A stretch of 52,354 nt of DNA from Candidatus Thorarchaeota archaeon. GTDB taxonomy: Archaea > Asgardarchaeota > Thorarchaeia > Thorarchaeales > Thorarchaeaceae. Both the position numbers and the translations under genes were made by a program. Of this stretch, positions 1 through 52,354 are shown one piece after another (positions within the stretch are counted from its first letter, which is position 1; each line of letters begins with the position of its first letter). The stretch is from positions 1 through 52,354 of the forward strand of contig JAFGAR010000121.1 of the NCBI GenBank assembly GCA_016933575.1. The letters run 5' to 3'. The notes under the pieces were generated by a model that made no database searches, was not told the origin of the DNA, and was given only the letters and a program-made list of their open reading frames with translations.

Positions 1-24
1 ACCGTTCATTGTAAATTGGACAAA

Positions 25-213
25 CTTGGACACCAGAGTGATGTCCTCCCAGAAACGGCACTGGGAACGACTCTGTGAGGTCAGATGGGTGTCAGGACAA
101 CCTCACGATCCTATCGTGAGGTCGTTGCATTTGAGGACCTATAAGAGCGGTTCAAACAACCATCAAAGAGCTGTCCAACTCTGTCCAGTATTTCAGTAGC
201 TGTTGTCAACCCT
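25..213. repeat. Structured non-coding repeat, copy 1 (~189 nt); inverted, diverged copy at 52161-52348
   Basis: Perfect reverse-complement blocks: 25-40 vs 52333-52348 (16 nt), 54-65 vs 52307-52318 (12 nt), 69-85 vs 52288-52304 (17 nt). 191-213 vs 52161-52183 match 21/23. Internal stems TTGGACA/TGTCCAA, CAGAGT/ACTCTG, CCCAG/CTGGG, TGAGGT/ACCTCA. Confidence 0.9.
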
Positions 214-1117
214 CTGCAACGAAGGCTGATGCAAAGAGATCAAATAACGGTTCTATGTCAGCAGTGTCTAGCTCTTTGTAGACATATTTGCACATGTCAA
301 TGAACCTGTTGGCTCGCTCATCAGCGAATTCGCCTATACCGATTATCTTCCTTGTTCTCTTCGTCAGTTCCTTCACAACACCTTTGGCGCTCTTGTCCAC
401 TCCAAAGGCCTTCTCAGTATCCTGCTCGATTCTTTGAAGGACACTCTTTACACGAATATCAGAGATGTCGTCACTACCAAAGCTCTTCACGAGGTCCATC
501 AAGACATCTAGAATTCCATTGTGCAATCCTGCAACTAATGCTTCAATCTCGAATGCTGTGAATCTTACGGTTCCCTCTTCACCTTGAAGTTGCCATTTCA
601 GGTCACTTGTCCTATCAACAAGGAGTCGTTTTTGACCAACCATTATCACTTCATGATAGAATCTTGAGTTGATACTGCTCTGAACTGCTGTCTTGACGAT
701 GGCTGCCTCTGGCAGTCTCAATCTGAACGAATTACCGCCATTTGTGACAACTAAACAGGCTCCACTGGATGGAGGTATCTTCTTGACATAATCCGAGGGT
801 GGTGCTACCTCGACCGGCGGCAGATGTCTTAGTTTTTCAGCAAGTTCTCGAATCTCTGGTTCTGTACAGATGTATGTCTGCCTATCACCCGAGATTGTGA
901 TTGTTCCATCATCAGCACGAACGAAATCAATCTTATTTCCTCCTCCGACATTTGTTGTCTTGAGATAGGTCTGTTTATGATTTCTTGCTGTCTGAGCGAG
1001 TTTTTCTAGCGCGGCTGCGACCATATGGGCCTCGCCAAATCCCATCGTAATCTCTGCATCTCCCTCAGTACCACGACCGATACCGAGTGATCCATCTTGG
1101 CGTATCTTAACATACAT
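206..1117 (-). CDS. Hypothetical protein with repeated beta-strand/helix units and a helical C-terminal domain
   Basis: Long ORF (track 206..1183). Probable start MYVKIRQ at 1117 behind a GGTGGTGGA RBS. No recognisable catalytic motif. Confidence 0.8.
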   Translation of the reverse strand: MYVKIRQDGSLGIGRGTEGDAEITMGFGEAHMVAAALEKLAQTARNHKQTYLKTTNVGGGNKIDFVRADDGTITISGDRQTYICTEPEIRELAEKLRHLPPVEVAPPSDYVKKIPPSSGACLVVTNGGNSFRLRLPEAAIVKTAVQSSINSRFYHEVIMVGQKRLLVDRTSDLKWQLQGEEGTVRFTAFEIEALVAGLHNGILDVLMDLVKSFGSDDISDIRVKSVLQRIEQDTEKAFGVDKSAKGVVKELTKRTRKIIGIGEFADERANRFIDMCKYVYKELDTADIEPLFDLFASAFVAEG

Positions 1118-1433
1118 ACTTTCCACCACCAAAACGATATCATATCTCCAAAAAACTATTGCTCTCATAGGTTGAATGAGCAATAATATGAAAAGGGCGA
1201 CCTTTCTGCCCTCTGCAATTGAAAATTGATGTCGACCATAATGAGATGAGTACTATTTCAGAGCATGAGGAGCAAAGTACTGAATGTCCATTTACACAAC
1301 CTCATGGGAAGAAATTTGGCAATGCCCTTATAGCTCTGATGTTGCTTATTATCCCCTTACTAGTAATAATCGTGCTATTTCTAAATTAATGTAGAAACTG
1401 CAAAAGACAATGAATCTTCTGCAGTTCTAGATA

Positions 1434-1793
1434 TTAAATCGAATCTGTGACATCAAAGGCCAGTTTGCCGACTTCTTTTGTTGTCAAAGAGATGTCTATT
1501 GTATGTTCACCTGCTGGGAGTGGATCTCCCTTGACATGAAGCACAATATCAAGACCAACTTTAATTGGAAATGTATTCTCTTCAGAGATCGCATTACCAG
1601 TTATCTCGCCATCAGCTGAGCTAATGATGGTTGATTCAAGTGGGTACTCGATACCATTGACTTTGATTGGTTCAATGTTGATAGCTGTTCCAGATGATAT
1701 CGAATTCTTGAGCATGAACTTGAAACCATCGTCAACATTCTCGAGGCTTCCTTTGATGTACAATTTCCGTAAGAGGAATGTGGGTATTTGCAT
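1434..1793 (-). CDS. Conserved hypothetical beta-sandwich protein (LYxKGSLxN...GFxFxLKN type)
   Basis: 119 aa, beta-rich, GGAGG RBS upstream; function not assignable. Confidence 0.7.
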   Translation of the reverse strand: MQIPTFLLRKLYIKGSLENVDDGFKFMLKNSISSGTAINIEPIKVNGIEYPLESTIISSADGEITGNAISEENTFPIKVGLDIVLHVKGDPLPAGEHTIDISLTTKEVGKLAFDVTDSI

Positions 1794-1949
1794 TTACTAT
1801 TTGCCTCCAACTGACTTCTTTGTTTGACTTGTGAATCTTTTATAAGTTCCGAAGTCCCTTCTTTATCTTGCGCGGTTATGTTGAGGAGGTATTAGATACA
1901 CCTTGAAGAACTTCCTCTCGCAGTTCGATTGGGAATCGAGGAAAAATCC

Positions 1950-3011
1950 ATGTCAAAAAAGACCACTGGTATTAAGCAATATAGATGCAAGAAATGCGAT
2001 GCACCATATCCCCTAGGGGCTGATGATGTCATAGCCACTTGCCCGTACTGTGGTTATACTTTTACAATTGATGGATCTGAGATCAAACATCTCATTCTTC
2101 CTAACAAACTGAATGAAAAATCCGCTCATTCTACAGTCATGCAATGGTTGGAATTTGCAGCCAAGAAGACGGTTGGTAAAGGTGTCGTGAAGACTATCGA
2201 GCTCGAGAAACCTCGCCTTCAATGGTTTCCTGTATTTCGTGTCGAGGGTGACTACGAGTCCTTTCATTTTGGATATAAGCAGGAAGGCAGTGGTGACTCT
2301 AGGAAATATCGTCGAATTGAGAACAGAGACTCGGGCAGGTGCATTGAGTGGGTCATTGCACGAAGACATGCTGCGACTTTTGGGATAGATGAATTCGTAC
2401 TCTCTCTGGAAGATACCCCCACTCAGAGCTTCACAATCGACAAGACCGATAATGCACCTGTGCTTAATTCAGAGATTGATGATACTGACTCGATTCGTCG
2501 TGCAAAAAGAAACCGCAAGGACCGTGACCGTGTCGAGCTGTTAGAAAAGATGAGCAAGCTTCTTGACCATAGCTTTGAGATTATACCTGAGTCAAGTGTC
2601 TATACACATGCACCATATTGGCTTGTTCGTTATACATATCAAAAAGGAACATTTCGTGTTGCTGTATCCGGAGCAACAGGCAAAGTTCTACTTGGTGAAC
2701 TCCCCGTTACAAAGAGATACAGAGTAAAGAAATGGTTCATCAGCGTATTCATGCTAATCTTCGGAAGCCTGTTTTTCCAAGTATTGCCTTATGTCCTTTA
2801 CATCTTCTTCCAAGGTAGTAGTAGTGGTGATGCTGGAGATGCTTGGTTAATTCCCATTGGAATATTGGTACTTGGTGTATTCTTGTGGGTTGGCTCTGTC
2901 ATCACAATAGGTGGCTCTCTGAAGTACGAGATTCAGGTGAATGCTAAGGGCGAGGAATGTCGGGATCCTTTCAGTATAGATGGAGCAATTAAACGGATAG
3001 GAGGGAAGTAA
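1950..3011 (+). CDS. Zinc-ribbon membrane protein (N-terminal CxxC..CxxC, two C-terminal TM helices)
   Basis: CKKC...CPYC; late motif PYWLVRYTYQ..VSGATGKV; two hydrophobic segments. ATG at 1950 preferred over TTG at 1929. Confidence 0.8.
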   Translation: MSKKTTGIKQYRCKKCDAPYPLGADDVIATCPYCGYTFTIDGSEIKHLILPNKLNEKSAHSTVMQWLEFAAKKTVGKGVVKTIELEKPRLQWFPVFRVEGDYESFHFGYKQEGSGDSRKYRRIENRDSGRCIEWVIARRHAATFGIDEFVLSLEDTPTQSFTIDKTDNAPVLNSEIDDTDSIRRAKRNRKDRDRVELLEKMSKLLDHSFEIIPESSVYTHAPYWLVRYTYQKGTFRVAVSGATGKVLLGELPVTKRYRVKKWFISVFMLIFGSLFFQVLPYVLYIFFQGSSSGDAGDAWLIPIGILVLGVFLWVGSVITIGGSLKYEIQVNAKGEECRDPFSIDGAIKRIGGK

Positions 3012-3013
3012 AA

Positions 3014-3988
3014 GTGACCCAGATAAAGTGTCCGAATTGTGCTGGACAAATTAAAGTACCACCTCAGAGTAGCACGGTTGTATGTCCCTATTGCAGTACA
3101 ACAGTCTTTGCAAAGACCGGGACCATATTGAAGGAAAATTATGTTATGCGTCTCCAATATGGATTGGAAGACGCCCGTGACAAAATGCTTAGTTGGGCAA
3201 TGAAACAACTTGGAGCTCCTAAGGGGCTCGAGAACGCTGAGGTCAAGGAGAGTAAGATTATCTTCTGGCCGTTCTGGGTCGTAGAAGTCGAGGCAAAAGT
3301 CAACTATTCTGGCATACAAAAGAAACCTGATTTTAAAGGTCATGATACACAAAAGCGTTTGAATTGGAATACTGTTTCAGAATCTGGCACAATCGATGTT
3401 GAGAGAGATATCTTCATTCCCGCCAATCAAGACACACCTGCTCCTCTGAAGAATTACATTATTCCAACAAGAAGAAAAGAATACTTCAACATGGACAAAA
3501 TCATTGAAGTTCAGGGTATTACTATGTCTGTTCAAATTGATCAAAAAGTAGCTATAGACAAGGCTCGGGAGATAATGGAAGAATATGTTCAGGAGGAAGC
3601 TATGAAGGAAGTTGACCAAATCAATGAGATTAAACGAGATTTGCAGACACCAGCAGTCTTCCTGGTCAGTGTTCCAATTTGGCACATCAAGTACTCACAC
3701 AATGTGCGAAAATATGAAGGTCTTGTTGATGGAGCCTCCGGTCGTGTGGTCTACCTAAAGTTTCCGCGAAAGATTGCCTTTAGAGCAATGACTCTATTCG
3801 GTGGATTACTACATCTTGGAGTTGGTGGTGGTATCGGACTCCTTTTGGTATATCTAGGGTTGACAGCTTTTGATGGTATCTATCCCACAGCCTTTGGAAT
3901 CTCTTTTGGACTCGGGATGCTTGCGATTAGCCTGATCTTCTTTAGGACTGCACTCTCTCTACGAGCAGGAATGGAAGAAACTCGTTAA
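3014..3988 (+). CDS. Zinc-ribbon membrane protein, paralog of the upstream gene
   Basis: CPNC...CPYC; PIWHIKY...VDGASGRV motif parallels the upstream gene; two C-terminal TM helices; 2-nt gap suggests an operon. Confidence 0.8.
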   Translation: MTQIKCPNCAGQIKVPPQSSTVVCPYCSTTVFAKTGTILKENYVMRLQYGLEDARDKMLSWAMKQLGAPKGLENAEVKESKIIFWPFWVVEVEAKVNYSGIQKKPDFKGHDTQKRLNWNTVSESGTIDVERDIFIPANQDTPAPLKNYIIPTRRKEYFNMDKIIEVQGITMSVQIDQKVAIDKAREIMEEYVQEEAMKEVDQINEIKRDLQTPAVFLVSVPIWHIKYSHNVRKYEGLVDGASGRVVYLKFPRKIAFRAMTLFGGLLHLGVGGGIGLLLVYLGLTAFDGIYPTAFGISFGLGMLAISLIFFRTALSLRAGMEETR

Positions 3989-4067
3989 TGAATCGATGAT
4001 GTACAAAAGATATAAGGTCCCATACTCCGAAAGAACTCGAAATTCAGTTTCATAGGGAGAAACAAAA

Positions 4068-4436
4068 ATGCAGTTTGACTTCTGGGATCCATTCAACTCG
4101 TTCTTTGAAATCTTTGGCCTAATGTTCGTAATTATTCCAATCATCTTCGTTGTCATTTTCATTGTTATAGCTGTAACTGTATGCCGAAGTGGAACTCAGA
4201 TTGCCAGTAACGTTGCAAGAGGATTTACAATGGAAGCTCCACCCTTTGTCATCCCTGAACGCCATCGTGGTCAGACTCGTTCTGATGGGTCACAAATGAC
4301 AACAGTTCGATTACCTGAACGTTGTCCCTCCTGTGGTGCTGCGATATCACAAGAAGGAATTGATTGGGTAGGTCCGTTGGAAGCTAAGTGTACCTACTGC
4401 GGTAGCACACTTCGAGCGACCTTCGAACGAGTTTGA
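4068..4436 (+). CDS. Small membrane protein with C-terminal zinc ribbon
   Basis: N-terminal TM helix; CPSC...CTYC; GGGAGA RBS. Confidence 0.75.
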   Translation: MQFDFWDPFNSFFEIFGLMFVIIPIIFVVIFIVIAVTVCRSGTQIASNVARGFTMEAPPFVIPERHRGQTRSDGSQMTTVRLPERCPSCGAAISQEGIDWVGPLEAKCTYCGSTLRATFERV

Positions 4437-4607
4437 GTATGGAGATTGGCTGGGTAATACCCACACTCTTAGTCAAGGTATTTTCAGGATACATGCTGGT
4501 AGCATATATGTGCGTTCGTGAGTAAAGTATATCACTACATACTAATTGAAATCAATCACGGATGCATATCCGTTATGGTGCCACTTCCACGACTCGAGGA
4601 GACACTC

Positions 4608-4889
4608 ATGGTTAATGGTCTAGAAATGCAGGATGATGGAACTTCAAAATCAGTCTGTATCAATAGAAACAGCTTATCTTCTGAGGGGGTCTTCTGTGTC
4701 GTTGATAATGAGGGTAAGAATGTATTTCTCTGGCTTGGCAAAGAAGCTCCCGTCCGAAAACGGTTCGTTGGAGCTCAGACTGCCAGCAGATTGCGAGATG
4801 AACAAGGAACTGGTTTTCGGGTACGCTCTTTAGATGAAGGAAATGAGCCTACACAATTCTTCAATTCATTAGAGCACGAAGGCTGCTAA
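4608..4889 (+). CDS. Single-domain gelsolin/villin-like protein (eukaryotic signature protein)
   Basis: VFCVVD...VFLWLGKEA..RKRFVGAQTA..L...VRSLDEGNEPTQFF fits the gelsolin-repeat consensus (WxG; EGxEPxxF). ATG 4608 follows GAGGAGA. Confidence 0.85.
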   Translation: MVNGLEMQDDGTSKSVCINRNSLSSEGVFCVVDNEGKNVFLWLGKEAPVRKRFVGAQTASRLRDEQGTGFRVRSLDEGNEPTQFFNSLEHEGC

Positions 4890-4937
4890 TATTCAGACCT
4901 ATCCATAAGATTCTATAACCCACTGCATATAGCGCAA

Positions 4938-5996
4938 ATGAGGTCATACGCCTTGAGAGGATTGATGAAGACTGCCAGAGGTCCTGGAAATTTAGAGTTA
5001 CGTGAGATTGATGAACCTACTCCAAAGAAAGATGAGGTCCTTATCGAAGTTGCCGCAGCTGGAATCTGCGGGACAGACATTCATATCAAACATGACCAAA
5101 CATTCTATACTCCTCCCGTGGTACTTGGGCATGAGTGGTCTGGTACTATTGTGGAGGTTGGTCCTGATGTCACTGAAGTCGGAGTGGGAGATGTTGCAGT
5201 CTCTCCTGCAACAGCATACTGTGGTAAATGCTACCAGTGTAAGACTGGACATATGAACCGATGCACATCAGCGAACAAGCGAATTCTTGGCACCTCTCTT
5301 GCCAATGGGGCTTTTGCAAAATACATCACAGTCCCTGAATATATCATCCACAAGGTTCCATCAAGCGTATCACTTGAAGAGGCTGCTCTGGCTGAACCTA
5401 CAGCTTGTGTTGTGCATTCAGTGATTGATAAATCGCCTATTCTTCCCGGAGATGTTGTAGTTGTTCAGGGTCCTGGAACAATGGGTCTTCTTGCTGCTCA
5501 GGTAGCCAAAGCGATGGGAGCTGGAAAGGTCATAGTGACCGGAGTCTCAGCAGATCAATGGCGTTTTGACATAGCAAAGAAAATTGGTATCGATATCACT
5601 CTGGACGTTCAGGTCGATCCTAATCCTATCAAGACAATAATGGATGAAACCGATGGACGCGGTGCAGATGTCGTAATTGAGGCATCTGGAGCATGTATCG
5701 CATGTAATCAAGCTCTTGAATTCGTCAAGGTTGCTGGGCACGTGACCCTTCTAGGAATTCGTGGAAGACCCCTTGATATTGATCTTGATGCAATGGCAAT
5801 CAAAGAACTCACTATGTCTGGTACCTGGGGAACTCTACCCTCTTCATGGGTGACAACCCTGCGTCTTATGGCATCCAAGAAGATTGATGTTGCTCCACTA
5901 ATTACTCATAGAATCTCTTTAGACAGATGGGAAGAGGGATTCGAATTAATGGAGCAGCAAAAGGCAATCAAAGTGCTCTTCACAGAGTTCAATTGA
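4938..5996 (+). CDS. Zn-dependent medium-chain dehydrogenase (sorbitol/threonine dehydrogenase-like)
   Basis: GICGTD, GHE, structural Zn CGKCYQC..C, NAD-binding GPGTMG. Confidence 0.92.
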   Translation: MRSYALRGLMKTARGPGNLELREIDEPTPKKDEVLIEVAAAGICGTDIHIKHDQTFYTPPVVLGHEWSGTIVEVGPDVTEVGVGDVAVSPATAYCGKCYQCKTGHMNRCTSANKRILGTSLANGAFAKYITVPEYIIHKVPSSVSLEEAALAEPTACVVHSVIDKSPILPGDVVVVQGPGTMGLLAAQVAKAMGAGKVIVTGVSADQWRFDIAKKIGIDITLDVQVDPNPIKTIMDETDGRGADVVIEASGACIACNQALEFVKVAGHVTLLGIRGRPLDIDLDAMAIKELTMSGTWGTLPSSWVTTLRLMASKKIDVAPLITHRISLDRWEEGFELMEQQKAIKVLFTEFN

Positions 5997-6000
5997 GACT

Positions 6001-6345
6001 CTACCTTGGTGCCCATGCATCAAGACAATCTTGGACTACGGATATATGTGATGCAGCTGGTCCTCCCCCCATCACAATGGCGACTGAACAAGCGTCCATA
6101 ATTTCTTCTCTTGAAGCACCAAGTGAGAGCGCCTGTTTTGTGTGATAGACTATACACTCTTCACATGGTGAGAGAATAGATGCTACAATGCAAATAATTT
6201 CCTTGAACTTTGCAGACAAAGCTCCATCCTTATGTACGGTTTTTTGGAGATCTGTGAAAGCATTCCTGGTCTCTGGCATGTCTCTATTAAGCGCGCCAAA
6301 ATGCTTCATGAAGCTCTTCAGAGTCTTTTCAACATCATCTGTCAT
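6001..6345 (-). CDS. Carboxymuconolactone decarboxylase/AhpD-family protein
   Basis: GALSAKFKE..CEECIVYH..A...GASREEI; CxxC redox motif. Confidence 0.9.
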   Translation of the reverse strand: MTDDVEKTLKSFMKHFGALNRDMPETRNAFTDLQKTVHKDGALSAKFKEIICIVASILSPCEECIVYHTKQALSLGASREEIMDACSVAIVMGGGPAASHISVVQDCLDAWAPR

Positions 6346-6360
6346 TATTCTCTTCCTCGA

Positions 6361-7164
6361 CTAGGATGTGAACCTGGCTAGTGTTCCCAAATTCCACGAG
6401 GGGTCTTGATATTGTGAATAATATAAAGCCTGTGCAGTATTCTTCTCATTCACTGTAAGGGCTCCTTTTTGAATTGCCTCTCCTGTTAGTCCTTTCAGAT
6501 GCTGAAGAATTGCTAACTTGATATTCTCCATCGCTGGAGCATTCTGTACTTCGTCATTAATGTTAGTGACAGTATCTCTTTTACTATCCATACATCTGAT
6601 TCTCGTCTTGTCTCGGAGATAGGTTGGTTGCCTTGGTGGTGGTATCAGACTATCTACAAGCTTTTCCAAGTCTGCATTGAAAAGAAGCGTACCATGAATG
6701 AAAGATACACCTTGCTTTATCCAACCAGCAGTACCAGAAATCTTCTTTTCACCGATTCTGATGCAAGAACCTACGGGATCAAATCTTGCTGGTATCTTGA
6801 TTGAAACAAGTGCCTTCACAATGACACCAATGAACGTTTCATAGAGTTCTTTGAGACCTCTTGGGACATATTCATGGCTTTGATGGAGACGAAGTGTGAA
6901 GTTGAGATTTCCTTTGTCATGGTAGACAGCTCCTCCTCCAGTGAATCTTCGAGCAATTGATATTCCATTTTTCTCACAATACCTTAGATTCACTTCTTTG
7001 TGAACACACTGGAATCTTCCAATTACGACTGCAGGATTAGATCGCCAGAATCTCACAGTGTTGAGCGTATTTCCTTCGCCAAGGTCTGTTTTGGCAAGTG
7101 CTTCATCAAATGCGAGATTCCGGTAAATATCACTGGTCAAATCATCCAATAAACGCCAAGGCAT
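6361..7164 (-). CDS. lplA: Lipoate-protein ligase A family (catalytic domain)
   Basis: N.AFDEAL, ARRFTGGGAVYHD, KKISG, HGTLL; next to 2-oxoacid dehydrogenase genes. Confidence 0.9.
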   Translation of the reverse strand: MPWRLLDDLTSDIYRNLAFDEALAKTDLGEGNTLNTVRFWRSNPAVVIGRFQCVHKEVNLRYCEKNGISIARRFTGGGAVYHDKGNLNFTLRLHQSHEYVPRGLKELYETFIGVIVKALVSIKIPARFDPVGSCIRIGEKKISGTAGWIKQGVSFIHGTLLFNADLEKLVDSLIPPPRQPTYLRDKTRIRCMDSKRDTVTNINDEVQNAPAMENIKLAILQHLKGLTGEAIQKGALTVNEKNTAQALYYSQYQDPSWNLGTLARFTS

Positions 7165-7200
7165 ACAGAATCAATGAAGCTCAGGTCTGATTAATCTGAT

Positions 7201-7288
7201 GGCTGTCTGGACTAGTGCCGATGGCTCAAATAGGTTGCTCGCCATCGGCTAGGTGCCTCAGAGCAACGGTTGAGGCGGAGCAGATGTC
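7201..7288. ncRNA. Candidate structured RNA: two hairpins with complementary loops (kissing-loop pseudoknot) closed by a basal helix
   Basis: Stem 7217-7225/7241-7249 (9 bp perfect); stem 7255-7260/7271-7276 (6 bp); loop-loop GTTGCTC 7234-7240 / GAGCAAC 7261-7267 (7 bp); closing GTCTG 7205-7209 / CAGAT 7281-7285. GC-rich island in an AT-rich intergenic region. Confidence 0.55.
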
Positions 7289-7471
7289 GTTATTTCGAGG
7301 CTTGACACGAATGATACGTGTATGATGTTATTTGGTTCTTGGAATTTAAAGGACCCATGATTCAAAATGTCCATTTTGCAGGATAAATCCAACTTATGTA
7401 GAGTGCTATAATTATGAGGATGACTCTGACTGCTATTGGGCTCATACAACCTCATGTCAATCCGGTTGACA

Positions 7472-7777
7472 TTAAACGGTATTCCCACATTCCGGACAAA
7501 ATACTGCTCCTGGTCGTACCTTTGTACCACAATATGGACATTGGGACTGGGTGCTCATTACCGGGGTCGATAAAAATCTCCCACTCTTCCGAATATTCTC
7601 TAAACCAATTCTATCACTATAGAGTTCAGTATATCCACAATCTGCACAGGTTACTGCCTCAAGGGTCGCAGTCAACATACCTGGTAAATCGACCCTAACG
7701 TAGCCTTGACCCTGAATTCTATGTGGGCCCGCAATTCTTGTGCTTCCGCATTTAGGACATGTTCCTGTCTTAATCAT
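7472..7777 (-). CDS. Double zinc-ribbon protein
   Basis: CPKC..CADCGYTELY and C-terminal CPYC..CPEC. Confidence 0.85.
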   Translation of the reverse strand: MIKTGTCPKCGSTRIAGPHRIQGQGYVRVDLPGMLTATLEAVTCADCGYTELYSDRIGLENIRKSGRFLSTPVMSTQSQCPYCGTKVRPGAVFCPECGNTV

Positions 7778-7839
7778 GAATTTCCACTGGTGATTTCTTG
7801 GTCTGAAAGGAAATATCTTTTTGCAGAAAACCTGGTCTA

Positions 7840-9069
7840 TTACATCTTCATCATGAATGGATTCTCGAGGGTCTCTTTCAAAGCTGCAAGGAATTGTCCT
7901 GCTGGTGCTCCATCAAGTACTCTGTGATCGACTGCGCAGCTTGCCATCATGGTTGAGCGAATGGCAATCATATCCTCAATAACAACTGGTTTCTTCTTAA
8001 TCTGTCCAAGAGCAAGTATAGCTGTTTCTGGAGGATTAATCACCGGAATGAACAAGTCCACTTGGAATGGTCCAAGATTCGAAACAGTGAAAGTACTTCC
8101 CGTAAGTTCCTCTGCAGTGAGTTCGTTCTTCTTGGCTCTCTTCCCCTTCTCCTTTGTTTCGAGAGCTATCTCGGTTATTGATTTCTTGTTTGCTGCTCTA
8201 ATTGTAACAACTATGAGACCGTCATCAGTTGCCATTGCTACACCAATATTGACATCCTCAAAAATATGCAGGTCGTTTCCTACAAGTGTTGCATTGAATT
8301 TTGGAAATCTTTCAAGTGTGTCAGCAGTTGCTTTGACTATAATATCATTGAATGACACTTTAATTCCATGAGCTTTCTCCACTCTGTGATTGAGTTCTAA
8401 ACGTAGTGCCACAACCTCAGTCATATCGATCTCTGTAATCATAGTAATGTGTGGATTTTGAGAGCTCTGAGTCATTCTCCTGGCTATGGTTCTCCGTAGA
8501 GGTGTCATTGTTTCAACCTTGCGAACTTTTCGTTCATCCGCGATTGAAATCTGAGGTACTGCATCCTTTGCAGCAACCACATCTCTCTCTACGATTCTAC
8601 CCTCTGGGCCAGTACCCGAAACGAATGACAGGTCTATATCAAGTTCTTTTGCCTTCTTCTTTGCTCTGGGTGATGCTTTGACTTTTCCACCAGGAAGTCT
8701 TGTTTCCTGTGTTTGGGATTTAATCTTAGGTGATTCAATCTTTGCTGTTACTACAGCTGGTGCTGATGCCGCAACTGATGGTGCTGCTGCTGCATTCAGT
8801 TTCTTGGGTGTGATGTCTGGTATCTTCTCACCCTCTTTACCAATGAATGCTATAGGTTCACTGATTGGAATCTCATCATTGACATCACAGAGTATCTTAA
8901 GGAGTATACCATCGTCTGGCGCTTCAAGCTCGAATTCGTTCTTCTCTCCGAAGATCTCTACAACCAGGTCACCTTTTTTGACCTTGTCCCCCTCTTTCTT
9001 CAACCATTTCAGTATGACACCATATTCCATGGCTACACTCATTCGTTGCATGATCATGGTTGTGACCAT
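7840..9069 (-). CDS. 2-oxoacid/acetoin dehydrogenase E2, dihydrolipoamide acyltransferase
   Basis: Lipoyl domain (WLKKEGD..GEKNEFELEAP), Ala/Pro linker, peripheral-subunit-binding ASPRAKK..GTGPEGRI, catalytic DHRVLDG. Confidence 0.95.
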   Translation of the reverse strand: MVTTMIMQRMSVAMEYGVILKWLKKEGDKVKKGDLVVEIFGEKNEFELEAPDDGILLKILCDVNDEIPISEPIAFIGKEGEKIPDITPKKLNAAAAPSVAASAPAVVTAKIESPKIKSQTQETRLPGGKVKASPRAKKKAKELDIDLSFVSGTGPEGRIVERDVVAAKDAVPQISIADERKVRKVETMTPLRRTIARRMTQSSQNPHITMITEIDMTEVVALRLELNHRVEKAHGIKVSFNDIIVKATADTLERFPKFNATLVGNDLHIFEDVNIGVAMATDDGLIVVTIRAANKKSITEIALETKEKGKRAKKNELTAEELTGSTFTVSNLGPFQVDLFIPVINPPETAILALGQIKKKPVVIEDMIAIRSTMMASCAVDHRVLDGAPAGQFLAALKETLENPFMMKM

Positions 9070-9079
9070 TATTTCTCAC

Positions 9080-10054
9080 CTATACGATCTCTCGAATTGC
9101 CTGTGCAATCCTCTTGTTATCAGGAATGAAGTAATCTTCAAGAGGTGGGCTGAATGGAACTGGTGTATCTGGGGCATTGACTCTCCTAATCGGCGCATCA
9201 AGCCAATCAAATGCCTCCTCCTGTACAGTCGCCGCAACCTCAGCAGTTGTTGCGCCAGTTCTTGTTTCTTCTGTTACGAGGACTAATCTCCCGGTCTTTT
9301 TAACGGATTCAATAAGCGTCTTCTTATCCAAGGGGACCAAGGTACGTGGGTCAATCACTTCAACACTGATTCCCTCTTTTGCTAATTCATCTGCGACCTC
9401 AAGTGCCTTGTGAACCATGATGAATGTTCCCCAGACGGTAACATCTGCACCTTCCCGTCGAATCTTGGCTTCACCAAAAGGAATCAGATATTCATCATTC
9501 GGGACCTCTTCTTTCTTATCATAGACCAGCTTATGCTCTGCAAACAATACTGGGTCTGGGTCGCGAATTGCAGTCTTGATGAGACCTTTGACATCTGAGG
9601 CAAAAGCTGGTACCGCTACTTTGAGACCTGGTGTATGCATAAACCACGCCTCTAGGCTCTGAGAATGATGAGAAGCAATATTCTTCCCCCCGCCAAAGAC
9701 GGTTCTCAGAACAAGAGGAACTGAAGTCTGACCACCGAACATATACCTCATCTTAGCGGCCTGATTGCATACTTGATCCATTGCCAGTGAGATTAGGTCT
9801 CCGAACATTATCTCTGCTACAGGAATCAGTCCTGTAATAGCCGCTCCAACTGCGGCTCCTGCAATAGTGTTCTCAGAGATTGGGGTATCTCGAACTCTAT
9901 CAACACCGAATTCCTCAGCAAGACCCTTTGTGACTTTGAAAGCTCCTCCCCAATTGATACCTATATCTTCTCCAAGTAGGAAGACCCGTTCATCTCGACG
10001 CATCTCTTCCCGTAGGCCAGCTGTAAGTGCGTCTCTGTAGGTCATCTCTGTCAT
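9080..10054 (-). CDS. 2-oxoacid/acetoin dehydrogenase E1 beta subunit
   Basis: GEDIG..GG, DTPISE, HHSQSLEA, EVIDPRTL. Confidence 0.95.
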   Translation of the reverse strand: MTEMTYRDALTAGLREEMRRDERVFLLGEDIGINWGGAFKVTKGLAEEFGVDRVRDTPISENTIAGAAVGAAITGLIPVAEIMFGDLISLAMDQVCNQAAKMRYMFGGQTSVPLVLRTVFGGGKNIASHHSQSLEAWFMHTPGLKVAVPAFASDVKGLIKTAIRDPDPVLFAEHKLVYDKKEEVPNDEYLIPFGEAKIRREGADVTVWGTFIMVHKALEVADELAKEGISVEVIDPRTLVPLDKKTLIESVKKTGRLVLVTEETRTGATTAEVAATVQEEAFDWLDAPIRRVNAPDTPVPFSPPLEDYFIPDNKRIAQAIREIV

Positions 10055-11029
10055 CTAGACCGCCTCCGCATAGACATCATCCAGAGCATCCTCTGGAGCT
10101 GGGTACTCTGACTTCTTTGCAAATTCCGCAGCCTTATCGACTTCTTTCTGAAGCGATGTGCGTATCTTCTCTGCTTCTTTCTCAGTTATGGCTCCCTGTT
10201 CGATCGCTATCTTCTTGATTATTTCAACAGCATCTCGATCTGGACTTAGCCACCGATCAGCCTCTTCCTGTGGTCTATACTTTGCAGGATCAAACCTTGA
10301 ATGACCCTTCATTCGATATGTCTGACACTCGATAAGTGTAGGTCCTCCTCCATCTCTAGCACGCTTCACAGCTTCAACTGTGGCCTCATAGACCTCCAGA
10401 GCGTTATTTCCATCAACAGTCTTACTTGGGATGCAATAGGCTTCAGCTCTTTGAGATATCGTCGAGCTCGGGCAAGTCAATTTGATTGGAGTTCCCATGG
10501 CATAGAAATTGTTCTCAACGATCCAGATAAGTGGCAATTTCCAAATAGCTGACATATTTAGTGATTCACCAAATGTGCCATTGTTTGAGGCTCCATCACC
10601 AAAGAAACAAGCAACTACATCATCAGTTTTTCTCATTTGACATGAGAGAGCTGCTCCTACAGCAATCGGAAGGCCTGAGGCGACCACTCCTGTTGCTCCA
10701 AGAACCCCCACATCAAACTGTGTGATGTGCATCGAACCACCTTTTCCCTTACACGAGCCAGTCTTTTTGCCAAGTAGCTCAGCTAATGCTGCATTCATGT
10801 CAGCACCCTTAGCAACTACATGTCCATGTCCTCTATGGGTACTTTGAATCCAGTCTGAATCTTTTAGTGCAGTTGTAACACCAGCTGCCACTCCTTCCTG
10901 TCCGAGATACAAATGAAGTGTTCCGGGTACAATATTTTCTCCAAAGAGATCCCATACTTTTTCTTCAAAGAGCCGGGTTTTCAATGTTCTAGTATACAGC
11001 TCTTTGAGTGCTTTCTTATCTGCTGCCAT
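10055..11029 (-). CDS. 2-oxoacid/acetoin dehydrogenase E1 alpha subunit (TPP-dependent)
   Basis: GQEG, STHRGHGH, GKGGSMH, TPP motif GDGA...NN, YRMKGHS. Confidence 0.95.
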   Translation of the reverse strand: MAADKKALKELYTRTLKTRLFEEKVWDLFGENIVPGTLHLYLGQEGVAAGVTTALKDSDWIQSTHRGHGHVVAKGADMNAALAELLGKKTGSCKGKGGSMHITQFDVGVLGATGVVASGLPIAVGAALSCQMRKTDDVVACFFGDGASNNGTFGESLNMSAIWKLPLIWIVENNFYAMGTPIKLTCPSSTISQRAEAYCIPSKTVDGNNALEVYEATVEAVKRARDGGGPTLIECQTYRMKGHSRFDPAKYRPQEEADRWLSPDRDAVEIIKKIAIEQGAITEKEAEKIRTSLQKEVDKAAEFAKKSEYPAPEDALDDVYAEAV

Positions 11030-11456
11030 TGTCGAATCAACTGCCCCATGATAGTTGAGAGCTTCTGGAGGCCTCCGCGTATCTTATCTGATAAAGGCTT
11101 CGAAGTGACTCTGGACTTGGTATTTCGTATTATCCTACGAGTCTTTGCTGGATTCATCTTAAGACGAAGCCACCGATTGATCAGAATTTGTTGTTGGTAC
11201 ATCTAGTTGCCTGATAATTCTGGAGAGTCCAAATACTTGTGTAACAGCGTACACATTAAAGTGCTTATACTGATTTAGCTACAAAAAAGTCTAGGGATGT
11301 TGGAACCTTCACAAGTTGCGATGTGAAAAAAAATTGGAAATTGATTGGATTGGATCTGTTCCGCATCCCTGACTTATTTATCCGCAAATTCTTCTACGCA
11401 AGATTTCTTATCTTAGTTTGGACAACTCTTGAATGCACTAACCAGGAGTTATTCGA

Positions 11457-11867
11457 ATGAACAAAGTCGGTGTTGCTGCATTCCTTACCTCCGGTCGTAC
11501 ACTGAAACAAGGTCAAGCTCTCGAACAAGGAAAATTGAGTGAGGCATATCAAGAAGCTGTCGGAGTATGCGAATTAGATGCAACATCACTACGTATCCTA
11601 GGTATTGAATCTGGAGCGTTTGTCAGAATAGAGTCAGAATATGGCGCAGTGGTTGTTAAAGCACAATTCGATAAGAACGCAGAACCAGGCATTGTCTTCA
11701 TACCATGTGGACCTTATGCAAACGCAATAACTGGTTCAGATACTGCTGCTAGTGGAATGCCCAACTTCAAGGGAATCCAGGTCGAAATTTATAGAGCTGA
11801 AGAACACGAATTTCTGAATATCAAACAACTTCTCGAAACGCCTTCTGGGGGGGAACTGATTGGCTAA
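11457..11867 (+). CDS. fwdD: Formylmethanofuran dehydrogenase subunit D
   Basis: TSGRTLKQG..., VFIPCGPYAN, GMPNFKG; upstream of fwdB. Confidence 0.9.
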   Translation: MNKVGVAAFLTSGRTLKQGQALEQGKLSEAYQEAVGVCELDATSLRILGIESGAFVRIESEYGAVVVKAQFDKNAEPGIVFIPCGPYANAITGSDTAASGMPNFKGIQVEIYRAEEHEFLNIKQLLETPSGGELIG

Positions 11868-13164
11868 AGAATTGAATATCTTTGACAATGTAGTCTGCCC
11901 CTTCTGTGGTTGCCTGTGCGATGATATTCAAATCACTACAGAGAAGAATATAGTGACTAAGAATCAAAATGGTTGCGCTATTAGTCAGAGGAAGTTTCTA
12001 AATCATCCACATGATAGACTCTCTGGTCCATCCATACGCAAGGGTTCCAGTATGATAGCGACCTCTCTTGAATCGACAATCAAGCAGGTAGCTCAGATAC
12101 TACAAAAATCAAGACGTCTACTAGTCTATGGCCTTAGTTCCGCAGAGAACGATGCACATCGTGAGGCATACAAGATTGCTGAACTCGTTGGCGGTGTTGT
12201 TGATAATACATCATCGGTCTGTCATGGCCCCTCTATTCTTGGAACTCAGGAGTCTGGGGAGGCTCATGGGTCCTTGGCAGAAGTAAAGCATCGTGCAGAC
12301 TTTGTTCTCTATTGGGGTGCGAATCCGCAGTCTGCACATCCTCGGCATATTCGGAGATATGTACGTGTTCCTGGTGAATATATTAAGGATCCAAAAAACC
12401 AACGGGTGATCTACCTTATCGATATTCGAAAGAGCGAGAGCGCGCAAATTGTAGATCAGTTCATAAAGATTGAACCTGGGTCTGACCTGGAACTATTGGG
12501 AACAATGAGAGCACTCCTTCATGGACGCCGATTAGACGTTGAGTCAGTTGCTGGACTGTCGCTGAGTGCAATAGACCGTCTTATGACGAAGATGAAGAAT
12601 GCAAAGTATGGGGTCTTGTTTTATGGTCTTGGTCTATCGCAGTCAAAAGGAAAGCATCGGAATGTGGATGCAGCCATAAGATTGGTCCAGGACTTGAATT
12701 CATTTACTCGATGGAACATGCTCCCAATGCGTGGTCACTATAATGTTGCGGGGGCAAACAAGACCTCTACTTGGCAGACCGGCTATCCCTTTGCTGTTGA
12801 TTATTGTAGAGGCTATCCGCGATATCAACCGGGTGAATATACAGCGGTGGACCTCCTGCTTCGAAAAGAATGTGATGTATTCCTTAACGTTGCAGCAGAC
12901 CCTGCTGCTCATTTTCCGAGGGCTGCCCTTGAGCATCTCAAGAGTATCCCTATCATTAACCTTGACCCAAAGCAGAACATGACTTCATTGATTGCCGCTG
13001 TCAATATTCCAACAGCTATTGCTGGAATAGAGTGCGATGGCGCTGCTGTCAGAATGGATGGTCTTCCACTCTATCTAAAGAAAGTTGTAGAACCTCCAAC
13101 AGGAGTCTTTCCTGATCGAGTCATTTTGAAGATGATATATGATGAACTTCGGAGGTTGTCCTGA
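11860..13164 (+). CDS. fwdB: Formylmethanofuran dehydrogenase subunit B (Cys form)
   Basis: CPFCGCLCDD, SSVCHGP metal ligand, HPRH, MRGHYNV. Confidence 0.95.
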   Translation: MAKELNIFDNVVCPFCGCLCDDIQITTEKNIVTKNQNGCAISQRKFLNHPHDRLSGPSIRKGSSMIATSLESTIKQVAQILQKSRRLLVYGLSSAENDAHREAYKIAELVGGVVDNTSSVCHGPSILGTQESGEAHGSLAEVKHRADFVLYWGANPQSAHPRHIRRYVRVPGEYIKDPKNQRVIYLIDIRKSESAQIVDQFIKIEPGSDLELLGTMRALLHGRRLDVESVAGLSLSAIDRLMTKMKNAKYGVLFYGLGLSQSKGKHRNVDAAIRLVQDLNSFTRWNMLPMRGHYNVAGANKTSTWQTGYPFAVDYCRGYPRYQPGEYTAVDLLLRKECDVFLNVAADPAAHFPRAALEHLKSIPIINLDPKQNMTSLIAAVNIPTAIAGIECDGAAVRMDGLPLYLKKVVEPPTGVFPDRVILKMIYDELRRLS

Positions 13165-13166
13165 TC

Positions 13167-14909
13167 ATGCCTCACGAGATGATTCTTCAAAACGGGATAG
13201 TCTTTGATCCAATAAATGGAATCAATGGTGAAATCAAGGATATCTGTATACGTGGTAAGAAAATAGTGGATAAGGTCTCAGAGAAAGCAAAGAAGGTCAA
13301 CCTGAAAGGTCGAACCGTGATGCCTGGTGGAGTAGACCTTCACTCTCATATTCTTGGCAGTAAACTCAATCTTGGTCGTGCAATGTGTCCTGAAGACCAT
13401 CGCATTGAGTTTGTCCTAAAGACAAAAAAAACACGAGGTGGAGTTGGTCACACAATGCCCAGCTCCCATATCATTGGTTATAGATACTCATCAATGGGCT
13501 ATACTACTGTCATCGAACCTGCCCTACCTGCATTGAAGGCTCTAAGTGCTTGGGAGGAAATAGAAGACCTTCCCAATCTCCACACTGGTATGCTTCCTAT
13601 GTTTTGTAACAGTATGATTAGCTTTCATTACATCAAAGAGCAGGATCATAGTGGTCTTGCAGCATATATTGCATGGACCCTACAGAAGGTTGGGGGTCTT
13701 GGTGTAAAGGTTGTAAATCCCGGGGGCACATATGCTTGGGCTCATGGTATAGACCTTCACGATCTTGATGCCGTTGTCCCTGAATGGGATATCACACCTC
13801 GTGACATCACCCGTGGATTGTGTCGAGCAGTTGAGACCTTAGGATTACCTCATCCTATGCACCTTCATCCTAACAACTTAGGTCGAGTGGGAAATGTTGA
13901 AACAACCACCGCCCAACTTGACAGTATTCGCGACATCAAGGGTCATGCTGGACGCAAACGGACAGTTCATCTCGCCCACATGTCCTTTGACTGCTTTGGA
14001 AGTGTCAATCCTGGAAGTACAGACTGGAAGGACCTTGAATCCGGAGGTCTCGAATTTGCTAAATATTTTTCAAAGAATGCACATTTCACGACTGACCTCG
14101 GTCAAATTACGTTTGGACCAGCCACCACGATGACTGGTGACGGACCCTTCGAGTTTTACCTCCATCAACTCTCTGGCGAAAAGTGGACCAATGCAACAAT
14201 CGATGTTGAACTTCCTGGCGGCGCCGGCATCGTTCCCTATACCTATAGTCCCTCTTCTCCAGGCAATTCCATTCAGTGGGCAATCCCTCTAGAGTTTGCG
14301 TTAAGTGTAGATGACATCTGGCGAATAGCAGTAAGCACAGACCATCCAAATGCTGGACCCTTCACGAAATACCCTCTAGTGCTTTCTTGGTTGATGAGTA
14401 CTAAGCAGCGAAAAGTTTGGTTAGAAAAAGTGCATCCCGTTGTATCACAGAGATCAACCCTACCTGATATTGACCGAGAATGGGACCTCTTTGAAGTAGC
14501 TATTTCCACAAGAGCTGGTCCTGCCCGTATCTTAGGCCTGGAGAAGGTCAAAGGACACCTTGGTCCAGGTGCTGATGCTGATATTGCAGTATACGATGTT
14601 AATCCCGAGAAGGTAGACCTTGCATTGAATCCATCAAAAATCATACGTGTCTTTAGTTCAGCCTTTCTAACCATGCTAAACGGTGAACAAGTAGTAAAAC
14701 GCGGGAAAGTAGACATGACGCCCCATGGAACGGTATGGTCTGTGAATCCTAAATTGAGTGAAGCATTGGGGTCGCGAATTGATTGTGAACTTGAATCTAT
14801 GATGGGTAGATGGTTTTCTCATTCATTCCAGAACTATCCAGTACCAGATAGATATCGTTCCCATATGGAGGAAAAAATTGAGGTGGATTCAAGTTCTATA
14901 ACAGCCTAA
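13167..14909 (+). CDS. fwdA: Formylmethanofuran dehydrogenase subunit A (amidohydrolase)
   Basis: DLHSH, KVVNPGG, HPNNLG, TDHPNAGPF, GADADIAVY. Confidence 0.95.
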   Translation: MPHEMILQNGIVFDPINGINGEIKDICIRGKKIVDKVSEKAKKVNLKGRTVMPGGVDLHSHILGSKLNLGRAMCPEDHRIEFVLKTKKTRGGVGHTMPSSHIIGYRYSSMGYTTVIEPALPALKALSAWEEIEDLPNLHTGMLPMFCNSMISFHYIKEQDHSGLAAYIAWTLQKVGGLGVKVVNPGGTYAWAHGIDLHDLDAVVPEWDITPRDITRGLCRAVETLGLPHPMHLHPNNLGRVGNVETTTAQLDSIRDIKGHAGRKRTVHLAHMSFDCFGSVNPGSTDWKDLESGGLEFAKYFSKNAHFTTDLGQITFGPATTMTGDGPFEFYLHQLSGEKWTNATIDVELPGGAGIVPYTYSPSSPGNSIQWAIPLEFALSVDDIWRIAVSTDHPNAGPFTKYPLVLSWLMSTKQRKVWLEKVHPVVSQRSTLPDIDREWDLFEVAISTRAGPARILGLEKVKGHLGPGADADIAVYDVNPEKVDLALNPSKIIRVFSSAFLTMLNGEQVVKRGKVDMTPHGTVWSVNPKLSEALGSRIDCELESMMGRWFSHSFQNYPVPDRYRSHMEEKIEVDSSSITA

Positions 14910-14941
14910 TTCAGTTCTTAATATCAAGGGAGTACGCTTCA

Positions 14942-15733
14942 ATGCCCAAAGAAAACAAGGATATCTTCTCTGACTTGAAACCTGGATATGAAGGAATTAG
15001 CGAATTCTATGATTATTTTGCTGATAATATTGACCTTCCCTTCTATCTCGATTATGCAAAGCAAACAGGTTCTCCAATTTTAGACATCGCCTCTGGTACT
15101 GGTCGTGTTGCGATTTCTCTTGCGGCTGAAGGATTTGATGTCGTTGGCGTTGAGAGTTCACCCTCCATGCTCAGAACTGCTCGGAAAAAAATAGCATCTC
15201 TACCAATTCAAGTATCAGAGCGTCTTTCAATCATCGAGGGACAAATGGAGAACTTCGATGTTCAACAAACTTTCAAACTGATCATTATTCCCCATTCATT
15301 TGGTCATGCACTAACTACAGAATCCCAACTCTCGACTCTGAGATGTATCCATAAGCACCTAGATGATGATGGGTTGTTCATTCTTGATCTTTACCCAGCT
15401 GCTCTAGAGTACGATCATGCTAGATTTGAGGATCCCCCTGCATGTCTCGAAGATGGCAAAACTATTGAACGACATGGAGAGATACATACCGATCTTATCC
15501 GTCAACTTCTGCGAGTTGACCTACGTTATATTGTTCGAGACTCCACTCAACAAATCCTGAGCACAACTGAGGTGATTTCTAGTGCTGCTTTGATATTTAA
15601 TAGAGAGGCAGATTTGCTTGTGAAATTCTCCGGTTTTGATATTGTGCAAGAACTTGGTGATTATGATAGTAATCCCTACAAGCCTGATAGCAACAGACGG
15701 ATTCTAATTCTAAAAAAGAGCTTAAACAAGTAG
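14942..15733 (+). CDS. Class I SAM-dependent methyltransferase
   Basis: ILDIASGTGR motif I; VESSPSML; HLDDDGLFILD. Confidence 0.9.
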   Translation: MPKENKDIFSDLKPGYEGISEFYDYFADNIDLPFYLDYAKQTGSPILDIASGTGRVAISLAAEGFDVVGVESSPSMLRTARKKIASLPIQVSERLSIIEGQMENFDVQQTFKLIIIPHSFGHALTTESQLSTLRCIHKHLDDDGLFILDLYPAALEYDHARFEDPPACLEDGKTIERHGEIHTDLIRQLLRVDLRYIVRDSTQQILSTTEVISSAALIFNREADLLVKFSGFDIVQELGDYDSNPYKPDSNRRILILKKSLNK

Positions 15734-15736
15734 AGT

Positions 15737-15756
15737 GAGGGGATACGAATCCCCTC
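15737..15756. terminator. 8-bp hairpin between convergent genes
   Basis: GAGGGGAT-acga-ATCCCCTC immediately after the methyltransferase stop. Confidence 0.45.
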
Positions 15757-15790
15757 TCAATTTAAAATGGATGAAGGCCAGACTTATTCT

Positions 15791-17044
15791 CTACTTGAGT
15801 TGTTCTGGAGGTGGGAGTGAATCGACTTTCCTTGGTTCTTCCTTGAATGCAACACCACTTTCTGATTCGAGGCTCTCAGTGTAAAGGACTTCTCCCTCGA
15901 CGATCACATCGCGTTCAAGGTAAATTTTACGACCATAGATACTGCCAACACGGGCGCGTTCTTCGATTCGGATATCATCACCATAGAGAGATTCGGTTCT
16001 TGCTCGCTCACGAATAAGAATCTCACCAGACTCAACAAATCCTCTTACCTCAGCACGTTTTCCAATTCGGAATCCATCTGAGGCTTTGATGTAAGCAGCA
16101 GCAATTTCACCACCCACAATGATTCTGAAGGTGTCAATTCTACCTTCAACTTTGACAGTACCACCAACCTTGATTTTATCGTCACACTTCAGGTTACCTA
16201 GAACTGCAACAGTGCCGCCAACGTTGAGCCCTTGAGTCAGTGAAAGATCTCCTTCTGCTTTCACGGTGCCTCCAACATCAATAGCTTCACCCCTAGCATT
16301 GCCCATGATTTTGACAGTCCCACCAACATCAATTTCACCAAATTCAAGCTCTCCATGAGCCTTGAATGTTCCACCAATGTCGATGTTCCTTACCTTAGAT
16401 CCTGGTCCAACGCTTGCAGAGCCACCAACATCGAGATCGTCAATCTCAATAGCCTCTTCAGCCTTGAAACTTCCACCTACTGATACTTTCTTGATAACAC
16501 CACTCACAGCCTTTCCAGAGCCACCTGCATCGAATTCTTCCGCCTCAATGTTTCCACCAATTGAGATTGAAGCTCCACCAGCAATTCTCTCAACCTTGCA
16601 TAGTCCACCAATCTTTACTGAAGCTCCTCCGGTGAGTCTCTGAGCTTCTGCATCACCTTCGACCTTGATTGATGCACCTGCTTTCGCAACAATGCATTTC
16701 AGATTGCCCTCTACACTTAATGCAGCGCCTGCCTCAATATCTCTAGCTTCACAGTTACCTTCGACTTCGATAGAACCTTTTCGAGCATCAATGGATTTTG
16801 CAACGACTAGATTTCCCCTCACTTCAATGCGATCTCGCGTCTTGAGTTCCAGTCGATCACATCTGAGGTTTCCATCAATAATGAGGTCTTCGTAGACAAT
16901 GAGTGCTCCACTAATGTTTATCTCATTTCCTTGTTTTGGAGCAAGGGTACCACAACTGCGGATCTCGACATCTCCCTCAATAGAGTCAAGCTCAACAGTG
17001 TTTTCATTTTTATGTTCGTATTTTTGTGCCATTTTGGCCATCAT
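15791..17044 (-). CDS. Polymer-forming cytoskeletal (bactofilin-like) beta-solenoid repeat protein
   Basis: Many ~17-aa repeats of the type i.VGGtvkv.G; C-terminal IYGRKIYLE..V.VEGEVLYT. Confidence 0.8.
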   Translation of the reverse strand: MMAKMAQKYEHKNENTVELDSIEGDVEIRSCGTLAPKQGNEINISGALIVYEDLIIDGNLRCDRLELKTRDRIEVRGNLVVAKSIDARKGSIEVEGNCEARDIEAGAALSVEGNLKCIVAKAGASIKVEGDAEAQRLTGGASVKIGGLCKVERIAGGASISIGGNIEAEEFDAGGSGKAVSGVIKKVSVGGSFKAEEAIEIDDLDVGGSASVGPGSKVRNIDIGGTFKAHGELEFGEIDVGGTVKIMGNARGEAIDVGGTVKAEGDLSLTQGLNVGGTVAVLGNLKCDDKIKVGGTVKVEGRIDTFRIIVGGEIAAAYIKASDGFRIGKRAEVRGFVESGEILIRERARTESLYGDDIRIEERARVGSIYGRKIYLERDVIVEGEVLYTESLESESGVAFKEEPRKVDSLPPPEQLK

Positions 17045-17080
17045 CCGTTATTATTATTCAAGTAAATCTCTGTAAATTTC

Positions 17081-17123
17081 ATATATAAGCGAGAGTCACA
17101 ATAAGAAGTCACAAAATGTGACT
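17081..17123 (-). promoter_or_regulatory. TATA box plus palindromic operator upstream of the bactofilin-like gene
   Basis: Minus-strand CTTATATAT (17081-17089); palindrome AGTCACA-aaa-TGTGACT (17107-17123); extra half-site AGTCACA (17094-17100). Confidence 0.55.
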
Positions 17124-17149
17124 AGCTTGAATTTACTCTATTCCACTCC

Positions 17150-17497
17150 TCACATCCCAATAATTGGTTCTGGAATGGGTATGCCAACAAGTGATGCCAT
17201 TCTCTTGTAGAGTTCCAAGTATTGATGGCCTCGCACTGTCACTTTGTAGACTCTCATACCCTCATCATCATCTTCTTCCAGCAGCCCTCTCTCACAGAGT
17301 TCTCCAATGGACTCCTTTGCACGATCTACTGGCATGTTAGTTGATCTAGCTGCTCTTGTCAATGGACAATAGCCCCAGATGTAGACAACTCGCAATAACT
17401 CGGCATAGATGTCGTATCTTGTGCGTTTCTGGAGTTCTTTCCTTGAACGTTTCTTTGGCTCTATGTATTCTGATTCATCATCTGACATCCTTGCCAA
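17150..17497 (-). CDS. Archaeal winged-helix transcriptional regulator
   Basis: KRTRYDIYAELL...TRAARSTNM...L.ERGLL...YKVTVRG..YL. Confidence 0.85.
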   Translation of the reverse strand: MARMSDDESEYIEPKKRSRKELQKRTRYDIYAELLRVVYIWGYCPLTRAARSTNMPVDRAKESIGELCERGLLEEDDDEGMRVYKVTVRGHQYLELYKRMASLVGIPIPEPIIGM

Positions 17498-17622
17498 CCT
17501 CTTTTGACACTAGACTCTCTCAGATTAAAGTTTACTGAACTATGCTACTAACTAACCTGATATTATCCACCAGTAACTCTTATGTCTGCTGGAATTGTTC
17601 CAATTCCAAGCCGGGAGAACCT

Positions 17623-18357
17623 ATGATACGCTGTCTGTACATAATCAAGAGTGATGGAGAGCCACTCTATGGTAGGACGTTTGAAGAAGACAGCTATATT
17701 GATCTGAAGGCAATTCCCTCAATTGTGAGAAATAGTGTTGTTCTATTTCAATCCAGTTCCAGTACATCATCAGAGAGAGTATACACATTAGAACAGGATC
17801 ATTGTCTATGGGCATACGCATTTTTCCATTCATTTGCGATTGTAGCTCAATCAAATGATAGTGGACACATCAATGCCCTGAAGAACACACTGCTTTCTTT
17901 TGGTCGAACTCTATCAAGACAGTACGTTCAGATAATTGACTCTTGGTGTGGAAGTATGTCCGAGATTGTAGATATTAACGAATTGATTGATTCATATTTC
18001 TCAATGAAGATGAGCACACTTACGCGAAAAAAGCTTGCATCCATCGACAAACTTCTGTATTCCATCATGGAGCAACCAGAGATATCCTTTGTCGGTGTTT
18101 TCGATTCAAATGGACACATGCTCTCCGGAAATGTTCCTGAGTCCCATCTTTTCAGATTGGAAATTGAGATATCTCAAGGCTCAGTCCGACCTATTATGGA
18201 CATCGTACCAACAAGTGTAACCTCTGGAGACCACAAGGTTCAGTTACTCCGTGTTCACTCTTTCACCGTAGCCGTTGCTGCTGATCCCTCAGAGAGCACA
18301 TTACATGCTATATCAGCAGCCGGGGAGTTGGCTCACTCTCTGAATGAAATGTTATAG
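17623..18357 (+). CDS. Longin-domain plus roadblock/LAMTOR-like domain protein
   Basis: Longin-type start MIRCLYIIKSDGEPLYGRTF; C-terminal ISFVGVFDSNGHML...VAVAA...A.ELAHSL roadblock/profilin-like pattern; ATG 17623 after GGGAGA. Confidence 0.65.
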   Translation: MIRCLYIIKSDGEPLYGRTFEEDSYIDLKAIPSIVRNSVVLFQSSSSTSSERVYTLEQDHCLWAYAFFHSFAIVAQSNDSGHINALKNTLLSFGRTLSRQYVQIIDSWCGSMSEIVDINELIDSYFSMKMSTLTRKKLASIDKLLYSIMEQPEISFVGVFDSNGHMLSGNVPESHLFRLEIEISQGSVRPIMDIVPTSVTSGDHKVQLLRVHSFTVAVAADPSESTLHAISAAGELAHSLNEML

Positions 18358-18427
18358 GGTCATTCTGTCGAAAAATAGAAGTAGCAGGTACGTAGGCCTA
18401 TGCATCATCTCTAGGAGCGAGTGATTA

Positions 18428-19075
18428 ATGCTAATTGTTGGAATATCTGGGTCTCCCAAGCACGAGAAATCAAATACGCAATTCCTTCTTTCAAAAACTC
18501 TCGAAGCTGCTGCGCAGACATACTCTGAAACTGATACCGAACCTATTGAAACACTCCTTATCAATATCAGTGACTACGACCTACGACATTGCACTGGTTG
18601 TGACACATGTGTTCGAAAGAAGCCCTGTCCACAGAGTGAGCTAGACGCCATGCATACTCTTGAAGAAAAACTACGAGAAGCTGATGCAATCATAATCTCA
18701 GCACCATCATATTTCACATCTGTTCCCGGTGTACTCAAAGACTTCATTGATCGATCTCGAGCTATGAAGATGCTCAACCATCAGCTCAAGGATAAGGTAT
18801 TTGGAGCAATTACCTACGCAGGTCTTCGATATGGTGGTCAGGAGCATGTGATTGATGTTCTGAACCGATATGCTCTTGGTCAAGGTATGATTGTCGTTGG
18901 GTCTCTTGGAAATCCAGTCCGCGATGGCACCTTTGGTTCTGGTAGTCTTCAGACCGATGATGGAAATTGGCGTTCTGCAGCTAACGACGAGTTGGCAATC
19001 GAAGGAAGTGTTCTCTTGGGTCAACGTGTTGTTAACGTTGCTAGAAGAATAAAACATCAGGGTGCAAAACAATGA
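18428..19075 (+). CDS. Flavodoxin-like iron-sulfur flavoprotein / NADPH-dependent FMN reductase family
   Basis: GISGSP..SNT, CTGCDTC..C, APSYF, GGQE. Confidence 0.9.
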   Translation: MLIVGISGSPKHEKSNTQFLLSKTLEAAAQTYSETDTEPIETLLINISDYDLRHCTGCDTCVRKKPCPQSELDAMHTLEEKLREADAIIISAPSYFTSVPGVLKDFIDRSRAMKMLNHQLKDKVFGAITYAGLRYGGQEHVIDVLNRYALGQGMIVVGSLGNPVRDGTFGSGSLQTDDGNWRSAANDELAIEGSVLLGQRVVNVARRIKHQGAKQ

Positions 19076-19635
19076 ATGAATCCACAGCTCCCGGCCTTGT
19101 ACAAGTCTACACTGGAAATGGCAAGGGAAAGACGACCTGTGCCTTGGGAGCTGGTCTTCGAGCAGCTGGTCATGGACTTGAGGTCATAATGATATCACTT
19201 ATGAAAGCCAAGGTTGCAATGAGAGGCGATGGTACTGATATCAACTATGGCGAGTTCCGGTCTGTGGACCTAATTCCTAATTTTACGATAATTCCCATGG
19301 GGCGTGAAACGTTCGTCGATAAAAAGAATCCTGACCCGATTGATATCAGGATGGCTCAGGACGCTCTGAAACTTGCTCAAGAGATTCTCGGAGAACACAG
19401 GTGCGATGTTTTAATCCTCGACGAGATCAATGTTGCTGTCGAGTGGAACCTAATTACTCTTGAAGAGCAGCTTCAACTCATTAAGACAAAGCCCTCTGAT
19501 GTTGAACTGATCATGACTGGTAGATATGCTCGACAAGAGATCATTGATGCTGCAGATCTTGTCACTGAGATGAAAGATATCAAGCATTATTTCTCCACAA
19601 AGAAATTACTTGCTCGGAAAGGTTTCGAGTTCTAG
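19072..19635 (+). CDS. cobO: Cob(I)alamin adenosyltransferase (CobA/CobO/BtuR family)
   Basis: VQVYTGNGKGKTT, ILDEIN, ELIMTGR, ADLVTEM..IKH..ARKGFEF. Confidence 0.93.
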   Translation: MNESTAPGLVQVYTGNGKGKTTCALGAGLRAAGHGLEVIMISLMKAKVAMRGDGTDINYGEFRSVDLIPNFTIIPMGRETFVDKKNPDPIDIRMAQDALKLAQEILGEHRCDVLILDEINVAVEWNLITLEEQLQLIKTKPSDVELIMTGRYARQEIIDAADLVTEMKDIKHYFSTKKLLARKGFEF

Positions 19636-19715
19636 TTTTATGATTGATGGTCACCAAATCGAACACTTAATATTCAGAACTCTTTCCGAAGTCTTGTTCC
19701 ACTACGGAGGAACTA

Positions 19716-21401
19716 GTGATGGCTGCTGAGAGGAACTTGGACGAGATTCGGAAAGCTCAAGATAAATGGGAGAAAGAGACCCTCGGTGAACACCAGAAGG
19801 GGCATCCTGACCGCAGGAAAGAGTTCGTGACGACCTCCAGTACTCCTGTCAAGGTTCTCTATACGCCTCTTGATATTCCGAAGCTCGATTATATGAATGA
19901 TCTTGGATTTCCAAGTGAATACCCTTTCACTCGTGGAGTGCAACCATCGATGTATCGTGGTCGTCTATGGACCATGCGTCAGTTCGCTGGTATGGGAACT
20001 GCTGAGGAATCCAATGCGCGCTACAAGTTCCTTCTCGCAAACGGGCAGACAGGAATAAGCGTGGCATTCCATCTTCCAACTATCTTTGCTCGCGAGTCTG
20101 ACCATCCATATTCTCTTGGAGAAGTCGGAAAACTCGGTGTTGCAGTTGATACCCTCAAGGATATGGAAATCCTCTTTGCTGGAATTCCTCTTGACAAGGT
20201 AACTACCTCCATGACAATAAATGCTCCAGCAAGTATCCTCTTGGCAATGTACATGGTAGCCGCAGAGAAACAGGGTATCTCCTCGGATAAGATTGGGGGT
20301 ACGATTCAGAACGATATTTTAAAGGAGTACATGGCTCAGAAGTCATGGATTCTTGCTCCAAAGCAATCACTCAGAATCATTGGGGACATCATGGAATATT
20401 CCACAAAACACATACCTCGATGGAATACAATATCAATCTCTGGGTACCACATCCGCGAAGCTGGGTCCACAGCAGTCCAGGAACTTGCCTTCACCCTTCT
20501 TAATGGAATGGAGTACGTGAAGGTCGGTATCAATCATGGAATGAATGTGGATGACTTTGCCCCTCGCCTCTCGTTCTTCTTTAATGCGCATAATGATATC
20601 TTCGAAGAGGTCGCAAAATATAGGGCTGCTCGAAGGATCTGGGCTCGTGAGATGAAAGAGACATTTGGTGCGAAGAGTGACCGATCTCTCTGGATGCGTT
20701 TCCACACTCAGACTGCGGGATGTTCGCTCACTGCTCAACAACCTATGGTAAATGTTGTGAGAACTGCCTACCAGGCTCTTGCTGCAGTCTTAGGTGGGAC
20801 CCAATCCCTTCACACGAATAGTATGGATGAGGCACTCTGCCTACCTACAGAGGATGCTGTCCGTGTCGCTCTTAGAACGCAGCAGGTTCTTGCTCATGAG
20901 AGTGGTGCTGCAAACACAATTGACCCCTTGGCTGGGTCTTACTATGTTGAAGCCTTGACGAATGATATGGAGGACGCAGCCTACAAGTATTTCGAGAAGG
21001 TCGAAGCACTCGGTGGTGTTGTTGAGGCTATTGAAAAGGGATTCTTCCAGAAAGAGATTGCCGAGGCATCATATCGATATCAGAAGGAAGTGGAGAGTGG
21101 TGACCGAAAGATTGTTGGAGTCAATGATTATATCCTTGAGGGTGAAGACCTCACTATACCCGTTCTCAAGATAGACCCTGAGGTTGAGCGGAAGCAAGTT
21201 GCGCGTCTGAGGAAGACAAAGAAGGAACGTGACAACAAGCGAGTCCAAGATGCCCTTGACGGTCTTCGTAAAGCATCAGAAGGTACCGAGAATGTCATGC
21301 CTCATATTGTCGAATGTGTCCGTGCATATACATCAATTGGGGAGATATTTGAGGTCTGGCGAGATCTCTGGGGCGAGTGGGATGAGCCAAAGATATTCTA
21401 G
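19716..21401 (+). CDS. B12-dependent acyl-CoA mutase large subunit with isobutyryl-CoA mutase-type specificity residues
   Basis: [14 protein letters not shown] (Phe), [11 protein letters not shown] (Gln), [16 protein letters not shown]; no fused B12 domain. Confidence 0.9.
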
Positions 21402-21421
21402 TTATTAATCACAATTGGTCA

Positions 21422-23296
21422 TTATGGTGATTCTCTGCGTTTCTGGATTATTTTTAGTAGACAATACATAATTACTACTGCAGAGCCAATACTTGTTGGA
21501 ATAGTCACCATAGGGGTCCAACTATGCCCCTCTGTTGTTGGTGGGGGCGATGTTAATGGTGTTGTAGTGTTAGCTATATCGAACGGATCAATACTATAAT
21601 GAAATAGTGGATTCATTAGTATCTCGTAATAATCACCTGACTCAAATGCATTGAAGGTGAAAGGTCCACAGGTTGCATTTGGAGTATCTGAATCAAAAAC
21701 TGGATTCCATATATTCCATTTATCATATCCCATGAACTCTGTACTATTCAGGACATGCTCCGGAATGATATAATCAAAAGCAAAATCAGAGAAAAGCCAG
21801 TACGACTCAGTTGTAAATTCAATCACACATCTATATGTAGTAGTTGCATCTGATACACTGAGGTCCAAGTAATCACTACCAGCTGGATTTCCATAGACGC
21901 CACTCTCAATAATGTATATGAACGTAAAAGCCACATCTTTGGCAGTTAAGGGTACTCCGTCACTCCAAGTAGCATTCTGAATAATGTCTATGGTGTATCT
22001 AGTGTGACCTTCTGGTACTGATAGGTTATTCTCATGCGTTTCAGTAAGCATTTTCTCTACAAGGTCTGGGTATGGAGTAAGGTCTGGACCATATTTGTAT
22101 AGAGAAGGCCATAGATTCTCCAAGATAAGATGAGAGATTGGATTACTAGCTATGAATACATTAAAGCTGTCTGGTTCCTCGCTGATTCCGATGGAAAGTG
22201 TTCCACCTCAGGTACCATCGATCTTGTGGATCTTTCTCATGGTCCATGGGCCAGTGATGTATCTACCAAGATCCTCAACATGACCAGTGTAGATGCTGTT
22301 TCTGTAAGCCTGCAGGTAGGTATTCTCATACACAACAAGTCTTGGGACCTGCTCATGAAGAATTTTCTGCATCCATGAAGATGCATTATAGACCTCCTCG
22401 TAGCTTGTACCATAGAGGAGCTGCTCTCTACAACTATCATAGGTTTCATTCATAAAATTAGATGGATTCTGATAGGGGGTATCTGCGTACTCTGACCAGT
22501 ACTCATAGGCTAACCAGTCAACATCGTTACTGTAGAAATTTGTGCCAAATAAGACCATGTCATAATCACCATGGTTTTCAAGTCTTCGCATGAATCTATT
22601 GAAATCTGAAGGACAAATTCGTGCGTTGATATGAAGTGCTGTAAGGGCATCTACACCAATTTGTGGAATACCTGATGTACAGAGTGGTCCGCATGGTGAG
22701 CTTGCTGCATATTCGATCTCAATGTCGAAGGGTTGTCCATTTGGTGCATTTCTGTACCCTGAGACTGGATCTATATCAAATTCGAGGTCATCAAGAATCT
22801 GATTACCAATATCCGGTTGAGCAGTGTAATAGTACCAAGGTAAATCATCTTCAATACACCAGCCATTTGGTGTTGGCACGAGTGAGTCATGCTCCAGTGA
22901 GAAACCATCCATCATCTCTACAGTGATTCGTGTCTTGTCAAAGGCAAAGGCAAAGGCTCTTCTCAGCCCACTGATGTTTAATGGATAGTCACGACAATTT
23001 ATCGTGATGTGACCATAGCCATTTCTCACAGCTTGGAAGATGTCTATATCAGGATCTGCATCCAAAGTGGGAAGGTGAACTGGATCAAAGAAACAAGTGT
23101 CCATCTCGATCTCGCCAGCTTGGAGAGCGAGAATCCTTTGGTTCTGGTTGTTTATCACTCTATACTGAATCCCGTCTATGAACGGGCCTTGATTGAGATC
23201 TTCAGGCGGTTCGTAACGCGCTAGAACCACTGGCTGTGTATCGAACAAAAGCACGAGAATAGATACCAAGACGATCAAAGCCAGTCTTCTTTTCAT
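21422..23296 (-). pseudogene. ABC transporter family-5 solute-binding protein (circularly permuted) interrupted by an in-frame TGA at 22208-22210
   Basis: ORFs 22208..23296 and 21422..22123 share a frame. Readthrough gives KIDGT*GGTLSIGISEEPDSFN, aligning with paralog MIDGTWGGIVPIAINEEPDSFN. Signal peptide and C-terminal TM anchor are intact. Confidence 0.8.
21882..21973. repeat. 92-nt near-identical patch shared with 23819-23910
   Basis: 86/92 identical including a 37-nt perfect run; encodes ATWSDGVPLTAxDVAFTFxYIIESGVYGNPA. Confidence 0.9.
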
Positions 23297-23298
23297 TC

Positions 23299-25173
23299 TC
23301 AGTCCTCCTCTCTGTGATTACCAATTCCCTCGGAGACCTCCTCCCATGGAATCTCTCTTAATTTTGGACGATTCTTCTCAATCTCAAGATAGGAACGATA
23401 GGAAAACACAACGATGACAAATCCTGAGATTGAGCTTATAGTCAATGAAATAGCAAGGGTTCCATAGTCCATAATTTCAGTAGTAGTAGTAGTAGTTGTA
23501 GTCGTGTCTGTTATGTTAGGTTCTTCGACTCCGTAATAGAACAAGGGGTTCCTTACAAGCTCATACGATATTCCTGGTACGCAATTATTGAAGAGGAAGG
23601 GTCCGCAGGTCACAAAGGGGTCGTCTGGATTTTTAATAGGATCCCAGAATTCCCAATTCTTGTACCCTATACCATCCATATCATTGAAGATGTGTTCTGG
23701 AATGATTGGTGTATATGCAAAATCTGAGAAGTGCCAGTAAGACTCAGTTGAGAACTCAAGCACTACTTGGTAAGTTGAAGGAGCATATGTTGCAACCAAT
23801 CCATCGAGTTGTCCATAGGCTGGATTTCCATAGACGCCACTCTCAATAATGTATAAGAACGTAAAAGCTACATCGTTGGCAGTCAAGGGCACCCCGTCAC
23901 TCCAAGTAGCGTTATGAATAATATCCATGATATATCGAGTGTGCTCCTCCATAATTACTGGATTGTCAGAATGAGTTTCAGTAATGATGTTCTCTACAAG
24001 ATCCGGGACCGGTTTGAGATCAGGTCCGACATCGTATAAAGTCGGTACAAGTTCCGGTAAGAAAATGTCAGAATAGATAAAATCGTTCTGATAATGGTTA
24101 AAGCTGTCTGGTTCCTCATTGATTGCGATAGGAACTATGCCGCCCCAAGTTCCATCGATCATGTGAATCTTTCTGAGAGTCCAAGAATTAGATACAGATC
24201 TCACACCGTCTTCAATATGCCCTGAAAATCGATCGTTCCTGTATGCCATCATATCATTGTATTGATAAAGTGAGAGAACTGGAACATTATAATGCAGTAC
24301 TTCTTGCATTCTAACTATTGCTTCGTGAGCTTGTTCTTCTGAGGTAGCATTCCACAGTTGCATTCTCCAATAATCAAATGTATCATTCTGAAACTTGTAC
24401 ATATTTTGTTCTTGATCATTATAAAAAATCTGTGACCAATATTCATCTGTAAACCATTTGATATAACTATCAAAATATAAGTATCCTATGAATATATCAC
24501 CACCAGAGTATGCAATCTTTGTCATTATGTGAAGCGATTCGAATGCTTCTATCGCCATTTTATCTAAATCACTAGACCAAGAGTCCATGACTACGATTTC
24601 AAACGGATCTCCTTCCGGAGTTTCTCGATATCCTGTCGACGGATTTATTGAAAAATCCAGACTATCCAGAAGGGCATTTCCTATATCTGGGCGAGCCTCA
24701 TAATAGTGAGTTGCCAATTCCTGTTCAATACACCAAGGATGCCCAGTTGGAATAAGCGAATCGACAATGGTAAATGGGTGGCCGGTTTCGTCGGGTATTT
24801 TTGTTTTATTAAAAGCAAATGCAAAAGATCTCCTCACTCCACTGATATTCAGTGGATATTTTGAACAATTGATCTTGAGAACTCTAATTTTTCTTTCATC
24901 TAAAACCGCTCTCACTGAAATTGCTGGATCGGTTTCAAATTTTTGAATGGCACTAAGATGGAAGATGTCAGAATCTATTTCTATTTCACCAGTCTGGAGT
25001 GCGAGAATTCTCTGGTCTCGATTCTGTATCACTCTATAATTGACCCTATCAATAAATGGACCACTCTGCAATGCTTCCTCTGATGTAACTATACCCTGAG
25101 CCTGTAAAGCGTTAGACGAGCTTACGATTATCAGAATAATAATTCCAATTGCTCCCACTCGGACAGTCCCCAA
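23299..25173 (-). CDS. ABC transporter family-5 (peptide/nickel) solute-binding protein, circularly permuted, C-terminally anchored
   Basis: GPFIDRV...LQTGEIE at the N-terminus; WSDGVPLTANDVAFT in the C-terminal half; poly-Thr linker and TM. Probable TTG start at 25173 after AGGTGG (track ORF extends to 25335). Confidence 0.85.
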   Translation of the reverse strand: MGTVRVGAIGIIILIIVSSSNALQAQGIVTSEEALQSGPFIDRVNYRVIQNRDQRILALQTGEIEIDSDIFHLSAIQKFETDPAISVRAVLDERKIRVLKINCSKYPLNISGVRRSFAFAFNKTKIPDETGHPFTIVDSLIPTGHPWCIEQELATHYYEARPDIGNALLDSLDFSINPSTGYRETPEGDPFEIVVMDSWSSDLDKMAIEAFESLHIMTKIAYSGGDIFIGYLYFDSYIKWFTDEYWSQIFYNDQEQNMYKFQNDTFDYWRMQLWNATSEEQAHEAIVRMQEVLHYNVPVLSLYQYNDMMAYRNDRFSGHIEDGVRSVSNSWTLRKIHMIDGTWGGIVPIAINEEPDSFNHYQNDFIYSDIFLPELVPTLYDVGPDLKPVPDLVENIITETHSDNPVIMEEHTRYIMDIIHNATWSDGVPLTANDVAFTFLYIIESGVYGNPAYGQLDGLVATYAPSTYQVVLEFSTESYWHFSDFAYTPIIPEHIFNDMDGIGYKNWEFWDPIKNPDDPFVTCGPFLFNNCVPGISYELVRNPLFYYGVEEPNITDTTTTTTTTTEIMDYGTLAISLTISSISGFVIVVFSYRSYLEIEKNRPKLREIPWEEVSEGIGNHREED

Positions 25174-25314
25174 TCGAGGCCACCTAAACTCCTTATACAA
25201 AGAGTTGTATTGCATCTGCGAAGTATTAACTATTTGGAACAAGGTATTCAACACCAATAACACAGCTACATTAATAGAGAATGTGATGCTAGTTGCAGCA
25301 ATGGAGTGGATGCA

Positions 25315-26583
25315 ATGGCTGGACATAACATTCAAGCCCTGTTAATCATGGAAAAAGGAGGAATCCCCCTCTTCTTCATGAAACTTGATCCGAAGGCACA
25401 GGACCTTGATCCTATGCTTGTGTCTGGTTTTTTCACAGCAATTCAGAGCTTCTCAAAGGAAGTCATCGAGCGGGATAGTTCCATGTTCCAAGTGGACTAT
25501 GGGGCGAGACTCTTTACGGTCATCTCTGGAGAAGCCACAGATTTTGTAATTGTCAGTCTAGGCGAATGGGATGAAGAAGTCACACCTGTTCTGAAATCAC
25601 TCCTTGAAGAATTCGAGAATATATGGATCAAAGATCTCTCAAGAGAGGAGAAGGATACACTCAAAGTCGACACGGAGTTTCCTGATTTCAGAGAAGGTAT
25701 CGTTCAGAATCTTGCGTTTCGTAAGCTCTCCGGGAGTTGGGTTCCATTTCTAATTGAGAGCGAGTCTGGCACGAAGTCGATGAGCGTTGTCGCTCCATAT
25801 ATTGATGGTCTTGGTACAATTGATGAGATTACCAAGAAGAGTGGAATCGACTTGGATGAGGTGACAGCGGAGATCACACGACTCTGGGCTTTAGGTAGAA
25901 TCAAGTTTGGGAGTATTCTCAACAAAGCCGATATAGTGGCATCCACCTCAAAGATCGATAGGCTACTGCAACTATCATCTCCCCAACGTGTAGAGTTGGC
26001 TAGAAGAAGTCCTGAGGTCATTACATTATTACCAAGACTCTCAATGCTCTTTGATGGTAGACGCTCTGTTGGAGCGATAATCACAAGTCTATCTTCTGAC
26101 CACGAAGAAACTGAGGTCATGGAGGTCATTGACATTCTCCTCGAGACCGGAGCTATTGTTGCTCTCTCACCTGAAAAGAGGAGACTCTTACTTGTTCAAG
26201 AGGCTTTGGAACTTGCTGTTCGTGTGGCTGAAAAGACCTATTCTTCAGAAGAGGCTATGCTCTTCCTGAACGCGGCTTTAAAGAAGGTCCCGGTCACTGA
26301 AGTTGCAGGAATGTTCAGGTTGAAAGAGGACTCTTGGAGCATCGATTATAATTCGCGTCTCTATGAGGGACTTGACCCTCGGAGACTCATGGATCTCTAT
26401 GCTGAGTGGATGAAACTTCTAGCTCAATTTGTCGCGGCTCTTCAGAAAGACCGGATTAAGCGCTTTGCAGACGCTTTGACGGACATCTACCAGAGTTATC
26501 TATTCGAACGTTACACTAGTTATGACCTTCGAGGCTTTGAAGAGTTCTCGTTCTGGCTAGAGATGAATTGTGTGGGGACGTGA
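25315..26583 (+). CDS. Longin plus tandem winged-helix protein, NPRL2/NPR2 (GATOR1 subunit)-like
   Basis: Longin N-terminus (LLIMEKGGIPLF...LVSGFFTAIQSFSKEV..VDYG); VP...PYIDG.GTIDEI...G.IKFGSIL..T.KI segment; second FDGRRSV..I wHTH; helical tail. Confidence 0.65.
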   Translation: MAGHNIQALLIMEKGGIPLFFMKLDPKAQDLDPMLVSGFFTAIQSFSKEVIERDSSMFQVDYGARLFTVISGEATDFVIVSLGEWDEEVTPVLKSLLEEFENIWIKDLSREEKDTLKVDTEFPDFREGIVQNLAFRKLSGSWVPFLIESESGTKSMSVVAPYIDGLGTIDEITKKSGIDLDEVTAEITRLWALGRIKFGSILNKADIVASTSKIDRLLQLSSPQRVELARRSPEVITLLPRLSMLFDGRRSVGAIITSLSSDHEETEVMEVIDILLETGAIVALSPEKRRLLLVQEALELAVRVAEKTYSSEEAMLFLNAALKKVPVTEVAGMFRLKEDSWSIDYNSRLYEGLDPRRLMDLYAEWMKLLAQFVAALQKDRIKRFADALTDIYQSYLFERYTSYDLRGFEEFSFWLEMNCVGT

Positions 26584-26600
26584 AAGGAGGTAGAAAATAA

Positions 26601-26969
26601 TTGTCTGAAATAACAAGACCAATCCACAAAGTTGCTGACATCCTTAGTCGTCGAGGACAAACAATCTATGGTCGTGAGAAGATTGTTGAGCTTTGTGCTA
26701 AGACTGGAGTTTCTCTGATGGATGGTTTTGCATCCGAGCTTGGAGATACTGACACAGATCAAGCCCTTCTTGATTTTGTTACTAGCTATGCAAAGATGAA
26801 TCCCGCAGCGAAACTTACTGTCCTTACACTCTCACGACTACATGAGATATCAATCCCGAAGGAGCTACTTGAGAAACGAAGTATATTCGCTGATATTCTA
26901 GAGTCTTTTTCAGAGTTCACTCAGGATATATCTGACCTCCTCAAGGATTATTTCCCAGATCGGCATTAA
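26601..26969 (+). CDS. Small helical hypothetical protein, probably co-transcribed with the longin/wHTH gene
   Basis: TTG start behind GGAGGT; 17-nt gap to the upstream stop. Confidence 0.75.
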   Translation: MSEITRPIHKVADILSRRGQTIYGREKIVELCAKTGVSLMDGFASELGDTDTDQALLDFVTSYAKMNPAAKLTVLTLSRLHEISIPKELLEKRSIFADILESFSEFTQDISDLLKDYFPDRH

Positions 26970-27018
26970 ACTTGCTTACTTGAGTTATGTTATATTATCA
27001 AACTCAAGATGTTAGACG

Positions 27019-28281
27019 ATGAAAATGAGCTGTCTAAGTGGATTCTCTCTGTGTTCGTGTGGAGCTAAGGCTCTTGTAGCAATCTTCGTTCTCCTCTTAG
27101 CTGTCCCATCATATCAACCACTTGTATTTGCCTCCAGCTCTTTTCCTATTCCTTCGGAGATGCTGGTTCGTGACTATTGGCCTACAGCTGGTTGGAGAAA
27201 CTCAACCCCCGAGGACCAAGGCATGAGTTCAGCAACATTGGATGCAATGATTACTCACATAGAGGACTCGGACCTAGATGTTCATTCTGTCATCGTGACT
27301 CGTCATGGATATGTTGTACTTGAAGAATATCCAAATCCGTTCCAGGGTCAGAGCCGAACACAGTCATATAACGGAACACACTATCTCTATTCTGTGACAA
27401 AGAGCTTCACATCATGTCTTATTGGGATAGCAATTCAAGAAGGGCTTATTGATAATACAAGCCAGACTGTACTCTCTTTCTTTCCGGATATGACCTTTGA
27501 GAATGTAGATGATTGGAAGGAGCGTATGACCTTATGGGATCTTCTGACCATGAATTCCGGACTCCCTTGGGATGAAACAAGTGCACCTTTTTCATCACCT
27601 GAGAATGATGTCTGGCAGGTCAACTATAATTCGAGTGGTGGAGTTCAATATGTTCTTGATCGACCCATGGAACATGAACCTGATACATATTATCTGTACA
27701 ACACTGGAGCATCCCATGTCCTATCTGGCATTGTTGAGCAAGTAGCCAATATGACGACACTACAGTTTGCTACGCAGTATCTTTTCACCCCTCTCAATAT
27801 CTCTCCAGTCTATTGGCCTACTGACACAAAGGGCGTCAACTTCGGAGGATTCGACCTTCAAATACGACCTCTTGATATGGCAAAGTTTGGATATCTGTAC
27901 TTGAATAATGGTACATGGGATGGACTCGAGATTGTATCTGAGGATTGGGTCCAGAATACAACAACTACTGTAACAACGCTAAGTTCGTCACATAGTTACG
28001 CAGCACAGTGGCATACCATGCCAGATAGAGATGCATACTTTGCAGCGGGACTCTATGGCCAGTACATCTTTGTTGCACCCGAACTTGATATTGTTGCAGT
28101 ATTCACCTCTGGTTATGGATTAAGCGACATTGATGAGAATCCTCAGATGTTCCGTGACTATATCCTTTCAGCAGTGACAGATGCATCCCCGGCGTTTGAT
28201 CCCATGCAAATTGGTTTAATCGTGATTTCTTCTGTTGCTGTACTTGCGATTGTTGTATTGTATATCAAAAAATACAGGTAA
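27019..28281 (+). CDS. Exported serine hydrolase (beta-lactamase class C/AmpC-like family) with C-terminal TM anchor
   Basis: SVTKS (SxxK), LLTMNSGL, YLYNT, AAGLYGQYI; signal peptide; TM followed by KKYR. Confidence 0.9.
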   Translation: MKMSCLSGFSLCSCGAKALVAIFVLLLAVPSYQPLVFASSSFPIPSEMLVRDYWPTAGWRNSTPEDQGMSSATLDAMITHIEDSDLDVHSVIVTRHGYVVLEEYPNPFQGQSRTQSYNGTHYLYSVTKSFTSCLIGIAIQEGLIDNTSQTVLSFFPDMTFENVDDWKERMTLWDLLTMNSGLPWDETSAPFSSPENDVWQVNYNSSGGVQYVLDRPMEHEPDTYYLYNTGASHVLSGIVEQVANMTTLQFATQYLFTPLNISPVYWPTDTKGVNFGGFDLQIRPLDMAKFGYLYLNNGTWDGLEIVSEDWVQNTTTTVTTLSSSHSYAAQWHTMPDRDAYFAAGLYGQYIFVAPELDIVAVFTSGYGLSDIDENPQMFRDYILSAVTDASPAFDPMQIGLIVISSVAVLAIVVLYIKKYR

Positions 28282-28342
28282 TAGGGTCTTAGGCGCAACA
28301 TTGAACTAGGCGTTTCGAGCTATGCAGTATAGGTCGTTCTGC

Positions 28343-28858
28343 ATGACTCCACAATTCCTATACAAGATAGTCACAGTTGGTTCATCCGCTGTTGGGAAAA
28401 CTAGTATAATTCTCAGATATACGACAGGAAAGTTCAGAGAATATTACACACCTACCCTCGGGGCTGATTTCTCAATAAAGACCATGCAGTTCGACCAAAG
28501 CAAGGTCAAGCTACAGATATGGGACCTGGGTTCACAGGATTTCTTAGAGGCTGTCCGATCTGGGTATTATCAAGGCGCTCGAGGTGTGATCTACATGTTT
28601 GACATCACCAGACCTGATACTTTAGAAGAACTCTGGGACTGGAAGAAAGAGGCTGATAAGCATGTTAAAGGCACAGTCAATCTTGTGGTTGGCAACAAGA
28701 CTGACCTCAAGTCTGAGCGTCAAGTTACTTCTGAAGAGGGAATGAAATTTGCAAAGCGATTCATGGCTGATTACCATGAGACCTCTGTGAAGCTTAATGA
28801 CGGTGTTGATGATACTTTCACAACTATTGCTAAGAAGATTGTTGAGAAAGTGGGATAA
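28343..28858 (+). CDS. Rab/Ras-like small GTPase (eukaryotic signature protein)
   Basis: G1 GSSAVGKT, G2 YTPTLG.DF, G3 WDLGSQ, YYQGA, G4 NKTD, G5 TSVK; no C-terminal Cys. Confidence 0.92.
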   Translation: MTPQFLYKIVTVGSSAVGKTSIILRYTTGKFREYYTPTLGADFSIKTMQFDQSKVKLQIWDLGSQDFLEAVRSGYYQGARGVIYMFDITRPDTLEELWDWKKEADKHVKGTVNLVVGNKTDLKSERQVTSEEGMKFAKRFMADYHETSVKLNDGVDDTFTTIAKKIVEKVG

Positions 28859-28948
28859 ATCACTATAGTATATATCTTAACAATAGTGAAAAATATGAGG
28901 GGAGTGCGCGATAATTCTAAAGCGCACCTGGGAAAAGAGATGAGGAAT

Positions 28949-29944
28949 CTATGCGGCACGTTTCTTTGCAATTATTACAATAATGAGAATTGCAAGGACA
29001 CCCACACTACCTATAATTACCGCAGTTGGTATTTCTGAATCTGTAAGGGTATCAGTAGTACCCCATGTTGTATTTCGTACGGTTGGTGAGTTATCAATCA
29101 GCCAACAGGAGATTTGCTGTAAGAGTGGCCACTCTGAATCAGGATCATCAAACGAATCCATGTAATCAGTCCCGTCTCTGTCACTATTCTCTTCATACTC
29201 AAAGTGCGGACTGGAAATGAACAGATTTCCCTCTCCGTATTCAGCTGCAATCATAGCAGGCAAGTTACTATGCGTGTAGTTTGCAATGACGAGGACTTCC
29301 TGATCTTCATCAGGTACAAAATACCTTCCAGTTTCAAATAGCACAGAGAGGTTTGCTGGCATATCTGATAGGTCTGGTCCTGCGCAACCATGGTTTATTG
29401 ATACATTTGTCATGACTTCGTCGGGAAGGTCTGTTACTTCAATTGATGTTCCATTGATGAGAGCAAGATTAAAGGTTGTATTCGAGAGCTCGAAGTATGA
29501 ATCTCTCACAGCAATAGCAGCGCTTCCGCGAACCCCGATATACGACCCACCAAGGGCGACCCAATCCCTAATCAGCTCGATACCATCATCTGTAAGTCTG
29601 TATTCGATTGTAGGTCCAAGCCCCTCAGGAATCGCAAGCAGTTCACATCCCCAGATTGCTCCATTAAGAAGCTCTGTTGTGTTGAATTTGATGACTGTAG
29701 CATTCATCCAAGTGAACATGTTCTCTAGGGCTTTCCTGCTCTCATTGACGCGAGGGTCGACATAACTGAAGTAGCTCTCATAGATACCAACAGTAATGCC
29801 GCTCAAATCTGTATCAGTATCGCTGATCTGATGCATTGACCTGACAGCGATTGCTTGACTCATACTTGCATTTGATGCAGAAACATAGCCCGGAATTAGA
29901 ATAATTGACAAAAGTAGTAATGGGACAAGTTCTATTTTTTTCAT
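28949..29944 (-). CDS. Exported BPL_N / class I glutamine amidotransferase-like domain protein with C-terminal TM anchor
   Basis: IRDWVALGGSYIG, YGEGNLFISSPHFE; signal peptide; TM plus KKR. Confidence 0.7.
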   Translation of the reverse strand: MKKIELVPLLLLSIILIPGYVSASNASMSQAIAVRSMHQISDTDTDLSGITVGIYESYFSYVDPRVNESRKALENMFTWMNATVIKFNTTELLNGAIWGCELLAIPEGLGPTIEYRLTDDGIELIRDWVALGGSYIGVRGSAAIAVRDSYFELSNTTFNLALINGTSIEVTDLPDEVMTNVSINHGCAGPDLSDMPANLSVLFETGRYFVPDEDQEVLVIANYTHSNLPAMIAAEYGEGNLFISSPHFEYEENSDRDGTDYMDSFDDPDSEWPLLQQISCWLIDNSPTVRNTTWGTTDTLTDSEIPTAVIIGSVGVLAILIIVIIAKKRAA

Positions 29945-30049
29945 TTTGTGTAATCGAACTCCATTTTGATATCATGGAGTAAGTAGATACTATATACAAT
30001 ATGACTACTGCTCGACGCAAGTTTTTGATTAGTCTTTTTTTTAAAAAAT

Positions 30050-31033
30050 TCAGAGTCGTGGCACTATTTTGTCTTTTAGTAATTTGATTGTGTCTAATCC
30101 ATTTTTCCGAAGGTCGCCCATCATAGGGAGCCCAAGAATGATGATATCCGCTTCATTCTTGTACTTCGCGATCTTCTCAACAGCCTCATCTATAGTGCCT
30201 GAAACATACTTCGAAAGCATGACCTCTAAGACCTTTGGTCTTACTTCATCAGGTATCTCTGTGAACAACCAGTGTTGATTCAGAAGTTCCTTCTTTCTTT
30301 TTTCAAAATCATCAGTATCCTCCCCAATTACTGATGCACAAAGATAGATTGACCATTTCAATTCATCAAAGTCACGACCAACTCTCTCGCACATTTCTCT
30401 CATGCGGATCTTTTTCGCTGCAAAGTCCGCCGGCGTTTCCGAATCATAGTTCAATCCGTCAGCATAACGGGCTATAGTTTCCTCCATTATCGGAGTCTTC
30501 AGCTTTTGATTTCCAACCCAGATAGGAATACGGGGTTTCTGCACTGGTTTCGGAAGGAACATGGTCTCTTTGATGCGATAATACTCTCCCTCAAAGCTCG
30601 GTCTCTCTTCAGTCCAGAGGAGATTGATGATTTGAATTGCCTCTCTCAACTGACGAATTCTCGTTTTAACCGAAGGAAATGGATAGCCATATGCCTCATA
30701 CTCTGATTCCTTCCACCCTGCTCCGATACCAAAGTCTATCCTTCCATTCGATGCGTTATCCAAGGTCGCTGCAATCTTTGCTAAATGTGCTGGATTTCTA
30801 TATGATTGGCAGGTTACCACTGTTCCCAAGCGAATACGTTCTGTCTGTGGAGTCAATAATGCAAGCAGTGTCCATGCATCATGGGCATGTTTCTCCACAC
30901 TCTCAACATTTCCAAAGAAGTGATCTGAGACTGTGAAGCTGTAAAATCCAGCATCTTCAGCAGCTTTTGCAAGGATGACAACGTCCTCGTACGTATACCC
31001 CATCTGTGGTTCGATCTGAATTCCAATCTTCAT
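30050..31033 (-). CDS. LLM-class (probable F420-dependent) oxidoreductase
   Basis: VSDHF, DAWTLLA, YRNPAHLAKIAATLD..S.GRI.FGIGAGW..E, PKPVQKPRIPIWVG; start MKIGIQIEPQ at 31033. Confidence 0.92.
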   Translation of the reverse strand: MKIGIQIEPQMGYTYEDVVILAKAAEDAGFYSFTVSDHFFGNVESVEKHAHDAWTLLALLTPQTERIRLGTVVTCQSYRNPAHLAKIAATLDNASNGRIDFGIGAGWKESEYEAYGYPFPSVKTRIRQLREAIQIINLLWTEERPSFEGEYYRIKETMFLPKPVQKPRIPIWVGNQKLKTPIMEETIARYADGLNYDSETPADFAAKKIRMREMCERVGRDFDELKWSIYLCASVIGEDTDDFEKRKKELLNQHWLFTEIPDEVRPKVLEVMLSKYVSGTIDEAVEKIAKYKNEADIIILGLPMMGDLRKNGLDTIKLLKDKIVPRL

Positions 31034-31199
31034 TCCAACCACCCGAATGATATTCTTTTTTCCATTCCTAAGCAAAATAAGTTACTATTTCTACGCAACA
31101 ATAGTTAGCCGAATGCTATTTATGAGGGATTTTTCCAGCCATGACCTGCATTCGACAATTCACGATTCAGCTCTTTTGGCTGATAACGGAGGATTATAG

Positions 31200-32717
31200 T
31201 TGAGTAACTACAACAAGGTCACTGATGAAGTGGTCAAGAAACTGGTGGCTATCTGTGGCGAGAAATATGTCACGACCAGTGAACCTCTTCGTCATTCATA
31301 CATGGCGCGCGGCATCATGGGTCTCGAAGCTGAGCTCCCAGAGGTCATTGTGAGGCCTGAGAACGCAGAACAGGTTTCTAAGATCCTCATTGTAGCTAAT
31401 GAGAACCTCTCTCCCGTCACACCTGCAGCTGGTGGTCTCAGTGGAGGCTTTGCACTCCCTGCCATTCAGCCTGGTGGTATCTACATGGACATGACTAGAA
31501 TGGATAAGATGACAGTTGATACTGAGAATCGAGTCATGGTCGTAGAGCCCGGTGTAAAGTCCGGTGATGCCTGGAGAATTTTCAAGACACAATATCCTGA
31601 CTGGGCTCCTCCAATTCCTGATGGTGCTCCCCCTGCAGCCACAGTGCTGGGTGATGCTATTGAGCGAGGATTCAGTCTGGTGACTGGAGTATATGGGCCT
31701 CAAGCTGATATGATTATGGGTTTGGAAGTAGTCCTGCCAACAGGTGAGATCTTCCACACTGGTTCGTGGGCACTACCCGGTGCAAAGCCATTCTATCGGT
31801 GGGGTGTCGGTCCTAACCCAGACGGTCTCTTCCTTGGTTCGCAGGGCTCGATGGGTATCATTACCAAATGTGCAATCAAGATGGTTCCTCATCCCCACTA
31901 CAAGACAGTTGTTGCGTATGGTGGCGAGTCATGGGATGACGTCGTCAAACCTGCCTGGGAGATCTCCAAACATGAGATGGGCATTAGTGAACGCACAGTC
32001 ATGGTTCAAGGTGGGAACTACGAACTTGTTATGACCCGCTGGCCAAAGACTAACGTACCTATCGACTACGAGTTCTACAAGAAGATTGGTGTAGACAGAA
32101 AATGGATGAACTATGAGGTCTGGGCATGGTCCCAAGAAGAGCTTGACTTCACCCTGAAGGGTATTGACAAGGTCTACAAGGACTACGAGGTTCGTGAGAA
32201 GCGTACAACGCCTCAACAGCAGTTGCATCCCAAGCAGGTAGCTTCGCGACTGAAGAAACCTAACAAGATTGCAATTCCATATTCCCTCTGGCAGGCTGGA
32301 TTCCTCTTCATCACATGGTATTGTCCATGGCTTGAGTCCAGTGCGATGATGGATGAGTACTGTGCAGCAATGGCAGATTATGGGTTCCCTGAAACAATGT
32401 GGGTTGCTTCCATTGACCATGCAAGGCAAGCAATTGTAATGCCAATTCTCTGTTTCGACACCAACGAGCCTGGTATCTATGACAAGATCCGTGAGTTCAA
32501 TCTTGAGACTACACGAAGTTTCCTAAAGAAGGGCTGGATTAACTATCGTCCTGATCCTTTTGTCCACGCTCCAGAGACCTTCTCCAAGGCTAAGGAGTAC
32601 TACAAAATGTTGGTCAAGTTCCGCAAGGTCCTCGACCCGAACCTGATACTGCACCCAGGTCGTCTCGCAATCCCATGGGAGAGCGTTTCGGACCTTCCCA
32701 ACCCCGCTAAGGAGTGA
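31200..32717 (+). CDS. FAD-binding oxidoreductase (GlcD/VAO-PCMH family)
   Basis: PEVIVRP, VVEPGV, MGLEVVLPTG, GSQGSMGIITK, LDPNLILHPG. Confidence 0.9.
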   Translation: MSNYNKVTDEVVKKLVAICGEKYVTTSEPLRHSYMARGIMGLEAELPEVIVRPENAEQVSKILIVANENLSPVTPAAGGLSGGFALPAIQPGGIYMDMTRMDKMTVDTENRVMVVEPGVKSGDAWRIFKTQYPDWAPPIPDGAPPAATVLGDAIERGFSLVTGVYGPQADMIMGLEVVLPTGEIFHTGSWALPGAKPFYRWGVGPNPDGLFLGSQGSMGIITKCAIKMVPHPHYKTVVAYGGESWDDVVKPAWEISKHEMGISERTVMVQGGNYELVMTRWPKTNVPIDYEFYKKIGVDRKWMNYEVWAWSQEELDFTLKGIDKVYKDYEVREKRTTPQQQLHPKQVASRLKKPNKIAIPYSLWQAGFLFITWYCPWLESSAMMDEYCAAMADYGFPETMWVASIDHARQAIVMPILCFDTNEPGIYDKIREFNLETTRSFLKKGWINYRPDPFVHAPETFSKAKEYYKMLVKFRKVLDPNLILHPGRLAIPWESVSDLPNPAKE

Positions 32718-32789
32718 AACCAAAAGTGGGCGAATATGTTACAAAACGTAACGTTATTAATGAAAGAATGAAAGGGAGGAAAGATTGAG

Positions 32790-34106
32790 ATGACAAGTCT
32801 AGAAAACCTTCGTAATGTCAATGCACGTTGTATCCACTGCCGTGCCTGTCAGTACGCCTACTCTGGAGAACCTGATAAGGAAGGAAAGGATGAGGTGTAC
32901 ACCGGAATGCTTCAAGGCTGCCCGGCAGGTCTCTATTATGGATGGGAGGGATACTTTAACAGCGGCAAACAATGGATGGCCCGCGCATTTCTGAACGGAG
33001 AGCTTCCTGCGAGTCGCGAACTTCTTGAGGTTGCTGAAGCCTGTACAACTTGTGGTATGTGTGAAACTCAATGCCCCAACTATATAGACACGGTCCATGT
33101 GACTGAGGAACTTAGGGCTGCAATCATTGAGGCTGGAATTGAACCACTTGATAAACACAAGAAGTTTGGAGAGATGGTCAGCACAGAGGATATGAGAAAT
33201 CCCTACAAGGAGGCTCGGAGTGACCGTACCAAGTGGGCTCAGGAGAAACATGCAGAACAAATCGATAAAGATGTGAAGATTGGCTACTTTGTAGGTTGTA
33301 CTGGTGCATATCGCCAACAACAAGTAGCTGACCACACAGCATCAATTCTCAAGAAACTTGGTGTTGACTTTACAATCGTATCTGAAGAGGTCTGTTGCGG
33401 TTCCCCCATCCTGAGAACTGGTCAGAAAGACGTCTTCGAGGATGTCATGAATCAGAACCTTGAGATCTTCAAGGACTTTGACCTCCTACTCTTCTCATGT
33501 GCAGGTTGTTACAAGACCATTCGAAACGACTATCCGCGTATCAGTGGGAAACCTTTGCCTTTCAAGACAAGGCACACAGTCGAGTATGTCTATGACCTGT
33601 TGCAAGAAGGAAAACTGAAGATCAACAATCAGTACAACAAGAAGGTCACCTGGCATGATCCCTGTCATAGTGTCCGGCATGTTGGTATTGCCATTGAGAA
33701 AGAGATTCTCCGTAATTCAAAGAACTGGCTTCTTGATAGCCGAGGTGCTGAGAAAGCAAAGATGGAACACTACGAGATCCCCCGTGTTGTTCTTGGTGCT
33801 ATTCCTGGTATCGAACTGAGTGAGATGTACCGTATCAAGGGTGACTCATTCTGTTGTGGTGCAGGAGGAGGTGTTAAGGCACAATTTCCAGACATGGCAC
33901 TCTCAACAGCTAAGGAGCGTCTAAAAGAAGCAGCATCAACAGGTGCTGATATTCTGATGACCTCATGTCCCTTCTGTATCACTAACTTCAATGATGGAAT
34001 CAAGGCGTTGAAGAAGGAAGAAGAAGAGACCGGTAAGGACCTCTCAGCAATTGGGTCTAAGCTTAGAGTTGTAGAACTTCTCGAAGTACTTGATGAATTG
34101 CTTTAA
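32790..34106 (+). CDS. Fe-S/CCG-domain protein (HdrD/GlcF-like), partner of the FAD oxidoreductase
   Basis: CIHCRAC, CTTCGMCETQCP, YFVGC, VCCG, HDPC, FCCGAGGG, SCPFC. Confidence 0.9.
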   Translation: MTSLENLRNVNARCIHCRACQYAYSGEPDKEGKDEVYTGMLQGCPAGLYYGWEGYFNSGKQWMARAFLNGELPASRELLEVAEACTTCGMCETQCPNYIDTVHVTEELRAAIIEAGIEPLDKHKKFGEMVSTEDMRNPYKEARSDRTKWAQEKHAEQIDKDVKIGYFVGCTGAYRQQQVADHTASILKKLGVDFTIVSEEVCCGSPILRTGQKDVFEDVMNQNLEIFKDFDLLLFSCAGCYKTIRNDYPRISGKPLPFKTRHTVEYVYDLLQEGKLKINNQYNKKVTWHDPCHSVRHVGIAIEKEILRNSKNWLLDSRGAEKAKMEHYEIPRVVLGAIPGIELSEMYRIKGDSFCCGAGGGVKAQFPDMALSTAKERLKEAASTGADILMTSCPFCITNFNDGIKALKKEEEETGKDLSAIGSKLRVVELLEVLDELL

Positions 34107-34118
34107 TCCGTTTGAAAC

Positions 34119-34153
34119 GACCCTACTCATTGTAGGGTCTTCACTTCTTTTTT
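34119..34153 (+). terminator. Hairpin plus T-tract terminator
   Basis: GACCCTAC-tcatt-GTAGGGTC followed by TTCACTTCTTTTTT, just after the stop at 34106. Confidence 0.6.
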
Positions 34154-34279
34154 CATTTGAGCCATAGCTATTAGACATTGTCATAGACTCTGTTAATAGA
34201 GACGAACATTGAAGACTTCAGCTAGAATCTTTTTCCACTACATTTTCGCTTATGCTTTGTTAGGGATTCATAGGGATTT

Positions 34280-34867
34280 CTATGTCAAAGGTTGTCCACA
34301 ACTGGGACATGTTTTGGCTTGAGGTGAAATACCTTTTTTGCCACAATATGGGCAATCAACTGAGTCAAAAGGAACTTTTTCACTGTCATATCCTGGAGAT
34401 GCCTTTGTTCCAGAATATGTTTTCCTTACAACATCAATGCCAGCTAACATGGCAAAAATCCCTCCAAGAATGGTTGGGATTAGTCCAAATATCACCAATC
34501 CTCCTGAAGACTCCATGTACAGAAAGCTATTGATCAAAGCTAGCAGAATAGCTCCAATTCCTGCCATGAGTCCACAGGTTATTCCATTCGCGGTTTCGAC
34601 ACCTCTCTGAGCGTATCCTCCTCCGATAGGTCTGTCTACTGTTGCTGTGACTCCAAAACCAGTCCAAGCAAATATCGCTCCAACAAAAAATACAGCTCCA
34701 AAGACTAAGACAATCCATTGTACTCCACTAAGAGCTTGTTGTACGTATGGAAAATCCTCTAGTAATCCTAAGGCAAATGAAATCACTCCATATTGTACAA
34801 ACATCAGTATTGCTGCAACAATATACAGGTAAGCTGCTCTTCTTGATTTTGCAGTTTGCATTGTCAA
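34280..34867 (-). CDS. Four-TM membrane protein with C-terminal zinc ribbon
   Basis: Four hydrophobic segments; CPYC...CPSC. Confidence 0.8.
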   Translation of the reverse strand: MTMQTAKSRRAAYLYIVAAILMFVQYGVISFALGLLEDFPYVQQALSGVQWIVLVFGAVFFVGAIFAWTGFGVTATVDRPIGGGYAQRGVETANGITCGLMAGIGAILLALINSFLYMESSGGLVIFGLIPTILGGIFAMLAGIDVVRKTYSGTKASPGYDSEKVPFDSVDCPYCGKKGISPQAKTCPSCGQPLT

Positions 34868-34971
34868 CTGTTTCTCCCATCCTAGCCAATATCGGCTGAA
34901 AACGGTAGTACATCGTGGGAGATAAATATACTTAATTCAAAATTTTGACTGTTTTTTTGATTAATTCATTT

Positions 34972-35679
34972 TCATGTTGAATCTGACAAAGTGAAAATTT
35001 CTCCCTCTTTTAGAGAAACGAATTTCGTCTTTGTTCCAACAATTCCTTTTTCAAAATCATCCACACTGTTATCCCAGGTATGCATTGGAATCACGACTTT
35101 TGGTTTGATAATCTTGGTAGCTTCCACTGCATCCTTGTTGTCCATTGTATACGTATCACCGCAGGGGAGAAGTGCCACGTCTACAGCACCTATCTCTTTC
35201 ATCTCAGGGATGACATCGGTGTCGCCAGCAAAGTAGATTGCTTTGTCTTTGATTTTCAGAAGATATCCAACACCAAATCCTTTGGGATGAAATAGTTTCC
35301 CTGGTGATCGAAATCGTTTTACATTATAGGCATGAACGGCTTCAATGGTTATTCCTTGAACCGTAGACTTCTCTCCTGGTTTGAGTGATAAAAATTCGTA
35401 TTCTAGCTTCTCACCACAGTTCTCAGGTGCAATTACCTTGGTTCCCTCTTTTCTGACCTCATCAATTGCCTGCGGGAAGCAATGATCGTTATGGCTGTGC
35501 GTGACAAGTATGATAGAAGCTGGATCAAGATTGTCAGGGACTCGTTCCCTCAGTTGTTTTGACCTATACAAGTCCAAGTAGATTATCTTTTCATCTGCCT
35601 TTATCTGGAAGCTTGCATGTCCTAACCAACGTATAGTGATTGACACTCTTTTCACCTTGAACTCTTGTGAAAACCCCAC
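34972..35679 (-). CDS. Metallo-beta-lactamase-fold hydrolase
   Basis: WLGHASF, THSHNDH, YFAGDT, VIPMH. Confidence 0.92.
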   Translation of the reverse strand: MGFSQEFKVKRVSITIRWLGHASFQIKADEKIIYLDLYRSKQLRERVPDNLDPASIILVTHSHNDHCFPQAIDEVRKEGTKVIAPENCGEKLEYEFLSLKPGEKSTVQGITIEAVHAYNVKRFRSPGKLFHPKGFGVGYLLKIKDKAIYFAGDTDVIPEMKEIGAVDVALLPCGDTYTMDNKDAVEATKIIKPKVVIPMHTWDNSVDDFEKGIVGTKTKFVSLKEGEIFTLSDST

Positions 35680-35774
35680 AAACTAATTTGCATTACTATA
35701 TACTGCTTATAAAATTGCTAATTGACAATACTACCATTATTGTAATCTGTGTGCTATTGTGAGCATTAGTGAGT

Positions 35775-36524
35775 CTAGCAACCTTTTCCATATTCGACAT
35801 GTTCTTGGTCTTCATATTGATCCTCTGGCTTCCGGTCTACCCTTGTGTCCCTTCTGTCTTCCCATCCAATACAAAAACCTCCGAGGAGAACAAAGAAACT
35901 ACCCACTAGAAAGAAGAATTGGTAGGTACTCCAATCAATGATCTCCGGTTGAAATGATGACTGGATTGGTTGTGAGAGTCTAAGATTACAATATTGATCT
36001 CCGTCTTGAATTTCCCCGTATTCATATGTTGTTCTGTTGACAAGTACGACATAACTTCCCGGGTCGAGATCTACTTCTTTTTCTGTGAAAACCGATGATT
36101 CTGTTGCAAGAGCTGTCAAATTGACTAAAATCGATTCAACAACAATATTGTCTAGACAGAAATCAAATACTGTAATGATATACTCCCCTGGTTGTAAATA
36201 ACTGTCTACACGAATCTGAACCTCATCCTCATACACAATGTCTGGCGTATAGACATTGAAGCGAAAAGTGGAATCTGAACCAATATAGCTTGAATAGCTA
36301 TTGATTCCATGATACTGCGACATAGGTACAAAACCCAGTTCTAGAATGAGAAACAACGATATGACAAAGACAATCGCAGGCAAGAGAAGTGGGAGGCGTT
36401 GAAAGGTCCCACGAGTCCCAGGCTTGCTTCTCAACCTGGAGAAGGCACTCCATACAAGTGCTATGATTGCGAAAAATCCTGCAGTGGTCAGAACCTGTAC
36501 AAAACTATCTAGCGCTACTCCCAT
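35775..36524 (-). CDS. Hypothetical three-TM membrane protein with an extracellular beta domain
   Basis: Two N-terminal and one C-terminal hydrophobic helices. Confidence 0.7.
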   Translation of the reverse strand: MGVALDSFVQVLTTAGFFAIIALVWSAFSRLRSKPGTRGTFQRLPLLLPAIVFVISLFLILELGFVPMSQYHGINSYSSYIGSDSTFRFNVYTPDIVYEDEVQIRVDSYLQPGEYIITVFDFCLDNIVVESILVNLTALATESSVFTEKEVDLDPGSYVVLVNRTTYEYGEIQDGDQYCNLRLSQPIQSSFQPEIIDWSTYQFFFLVGSFFVLLGGFCIGWEDRRDTRVDRKPEDQYEDQEHVEYGKGC

Positions 36525-36640
36525 TTTGCCTCATGTTATTTAGGGCACGAATGGATTTTAACTCTTGCAAAAATTTGTTAAAATAAAGAATGAGACTCCA
36601 ATGATTGGAGTCTCGCTCAAGCATTGAAAGTTCTGTCTTT

Positions 36641-37861
36641 TCAGTCGAGAAGTCGCTTCTCTCCTTCAATCTTCTTAATCTCTGCGATGTTTTGAGTGAC
36701 TTCCAGACATCCAAGATATTTCCCAGTATTATCCCTAACAGGAAAATATCTAATGTAAATCAATGCATCTCCCATCTGTATCCAGAACTCAGCTTTATCG
36801 CGTTTACCATCTCTGAAATCATGGAGTATCTGCTCGACTCTCTCAACGCTCTTCTGAGGATGACATTTTCGAACCTCTCTGCCAATGACTGACTTTGAAC
36901 GTACAAAGATACGCTCGGGGGATTGGCTAAAATAACGAACGTGATCCTTCTCATCTACAAAGGTTATGTCTATCGGTAGTGTATTCAGCACTGCTTCAAG
37001 GGTTTCCTTTGTCATCGCCCCTGTTTCAAAATTGATCATTCCCTCAATGCCTACTTGACTTGTATCTTTCATCTTCGTTTCGACTTCCTTCGCACTCTTG
37101 GGCATATAGATACCATATCCAATGTCATCAAAGTCAACTCTTACATCTTTCCACTCATCATCAGAGAATAACTTCAATGATGTTTGAAAGAGTATGTTGT
37201 TTTCCTTGAAGAAATGACCTGATAGAGTTTCAGAAAGTGCCAGAGCGGATGATCTCAATGTCTGTAACGCATTTTGATCCAATCTGGGACCTCCATCGAA
37301 AAGACCAAAGAGAGTCTTCTCAATTCCTCTTACTATGTCATGCTCACTCCACATGATTGCAGGTGGTTGTACGATTCCATGTTTCTCTAATCTTGGAAAT
37401 AGGACATTCTCTTCACGCTGGTAATGATTTGTTGATAGTCTAAGAGTTTCCAATGATTTCATAATTCCTGCAATGACATCAGGTGCTGGTATAGTTCCAG
37501 GATTCTCGGTACATACCTTCGCATGTTCAGCTAATTGAATCGCAGCATTCAGGATAATCTTGTGCTCTGTCATGAGAATGTGAATCGGGTGTGTGTCAGG
37601 AAGATCTGGATGAGGATCTTGTAGAGAGTCCTTGAACAACTCCAAATGCACATCACAGAGACTATGGAGTTCTTCTCTTGGAACTCCTTCATCAATCATC
37701 TCTTCTTCTATCTTGGATATTTCAAGAGGTGTCGCATCTCTCAGTATTTCCTTGAATTCTTCTCTAACACTCGAAACCTCTGCACCTGCATGAATCTTTT
37801 CGACTGCTTTCTTTAACTTCTCTTTTCGTTCTTTCATATCCATTGGTGTTGTTTTCATCAT
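36641..37861 (-). CDS. DUF438 + hemerythrin-like + PAS domain protein
   Basis: LCDVH, HPIHILMTEH, HYQREENVLFP, MWSEHD, KENNILF; PAS part LPIDITFVD..CHPQKS. Confidence 0.9.
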   Translation of the reverse strand: MMKTTPMDMKERKEKLKKAVEKIHAGAEVSSVREEFKEILRDATPLEISKIEEEMIDEGVPREELHSLCDVHLELFKDSLQDPHPDLPDTHPIHILMTEHKIILNAAIQLAEHAKVCTENPGTIPAPDVIAGIMKSLETLRLSTNHYQREENVLFPRLEKHGIVQPPAIMWSEHDIVRGIEKTLFGLFDGGPRLDQNALQTLRSSALALSETLSGHFFKENNILFQTSLKLFSDDEWKDVRVDFDDIGYGIYMPKSAKEVETKMKDTSQVGIEGMINFETGAMTKETLEAVLNTLPIDITFVDEKDHVRYFSQSPERIFVRSKSVIGREVRKCHPQKSVERVEQILHDFRDGKRDKAEFWIQMGDALIYIRYFPVRDNTGKYLGCLEVTQNIAEIKKIEGEKRLLD

Positions 37862-37923
37862 TCATTCTCCACAAACTATATTTGCGATAGTTAATATTAT
37901 ATTGAATGCTATAATAAGTATAG

Positions 37924-37943
37924 TAGTTACCAAAAAGATAGTA
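37924..37943. promoter_or_regulatory. Probable HxlR-family operator in the divergent promoter
   Basis: Imperfect palindrome TAGTTAC-N6-GATAGTA 16 nt upstream of the HxlR-like start. Confidence 0.45.
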
Positions 37944-37959
37944 TCCGGTTGGTGAGCAT

Positions 37960-38364
37960 ATGGGTTCGAATTCAGTACGTACAAGAGAATCTGCAGAGAA
38001 CTGCCCAGTCTTCCTGGTAACGAAAATCTTAGGAAAGCGATGGGCTATTCTTATCCTCCAAGAGCTTCTTGCCTCAAAGAATCCAAAGGGAGCTCAATTC
38101 GGAGAACTGTATCGAAAAATAAGTTGGGTCAGTCCCAAGATTCTGACTCAGCGTCTAAGAGAGCTTGAGAAAGAAGGCATTGTTGAAAGAATTGTAGATG
38201 CATCAATTATACCAGCTCATGTTCACTATGAATTAACCGAAAAAGGACTAGACTTTGCTCCTATATTAGATCGCATGCAGGAGTGGGGAATTCAGCATGG
38301 TGGCAATAAGACCATGGGCTGCCTTGGTCATGGAATTGCGAGTTGCAGCGAGTGCACTTACTAA
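37960..38364 (+). CDS. HxlR-family winged-helix regulator
   Basis: CPV...ILGKRWAILIL, SPKILTQRLRELE..GIV.R, V.YELTEKG; Cys-rich tail. Confidence 0.92.
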   Translation: MGSNSVRTRESAENCPVFLVTKILGKRWAILILQELLASKNPKGAQFGELYRKISWVSPKILTQRLRELEKEGIVERIVDASIIPAHVHYELTEKGLDFAPILDRMQEWGIQHGGNKTMGCLGHGIASCSECTY

Positions 38365-38378
38365 TATTTCTCTAATCT

Positions 38379-39029
38379 TTAAGGTTCATCTTCATGGATG
38401 ATTTGACCAAGTTTTCCTTGATAATGGAGTAGATTGATCACCCAAAGCCAGACGATTGCTGAGAAGGCGGTAATAATCTCAGGAATTGCTTGCTGCCAAA
38501 TTGATGTTCCATTCAGATAATCTGCCCACATGACAACTGAAAGGAAAGGCAATAATATTGAGATGATACTGAACCACCTGAGGTGTTTGAATCGAAGCCA
38601 GACAATTCCGACTATCCACATAGAGAACGGAAATGTGAGAAAGAATCCTACTGATACCCAATAGTGAAGCTCACCGAAGTTCTCAGAGAATATACCGATA
38701 GCAATCAAGAACATGAGTGAAACCAAGAGAGGAAGAACCCCGATTCGCGTTGGAGCATCTTTTGTTTCCCTGAAAAACCAGATTGTATAGTAGAGCATCA
38801 GCAATCCTGTAGTGATGAGTCCACCATTGAAGATGATTGCTCCAATCAACTTGTATGGTCCGAGGTCGGTCCGTGTGTAATGTCCTAGATCACTGAGAGC
38901 ATTTACAAACCAGTCAAAACCTGGCGATAGAAGGATAGCAAGTGCGATACAGAAGAGTGCAATAAAAGGGGCAAAGAATCCTACTTTTGTTGTTCTCTCC
39001 ATTTTCGATATCTTCTGAAGGATTGACAT
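38379..39029 (-). CDS. DUF998-like membrane protein
   Basis: FDWFVNALSDLG, IFNGGLI, GIFSE...LH..VS..FF, AIPE; start at 39029 preferred. Confidence 0.75.
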   Translation of the reverse strand: MSILQKISKMERTTKVGFFAPFIALFCIALAILLSPGFDWFVNALSDLGHYTRTDLGPYKLIGAIIFNGGLITTGLLMLYYTIWFFRETKDAPTRIGVLPLLVSLMFLIAIGIFSENFGELHYWVSVGFFLTFPFSMWIVGIVWLRFKHLRWFSIISILLPFLSVVMWADYLNGTSIWQQAIPEIITAFSAIVWLWVINLLHYQGKLGQIIHEDEP

Positions 39030-39136
39030 GGACAAGAGTGATGCAACCTGACGTATAAGAATGCTGGATTCGAGGTAAAGAGATTTAAAACCTCTCCAGT
39101 AAAAGATATTCCCATCAACAAAAGCGAGGTACAATC

Positions 39137-39523
39137 ATGGCAGAGAATCCATATTGCCCTTATTGCGGTACGAGTGTTCGTGCAGATAATATTCGAATGG
39201 ACTATGACGAGAAGGTCAAGGTGCGATGTCCAAATTGTGGAGGTCTTTTTGAGTATCTACCAGGTTTTGGAGCATTCTCTCTACCAGGTGAACAACCAAG
39301 ACGACAACGTGACCAACCACCTTCTACCAGTTTCGATGGATCCTATCCTGGTGCTGTGTACGAGTCTGATGTTCCTTGGACAACCGAGCGCCCGCAACAG
39401 CAACAATCTGGTTGCGGTACGTGTTGTAGCATTGCATGTTGCTGCTTCCTGTTTCTCTTTGTAATTGTACCATTACTCGTAGTCTTTGGATTCTTTGGAA
39501 GTATTTTCTGGCTCTTTGGTTAG
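39137..39523 (+). CDS. Zinc-ribbon protein with Pro/Gln-rich linker and Cys-rich C-terminal TM helix
   Basis: CPYC..CPNC; QQQQSGCGTCCSIACCCFLFLF. Confidence 0.8.
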   Translation: MAENPYCPYCGTSVRADNIRMDYDEKVKVRCPNCGGLFEYLPGFGAFSLPGEQPRRQRDQPPSTSFDGSYPGAVYESDVPWTTERPQQQQSGCGTCCSIACCCFLFLFVIVPLLVVFGFFGSIFWLFG

Positions 39524-39539
39524 AACTGTGTGTTGTGAT

Positions 39540-39869
39540 ATGTCTGAGCAACCAATTTGCCCTTACTGTGGAGGTTCCCTCAATGAGTCCGTACCTTCAA
39601 CACTTGAGAGTTCAATAAAACTGCGCTGTCCCCACTGTGATGAACTATATTCCTTTGAACCCGGGATAGGTTCGTATCCAATAGAAGATGAGCTTGGGGT
39701 TTCAATTTCATCCGGCTTATTCCATAAACGACTCACTATAGGTGAAACCGATGAGCCAATAAGAAAATCAGTGAATGGTTTCCCTACAATCTGCTCTTGT
39801 ATCTGGATTGCAATCTTGAGTCTGATAATTATCTATGGGCTATTCATGATAATTCAACTATTCCCATGA
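39540..39869 (+). CDS. Zinc-ribbon tail-anchored membrane protein, paralog of the upstream gene
   Basis: MSEQPICPYCG..LRCPHC..F.PG.G; ICSCIW plus TM. Confidence 0.75.
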   Translation: MSEQPICPYCGGSLNESVPSTLESSIKLRCPHCDELYSFEPGIGSYPIEDELGVSISSGLFHKRLTIGETDEPIRKSVNGFPTICSCIWIAILSLIIIYGLFMIIQLFP

Positions 39870-39967
39870 TCTATGCTATCTCTCTCTGGTGACGGTGAAA
39901 GATAAAAGGCATAGTGTTTTTCACGCGACAGGCGTTAACGAAGCTTACCTTCACAAGGTGAATCATT

Positions 39968-40882
39968 TTGACTGAAGCAGAGGTTGAAGACAAACGAATC
40001 ACACTCTCAGAGGCTGCAAAATTGGTATCTGATGGTGACGGTCTCTTCTGGGGTGGATTTGGTTACCAGAGAGCACCAATTGCTTTTGCACATGAGCTTG
40101 TGCGACAGAAGAAACGAGACCTTACAGTATATACATGCGGGTCTGAGGTTGACCTAGAGATTATGGCTGGAGCTGGAGTCGCCACTCGTTATGAGATAGC
40201 GTTCTCTGCAATTGAAGCATTGGGCCTTTCATACAATATTCGACGGAGGGTGTCTGAAGGTGCCCTACAAGTGGAAGATTATTCTAATCTTGCCATGGCT
40301 TTGCGTTTTCTTGGTGGGGCTCTCAATGTACCATTCATGCCTATTCGTAGTATGATGGGCACTGATATGGTACGGCTCAGGCGTTATCGTGGTGATGATA
40401 AGTTGAAAGTAATCGATTGCCCCTTCACTGGTGAGAAGATCTGTCTTGTTCCCTCTCTACAACCAGAATTCAGTGTTGTACATGTCCAGAGAGTCGATAA
40501 GACTGGAAATGCACAGATTGATGGTATTGTGGGCGAAGACTTGGAAGGAGCTCGTTGCGGGAAGAAACTCATTGTATTGGCTGAGGAGCTCATTGATACA
40601 GCAGAGATACGGACTAGTCCTGATAAAACAAAGATACCAGCGATGTATGTCGATTATGTTGTAGTCTTACCCTATATCGCTCATCCAATGATGTGTCACG
40701 ATTACTATGATTATGACCTTGAGCACCTCATGATGTTTCATAAATTGACTCAAACTGAGGAAGGGTGGCAGGAATATCTTGACAACTACATTCTTGGAGT
40801 TGACAATCATCACGGCTATCTCGATCTAGTTGGTTGGGAGCATCTCCATAAGCTCCGAGCGACAAAACCCTGGGGGTACTAA
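39968..40882 (+). CDS. CoA-transferase subunit A (glutaconate CoA-transferase-like, family I)
   Basis: VSDGD..GGF..RAP.AFAHELVRQ, EDYSN, CPFTGE, HVQR.D..GNAQI. Confidence 0.9.
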   Translation: MTEAEVEDKRITLSEAAKLVSDGDGLFWGGFGYQRAPIAFAHELVRQKKRDLTVYTCGSEVDLEIMAGAGVATRYEIAFSAIEALGLSYNIRRRVSEGALQVEDYSNLAMALRFLGGALNVPFMPIRSMMGTDMVRLRRYRGDDKLKVIDCPFTGEKICLVPSLQPEFSVVHVQRVDKTGNAQIDGIVGEDLEGARCGKKLIVLAEELIDTAEIRTSPDKTKIPAMYVDYVVVLPYIAHPMMCHDYYDYDLEHLMMFHKLTQTEEGWQEYLDNYILGVDNHHGYLDLVGWEHLHKLRATKPWGY

Positions 40883-40884
40883 GA

Positions 40885-41655
40885 ATGGTTGAATACACGA
40901 AGACTGAATTCCTTATTGCATGCGCATCTAGACATGTGAGAGATGGCGAGATGGTCTTTGGTGGCACCGGAATGCCGCTTCTGGCGGCACTCTTAGCAAA
41001 AGAGACTCATGCACCAAAATCAAATCTGATATCTGAAGCAGGTTACATCGATGCTCGCCCTCGACAGGTCCCCCTCTCCGTTGCAGACACTAGATATTAC
41101 TATGGATGTTCAGCTTCTATTGGACTCATTGAGACCCTTGGATTCCTTCTCCAAGCTGGTCGTATTGATGTAGGTTTTCTTGGTGCTGCACAGATAGATG
41201 AGTATGGGAATCTAAATACGAGTTATATCGGACCTTATGACGCTCCAAAAGTCAAATTACCTGGTAGTGGAGGAGGAAATGATATTGCATCTTCTGCAAA
41301 GAGACTGATCATTATGATGTCTCATGATAAGAGAAAATTCCTCAAGAAGCTTGATTATATGACCTCACCAGGGCATCTTGAAGGCCCAGGTTCTCGTGAG
41401 AAGTGGTCATTAGTCGGTGGAGGTCCGGAGGTAGTCATTACTGATATGTGCCAGATGGACTTTGATTCAGAAACTTTGAAGATACGACTCAAATCCGTAC
41501 ATCCCGGCTATAAGGTTCAGGACATTCTTGACAATGTGATGTTTGATCTTATCATTCCAGATCACGTACCAACGACGGATGAACCCACTCAAGAGCAAAT
41601 TGACATCATGCACAAGTTAGACCCCAATGGTATCTATCTTGGAAAAGGCGGTTGA
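40885..41655 (+). CDS. CoA-transferase subunit B
   Basis: GTGMP, ISEAG (catalytic Glu), FLGAAQID.YGNLN, LPGSGGGND. Confidence 0.9.
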   Translation: MVEYTKTEFLIACASRHVRDGEMVFGGTGMPLLAALLAKETHAPKSNLISEAGYIDARPRQVPLSVADTRYYYGCSASIGLIETLGFLLQAGRIDVGFLGAAQIDEYGNLNTSYIGPYDAPKVKLPGSGGGNDIASSAKRLIIMMSHDKRKFLKKLDYMTSPGHLEGPGSREKWSLVGGGPEVVITDMCQMDFDSETLKIRLKSVHPGYKVQDILDNVMFDLIIPDHVPTTDEPTQEQIDIMHKLDPNGIYLGKGG

Positions 41656-42418
41656 TTCTTGGAGTCTGGTTATCTTGCATCTATTTGATATCAATCAGTA
41701 TCAAGCTATCGTCTTTGATCTCGATTCGACATTGACAGATACACATCACTACCCACTCGTTGCCTGTGAATGGCTCTTTAAGGAGTGCAAGATTGATATC
41801 GAAAAGGAAATGGACACTTATCGTCGGAGTCTTGTGACACGTTACTTCAGGTCAATCAGTGAGATTGCTGAAGGTGCGCCTTTTAGAACCCCCTTTGAAA
41901 TCGTCCGTACTGCTATGGGAAAAAGTCTTGAAGACCTTGGGTATGAAGCCAATGAGGAACTTGTAGAAAAAGCAACGAAACTCTTCAAATCTTTGCACAT
42001 TGAGATGACCACTCTTCATCCCAGTGTCAAAGAGCTGCTTGTGAAACTCTCATCTCAACAAAAGAAGATGGGCGTTCTCTCGAATACTTTCGAAGGACAT
42101 GCAAACATCATTCTTGAGAATCTCAAGATTCGTCAATACTTTCTATCAGTGATTGATTGCGAAGTCGTAAAGGCATTCAAACCAATGCGCGAACCATTCG
42201 AGCGGGTCCTTTCTGATCTCGAAGTGGAACCTTCGGATGCACTTTACATTGGTGATGAATATTATGCTGACATTGTAGGTGCAAGTGCCATTGGAATGTC
42301 CACCCTCTGGATCAACTCTCGTAATTATTCTCTAGAAGATCAAATTACCAAGTATGGCGCACGAACATCACCTGATTATGTTACAACCTCAATTGCGGAA
42401 TTTGCTGAGCTACTGTGA
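41627..42418 (+). CDS. HAD-superfamily hydrolase
   Basis: FDLDSTL, LSN, KP, YIGD...DIVGA; true start probably ~45 nt downstream of the track start. Confidence 0.9.
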   Translation: MVSILEKAVDSWSLVILHLFDINQYQAIVFDLDSTLTDTHHYPLVACEWLFKECKIDIEKEMDTYRRSLVTRYFRSISEIAEGAPFRTPFEIVRTAMGKSLEDLGYEANEELVEKATKLFKSLHIEMTTLHPSVKELLVKLSSQQKKMGVLSNTFEGHANIILENLKIRQYFLSVIDCEVVKAFKPMREPFERVLSDLEVEPSDALYIGDEYYADIVGASAIGMSTLWINSRNYSLEDQITKYGARTSPDYVTTSIAEFAELL

Positions 42419-42512
42419 GAATTCGACAACATCTATTCTTTCTCGAAACCTCAGATACCCACCAAACACAATTATTAGTAATTTGCAGGAGTGGCATCCT
42501 ATAAGATGTTTG

Positions 42513-42983
42513 ATGATTGATGGAGCTTTGAATACTTTGAGTAAAGATGACGAAATTGGACCAATTCGGGCTCGTTCAGACCTAATTGATATTTTGAGTC
42601 ATAATCCTGAAAATACTGAGGCAATCGTCACCTTGATTCAGAATGAACTCAAAGATATTAAAGATGGAGATGTCGTTTCAAATATTTCTAATACCATTTC
42701 CGAAGTTGCTGCCCAAACAAATATTGACTCAGAGAGTGAGAAGAATATCCTCTATTGGTTGACTGAAACAAGCCCCGATGTTCGTCAAATGATTCTTGTC
42801 CAGACGATTGAGGAGCTTCTCAGTATCAAGCAATGTAGAGACCCTACTCTTGAAGCCTTGGTCAAGATATCTTCCAAGGATAATGTAGACACAGTAATGG
42901 AATGGGTCAAACGGAAAATCCTTACTTTGAATCAGGCTGTCTATGTATTACTTTACCCTGATTCATCAAAGGGTATATTGTAA
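42513..42983 (+). CDS. Hypothetical all-helical protein
   Basis: ORF 42354..42983; 5' part overlaps the HAD gene, so the start is placed near 42513. Confidence 0.65.
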   Translation: MIDGALNTLSKDDEIGPIRARSDLIDILSHNPENTEAIVTLIQNELKDIKDGDVVSNISNTISEVAAQTNIDSESEKNILYWLTETSPDVRQMILVQTIEELLSIKQCRDPTLEALVKISSKDNVDTVMEWVKRKILTLNQAVYVLLYPDSSKGIL

Positions 42984-42990
42984 CGAGTAA

Positions 42991-43263
42991 CTAGAGTTTA
43001 GGTAGATACTTTTTGATGTAGGATTCCCAATCCGGTTCGAGCTCAAGTACTCGTTTAACACAGTCCTTTGCTTCCTTCATCTGTTTAAGCTTGTAGTGAA
43101 GCTTTGCCTTGTAGAACCATGCCTTGGCGTATTGAGGATCCAACTTTACTGACTCTTCGTAGGCCTCTAGGGCTTTCTCGTCCTCTCCATTGGTTTCATG
43201 AATTCTAGCCTGGGAGAACCAGTCATATTGTGTCATATCTTTCAAGTCTGCAGCCATAGTCAT
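42991..43263 (-). CDS. Small TPR protein
   Basis: ALEAYEESVKLDP..AKAWFYKA...A..C..RVLELEP. Confidence 0.85.
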   Translation of the reverse strand: MTMAADLKDMTQYDWFSQARIHETNGEDEKALEAYEESVKLDPQYAKAWFYKAKLHYKLKQMKEAKDCVKRVLELEPDWESYIKKYLPKL

Positions 43264-43517
43264 TTACATCCTTTACGTCATGTATTGATTTACATTGAGC
43301 CCTAATAACTGTGAGGTCATTTTTCTGTCTCGGGTTTCTAGATTAATTACTAAAGGCCTCTCAAAGCTTTCTAAGTATCCATAAAGCTTTGTTTATAGAA
43401 ATGAGTACTCATAGACCTTTTTTAACCTAATTTTACTTTACACATGAAATAGTGGTTATATATACTCAGCACAAGTCCGTTAATAGGTGACAATTACTGA
43501 CAACCAAGACTACAATC

Positions 43518-44660
43518 ATGATGAGCACTCTCATCTTGATTGCACTTATCGGTACGATGACAATAAATGTGAGTGCACAGTCTCCAATGACTGACCGTCC
43601 TGGACCCGGAGGACCTCCTGAACAGACCCGGGGAACAGATGGTACAGTTTGGATTAACACCGACATAATAACAATAATGGCAAACGGTGAAATCCCTCAG
43701 TTCCATTTTTGGTACGCAGTTGATGATGATGGTGCACATGCGAAGTTCATGACATCATTCGTTATGATTACTGAGTATGAGGATCTGAATGAAGATGGAG
43801 CCTACCAGAGCGGAGAACAGCTCTTCTTTGCTCCATTATCTGCATACGAGTGGACTCTTACAACTGGTGTAGTTGAAGACGCTGGTGTGACAACTGAAGT
43901 ATGGTTGAAATACACGAAGTCTGGCATTAGAAGCACCATGTTACCTGATGCTGCACCTGCTGCACTCTCAGGTATTGGAAGCTACATGCGATTTGAAGAC
44001 ACTACAATCCAGATCTGGGGTCACATCTATCTTGAGGACTATGAAGGTGAGGTCCGGGATGATCATGGATCTCATGCCAACTTTACTGTTGCTGGTGGTT
44101 CAGAACTCAAGATTGACATTGAGATTGGGAATTTCCCCTTTACAAGTGAAAATTCCATGGTTGCTATCCAGACTCTCCAACGAGAAGAAGTAGCTACTGG
44201 TATCTCAGAACAACAACGTAATCAACACAGAATTCAGACCCGAGAGCAGTTACGAAATGCAACAATTGACTCAAATACCAATTGGACTACTACCGGTGGA
44301 AACGAAACGCGTTTTCAAGCCATGAATGAGACCCACACTCAACGAATCGATTTTGTCGATTATGATGCTGGTATCACTCAAGGATTCTTTAGTTGGCTTG
44401 ACACAGCTGTGATTACATGGCCTGGTGGGGTCACTGAGGCTGTCCCTGTCAATGTGTCCTATGTGCCAACTGGAACTGGTCTGGCAGTCTATCTCTCATA
44501 TCCCTACTTTGATAATGGGAGTATTCTGCATGACCCATCAATCGGCCTATATCCTGAAGGAGCACCCTATATCACCTCTCCAGTTGATCTTGTCCTCGTC
44601 GCTGGAATTGGTGCAGTTTCTCTCGTAGCAATACTCGTAGTGTTAGTTAGAAGACGATAA
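43518..44660 (+). CDS. Exported beta-rich surface protein with C-terminal TM anchor
   Basis: Signal peptide; ELKIDIEI.NFPF; ILHDPSIG; TM plus RRR. Confidence 0.8.
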   Translation: MMSTLILIALIGTMTINVSAQSPMTDRPGPGGPPEQTRGTDGTVWINTDIITIMANGEIPQFHFWYAVDDDGAHAKFMTSFVMITEYEDLNEDGAYQSGEQLFFAPLSAYEWTLTTGVVEDAGVTTEVWLKYTKSGIRSTMLPDAAPAALSGIGSYMRFEDTTIQIWGHIYLEDYEGEVRDDHGSHANFTVAGGSELKIDIEIGNFPFTSENSMVAIQTLQREEVATGISEQQRNQHRIQTREQLRNATIDSNTNWTTTGGNETRFQAMNETHTQRIDFVDYDAGITQGFFSWLDTAVITWPGGVTEAVPVNVSYVPTGTGLAVYLSYPYFDNGSILHDPSIGLYPEGAPYITSPVDLVLVAGIGAVSLVAILVVLVRRR

Positions 44661-44675
44661 CACTCGAGAAAATTC

Positions 44676-44704
44676 AGGGCGGCAGTAGTGGGAGCTGTCG
44701 CCCT
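44676..44704 (+). terminator. 10-bp GC-rich hairpin downstream of the surface-protein gene
   Basis: AGGGCGGCAG / CTGTCGCCCT with one G-U pair. Confidence 0.45.
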
Positions 44705-44777
44705 CCCCTCCCCAAACTCTCAAAGCAAGCCTTATCTTAAACCTTAAACATCAAAAATAAAATATCAGAGAATCGGA

Positions 44778-45788
44778 TTGGTGCTGGACGTGCAAAACAA
44801 GACCTACATACTTCTTGGAATGTTATTTCTTTCTCTAGTGCTGCTGCCAGTACAATCTACTCAAGGATACTCTACCATCGCTCAGACAAGTAGCATCATA
44901 CTCGATCCTATCGAGATTAAAGCAGTAATGGATAATGATGGTCTCACAACAGTATCCGTGAATGCACAGATGACAAATATTGGCGAAACCAGTGTTTCTT
45001 CCCTAAGTTTTCGGATTGATTCATTAGAAGCCATAGTTACGCTTGCTCGGGTGAATCACGCTTGGGCAAGTGCAGTAATTGTTGAACACGATCGATATAC
45101 TGAGATTGTGGTCGACCTAGGCCTATTGCTGGATTCAAATGAGTCAGTCTGGATCGAGCTTGGTATTCTTGCATCAGACTTTCAATCGGACCCAATCATA
45201 GGAATTGACCAAACAAAATTGATCAGTGATTTCATATTTTACATGCGTCCCATGACATCACTTGCAAACTTCACCTTCATAGCAATTCTTCCTGATGAAG
45301 CAATGTTATCACAGGAGTCTGTTGTACCACTATTCCCAGATATGGATTCAAACTTCACCGATGGAAACTCGTTAGCCTTTGTCTGGTTCACTGAGGCCAT
45401 CGAACCCGGACAAGAACGAGTATTCATTATCCAATATCAGTTACCAAATTACGAGTCTAGTCCCACTCAGACATTCCTACTGGAATCGATTCTATTCGCC
45501 TCTCTCGGGATCGTGATTGGAATCGTTCTAGCAATAGGTGGTCCCAAGGTCTTGTATCGAATTCGGAGAATTGGTAAGGTTCGTTTTATTGGTGTGACTT
45601 CTGAGGAAGAGGAAGTACTTGAAGTCATCCGGCGAAAGGGAGGTTCCTGTCCCCAGAAAGACCTCTACACGGAATTTGACATGTCGCAGGCAAAAGTTAG
45701 TCTTCTCTTAAACAATCTAGAGGAACGGGGTCTTGTGCGCCGCTTTCGAGAAGGCAGAGAGAACGTTGTGCATATTATGGAAGACTAA
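44778..45788 (+). CDS. Membrane-anchored winged-helix regulator (extracellular beta domain - TM - cytoplasmic wHTH)
   Basis: Signal/TM, beta domain, TM, then EEEVLEVIRRKGG..QKDL....SQAKVSLLL.NLEERGLVRR...GREN.V. Confidence 0.8.
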   Translation: MVLDVQNKTYILLGMLFLSLVLLPVQSTQGYSTIAQTSSIILDPIEIKAVMDNDGLTTVSVNAQMTNIGETSVSSLSFRIDSLEAIVTLARVNHAWASAVIVEHDRYTEIVVDLGLLLDSNESVWIELGILASDFQSDPIIGIDQTKLISDFIFYMRPMTSLANFTFIAILPDEAMLSQESVVPLFPDMDSNFTDGNSLAFVWFTEAIEPGQERVFIIQYQLPNYESSPTQTFLLESILFASLGIVIGIVLAIGGPKVLYRIRRIGKVRFIGVTSEEEEVLEVIRRKGGSCPQKDLYTEFDMSQAKVSLLLNNLEERGLVRRFREGRENVVHIMED

Positions 45789-45870
45789 GTTTGTCGAATT
45801 CCGATGAATCGAAAGCCTTTATATCGACACCACGCCCTCTCGACAACAGTCATCAACCTGAGGTGGGTTC

Positions 45871-46272
45871 TTGAGTTCATCCAAGAAGATACGTGTACTT
45901 GTAGCAAAACCAGGCCTAGACGGACATGATCGTGGAGCCAAGATTGTTGCTCGTGCTCTACGAGACGCTGGAATGGAAGTAATCTATACTGGTCTTAGAC
46001 AGACTCCAGAGATGATAGTCCGCGCTGCTCTTGATGAAGGAGTTCATTGTATTGGATTAAGTATTCTCAGTGGTGCTCATAATGCACTCTTTCCGAAAAT
46101 CATGGAACTTCTAAAGGCAGAGGGTATGGATGACATACTTGTCGTCGGAGGCGGAATAATCCCAGAGGATGATATTCCGGATCTCAAGAAAGCGGGTATT
46201 TCAGCAATATTCGGACCTGGTACACCCTTAGAAGAAATTGTTCAATACATTAGGACCAATGTCAAGTTATGA
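45871..46272 (+). CDS. Acyl-CoA mutase small (cobalamin-binding) subunit
   Basis: [10 protein letters not shown] (DxHxxG), GLRQTPE, SILSGAH, GGGIIP, FGPGT. Confidence 0.95.
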
Positions 46273-47242
46273 GGGACAGCTATTGTCGGTCGCTGAACTT
46301 GTCGATGGCATTTTGAACAAAAAGAGAAGATACTTGGCACGATTGATCTCACTCATTGAGGAAGAGGATTACGATGCGCAAGAGGTTCTCAGTCAGCTTT
46401 ATCGACATACAGGCAAAGCCCACGTGATTGGTGTGACAGGGCCTCCAGGCTCTGGCAAGAGCTCACTTGTCACAAAGTTGACCGCTGAATTTAGAAAGCG
46501 TTCTCATACCGTGGGCATCATCTGCGTTGATCCCTCTAGTCCTTTCACAGGAGGCGCTCTACTTGGGGACCGTATTCGAATGCAGGAACACTATCTTGAT
46601 GATGAGGTCTATGTTCGTAGCATGGGCACTCGTGGTCACCTAGGTGGCCTCTCTCGTGCGACCTCTGACGCTGTGACGGCAATCGACGCCTTTGGAAAGG
46701 ACATCATCTTCGTTGAGACCGTGGGAACTGGTCAGTCTGAGGTCGAGGTCATAGATATTGCTCATACCATTCTTGTGACTGATGTCCCTGGAAGTGGGGA
46801 CGACATTCAAGCCAGCAAGGCTGGAATCATGGAAATTGCTGACATCTTTGTTGTGAATAAGATGGATCTTCCCGGAGCTGACAAAAAGGTCACTGAAATT
46901 AATGCAATGCTGGACCTTGACCCACGAGAACGTGAATGGAGACCTCCAGTCCTTCTGACAAACTCTCGGACGGGGGATGGAATTCCTGAATTAGTCGAGA
47001 AGATTTTGGAGCATTATAAACACCTCACAGAAACTGGGTTATTGGAGAAGAAGGGGCTTCAACGCAGTCGTGATGAGCTTGACCAGCTCATGAAATACAA
47101 ATTGACTCAGGAGCTATCTCACAAACTTCAAGGTAGACCAGAGTATGAAGAAGCAATCAAACTGATTGCTAAACGTAAGAAGGACCCGTATTCAGTAGCT
47201 GAAGAGTTGATTGCAGAGTTCTTGTTTAGTGAAAGCAGGTGA
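46238..47242 (+). CDS. meaB: Methylmalonyl-CoA mutase-associated GTPase chaperone MeaB/ArgK
   Basis: [51 protein letters not shown]; true start probably just downstream of 46272. Confidence 0.95.
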
Positions 47243-48918
47243 GCAGAAATATGGGTGATAAAAGAAGTCTCCCTGATGCATTCAAATATTGGGATTCAAA
47301 TACGGTAGCCAAGACAGTGGAACGGTTCCCAGAGAGGAGAACACATTTTCTCACAATCTCAGGATTACCACTGAACCGGCTCTATACTCCCTTGGATATT
47401 CCTGATATCGATTATGTATCCGACCTGGGTTTCCCGGGAGAGTATCCATTTACGCGAGGTGTCCAACCTACTGGTTACAGAGGACGGCTCTGGACTATGC
47501 GGCAGTATAGTGGATTTGCAACAGCTCGAGAATCAAACCAACGATTCCATTTTCTATTGGAACAAGGACAGACGGGATTATCTGTCGCATTTGACTTACC
47601 AACACAGATCGGATACGACTCAGACCATCCTCTCGCTCAGGGTGAGGTTGGGAAAGTTGGTGTGTCTATTAGCTCCTTAGCTGATATGGAAACGCTCTTT
47701 GATGGTATTCCCCTTGATAAGGTTTCAACATCGATGACAATCAATAGTCCAGCTGCTGTCTTACTCGCTATGTATATTGCAGTGGCAGAAAAGCAAGGTG
47801 TGACAATGGAGAATCTGAGAGGCACAGTGCAAAATGATCTGTTGAAAGAATATGTTGCACGAGGGACTTACATCTTCCCCCCAACACCATCAATGCGGAT
47901 CATCACTGATATCTTCAAATTCTGTAGCGCGCACATGCCTCTGTGGAACACCATCTCTATCTCTGGGTATCACATCCGTGAAGCTGGGTCCACAGCTGTC
48001 CAAGAAGTTGCTTTCACATTAGCGGATGGTATTGCCTATGTTCAAGCAGCAATTGATGCTGGCCTTGATGTTGATGACTTTGCATCCCGATTATCCTTCT
48101 TCTTTGGGTCTCATAGTGATTTTCTAGAAGAGATTGCCAAATTTAGAGCCGCAAGACGTCTTTGGGCAAGAATCATGCGTGAACGGTTTGGTGCAAAGAA
48201 TGATGATTCCTGCAAAATGAGATTCCATACCCAGACTGCTGGCTGTACACTTACAGCTCAACAACCCGACAATAACGTTGTACGCGTGACTCTGCAAGCA
48301 TTGCAGGCAGTCCTCGGAGGAACACAGTCTCTACATACCAACTCTCGTGATGAAGCACTCTCTCTCCCCACGGAGGAGTCCGTTCAAATTGCACTTCGCA
48401 CACAACAAATCATCGGCTATGAAAGTGGTGTGAGTGATACTATCGATCCTCTGGCTGGATCCTACTACATTGAGAGTTTGACTGATAAGATTGAGCAACG
48501 TGCCTCTGATTATATCAAGAAGATTGACGATATGGGTGGCGTACCAATAGCTATTGAGAAGGGATTCATTCAGAGAGAGATTCATGAGGCTGCTTACGAG
48601 TTTCAAAAGAGCGTGGATATGAGTGAACGAATTGTGGTTGGTGTCAACAAGTTCACAGTAGATGAGGAACAGAAGTATGATTATCTTCGAGTAAAACCTG
48701 AGGCTGAAAAAGAGCAAATTGAGAGTCTTCGGAAACTGAAGCAGCAGCGTGATGAGAAGGAAGTTCAAAAGACTCTGAATGTGTTACAGACTGGTGCTGA
48801 GGGTGATACAAACTTGATGCCATTGATTCTTGATGCAGTCAAGACATATGCCACTCTCGGAGAGATCTGTGATGTTCTACGAGGCGTGTTTGGAGAGTAC
48901 AAGGCAGCGGATCTTTGA
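47239..48918 (+). CDS. Methylmalonyl-CoA mutase large subunit
   Basis: WTMRQYSGF (Tyr), [14 protein letters not shown] (Arg), GYHIREAG; clustered with the small subunit, MeaB and epimerase. Confidence 0.95.
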
Positions 48919-49338
48919 TTGGTGATGAATATGGCTATAGAAAAGATTGATCATATTGGTATTGCAGTGGATAGTATCGATACATGGATTGGTTACTATC
49001 GTGATGTACTTGGGATGGAATATGGAGGCAGTGAGGTGGTTGCTGAACAGAAGGTGCGAGTGGCCCTCCTTCAGATTGGCGAAAGTAGGATTGAGCTCCT
49101 TGAACCAACATCTGCAGATAGTCCAATAGCAGGATTCCTTGAGAAGCGCGGTGGTGGAATCCATCACATAGCCATCAAGGTCGATGACATTAATGAAGCT
49201 CTTGAACGTCATAAGGCGGCTGGCGCGCGTTTGATTGATACAGAGGTTCGAACTGGAGCTCACAACATGAAGATTGCATTTATCCATCCCAAGACATCTG
49301 GAGGGGTACTTCTGGAGCTCTGTCAGGCACCTCACTGA
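48919..49338 (+). CDS. mce: Methylmalonyl-CoA epimerase
   Basis: IDHIGIAV, IELLEP, GGIHHIA, FIHPK..GGVLLELCQ. Confidence 0.95.
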   Translation: MVMNMAIEKIDHIGIAVDSIDTWIGYYRDVLGMEYGGSEVVAEQKVRVALLQIGESRIELLEPTSADSPIAGFLEKRGGGIHHIAIKVDDINEALERHKAAGARLIDTEVRTGAHNMKIAFIHPKTSGGVLLELCQAPH

Positions 49339-49385
49339 ATTTGTCAACCTTTATCTGATTCTTTGTCTATAGTACCTATACGGAG

Positions 49386-49667
49386 GTGCGTAGATTGTCA
49401 GGGACCTACGAGTCTCGATACGAGCATTACCGATTAGCCAAAAGCCTTGAGGCAAATGGCCGTTATGATGAAGCTCTTGTTGCTTATGCAAAAGCAATCG
49501 AAGTAAGCAGTGACTATGCCCATGCATGGTTTTACAAGAGCAGACTTCACCAGAAGCTACATCAGTATAAAGAGGCAAAGTGCTGCGCAGAGAAAGCCTT
49601 GGAACTTGCTCCAAGCTGGGAGAAACATATCAAAGCGATTCTTAGTGACTGTGAGACCAAACTCTGA
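49386..49667 (+). CDS. Small TPR protein, paralog of 42991..43263
   Basis: ALVAYAKAIE...AHAWFYKS...AK.C..KALELAP.W. Confidence 0.8.
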   Translation: MRRLSGTYESRYEHYRLAKSLEANGRYDEALVAYAKAIEVSSDYAHAWFYKSRLHQKLHQYKEAKCCAEKALELAPSWEKHIKAILSDCETKL

Positions 49668-49677
49668 TTCATTCAAA

Positions 49678-50721
49678 TCACAAAGCTGTTAGAATTCCAC
49701 CTACAACATCGGCAACCCTATCTACATCTTCTCGGTTTACCATGCGATTGAGCACAAATCTAGCCCGTTCGCCATATCCACCATAAATGAGAATTTGATG
49801 TTTGGCTAGTTCCTCTGAAAGTCTCATTGTATCTATTGATAGATTCTCAAGTCCAAGGAAAATGATGTTAGTCTCCGGCGCTTCGATAATCAGATTTGGA
49901 ATATGCTCAAGCTTCTTGTATAATCGTTTAGCATTATCATGATCCTCTTTGAGTCTATCTACCATTTTCTCGAGGGCGACAATCATAGGTGCTGCAATTA
50001 TTCCCGCCTGTCTCATTCCACCACCAAGCTTCTTCCTCATCCGATGTGCATCATGAATGAACTCATCTGAACCTGCAATGATGGACCCTACAGGTGCCGA
50101 TAGTCCTTTGCTCAAACAAATCTGCACTGAATCAATATTCTTCACTAATTCCTTCGCTGGAATATTCAACGCAACAGCTGCATTGAACAGACGTGCTCCA
50201 TCACAGTGAACCTTAAGATCGTGTTCTTTTGCTACTGAAACAAGAGCCTGAACTTGCTCTGGTCTAATTATTGTACCACCTGCATAGTTATGCGTATTTT
50301 CAATCACTACCATTGCAGTTCTAGCCAGATGTGCATCATCTCTATTAATTACGGATTTCAAGGTCTTTGGCAGTATGTATCCTCTCACCCCTTTAACAGG
50401 CTTGGGAAATAGGCCGCCGAGTGATGCCATTGAACCAGCCTCAAATAGAAATGTGTGTGATTGTTCTTCAACTACTATCTCATCCCCTCGTGAAGTCTGA
50501 GACAGCAGGGAGATAACATTACCCTGAGTACCAGATGTCACTAGTAACGCGGCTTCCTTTCCTAGAATCTTTGCAGCCTTCTCCTGTAGTTCATTGACAA
50601 CACTGTCTTCTCCAATCACATCATCACCGAATCTTCCTGCCTTATGGGCAGTAACTATCGCTTCTATCATCTCATCTGTAGGTTGTGTGATCGTATCACT
50701 ACGCAGGTCTATCGTCTTCAT
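49678..50721 (-). CDS. ltaE: Low-specificity L-threonine aldolase (PLP)
   Basis: IDLRSDT.T.PT, SGTQGN, ENTHN, HCDGARLFNA, CLSKGL.APVGS, GGGMRQAG. Confidence 0.95.
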   Translation of the reverse strand: MKTIDLRSDTITQPTDEMIEAIVTAHKAGRFGDDVIGEDSVVNELQEKAAKILGKEAALLVTSGTQGNVISLLSQTSRGDEIVVEEQSHTFLFEAGSMASLGGLFPKPVKGVRGYILPKTLKSVINRDDAHLARTAMVVIENTHNYAGGTIIRPEQVQALVSVAKEHDLKVHCDGARLFNAAVALNIPAKELVKNIDSVQICLSKGLSAPVGSIIAGSDEFIHDAHRMRKKLGGGMRQAGIIAAPMIVALEKMVDRLKEDHDNAKRLYKKLEHIPNLIIEAPETNIIFLGLENLSIDTMRLSEELAKHQILIYGGYGERARFVLNRMVNREDVDRVADVVGGILTAL

Positions 50722-50840
50722 ACTTCTGGATGTAGCTGAACTCCCGATTTACTCTTCCGGTTTGTGCTCATTCAGGAATGCATAAAGGTGAGATACATGA
50801 GCGTTGCTGGCAATAGATTTCTTTTGGAGACCTAGTTCTG

Positions 50841-52133
50841 TTGACTGATACGCCAAAACTTGGATACATTGGCAAGATTCGTCTATTCAAACGGGATGCG
50901 CGGCTCTATATCGTCATCATGTCAACTAGTGCCTTTGCTAATGGTATAAACAGCGTTGTATTCAATCTCTATCTAGAAGGCGATGGTATTCACTCTGCGG
51001 ATTTCATTGGTTTCTTCCTCTCAATCTCGATGTTTGCTACAGCTGGTATATCGTTCATAGCAGGACTGGTCACAGATAGAAGTAGTAGGAAACAGATCAT
51101 TCTTCTAGCTAATCTTATCTCTTTCATCTGTGTTGCTATTCAATACTTGACACTTGATAGCCTTGCACTTGTTTCATCAGCTGTTCTCATCGGTCTCTCT
51201 GGTGCTTTCTCACAGGTCGCATGGTCTCCCTATATCACAGATCTGTCCACGGATGAGGAACGAGCTCATCTATTCGGATTCAGTCAAGGAATTGCACTTC
51301 TTGCAGTATTTGCTGGCAATCTATTCGGAGGATTTTTGCCAGGACTTTTCTCAAGTATTCTTGGTGTACTACCTGAAAGTATACCTGCCTATCGACTAAC
51401 ATTACTCTTTACACTAATTCCATCTCTTATCTCACTATTTCTGATCATCCTAATGAGCAGTGATACACCTACCTCTTCAACCACTCAACTTAGTATTAAG
51501 AATGTCACGAATTGGAGTTTTATTGGAAAGTACGCAACAACAGTAACAACTGTGGGTCTAGGCGCTGGAGTCATAGTGATGTTCTTCAATCTCTTCTTTA
51601 AATACCAATTCTCTGCGAGTTCAGAACTAATTGGTATAATTTTTGGAATCAATACGATTATACTCTCAAGCGGGAACTTCATTGCACCTTGGTTAGCCGA
51701 TCGCATTGGTAAAGTGAAGACTGTAGTATTTACAGAAGCACTATCAATACCATTTCTCCTGATGATTGGTCTTGCAGACAGTCTTCCTTTGGCCGTTACA
51801 GGTTATGTGGCTCGAAGTGTACTCATGAACATGTCCGGTCCAGTTTCAAACGCACTCTTCATGGAAGGTTTAACTAAGGAAGAACGTGCGACAGCAGTAG
51901 GAGTAGTTAGAACTGGTGACTCTCTAGTTCGGGGTATTGCTGCCAATATCGGTGGGTGGTTACTAGCGATGGGATTGTATCGCATACCCTACTTCCTCGT
52001 TGCTGGTCTCTATGTGCTAGCAATCATTTTGTTCTATACTTTCTTCAAGAACAAGGAACGAGAGATACAAATACGTAAGGAAGTGGAGTTAATCACTCCT
52101 AAGAAAGTTGAACATGCACCTGATATCACTTGA
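50841..52133 (+). CDS. MFS transporter
   Basis: ~12 TM helices; motif A-like GLVTDRSSRK and WLADRIGK. Confidence 0.92.
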   Translation: MTDTPKLGYIGKIRLFKRDARLYIVIMSTSAFANGINSVVFNLYLEGDGIHSADFIGFFLSISMFATAGISFIAGLVTDRSSRKQIILLANLISFICVAIQYLTLDSLALVSSAVLIGLSGAFSQVAWSPYITDLSTDEERAHLFGFSQGIALLAVFAGNLFGGFLPGLFSSILGVLPESIPAYRLTLLFTLIPSLISLFLIILMSSDTPTSSTTQLSIKNVTNWSFIGKYATTVTTVGLGAGVIVMFFNLFFKYQFSASSELIGIIFGINTIILSSGNFIAPWLADRIGKVKTVVFTEALSIPFLLMIGLADSLPLAVTGYVARSVLMNMSGPVSNALFMEGLTKEERATAVGVVRTGDSLVRGIAANIGGWLLAMGLYRIPYFLVAGLYVLAIILFYTFFKNKEREIQIRKEVELITPKKVEHAPDIT

Positions 52134-52160
52134 TGAAGAATTGTTTCTAATTGGTGTGAC

Positions 52161-52348
52161 AGGGTTGTCAACAGCTGCTGAAACCTTGGACAATGTTGGA
52201 CATCTCGTAGATGAGTCTTTGAGAGAACATAGTGGACCTTTTCTAGTCCAGTCCGGTGATTCAAGCATGAGGTCGAAACAACACAGCTCTGACCTCACAG
52301 AGTCCACCCAGTGCCGTTCCCTGGGGGTACAACACTCTGGTGTCCAAG
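52161..52348. repeat. Structured non-coding repeat, copy 2 (~188 nt), inverted relative to 25-213
   Basis: See copy 1; begins 27 nt after the MFS stop and runs to the window end. Confidence 0.9.
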
Positions 52349-52354
52349 ATCGTA

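Follow-up and report, generated by a model that had tools for sequence, protein, structure and literature searches.

What is the repeat that closes this piece of DNA at both of its ends? The window, i.e. the whole stretch of 52,354 nucleotides that was analysed, is an entire contig (C101) of a Candidatus Thorarchaeota assembly (3.47 Mb, 215 contigs, 85.5% complete, 6.9% contamination), and at both ends the assembly breaks inside a copy of the repeat, as the original prediction had inferred. The inverted homologs of 189 and 188 nt that it described are approximately 70% identical (BLASTN E 5e-14) and indeed share perfect blocks of 16, 12 and 17 nt and a 21/23 block. They had been read as a dispersed family, either a MITE or a programmable guide RNA such as the TnpB omega RNA, and these two readings turned out to be both right and to concern the same object, with IS607 ends and an RNA model that matches at the 3' end of tnpB. 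Very probably, the repeat is a non-autonomous IS607-family mini-transposon with a self-promoted TnpB omega RNA. It has both IS607 ends, (A/T)GG|G-T insertion sites without target duplication, a TATA box, and a covarying, pseudoknotted RNA that ends at the right end. The element measures 207-208 bp, is free of protein genes and retains only the transposon ends, the promoter and the folded RNA. Its parts in the window are the following.

2..209, minus strand: left copy, gene-less IS607-type mini-transposon of 208 bp, which begins directly after the host GG and includes the terminal GG; borders are sharp in the alignment of 16 genome matches and agree with the empty site in genome G006
165..209, minus strand: left end of the left copy, with two TTGGACA-type repeats (188-182 and 178-172) 10 bp apart; its profile matches directly upstream of IS607 tnpA in relatives
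16..32, minus strand: right-end repeats of the left copy (32-26 and 22-16), inverted relative to the left-end pair; they double as pseudoknot strands
1..1, minus strand: first base of the predicted flank-derived guide of the left copy; the remainder lies past the contig end
52165..52354, plus strand: right copy, belonging to the second subfamily, 17 bp short of its right end; together with contig C140 it amounts to 207 bp
52186..52202, plus strand: left-end repeats of the right copy (52186-52192 and 52196-52202)

One copy had been placed at 25-213; the repeat there is real, but the element extends from 2 to 209, and the start at 25 reflects the point where the shortened right copy stops. The left contig end is the first flank base of the left copy and has no overlapping contig in the assembly. 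The right contig end overlaps contigs C140 and C142 by 69 nt, and the gene order in three relatives favours C140, not C142, as its continuation. The guides of both window copies are absent from the window, since the flanking host DNA lies beyond the contig ends.

The proposed dispersed family exists. BLASTN and nhmmer found 16 further whole or partial matches in the genome, many of them at contig ends, and counting left ends gives approximately 14 elements, which form mainly two subfamilies. A window copy shares 84-97% identity with its closest siblings elsewhere in the genome and only 63-69% with the other subfamily. The variable core of constant length that had been taken as a sign of programmability is thus divergence between subfamilies, and relatives of the element range from 175 to 217 bp. 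The element is common in Thorarchaeota. Of the 36 genomes of the family, 22 contain related sequence, compared with none of the 24 more distant genomes searched; exact-pattern matches in public genomes carry the labels Thorarchaeota, Promethearchaeota or unclassified archaea. Within one MAG, copies that are nearly identical have different flanks, which points to recent mobility. A lone 54-bp left end, with neither promoter nor RNA behind it, was also seen (G000:C184:10212-10265).

The ends reveal the parent. IS607 elements have unrelated termini, an imperfect inverted repeat at unequal distances, short phased motifs and GG junctions, and make no duplication (PMC6188088). Likewise, the present element has no terminal inverted repeats, and its ends are common to serine-recombinase elements. 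In relatives, the profile of its short end matches a few dozen bases upstream of the genes for IS607 transposases, i.e. serine recombinases of the MerR-HTH type, one of which scores 194.9 bits on NF033518 (cut-off 110). The profile of the other end matches the last codons of tnpB genes encoding proteins of 710-760 aa with three intact RuvC acidic motifs (GVDRG, FEDL, ADVN), which remain below the IS607_TnpB cut-off (31 vs 350 bits). Full parents of approximately 8 kb consist of tnpA, then a gene for 1600-1870 aa on the opposite strand, then tnpB. The large gene (L091:92-8053, L093, L094, L095, L097, L099, L100) has a PD-(D/E)xK-like motif and no match in NCBIfam or Pfam. As judged from the sequence, the TTGGACA-type repeats of the left end are likely TnpA binding sites. 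What the original prediction drew as a closing helix, TTGGACA/TGTCCAA, consists of two inverted repeats of the DNA ends; the left arm is situated ahead of the promoter, and where the outer right-end repeat has changed, the left-end repeats show no matching change. Further derivatives that arose from the parent by internal deletion were found as well (L066:1417-2141, L090:3258-3830, L088:2666-5310), including an in-frame tnpA-tnpB fusion of 210 aa.

The insertion sites and host genes of the two copies are as follows.

210..214, minus strand: target motif GAGGG of the left copy; its last GG is the crossover core and likely the TnpB TAM (predicted from the IS607 GG rule, PMC6188088, and from the TAMs of other IS607 TnpBs)
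52160..52164, plus strand: target motif CAGGG of the right copy
206..1183, minus strand: conserved host gene of the left copy, with the element in its last codon; protein end unchanged
50841..52133, plus strand: host gene for an MFS transporter; 31 bp separate its end from the right copy

Insertion occurs into (A/T)GGG. The 14 left junctions in the genome comprise 11 AGGG, two TGGG and one GGGG; the sequence logo of the insertion sites is partly forced by the search pattern. Other IS607 TnpBs use the TAMs TGGG and GAGGG. Among 75 copies, 93% have a T directly after the right end, and the flank beyond +1 is unconserved. The host gene at 206..1183 encodes a protein of approximately 300 aa, 68-84% conserved across the genus, with orthologues in 26 of 27 genus genomes and no match in Pfam or NCBIfam. 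Empty sites, which the original prediction had suggested to look for, were found for the left copy in G006 and for a sibling on contig C139 in three relatives. The orthologue in G006 ends GAG GGT TAA (E-G-stop), and the window gene ends GCA GAG GGT TGA, where the TGA (208-206) is supplied by the element; by this comparison, the left copy brings a new stop and leaves the protein end unchanged. For the copies on C57 and C51, gap lengths in relatives fit the absence of an element, at junctions too diverged to be read. None of the orthologues of the MFS gene carries the element, and the junction there is not alignable.

The interior of the element is a transcription unit in prediction.

128..135, minus strand: TATA-box position of the left copy, degenerate (CTCAAATG vs TTTAAATA in siblings)
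52239..52246, plus strand: TATA-box position of the right copy, degenerate (TTTTCTAG; the siblings on C34 and C56 have TTTTATAG)
2..105, minus strand: predicted omega-RNA scaffold of the left copy; pair counts are from 58 copies, and the model matches at the tnpB 3' end in 12 parents
105-99/82-76, 75-70/39-34 and 65-61/52-48, minus strand: hairpin and two stems of the left copy
93-89/33-29, 46-42/22-18 and loop 59-56 with the 3' end 4-1, minus strand: three pseudoknots of the left copy
52268..52354, plus strand: predicted omega-RNA scaffold of the right copy
52268-52274/52291-52297, 52298-52303/52334-52339 and 52307-52311/52321-52325, plus strand: hairpin and two stems of the right copy, with the pseudoknot loop at 52312-52318
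100..122, no strand: perfect 10-bp palindrome private to the left copy, absent from the siblings on C212, C215, C139 and C163

Of 66 non-redundant copies, 54 have a TATA-like box at a distance of 132-138 nt ahead of the right end. Conservation is 87% in the columns of the box, 49% in the 21-nt spacer after it and, except for one loop, approximately 90% in the RNA that follows. From the TATA position and archaeal promoter geometry, the RNA should start near window position 105 on the minus strand. It would be approximately 105 nt long, with three hairpins and three pseudoknots. Across 58 copies 93.6% of cells are paired and 18 pairs show two-sided changes; none of 500 shuffles comes as high, and slid controls give 32-43%. 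The percentage leans towards the model because the structure was drawn from the same sequences, and the two-sided changes are the better evidence. The base that varies in the internal loop has its partner in the outer right-end repeat (G-C in 30, U-A in 15, C-G in 12 and one mismatch among 58 copies), corresponding to approximately 14 changes on a weakly resolved tree, and the two window copies have G-C and U-A. Pairs also form between the apical loop and the end of the element beside the guide; the core pairs of this helix exist in 56-57 of 57 copies, and so little variation makes its covariation support weak. Both copies had been expected to fold in the same way. The two inner hairpins exist and covary, but minimum-energy folding is significant only for the RNA strand of the left copy (z -3.35; right copy z -0.15). 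Rfam contains no match for the element. The covariance model matches the tnpB 3' end in the 12 parents with E values from 1e-11 to 0.02 and leaves other TnpB loci unmatched. As far as sequence comparison goes, the assignment as a TnpB omega RNA whose guide would be supplied by the flank holds. The palindrome of the left copy is probably a template-switch mutation. It belongs to a cluster of changes private to this copy (window 100-137), which also spoils the TATA box and covers the start site.

Could the RNA nevertheless be a functionless relic inside a plain IS607 MITE, in which only the DNA ends matter? We regard this as unlikely. In its favour, no partner proteins were found in this genome and the TATA boxes of both window copies are decayed; moreover, the 3' third of the RNA coincides with the end that TnpA binds, and the strong conservation of the right end serves this binding as well. 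However, compensatory changes occur in all six helices among the protein-less copies, including helices outside the end repeats, and the TATA box keeps a fixed distance while the spacer drifts. Less probable still is a domestication of the RNA, either as a host regulatory RNA antisense to its neighbours or as a bank of guides that steers TnpB to foreign DNA in the service of the host. As had been predicted for the window, both copies lie just downstream of a co-oriented gene, and so do 12 of the 14 copies in this genome, which together would offer approximately 14 different guides. But 42 pooled loci with crude ORF calls give no orientation bias, the sites are empty in relatives, and the element is unevenly distributed across the genus (14 of 27 genomes). 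Furthermore, second genomic targets of ten guides occur only at chance level (11-12 of 12 matches), and the viral contigs and plasmids searched contain no copy. The bridge RNA idea, i.e. an IS110/IS1111 derivative in which target and donor are set by the internal loops of a bridge or seek RNA, can practically be dismissed despite the sub-terminal inverted repeats at unequal distances, the internal loops and four IS110 recombinases in the genome, since the internal segments match their own site no better than others (in 48 copies the longest match averages 6.0 nt vs 5.98 nt), the variable loop base has its partner within the element, the IS110 loci of the genome have no such ends, and the parents found for the ends are serine-recombinase/TnpB elements. 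Those four recombinases are on contigs of 1.5-2.3 kb (G000:C128, C117, C81, C96) and may be bin contamination. A PATE, i.e. an IS200/IS605 derivative, was rejected as well: palindromic ends for a HUH transposase are missing and the ends are of the IS607 type, but the element would work like a PATE.

For the IS607 mini-transposon with its omega RNA, IS607 biology suggests the following course. A serine recombinase TnpA from elsewhere would bind the end repeats and excise or insert the element between GG sites, and the RNA would read on into the flank, which would become the guide. TnpB made elsewhere would load this RNA and cut the vacated site, given a GGG motif and a guide match, and recombinational repair would then copy the element back. 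Such a restoration by TnpB cut and repair was shown for IS605 and IS607 elements (10.1101/2023.11.20.567912; 10.1101/2023.03.14.532601). The relatives contain possible scars: 8 of 78 copies, from approximately 5-6 independent loci, carry a second copy of 6-11 nt of the guide flank directly behind the left GG, where 0.26 are expected. Hence, approximately 10% of the copies in relatives are an exception to the rule of no duplication; neither window copy has such a scar. The scars could also stem from the giant cargo protein or from aberrant insertion instead of TnpB. Left ends that begin with the 6-11 nt duplicate of the downstream flank were seen in L206:4606, L014:1665, L013, L019, L003, L200 and L239; some scarred copies also have no left end, which hints at a second route of installation. 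A HEAT-like ORF beside the copy in L014 was considered as transposase partner and is a host gene.

Neither a cognate TnpA nor a cognate TnpB was found in this assembly with its 215 contigs and 85.5% completeness. Among the genus genomes, a cognate TnpB is present in 11 of 14 with the element and in 0 of 13 without it, counts from kin that are not independent; together with the scars, they lend the proposed course indirect support. Three TnpBs on contig C64 were rejected as partners; they belong to another clade, have another RNA end and no match to the RNA model. At these loci (L251, L252, L253) a homologous giant gene (1622-1772 aa) is paired with a different TnpB (559-564 aa), and two of the three have a downstream TTCACTCA motif like the aCas1-associated TnpBs of PMC10691335. 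The absence of cognate partners, the damaged TATA boxes and the palindrome over the start in the left copy count against activity in this genome, and both window copies are probably quiet or decaying members.

Where did a gene-less element obtain a promoter? In 28 of 29 parents the start of tnpB contains a hairpin with covarying stem and a loop resembling the pseudoknot loop (4% in shuffles), in the order TATA box, approximately 23 nt, ribosome-binding motif, start codon and then the hairpin. The profile of the 5' half of the mini-element scores tnpB starts with up to 13.6 bits (shuffles at most 3.5). Beyond the hairpin follow a copy of the scaffold 3' motif and then 13 nt that agree with the sequence immediately upstream of the own tnpB promoter at 11 or more of 13 positions in 20 of 28 parents, several misses being parsing errors, compared with 15 of 756 non-cognate pairs. 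The motif copy and the promoter-upstream match together suggest that the tnpB start is a degenerate omega RNA aimed at its own promoter. Such a copy in the coding 5' end of tnpB was seen in L091:5799-6050, L094, L096, L100, L107 and L270-L288, with a leader guide of 13-16 nt matching the DNA just upstream of the own TATA box. RNA-guided self-repression is thus a candidate mode of control for tnpB. A literature search, mostly outside subscription journals, found no paper on TnpB autorepression and none on the element in Thorarchaeota. We infer from these similarities that promoter and leader of the mini-element derive from the tnpB start. The parent of approximately 8 kb may have become the mini-element by two deletions, one that joined the left end to the tnpB promoter and one that ran from the degenerate scaffold, where tnpB begins, to the true scaffold, where it ends; the exact junctions cannot be placed.

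Taken further, the mini-elements would be active guide cassettes kept for a purpose, born by recombination of a self-repressing mini omega RNA at the tnpB start with the true omega RNA at the tnpB end. They would express the triple-pseudoknot scaffold of approximately 105 nt from the tnpB promoter, borrow the large TnpB in trans for their own reinstallation, with target duplications left behind as scars. This extended reading is tentative, and we give it somewhat less than an even chance. If true, a natural minimal scaffold would be available for a large Asgard TnpB, and there would be a worked example of how a single guide per transposon gives way to many guides at dispersed sites. In any case, the element presents a naturally minimised, covariation-supported guide scaffold for an oversized Asgard TnpB, and since scaffold, predicted TAM and dozens of natural guide/target pairs are at hand, the system could be reconstituted directly. 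It also indicates a route by which a stand-alone omega RNA can gain a promoter, points to RNA-guided self-control of tnpB in the parent, and helps to test how stand-alone omega RNAs function in trans.

Compared with known systems, the element resembles the IS607 family (IS607, IS1535, ISC1926; PMC6188088) in its unrelated termini, the sub-terminal inverted repeat at unequal distances, the helically phased short motifs, the GG core, the absence of target duplication and a parent encoding serine TnpA and TnpB. It differs in being gene-less with approximately 208 bp, and its parent in carrying the 1600-1870 aa gene between tnpA and tnpB. Omega RNAs of IS607 elements have a loop-to-3'-end pseudoknot and a scaffold ending CGG (10.1101/2023.11.20.567912; 10.1101/2023.08.09.552727). 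The omega/reRNAs of CboIStron (10.1101/2023.11.20.567912), ISXfa1 (10.1101/2023.08.09.552727) and ISFba1/RAGATH-18 (PMC11061315) share with the predicted RNA the position at the right end, the final CGG, three stem-loops, that pseudoknot beside the guide, the end repeats inside the RNA and a G-rich TAM beside the left end, which is predicted for our element. In contrast to them, the present RNA is only approximately 105 nt long, has two further covarying pseudoknots and is without an Rfam match, and the element has its own TATA promoter, no tnpB in cis and no intron. The bridge RNA of IS110/IS1111 (PMC10849738) is likewise a structured RNA within a mobile element with internal loops and sub-terminal repeats, whereas here no match exists between loops and target DNA, the programmable sequence is external to the element and the partner is something other than a DEDD recombinase. 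Elements without protein genes whose omega RNAs would serve in trans were already described as PATE-like minimal IS200/IS605 elements and stand-alone omega RNAs (10.1101/2023.03.14.532601; PMC10691335). They are likewise protein-less mobile units, but our element uses the IS607 chassis with serine recombinase and double-stranded DNA instead of HUH-type palindromic ends, and an archaeal promoter apparently captured from tnpB. Hence, the general kind is known, and what sets this element apart is the IS607 chassis, the Asgard host, the compact triple-pseudoknot RNA and the tnpB promoter that was apparently captured.

What the first reader, a model, noticed from the sequence alone, without database searches (positions are those of the whole stretch)
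7201..7288. Kissing-loop three-way-junction RNA upstream of lplA: candidate archaeal riboswitch or sRNA
Seen: a perfect 9-bp hairpin and a 6-bp hairpin whose loops are exactly complementary over 7 nt (GTTGCTC/GAGCAAC), enclosed by a basal helix, all within 88 nt of a 307-nt intergenic gap. A TTTAAA box at 7345-7350 would start a minus-strand transcript near 7320, placing the structure in the 5' leader of lplA (ATG 7164). The topology recalls purine-riboswitch aptamers and the SRP Alu domain, but the sequence signatures of both are missing. Inference: a cis-regulatory RNA for lipoate/2-oxoacid metabolism or a free sRNA; few archaeal riboswitches are known.
Basis: partly seen in the sequence, partly recalled or inferred. 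Interest (0 to 1): 0.7.

Follow-up and report, generated by a model that had tools for sequence, protein, structure and literature searches.

The report
Conserved Asgard small RNA beside lplA
The two hairpins belong to a roughly 110-base non-coding RNA gene with its own promoter, conserved across one family of Asgard archaea and absent from RNA databases; it looks like a free small regulatory RNA, not a lipoate riboswitch.

Summary
Both hairpins and the 7-nt complementary loops are real, but the basal helix is not: it is no better than shuffles and is not conserved. The true unit is larger, at window 7215-7323 on the minus strand.

Covariance models find it in 68 of 86 genomes (11 of 16 genera) of the window's family. 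They find it in 0 of 124 sampled genomes of other families in the phylum. Rfam has no match. 17 of 21 stem pairs show compensatory changes, and G-U pairs fix the minus strand.

Outside the window's genus P2 is variable or absent and the loop complementarity is lost. The kiss is therefore a genus-specific feature, invariant there and so untestable by covariation.

The RNA usually sits before lplA. However, lplA seems to have its own leaderless promoter, and one genus keeps the RNA without the orthologous lplA.

New lead: the invariant stretch is antisense to the GADVVIEA-coding segment of the neighbouring convergent alcohol dehydrogenase gene. This is the best duplex in the genome, but it shows no codon-level co-evolution. 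The same element was flagged before in another genome.

The parts
7344..7350 (-). TATA-like box (TTTAAAT on the minus strand) of the RNA gene. A conserved G/C-rich stretch (7351-7356) lies just upstream, at the BRE position.
   Evidence: Conserved as CTTAAAT, TTATAT or TTTAAAT about 22 nt upstream of P1 in every genus, while the spacer sequence varies. tRNA genes of the same genome carry the same kind of box.
7215..7323 (-). The small RNA as delimited by the covariance models. The predicted start is about 7321-7326. The 3' end is not defined in this species.
   Evidence: Full-length hits of R1 (110.8 bits, E 1.1e-22) and R2. Fold z-score is -3.55.
7305..7321 (-). P1, the 5' hairpin: 5 bp in the window (arms 7317-7321 and 7305-7309) with a 7-nt loop.
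   Evidence: Family-wide, all 6 pairs show changes on both sides. In the genus, 2 pairs are compensatory.
7277..7303 (-). Near-invariant single-stranded stretch, AAGCCUCGAAAUAACGACAUCUGCUCC. It is the putative seed or recognition platform.
   Evidence: CCUCG and GACAUCUGCUC are invariant in the 25 genus sequences aligned and near-invariant across 11 genera. Only the linker length varies.
7255..7276 (-). On the RNA strand its loop carries GUUGCUC (7267 down to 7261).
   Evidence: 100% paired, with 2 compensatory pairs in the genus. Variable or absent in genera g15, g23, g26 and g28. A competing helix P2', GCCUCG (7296-7301) with UGAGGC, is the MFE in the window but has no covariation and 6 broken cells.
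7217..7249 (-). On the RNA strand its loop carries GAGCAAC (7240 down to 7234).
   Evidence: 7 of 9 pairs show changes on both sides family-wide. A-C mismatches on the plus strand read as G-U on the minus strand.
7234..7267 (-). Putative loop-loop kiss, 7234-7240 with 7261-7267 (7 bp), specific to genus g1.
   Evidence: All 7 pairs are invariant in the 25 genus sequences aligned while neighbouring loop positions vary. Chance is about 0.0016. The complementarity is absent in other genera.
7187..7196 (-). Second TATA-like box (GATTAATCAG), inferred to be the promoter of a leaderless lplA mRNA.
   Evidence: TTAAT lies exactly 25 nt before the lplA ATG in 8 of 8 species of the window's clade, with an unconserved spacer. 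A related CAAGnnTTAAKG box precedes lplA in other genera.
6361..7164 (-). lplA (lipoate-protein ligase catalytic domain), the usual downstream neighbour.
   Evidence: Pfam LplA-B_cat, E 1.3e-47. Synteny.
5659..5683 (+). Site in the convergent Zn-alcohol-dehydrogenase gene (4938-5996, codons for RGADVVIEA) that is complementary to the RNA's invariant stretch. It is a candidate target or evolutionary source.
   Evidence: Best non-self duplex in the 3.47-Mb assembly. By my hand alignment of the sequences it has about 23 pairs, including 11 contiguous. It is the best pairing site within the ADH CDS in 31 of 40 species.

Best explanation
The window holds a small non-coding RNA gene of about 105-115 nt on the minus strand. 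It belongs to a previously undescribed family confined, as far as searched, to one family (effectively one class) of Asgard archaea.

It is transcribed from its own strong TATA-type promoter. It folds into a 5' hairpin, an exposed and almost invariant 27-nt single strand, and one or two 3' hairpins.

Most likely mechanism (inferred): it acts as a base-pairing riboregulator. The invariant single strand is the recognition sequence. The best candidate partner is the mRNA of the neighbouring convergent Zn-dependent alcohol dehydrogenase, at the segment encoding GADVVIEA.

In the window's genus the loops of the two 3' hairpins have acquired a 7-bp complementarity. This probably locks them into a compact 3' domain. 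It also favours P2 over a competing helix that would bury the CCUCG part of the recognition strand.

Shown: conservation, strand, stems, promoter geometry, distribution and complementarity to ADH.
Inferred: a discrete transcript, the kiss, and any regulatory effect.
For: - Conservation far above neighbours: 80-87% nucleotide identity in 23 of 24 congeneric species, where flanking intergenic DNA does not align and LplA is only 55-74% identical in protein.
- Structure: P1, P2 and P3 are 98.4% paired, and 17 of 21 pairs show changes on both sides. Slid controls give 30-50% paired.
- Strand: about 50 G-U cells on the minus strand would be A-C mismatches on the plus strand.
- Promoter: a TATA-like box at a fixed ~22 nt in all genera, resembling this genome's tRNA promoters.
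- Independence from lplA: lplA has a second box 25 nt before its ATG. The RNA stands free in g23, convergent with a gelsolin-domain gene, where the orthologous lplA and ADH were not found. It also stands free in G050. lplA occurs without the RNA in g16 and g21.
- T-runs of 4 or more within 35 nt after P3 in 19 of 63 loci, against 8% background.
- Architecture: hairpin, conserved single strand, then hairpin(s) with variable loops is that of trans-acting sRNAs. P2 is dispensable.
- ADH lead: best duplex genome-wide. ADH is a conserved neighbour in 39 of 40 loci. The site is the best in the CDS in 31 of 40 species, median z -3.1. The core 12-mer pairs at a mean of 9.4 of 12 positions.
Against: - No expression data, so the transcript, its ends and any target are unproven.
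- The window species has no T-run after P3, so read-through into lplA is possible.
- ADH codon choice is no more complementary than random synonymous recodings (median p 0.63, 0 of 40 below 0.05). The pairing is carried by amino-acid-constrained positions and shows no co-evolution.
- Nine of 40 species pair poorly at the ADH site.
- Genus g23 keeps the RNA without an orthologous ADH, and has no other site matching at least 18 of 21 nt.
- Tight linkage to lplA survives at least five changes of the upstream neighbour. That would also fit a cis role.
- The kiss cannot be tested by covariation because both loops are invariant.
Confidence: 0.5

Rival explanations
1. A cis-acting 5' leader of lplA (riboswitch, protein- or metabolite-responsive attenuator). 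Transcription from the upstream promoter reads through into lplA, and the structure controls how much does so.
For: - The RNA lies immediately upstream of lplA and co-oriented with it in 10 of 11 genera. It stays there when the upstream genes differ.
- No T-run follows P3 in the window or in several other species.
- Two mutually exclusive helices exist, P2 and P2'.
- The loops are strictly conserved in the genus.
Against: - There is no closing helix or multi-helix junction to form a pocket.
- The conserved nucleotides lie in an open single strand.
- P2 and the kiss are absent in four genera.
- No conserved expression platform was found. lplA is leaderless in one clade and SD-led in others.
- lplA has its own TATA-like box.
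- The RNA persists without lplA in g23 and G050, and lplA exists without the RNA in g16 and g21.
- Insertions of 0.3-1.7 kb between the RNA and lplA are tolerated.
Confidence: 0.17
2. A protein-binding or scaffold RNA. The invariant single strand and the P3 stem are recognised by a protein, for instance the nucleic-acid-binding zinc-ribbon protein often encoded just upstream, rather than by an mRNA.
For: - The stretch is invariant at every position over 11 genera, stricter than most sRNA seeds.
- The P3 stem sequence is itself strongly conserved.
- A double zinc-ribbon gene (7472-7777) with a weak match to a nucleic-acid-binding Zn-ribbon family is a frequent neighbour.
- There is no codon-level co-evolution with ADH.
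Against: - The zinc-ribbon gene is missing next to the RNA in several species (L006, L007, L010, L021, L065, L072).
- The nearby Zn-ribbon ORF in g23 is not homologous to it.
- No K-turn, C/D or H/ACA signatures are conserved.
- The position-specific ADH complementarity would be left unexplained.
Confidence: 0.18
3. A relic of an inverted partial duplication of the ADH gene, or a DNA-level element, with no present RNA function.
For: In the variants with a 4-nt linker, the complement of the invariant stretch reads in frame as G-A-D-V-V-F-E-A. This matches 7 of 8 residues of the ADH motif GADVVIEA.
Against: - It is invariant at positions corresponding to third codon positions, whereas the real ADH varies freely there.
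- Linker indels are not multiples of three.
- It is flanked by covarying RNA stems and a promoter at fixed distance.
Confidence: 0.05

Closest known systems
Archaeal intergenic trans-acting sRNAs (Methanosarcina mazei sRNA162, sRNA154, sRNA41; Haloferax sRNA132; Sulfolobus 3'-UTR-binding sRNAs), as reviewed in PMC5867862 and PMC4152357
   Same: - An intergenic gene with its own promoter, about 100 nt long.
- Terminal hairpins flank an exposed conserved strand.
- In several genera the loops carry CCUCC-like, anti-Shine-Dalgarno-like runs. This recalls the way sRNA41 masks ribosome-binding sites (PMC5867862).
   Different: - No sequence or Rfam relationship.
- Found only in one Asgard family.
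- The candidate target site lies inside a coding region of a neighbouring gene.
- No expression or target data exist.
Purine riboswitch aptamer (Rfam RF00167) and other kissing-loop three-way-junction aptamers
   Same: In the window's genus, two adjacent hairpins have loops that could pair, side by side, upstream of a metabolic gene.
   Different: - No P1 closing helix and no junction core.
- No Rfam hit.
- The kiss and one hairpin are dispensable in related genera.
- The RNA occurs without the downstream gene.
Regulatory RNAs born from inverted duplication of their target gene (the model proposed for young plant miRNA genes; from my own knowledge, not checked here)
   Same: The recognition strand is an antisense copy of a short coding segment of a nearby gene. 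The match is in frame at the protein level, 7 of 8 residues.
   Different: - Only about 24 nt are similar.
- No hairpin is formed by the duplicated arms.
- It is archaeal.
- Homology as opposed to convergence is unproven.

Membership tests
Purine-type kissing-loop riboswitch aptamer | A basal helix P1 closing a three-way junction | tested here: not met
   Pairing between the 5' strand and the 3' flank is no better than shuffles in 21 species, and the flank is not conserved.
Purine-type kissing-loop riboswitch aptamer | A conserved L2-L3 loop-loop interaction | tested here: inconclusive
   The 7-bp complementarity is invariant in genus g1, so it gives no covariation. It is absent in all other genera.
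Purine-type kissing-loop riboswitch aptamer | A match to the Rfam covariance model | tested here: not met
   No hit at gathering threshold or at E up to 10 in the window, nor at E up to 1 in 12 related loci.
Riboswitch or cis-regulatory leader (generic) | Always part of the 5' UTR of the regulated gene, with an expression platform | tested here: not met
   - The RNA is free-standing in g23 and G050.
- lplA has its own TATA-like box.
- No conserved platform was found.
- lplA occurs without the RNA in g16 and g21.
Riboswitch or cis-regulatory leader (generic) | Ligand-dependent structural change | not testable with these tools
   Needs in-line probing or SHAPE.
SRP RNA Alu domain | A match to the SRP models, with conserved loop motifs in a ~300-nt RNA | tested here: not met
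   No Rfam hit. The unit is about 110 nt.
C/D-box and H/ACA guide sRNAs | C (RUGAUGA) and D (CUGA) boxes, or a pseudouridylation pocket with an ACA box | tested here: not met
   - There is no C box.
- The CUGA in P2 varies to CUGG in four species.
- P3 has no internal loop and no conserved ACA.
- The only Rfam near-hits are far below threshold and lie outside the element.
Trans-acting intergenic archaeal sRNA | Its own promoter | tested here: met
   A conserved TATA-like box lies about 22 nt upstream in all genera and resembles tRNA promoters of the same genome. This is comparative inference, not TSS mapping.
Trans-acting intergenic archaeal sRNA | A discrete transcript with a defined 3' end | tested here: inconclusive
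   T-runs after P3 in 19 of 63 loci against 8% background, with none in the window.
Trans-acting intergenic archaeal sRNA | A conserved accessible seed complementary to target mRNA(s) | tested here: inconclusive
   The seed is invariant and predicted to be unpaired in the covariation-supported fold. The ADH site is the best partner in 31 of 40 species, but without codon-level co-evolution.

The most novel reading that the evidence does not exclude
The RNA's recognition strand arose as an antisense copy of the GADVVIEA-coding segment of the neighbouring alcohol dehydrogenase gene. The RNA now represses that mRNA, and perhaps other medium-chain dehydrogenase mRNAs, by pairing inside the coding region. 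It would be an archaeal regulator born from its own target. It would tie dehydrogenase expression to the 2-oxoacid dehydrogenase and lipoylation cluster in Asgard archaea.
Probability: 0.2. Interest if true: 0.7.

Novelty: new member of a known kind. Interest (0 to 1): 0.5.

Why it matters
In the paper library searched I found no description of this RNA and no catalogue of regulatory RNAs for Asgard archaea. These organisms are mostly known from metagenomes.

This is a class-wide RNA family with strong covariation support, a clear promoter and a concrete candidate partner. Covariance models are in hand. It can be annotated in existing genomes, looked for in sediment metatranscriptomes and tested in vitro.

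The work also removes a tempting but unsupported claim of a lipoate riboswitch.

Tried and rejected
- Rfam at gathering and permissive thresholds on the window and 12 related loci: nothing relevant.
- tRNA or tmRNA: none in the window.
- Repeat or mobile element: single copy in the genome.
- Small ORF: 1- and 2-nt indels, and different frames between species, argue against coding.
- A brute-force duplex scan of the genome timed out. It was redone with a 7-mer prefilter.
- A 13-mer complement search with up to 2 mismatches gave about chance numbers (112 found, about 76 expected by my estimate). Many hits were GADV-coding sequences.
- A hit after a small ORF at C142:17275 was looked at but not followed up.
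- Pairing of the seed with the lplA start or the lplA and CMD coding regions: no recurrent site.
- The zinc-ribbon neighbour as a conserved partner: not consistently linked and not homologous in g23.
- Loop-loop complementarity in another form in other genera: none seen by eye.
- The organism's identity as Thorarchaeota rests on an earlier unchecked note. It is consistent with gelsolin-domain genes and a tRNA-Sec.

Full report
**Observation.**
- There is a perfect 9-bp hairpin (7217-7225 / 7241-7249) and a 6-bp hairpin (7255-7260 / 7271-7276). Their loops hold GTTGCTC (7234-7240) and GAGCAAC (7261-7267).
- Loops of these sizes hold a 7-nt perfect complement in about 0.16% of shuffles, and the duplex is worth -10.1 kcal/mol.
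- The claimed basal helix does not hold up. On the RNA strand it is about four pairs and no better than shuffled flanks in the window or in 20 related species. The 3' flank is not homologous between species.

**Conservation and true extent.**
- The region is single-copy in its genome.
- blastn finds it in 23 of 24 species of the same genus at 80-87% identity. The conserved block is about 7217-7321, plus a TATA-like box near 7345. Flanking intergenic DNA does not align, and LplA protein is only 55-74% identical.
It includes a 5' hairpin P1 (7305-7309 / 7317-7321) and a 27-nt stretch (7277-7303) that is almost invariant.

**Strand and structure.**
- Variants of the 9-bp stem that are A-C mismatches on the plus strand are G-U pairs on the minus strand.
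- On a 25-species alignment, P1, P2 and P3 each have 2-3 pairs with compensatory changes and 93-100% pairing. The seven kiss pairs never vary.
- RNAalifold recovers the same three hairpins.
- On a 42-sequence alignment over eight genera, 17 of 21 pairs change on both sides with 98.4% of cells paired. Partners slid by 1-3 columns give 30-50%. That alignment was fitted to the model, which favours the structure.
- In the window, the MFE of the whole RNA uses a competing helix P2' (GCCUCG with UGAGGC). That helix has no compensatory change and six broken cells, so P2 is the conserved fold.

**Distribution.**
- A genus-level model (R1) finds full-length matches in 60 of 86 genomes of the family. 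A family-level model (R2) finds them in 68 of 86 genomes, 11 of 16 genera.
- In this collection the class is essentially that family.
- Neither model finds anything in 124 sampled genomes of 26 other families of the phylum.
- A visibly related but diverged copy precedes lplA in genus g24, so the family is somewhat wider than the models reach.
- Rfam has no match in the window or in 12 diverse loci.
- In the paper library I found nothing describing it.
- Another first-stage reader had flagged the same element in another genome.

**What is conserved across genera**.
- The promoter box.
- P1, with a variable loop.
- The single strand A(A/U)GCCUCGAAA..CGACAUCUGCUC, in which only the linker length varies.
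- P3, whose loop varies.
- P2, by contrast, is variable and is missing in g15, g23, g26 and g28.
- The GUUGCUC/GAGCAAC complementarity exists only in the window's genus. Elsewhere the loops often carry CCUCC-like runs.
- The kissing loop is therefore a lineage-specific elaboration and not the core of the RNA. Within the genus, exactly the seven complementary bases of each loop are frozen while their neighbours vary. That argues for function, but covariation cannot prove the pairing.

**Own gene or lplA leader?** Evidence for its own gene:
- The TATA-like box lies about 22 nt upstream of P1 in every genus, with a variable spacer. tRNA genes of this genome have similar boxes.
- A second box, ACAACAnnTTAATCAG, lies at a variable distance after P3. 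It is exactly 25 nt before the lplA ATG in 8 of 8 species of the window's clade, which is the geometry of a leaderless promoter. In other clades a related box is followed by a short leader with a GGUGA- or GGAG-like Shine-Dalgarno sequence.
- T-runs follow P3 more often than background, in 19 of 63 loci against 8%. U-tracts are the archaeal termination signal (PMC8716108, seen).
- In genus g23 the RNA is convergent with a gelsolin-domain gene, has varying upstream neighbours, and the genome has only 29-35%-identical lplA paralogues.
- G050 also has a free-standing copy.
- g16 and g21 have lplA with no RNA.
- Insertions between the RNA and lplA occur in several genomes.

Evidence for a cis role:
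- Adjacency to lplA survives at least five changes of the upstream neighbour.
- The window species has no terminator-like T-run.

I weigh this as favouring an independent sRNA, with read-through a real possibility.

**A candidate partner.**
- I scanned the 3.47-Mb assembly for duplexes with the single-stranded stretch. The best non-self site lies 1.6 kb away, inside the convergent Zn-alcohol dehydrogenase gene (4938-5996, plus) at 5659-5683, the codons for RGADVVIEA. By my hand alignment of the sequences it has about 23 pairs, 11 of them contiguous.
- This ADH follows lplA-CMD in 39 of 40 loci examined, over at least eight genera.
- In 31 of 40 species this site is the best predicted pairing site in the whole ADH coding region, with median z -3.1. 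The 12-nt core pairs at a mean of 9.4 positions.
- However, real codons pair no better than random synonymous recodings: median p 0.63, and none of 40 below 0.05. The complementarity is therefore carried by positions fixed by the protein.
- In the linker variants found in four genera, the complement of the RNA strand reads in frame as G-A-D-V-V-F-E-A.
- g23 keeps the RNA although its orthologous ADH was not found, and shows no other extended complementary site.
- My reading: the strand probably derives from, or converged on, this coding segment. ADH is a plausible but unproven target.

**Context.**
- The cluster runs E1-alpha, E1-beta, E2 of a 2-oxoacid or acetoin-type dehydrogenase, a zinc-ribbon protein, the RNA, lplA, a CMD/AhpD-like protein, and the convergent ADH.
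- It is a coherent lipoyl-dependent module, so an RNA regulator placed inside it is biologically sensible. That last point is inference from general knowledge of these families.

**Verdict.**
- This is a real, new, family-wide structured RNA and most likely a small regulatory RNA.
- The riboswitch and three-way-junction reading is not supported.
- The kissing loop is plausible but genus-specific and untested.
- The identity of the organism as a Thorarchaeota-type Asgard archaeon comes from an earlier unchecked note. It is only indirectly supported here.

Noticed in passing
window 4938-11029: A coherent lipoyl-dependent module. It comprises E1-alpha (10055-11029), E1-beta (9080-10054), E2 (7840-9069), a double zinc-ribbon protein (7472-7777), lplA, a CMD/AhpD-like gene (6001-6345) and a convergent Zn-ADH (4938-5996). 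The gene order is conserved across most genera of the family. It may be an acetoin/butanediol-type or AhpD-linked system.
   Followed up: partly
L082 (G016:C33) and L083 (G013:C21:42894-42974); L022 and L023: In two congeneric species lplA and the full RNA have moved elsewhere. A remnant stays behind after E2 and the zinc-ribbon gene, consisting of the promoter, P1 and the first half of the single strand. At the new locus, a fragment GACATCTGCTCCAAGCC and a copy of the lplA-box motif lie upstream of the RNA promoter. This looks like the trace of a duplication and rearrangement with a breakpoint inside the RNA gene.
   Followed up: partly
L024 / L210 (G011:C346): About 1.7 kb is inserted between the RNA and lplA, with the break inside the CAACAAGCTAATCAG box. 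The lplA match there also contains one in-frame TGA. The insert was not examined.
   Followed up: no
L286 (G065, genus g24), upstream of lplA: A diverged relative of the RNA that the models miss. It has the same promoter type, a P1-like hairpin, CGAAUAC retained but the rest of the invariant strand changed, and a P3-like stem GUCGGUGAC/GUCACCGGC with a CCUCCCUCCCC loop.
   Followed up: no
G000 contig C142, about 17275-17297 (+): Directly after the stop codon of a 56-aa ORF lies GGAGCAGATGTAG followed by TTTCGA. This is complementary to both halves of the RNA's invariant strand, and a terminator-like hairpin follows it. It may be a second target or chance. Conservation was not checked.
   Followed up: no
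G000 genome (ARAGORN run): A tRNA-Sec gene is present, so the organism probably uses selenocysteine. Only 17 tRNAs were found in this 85%-complete assembly.
   Followed up: no
L068, L069, L071, L073 (genus g23): The free-standing RNA copies are convergent with a small gelsolin-repeat protein gene (88-130 aa), a eukaryote-like signature protein. The pairing of the two genes is conserved although the upstream neighbours differ.
   Followed up: partly
L002, L003, L014: Two tandem paralogues of the zinc-ribbon gene lie upstream of the RNA in three species. In several others (L006, L007, L010, L021) the gene is absent from this position.
   Followed up: no
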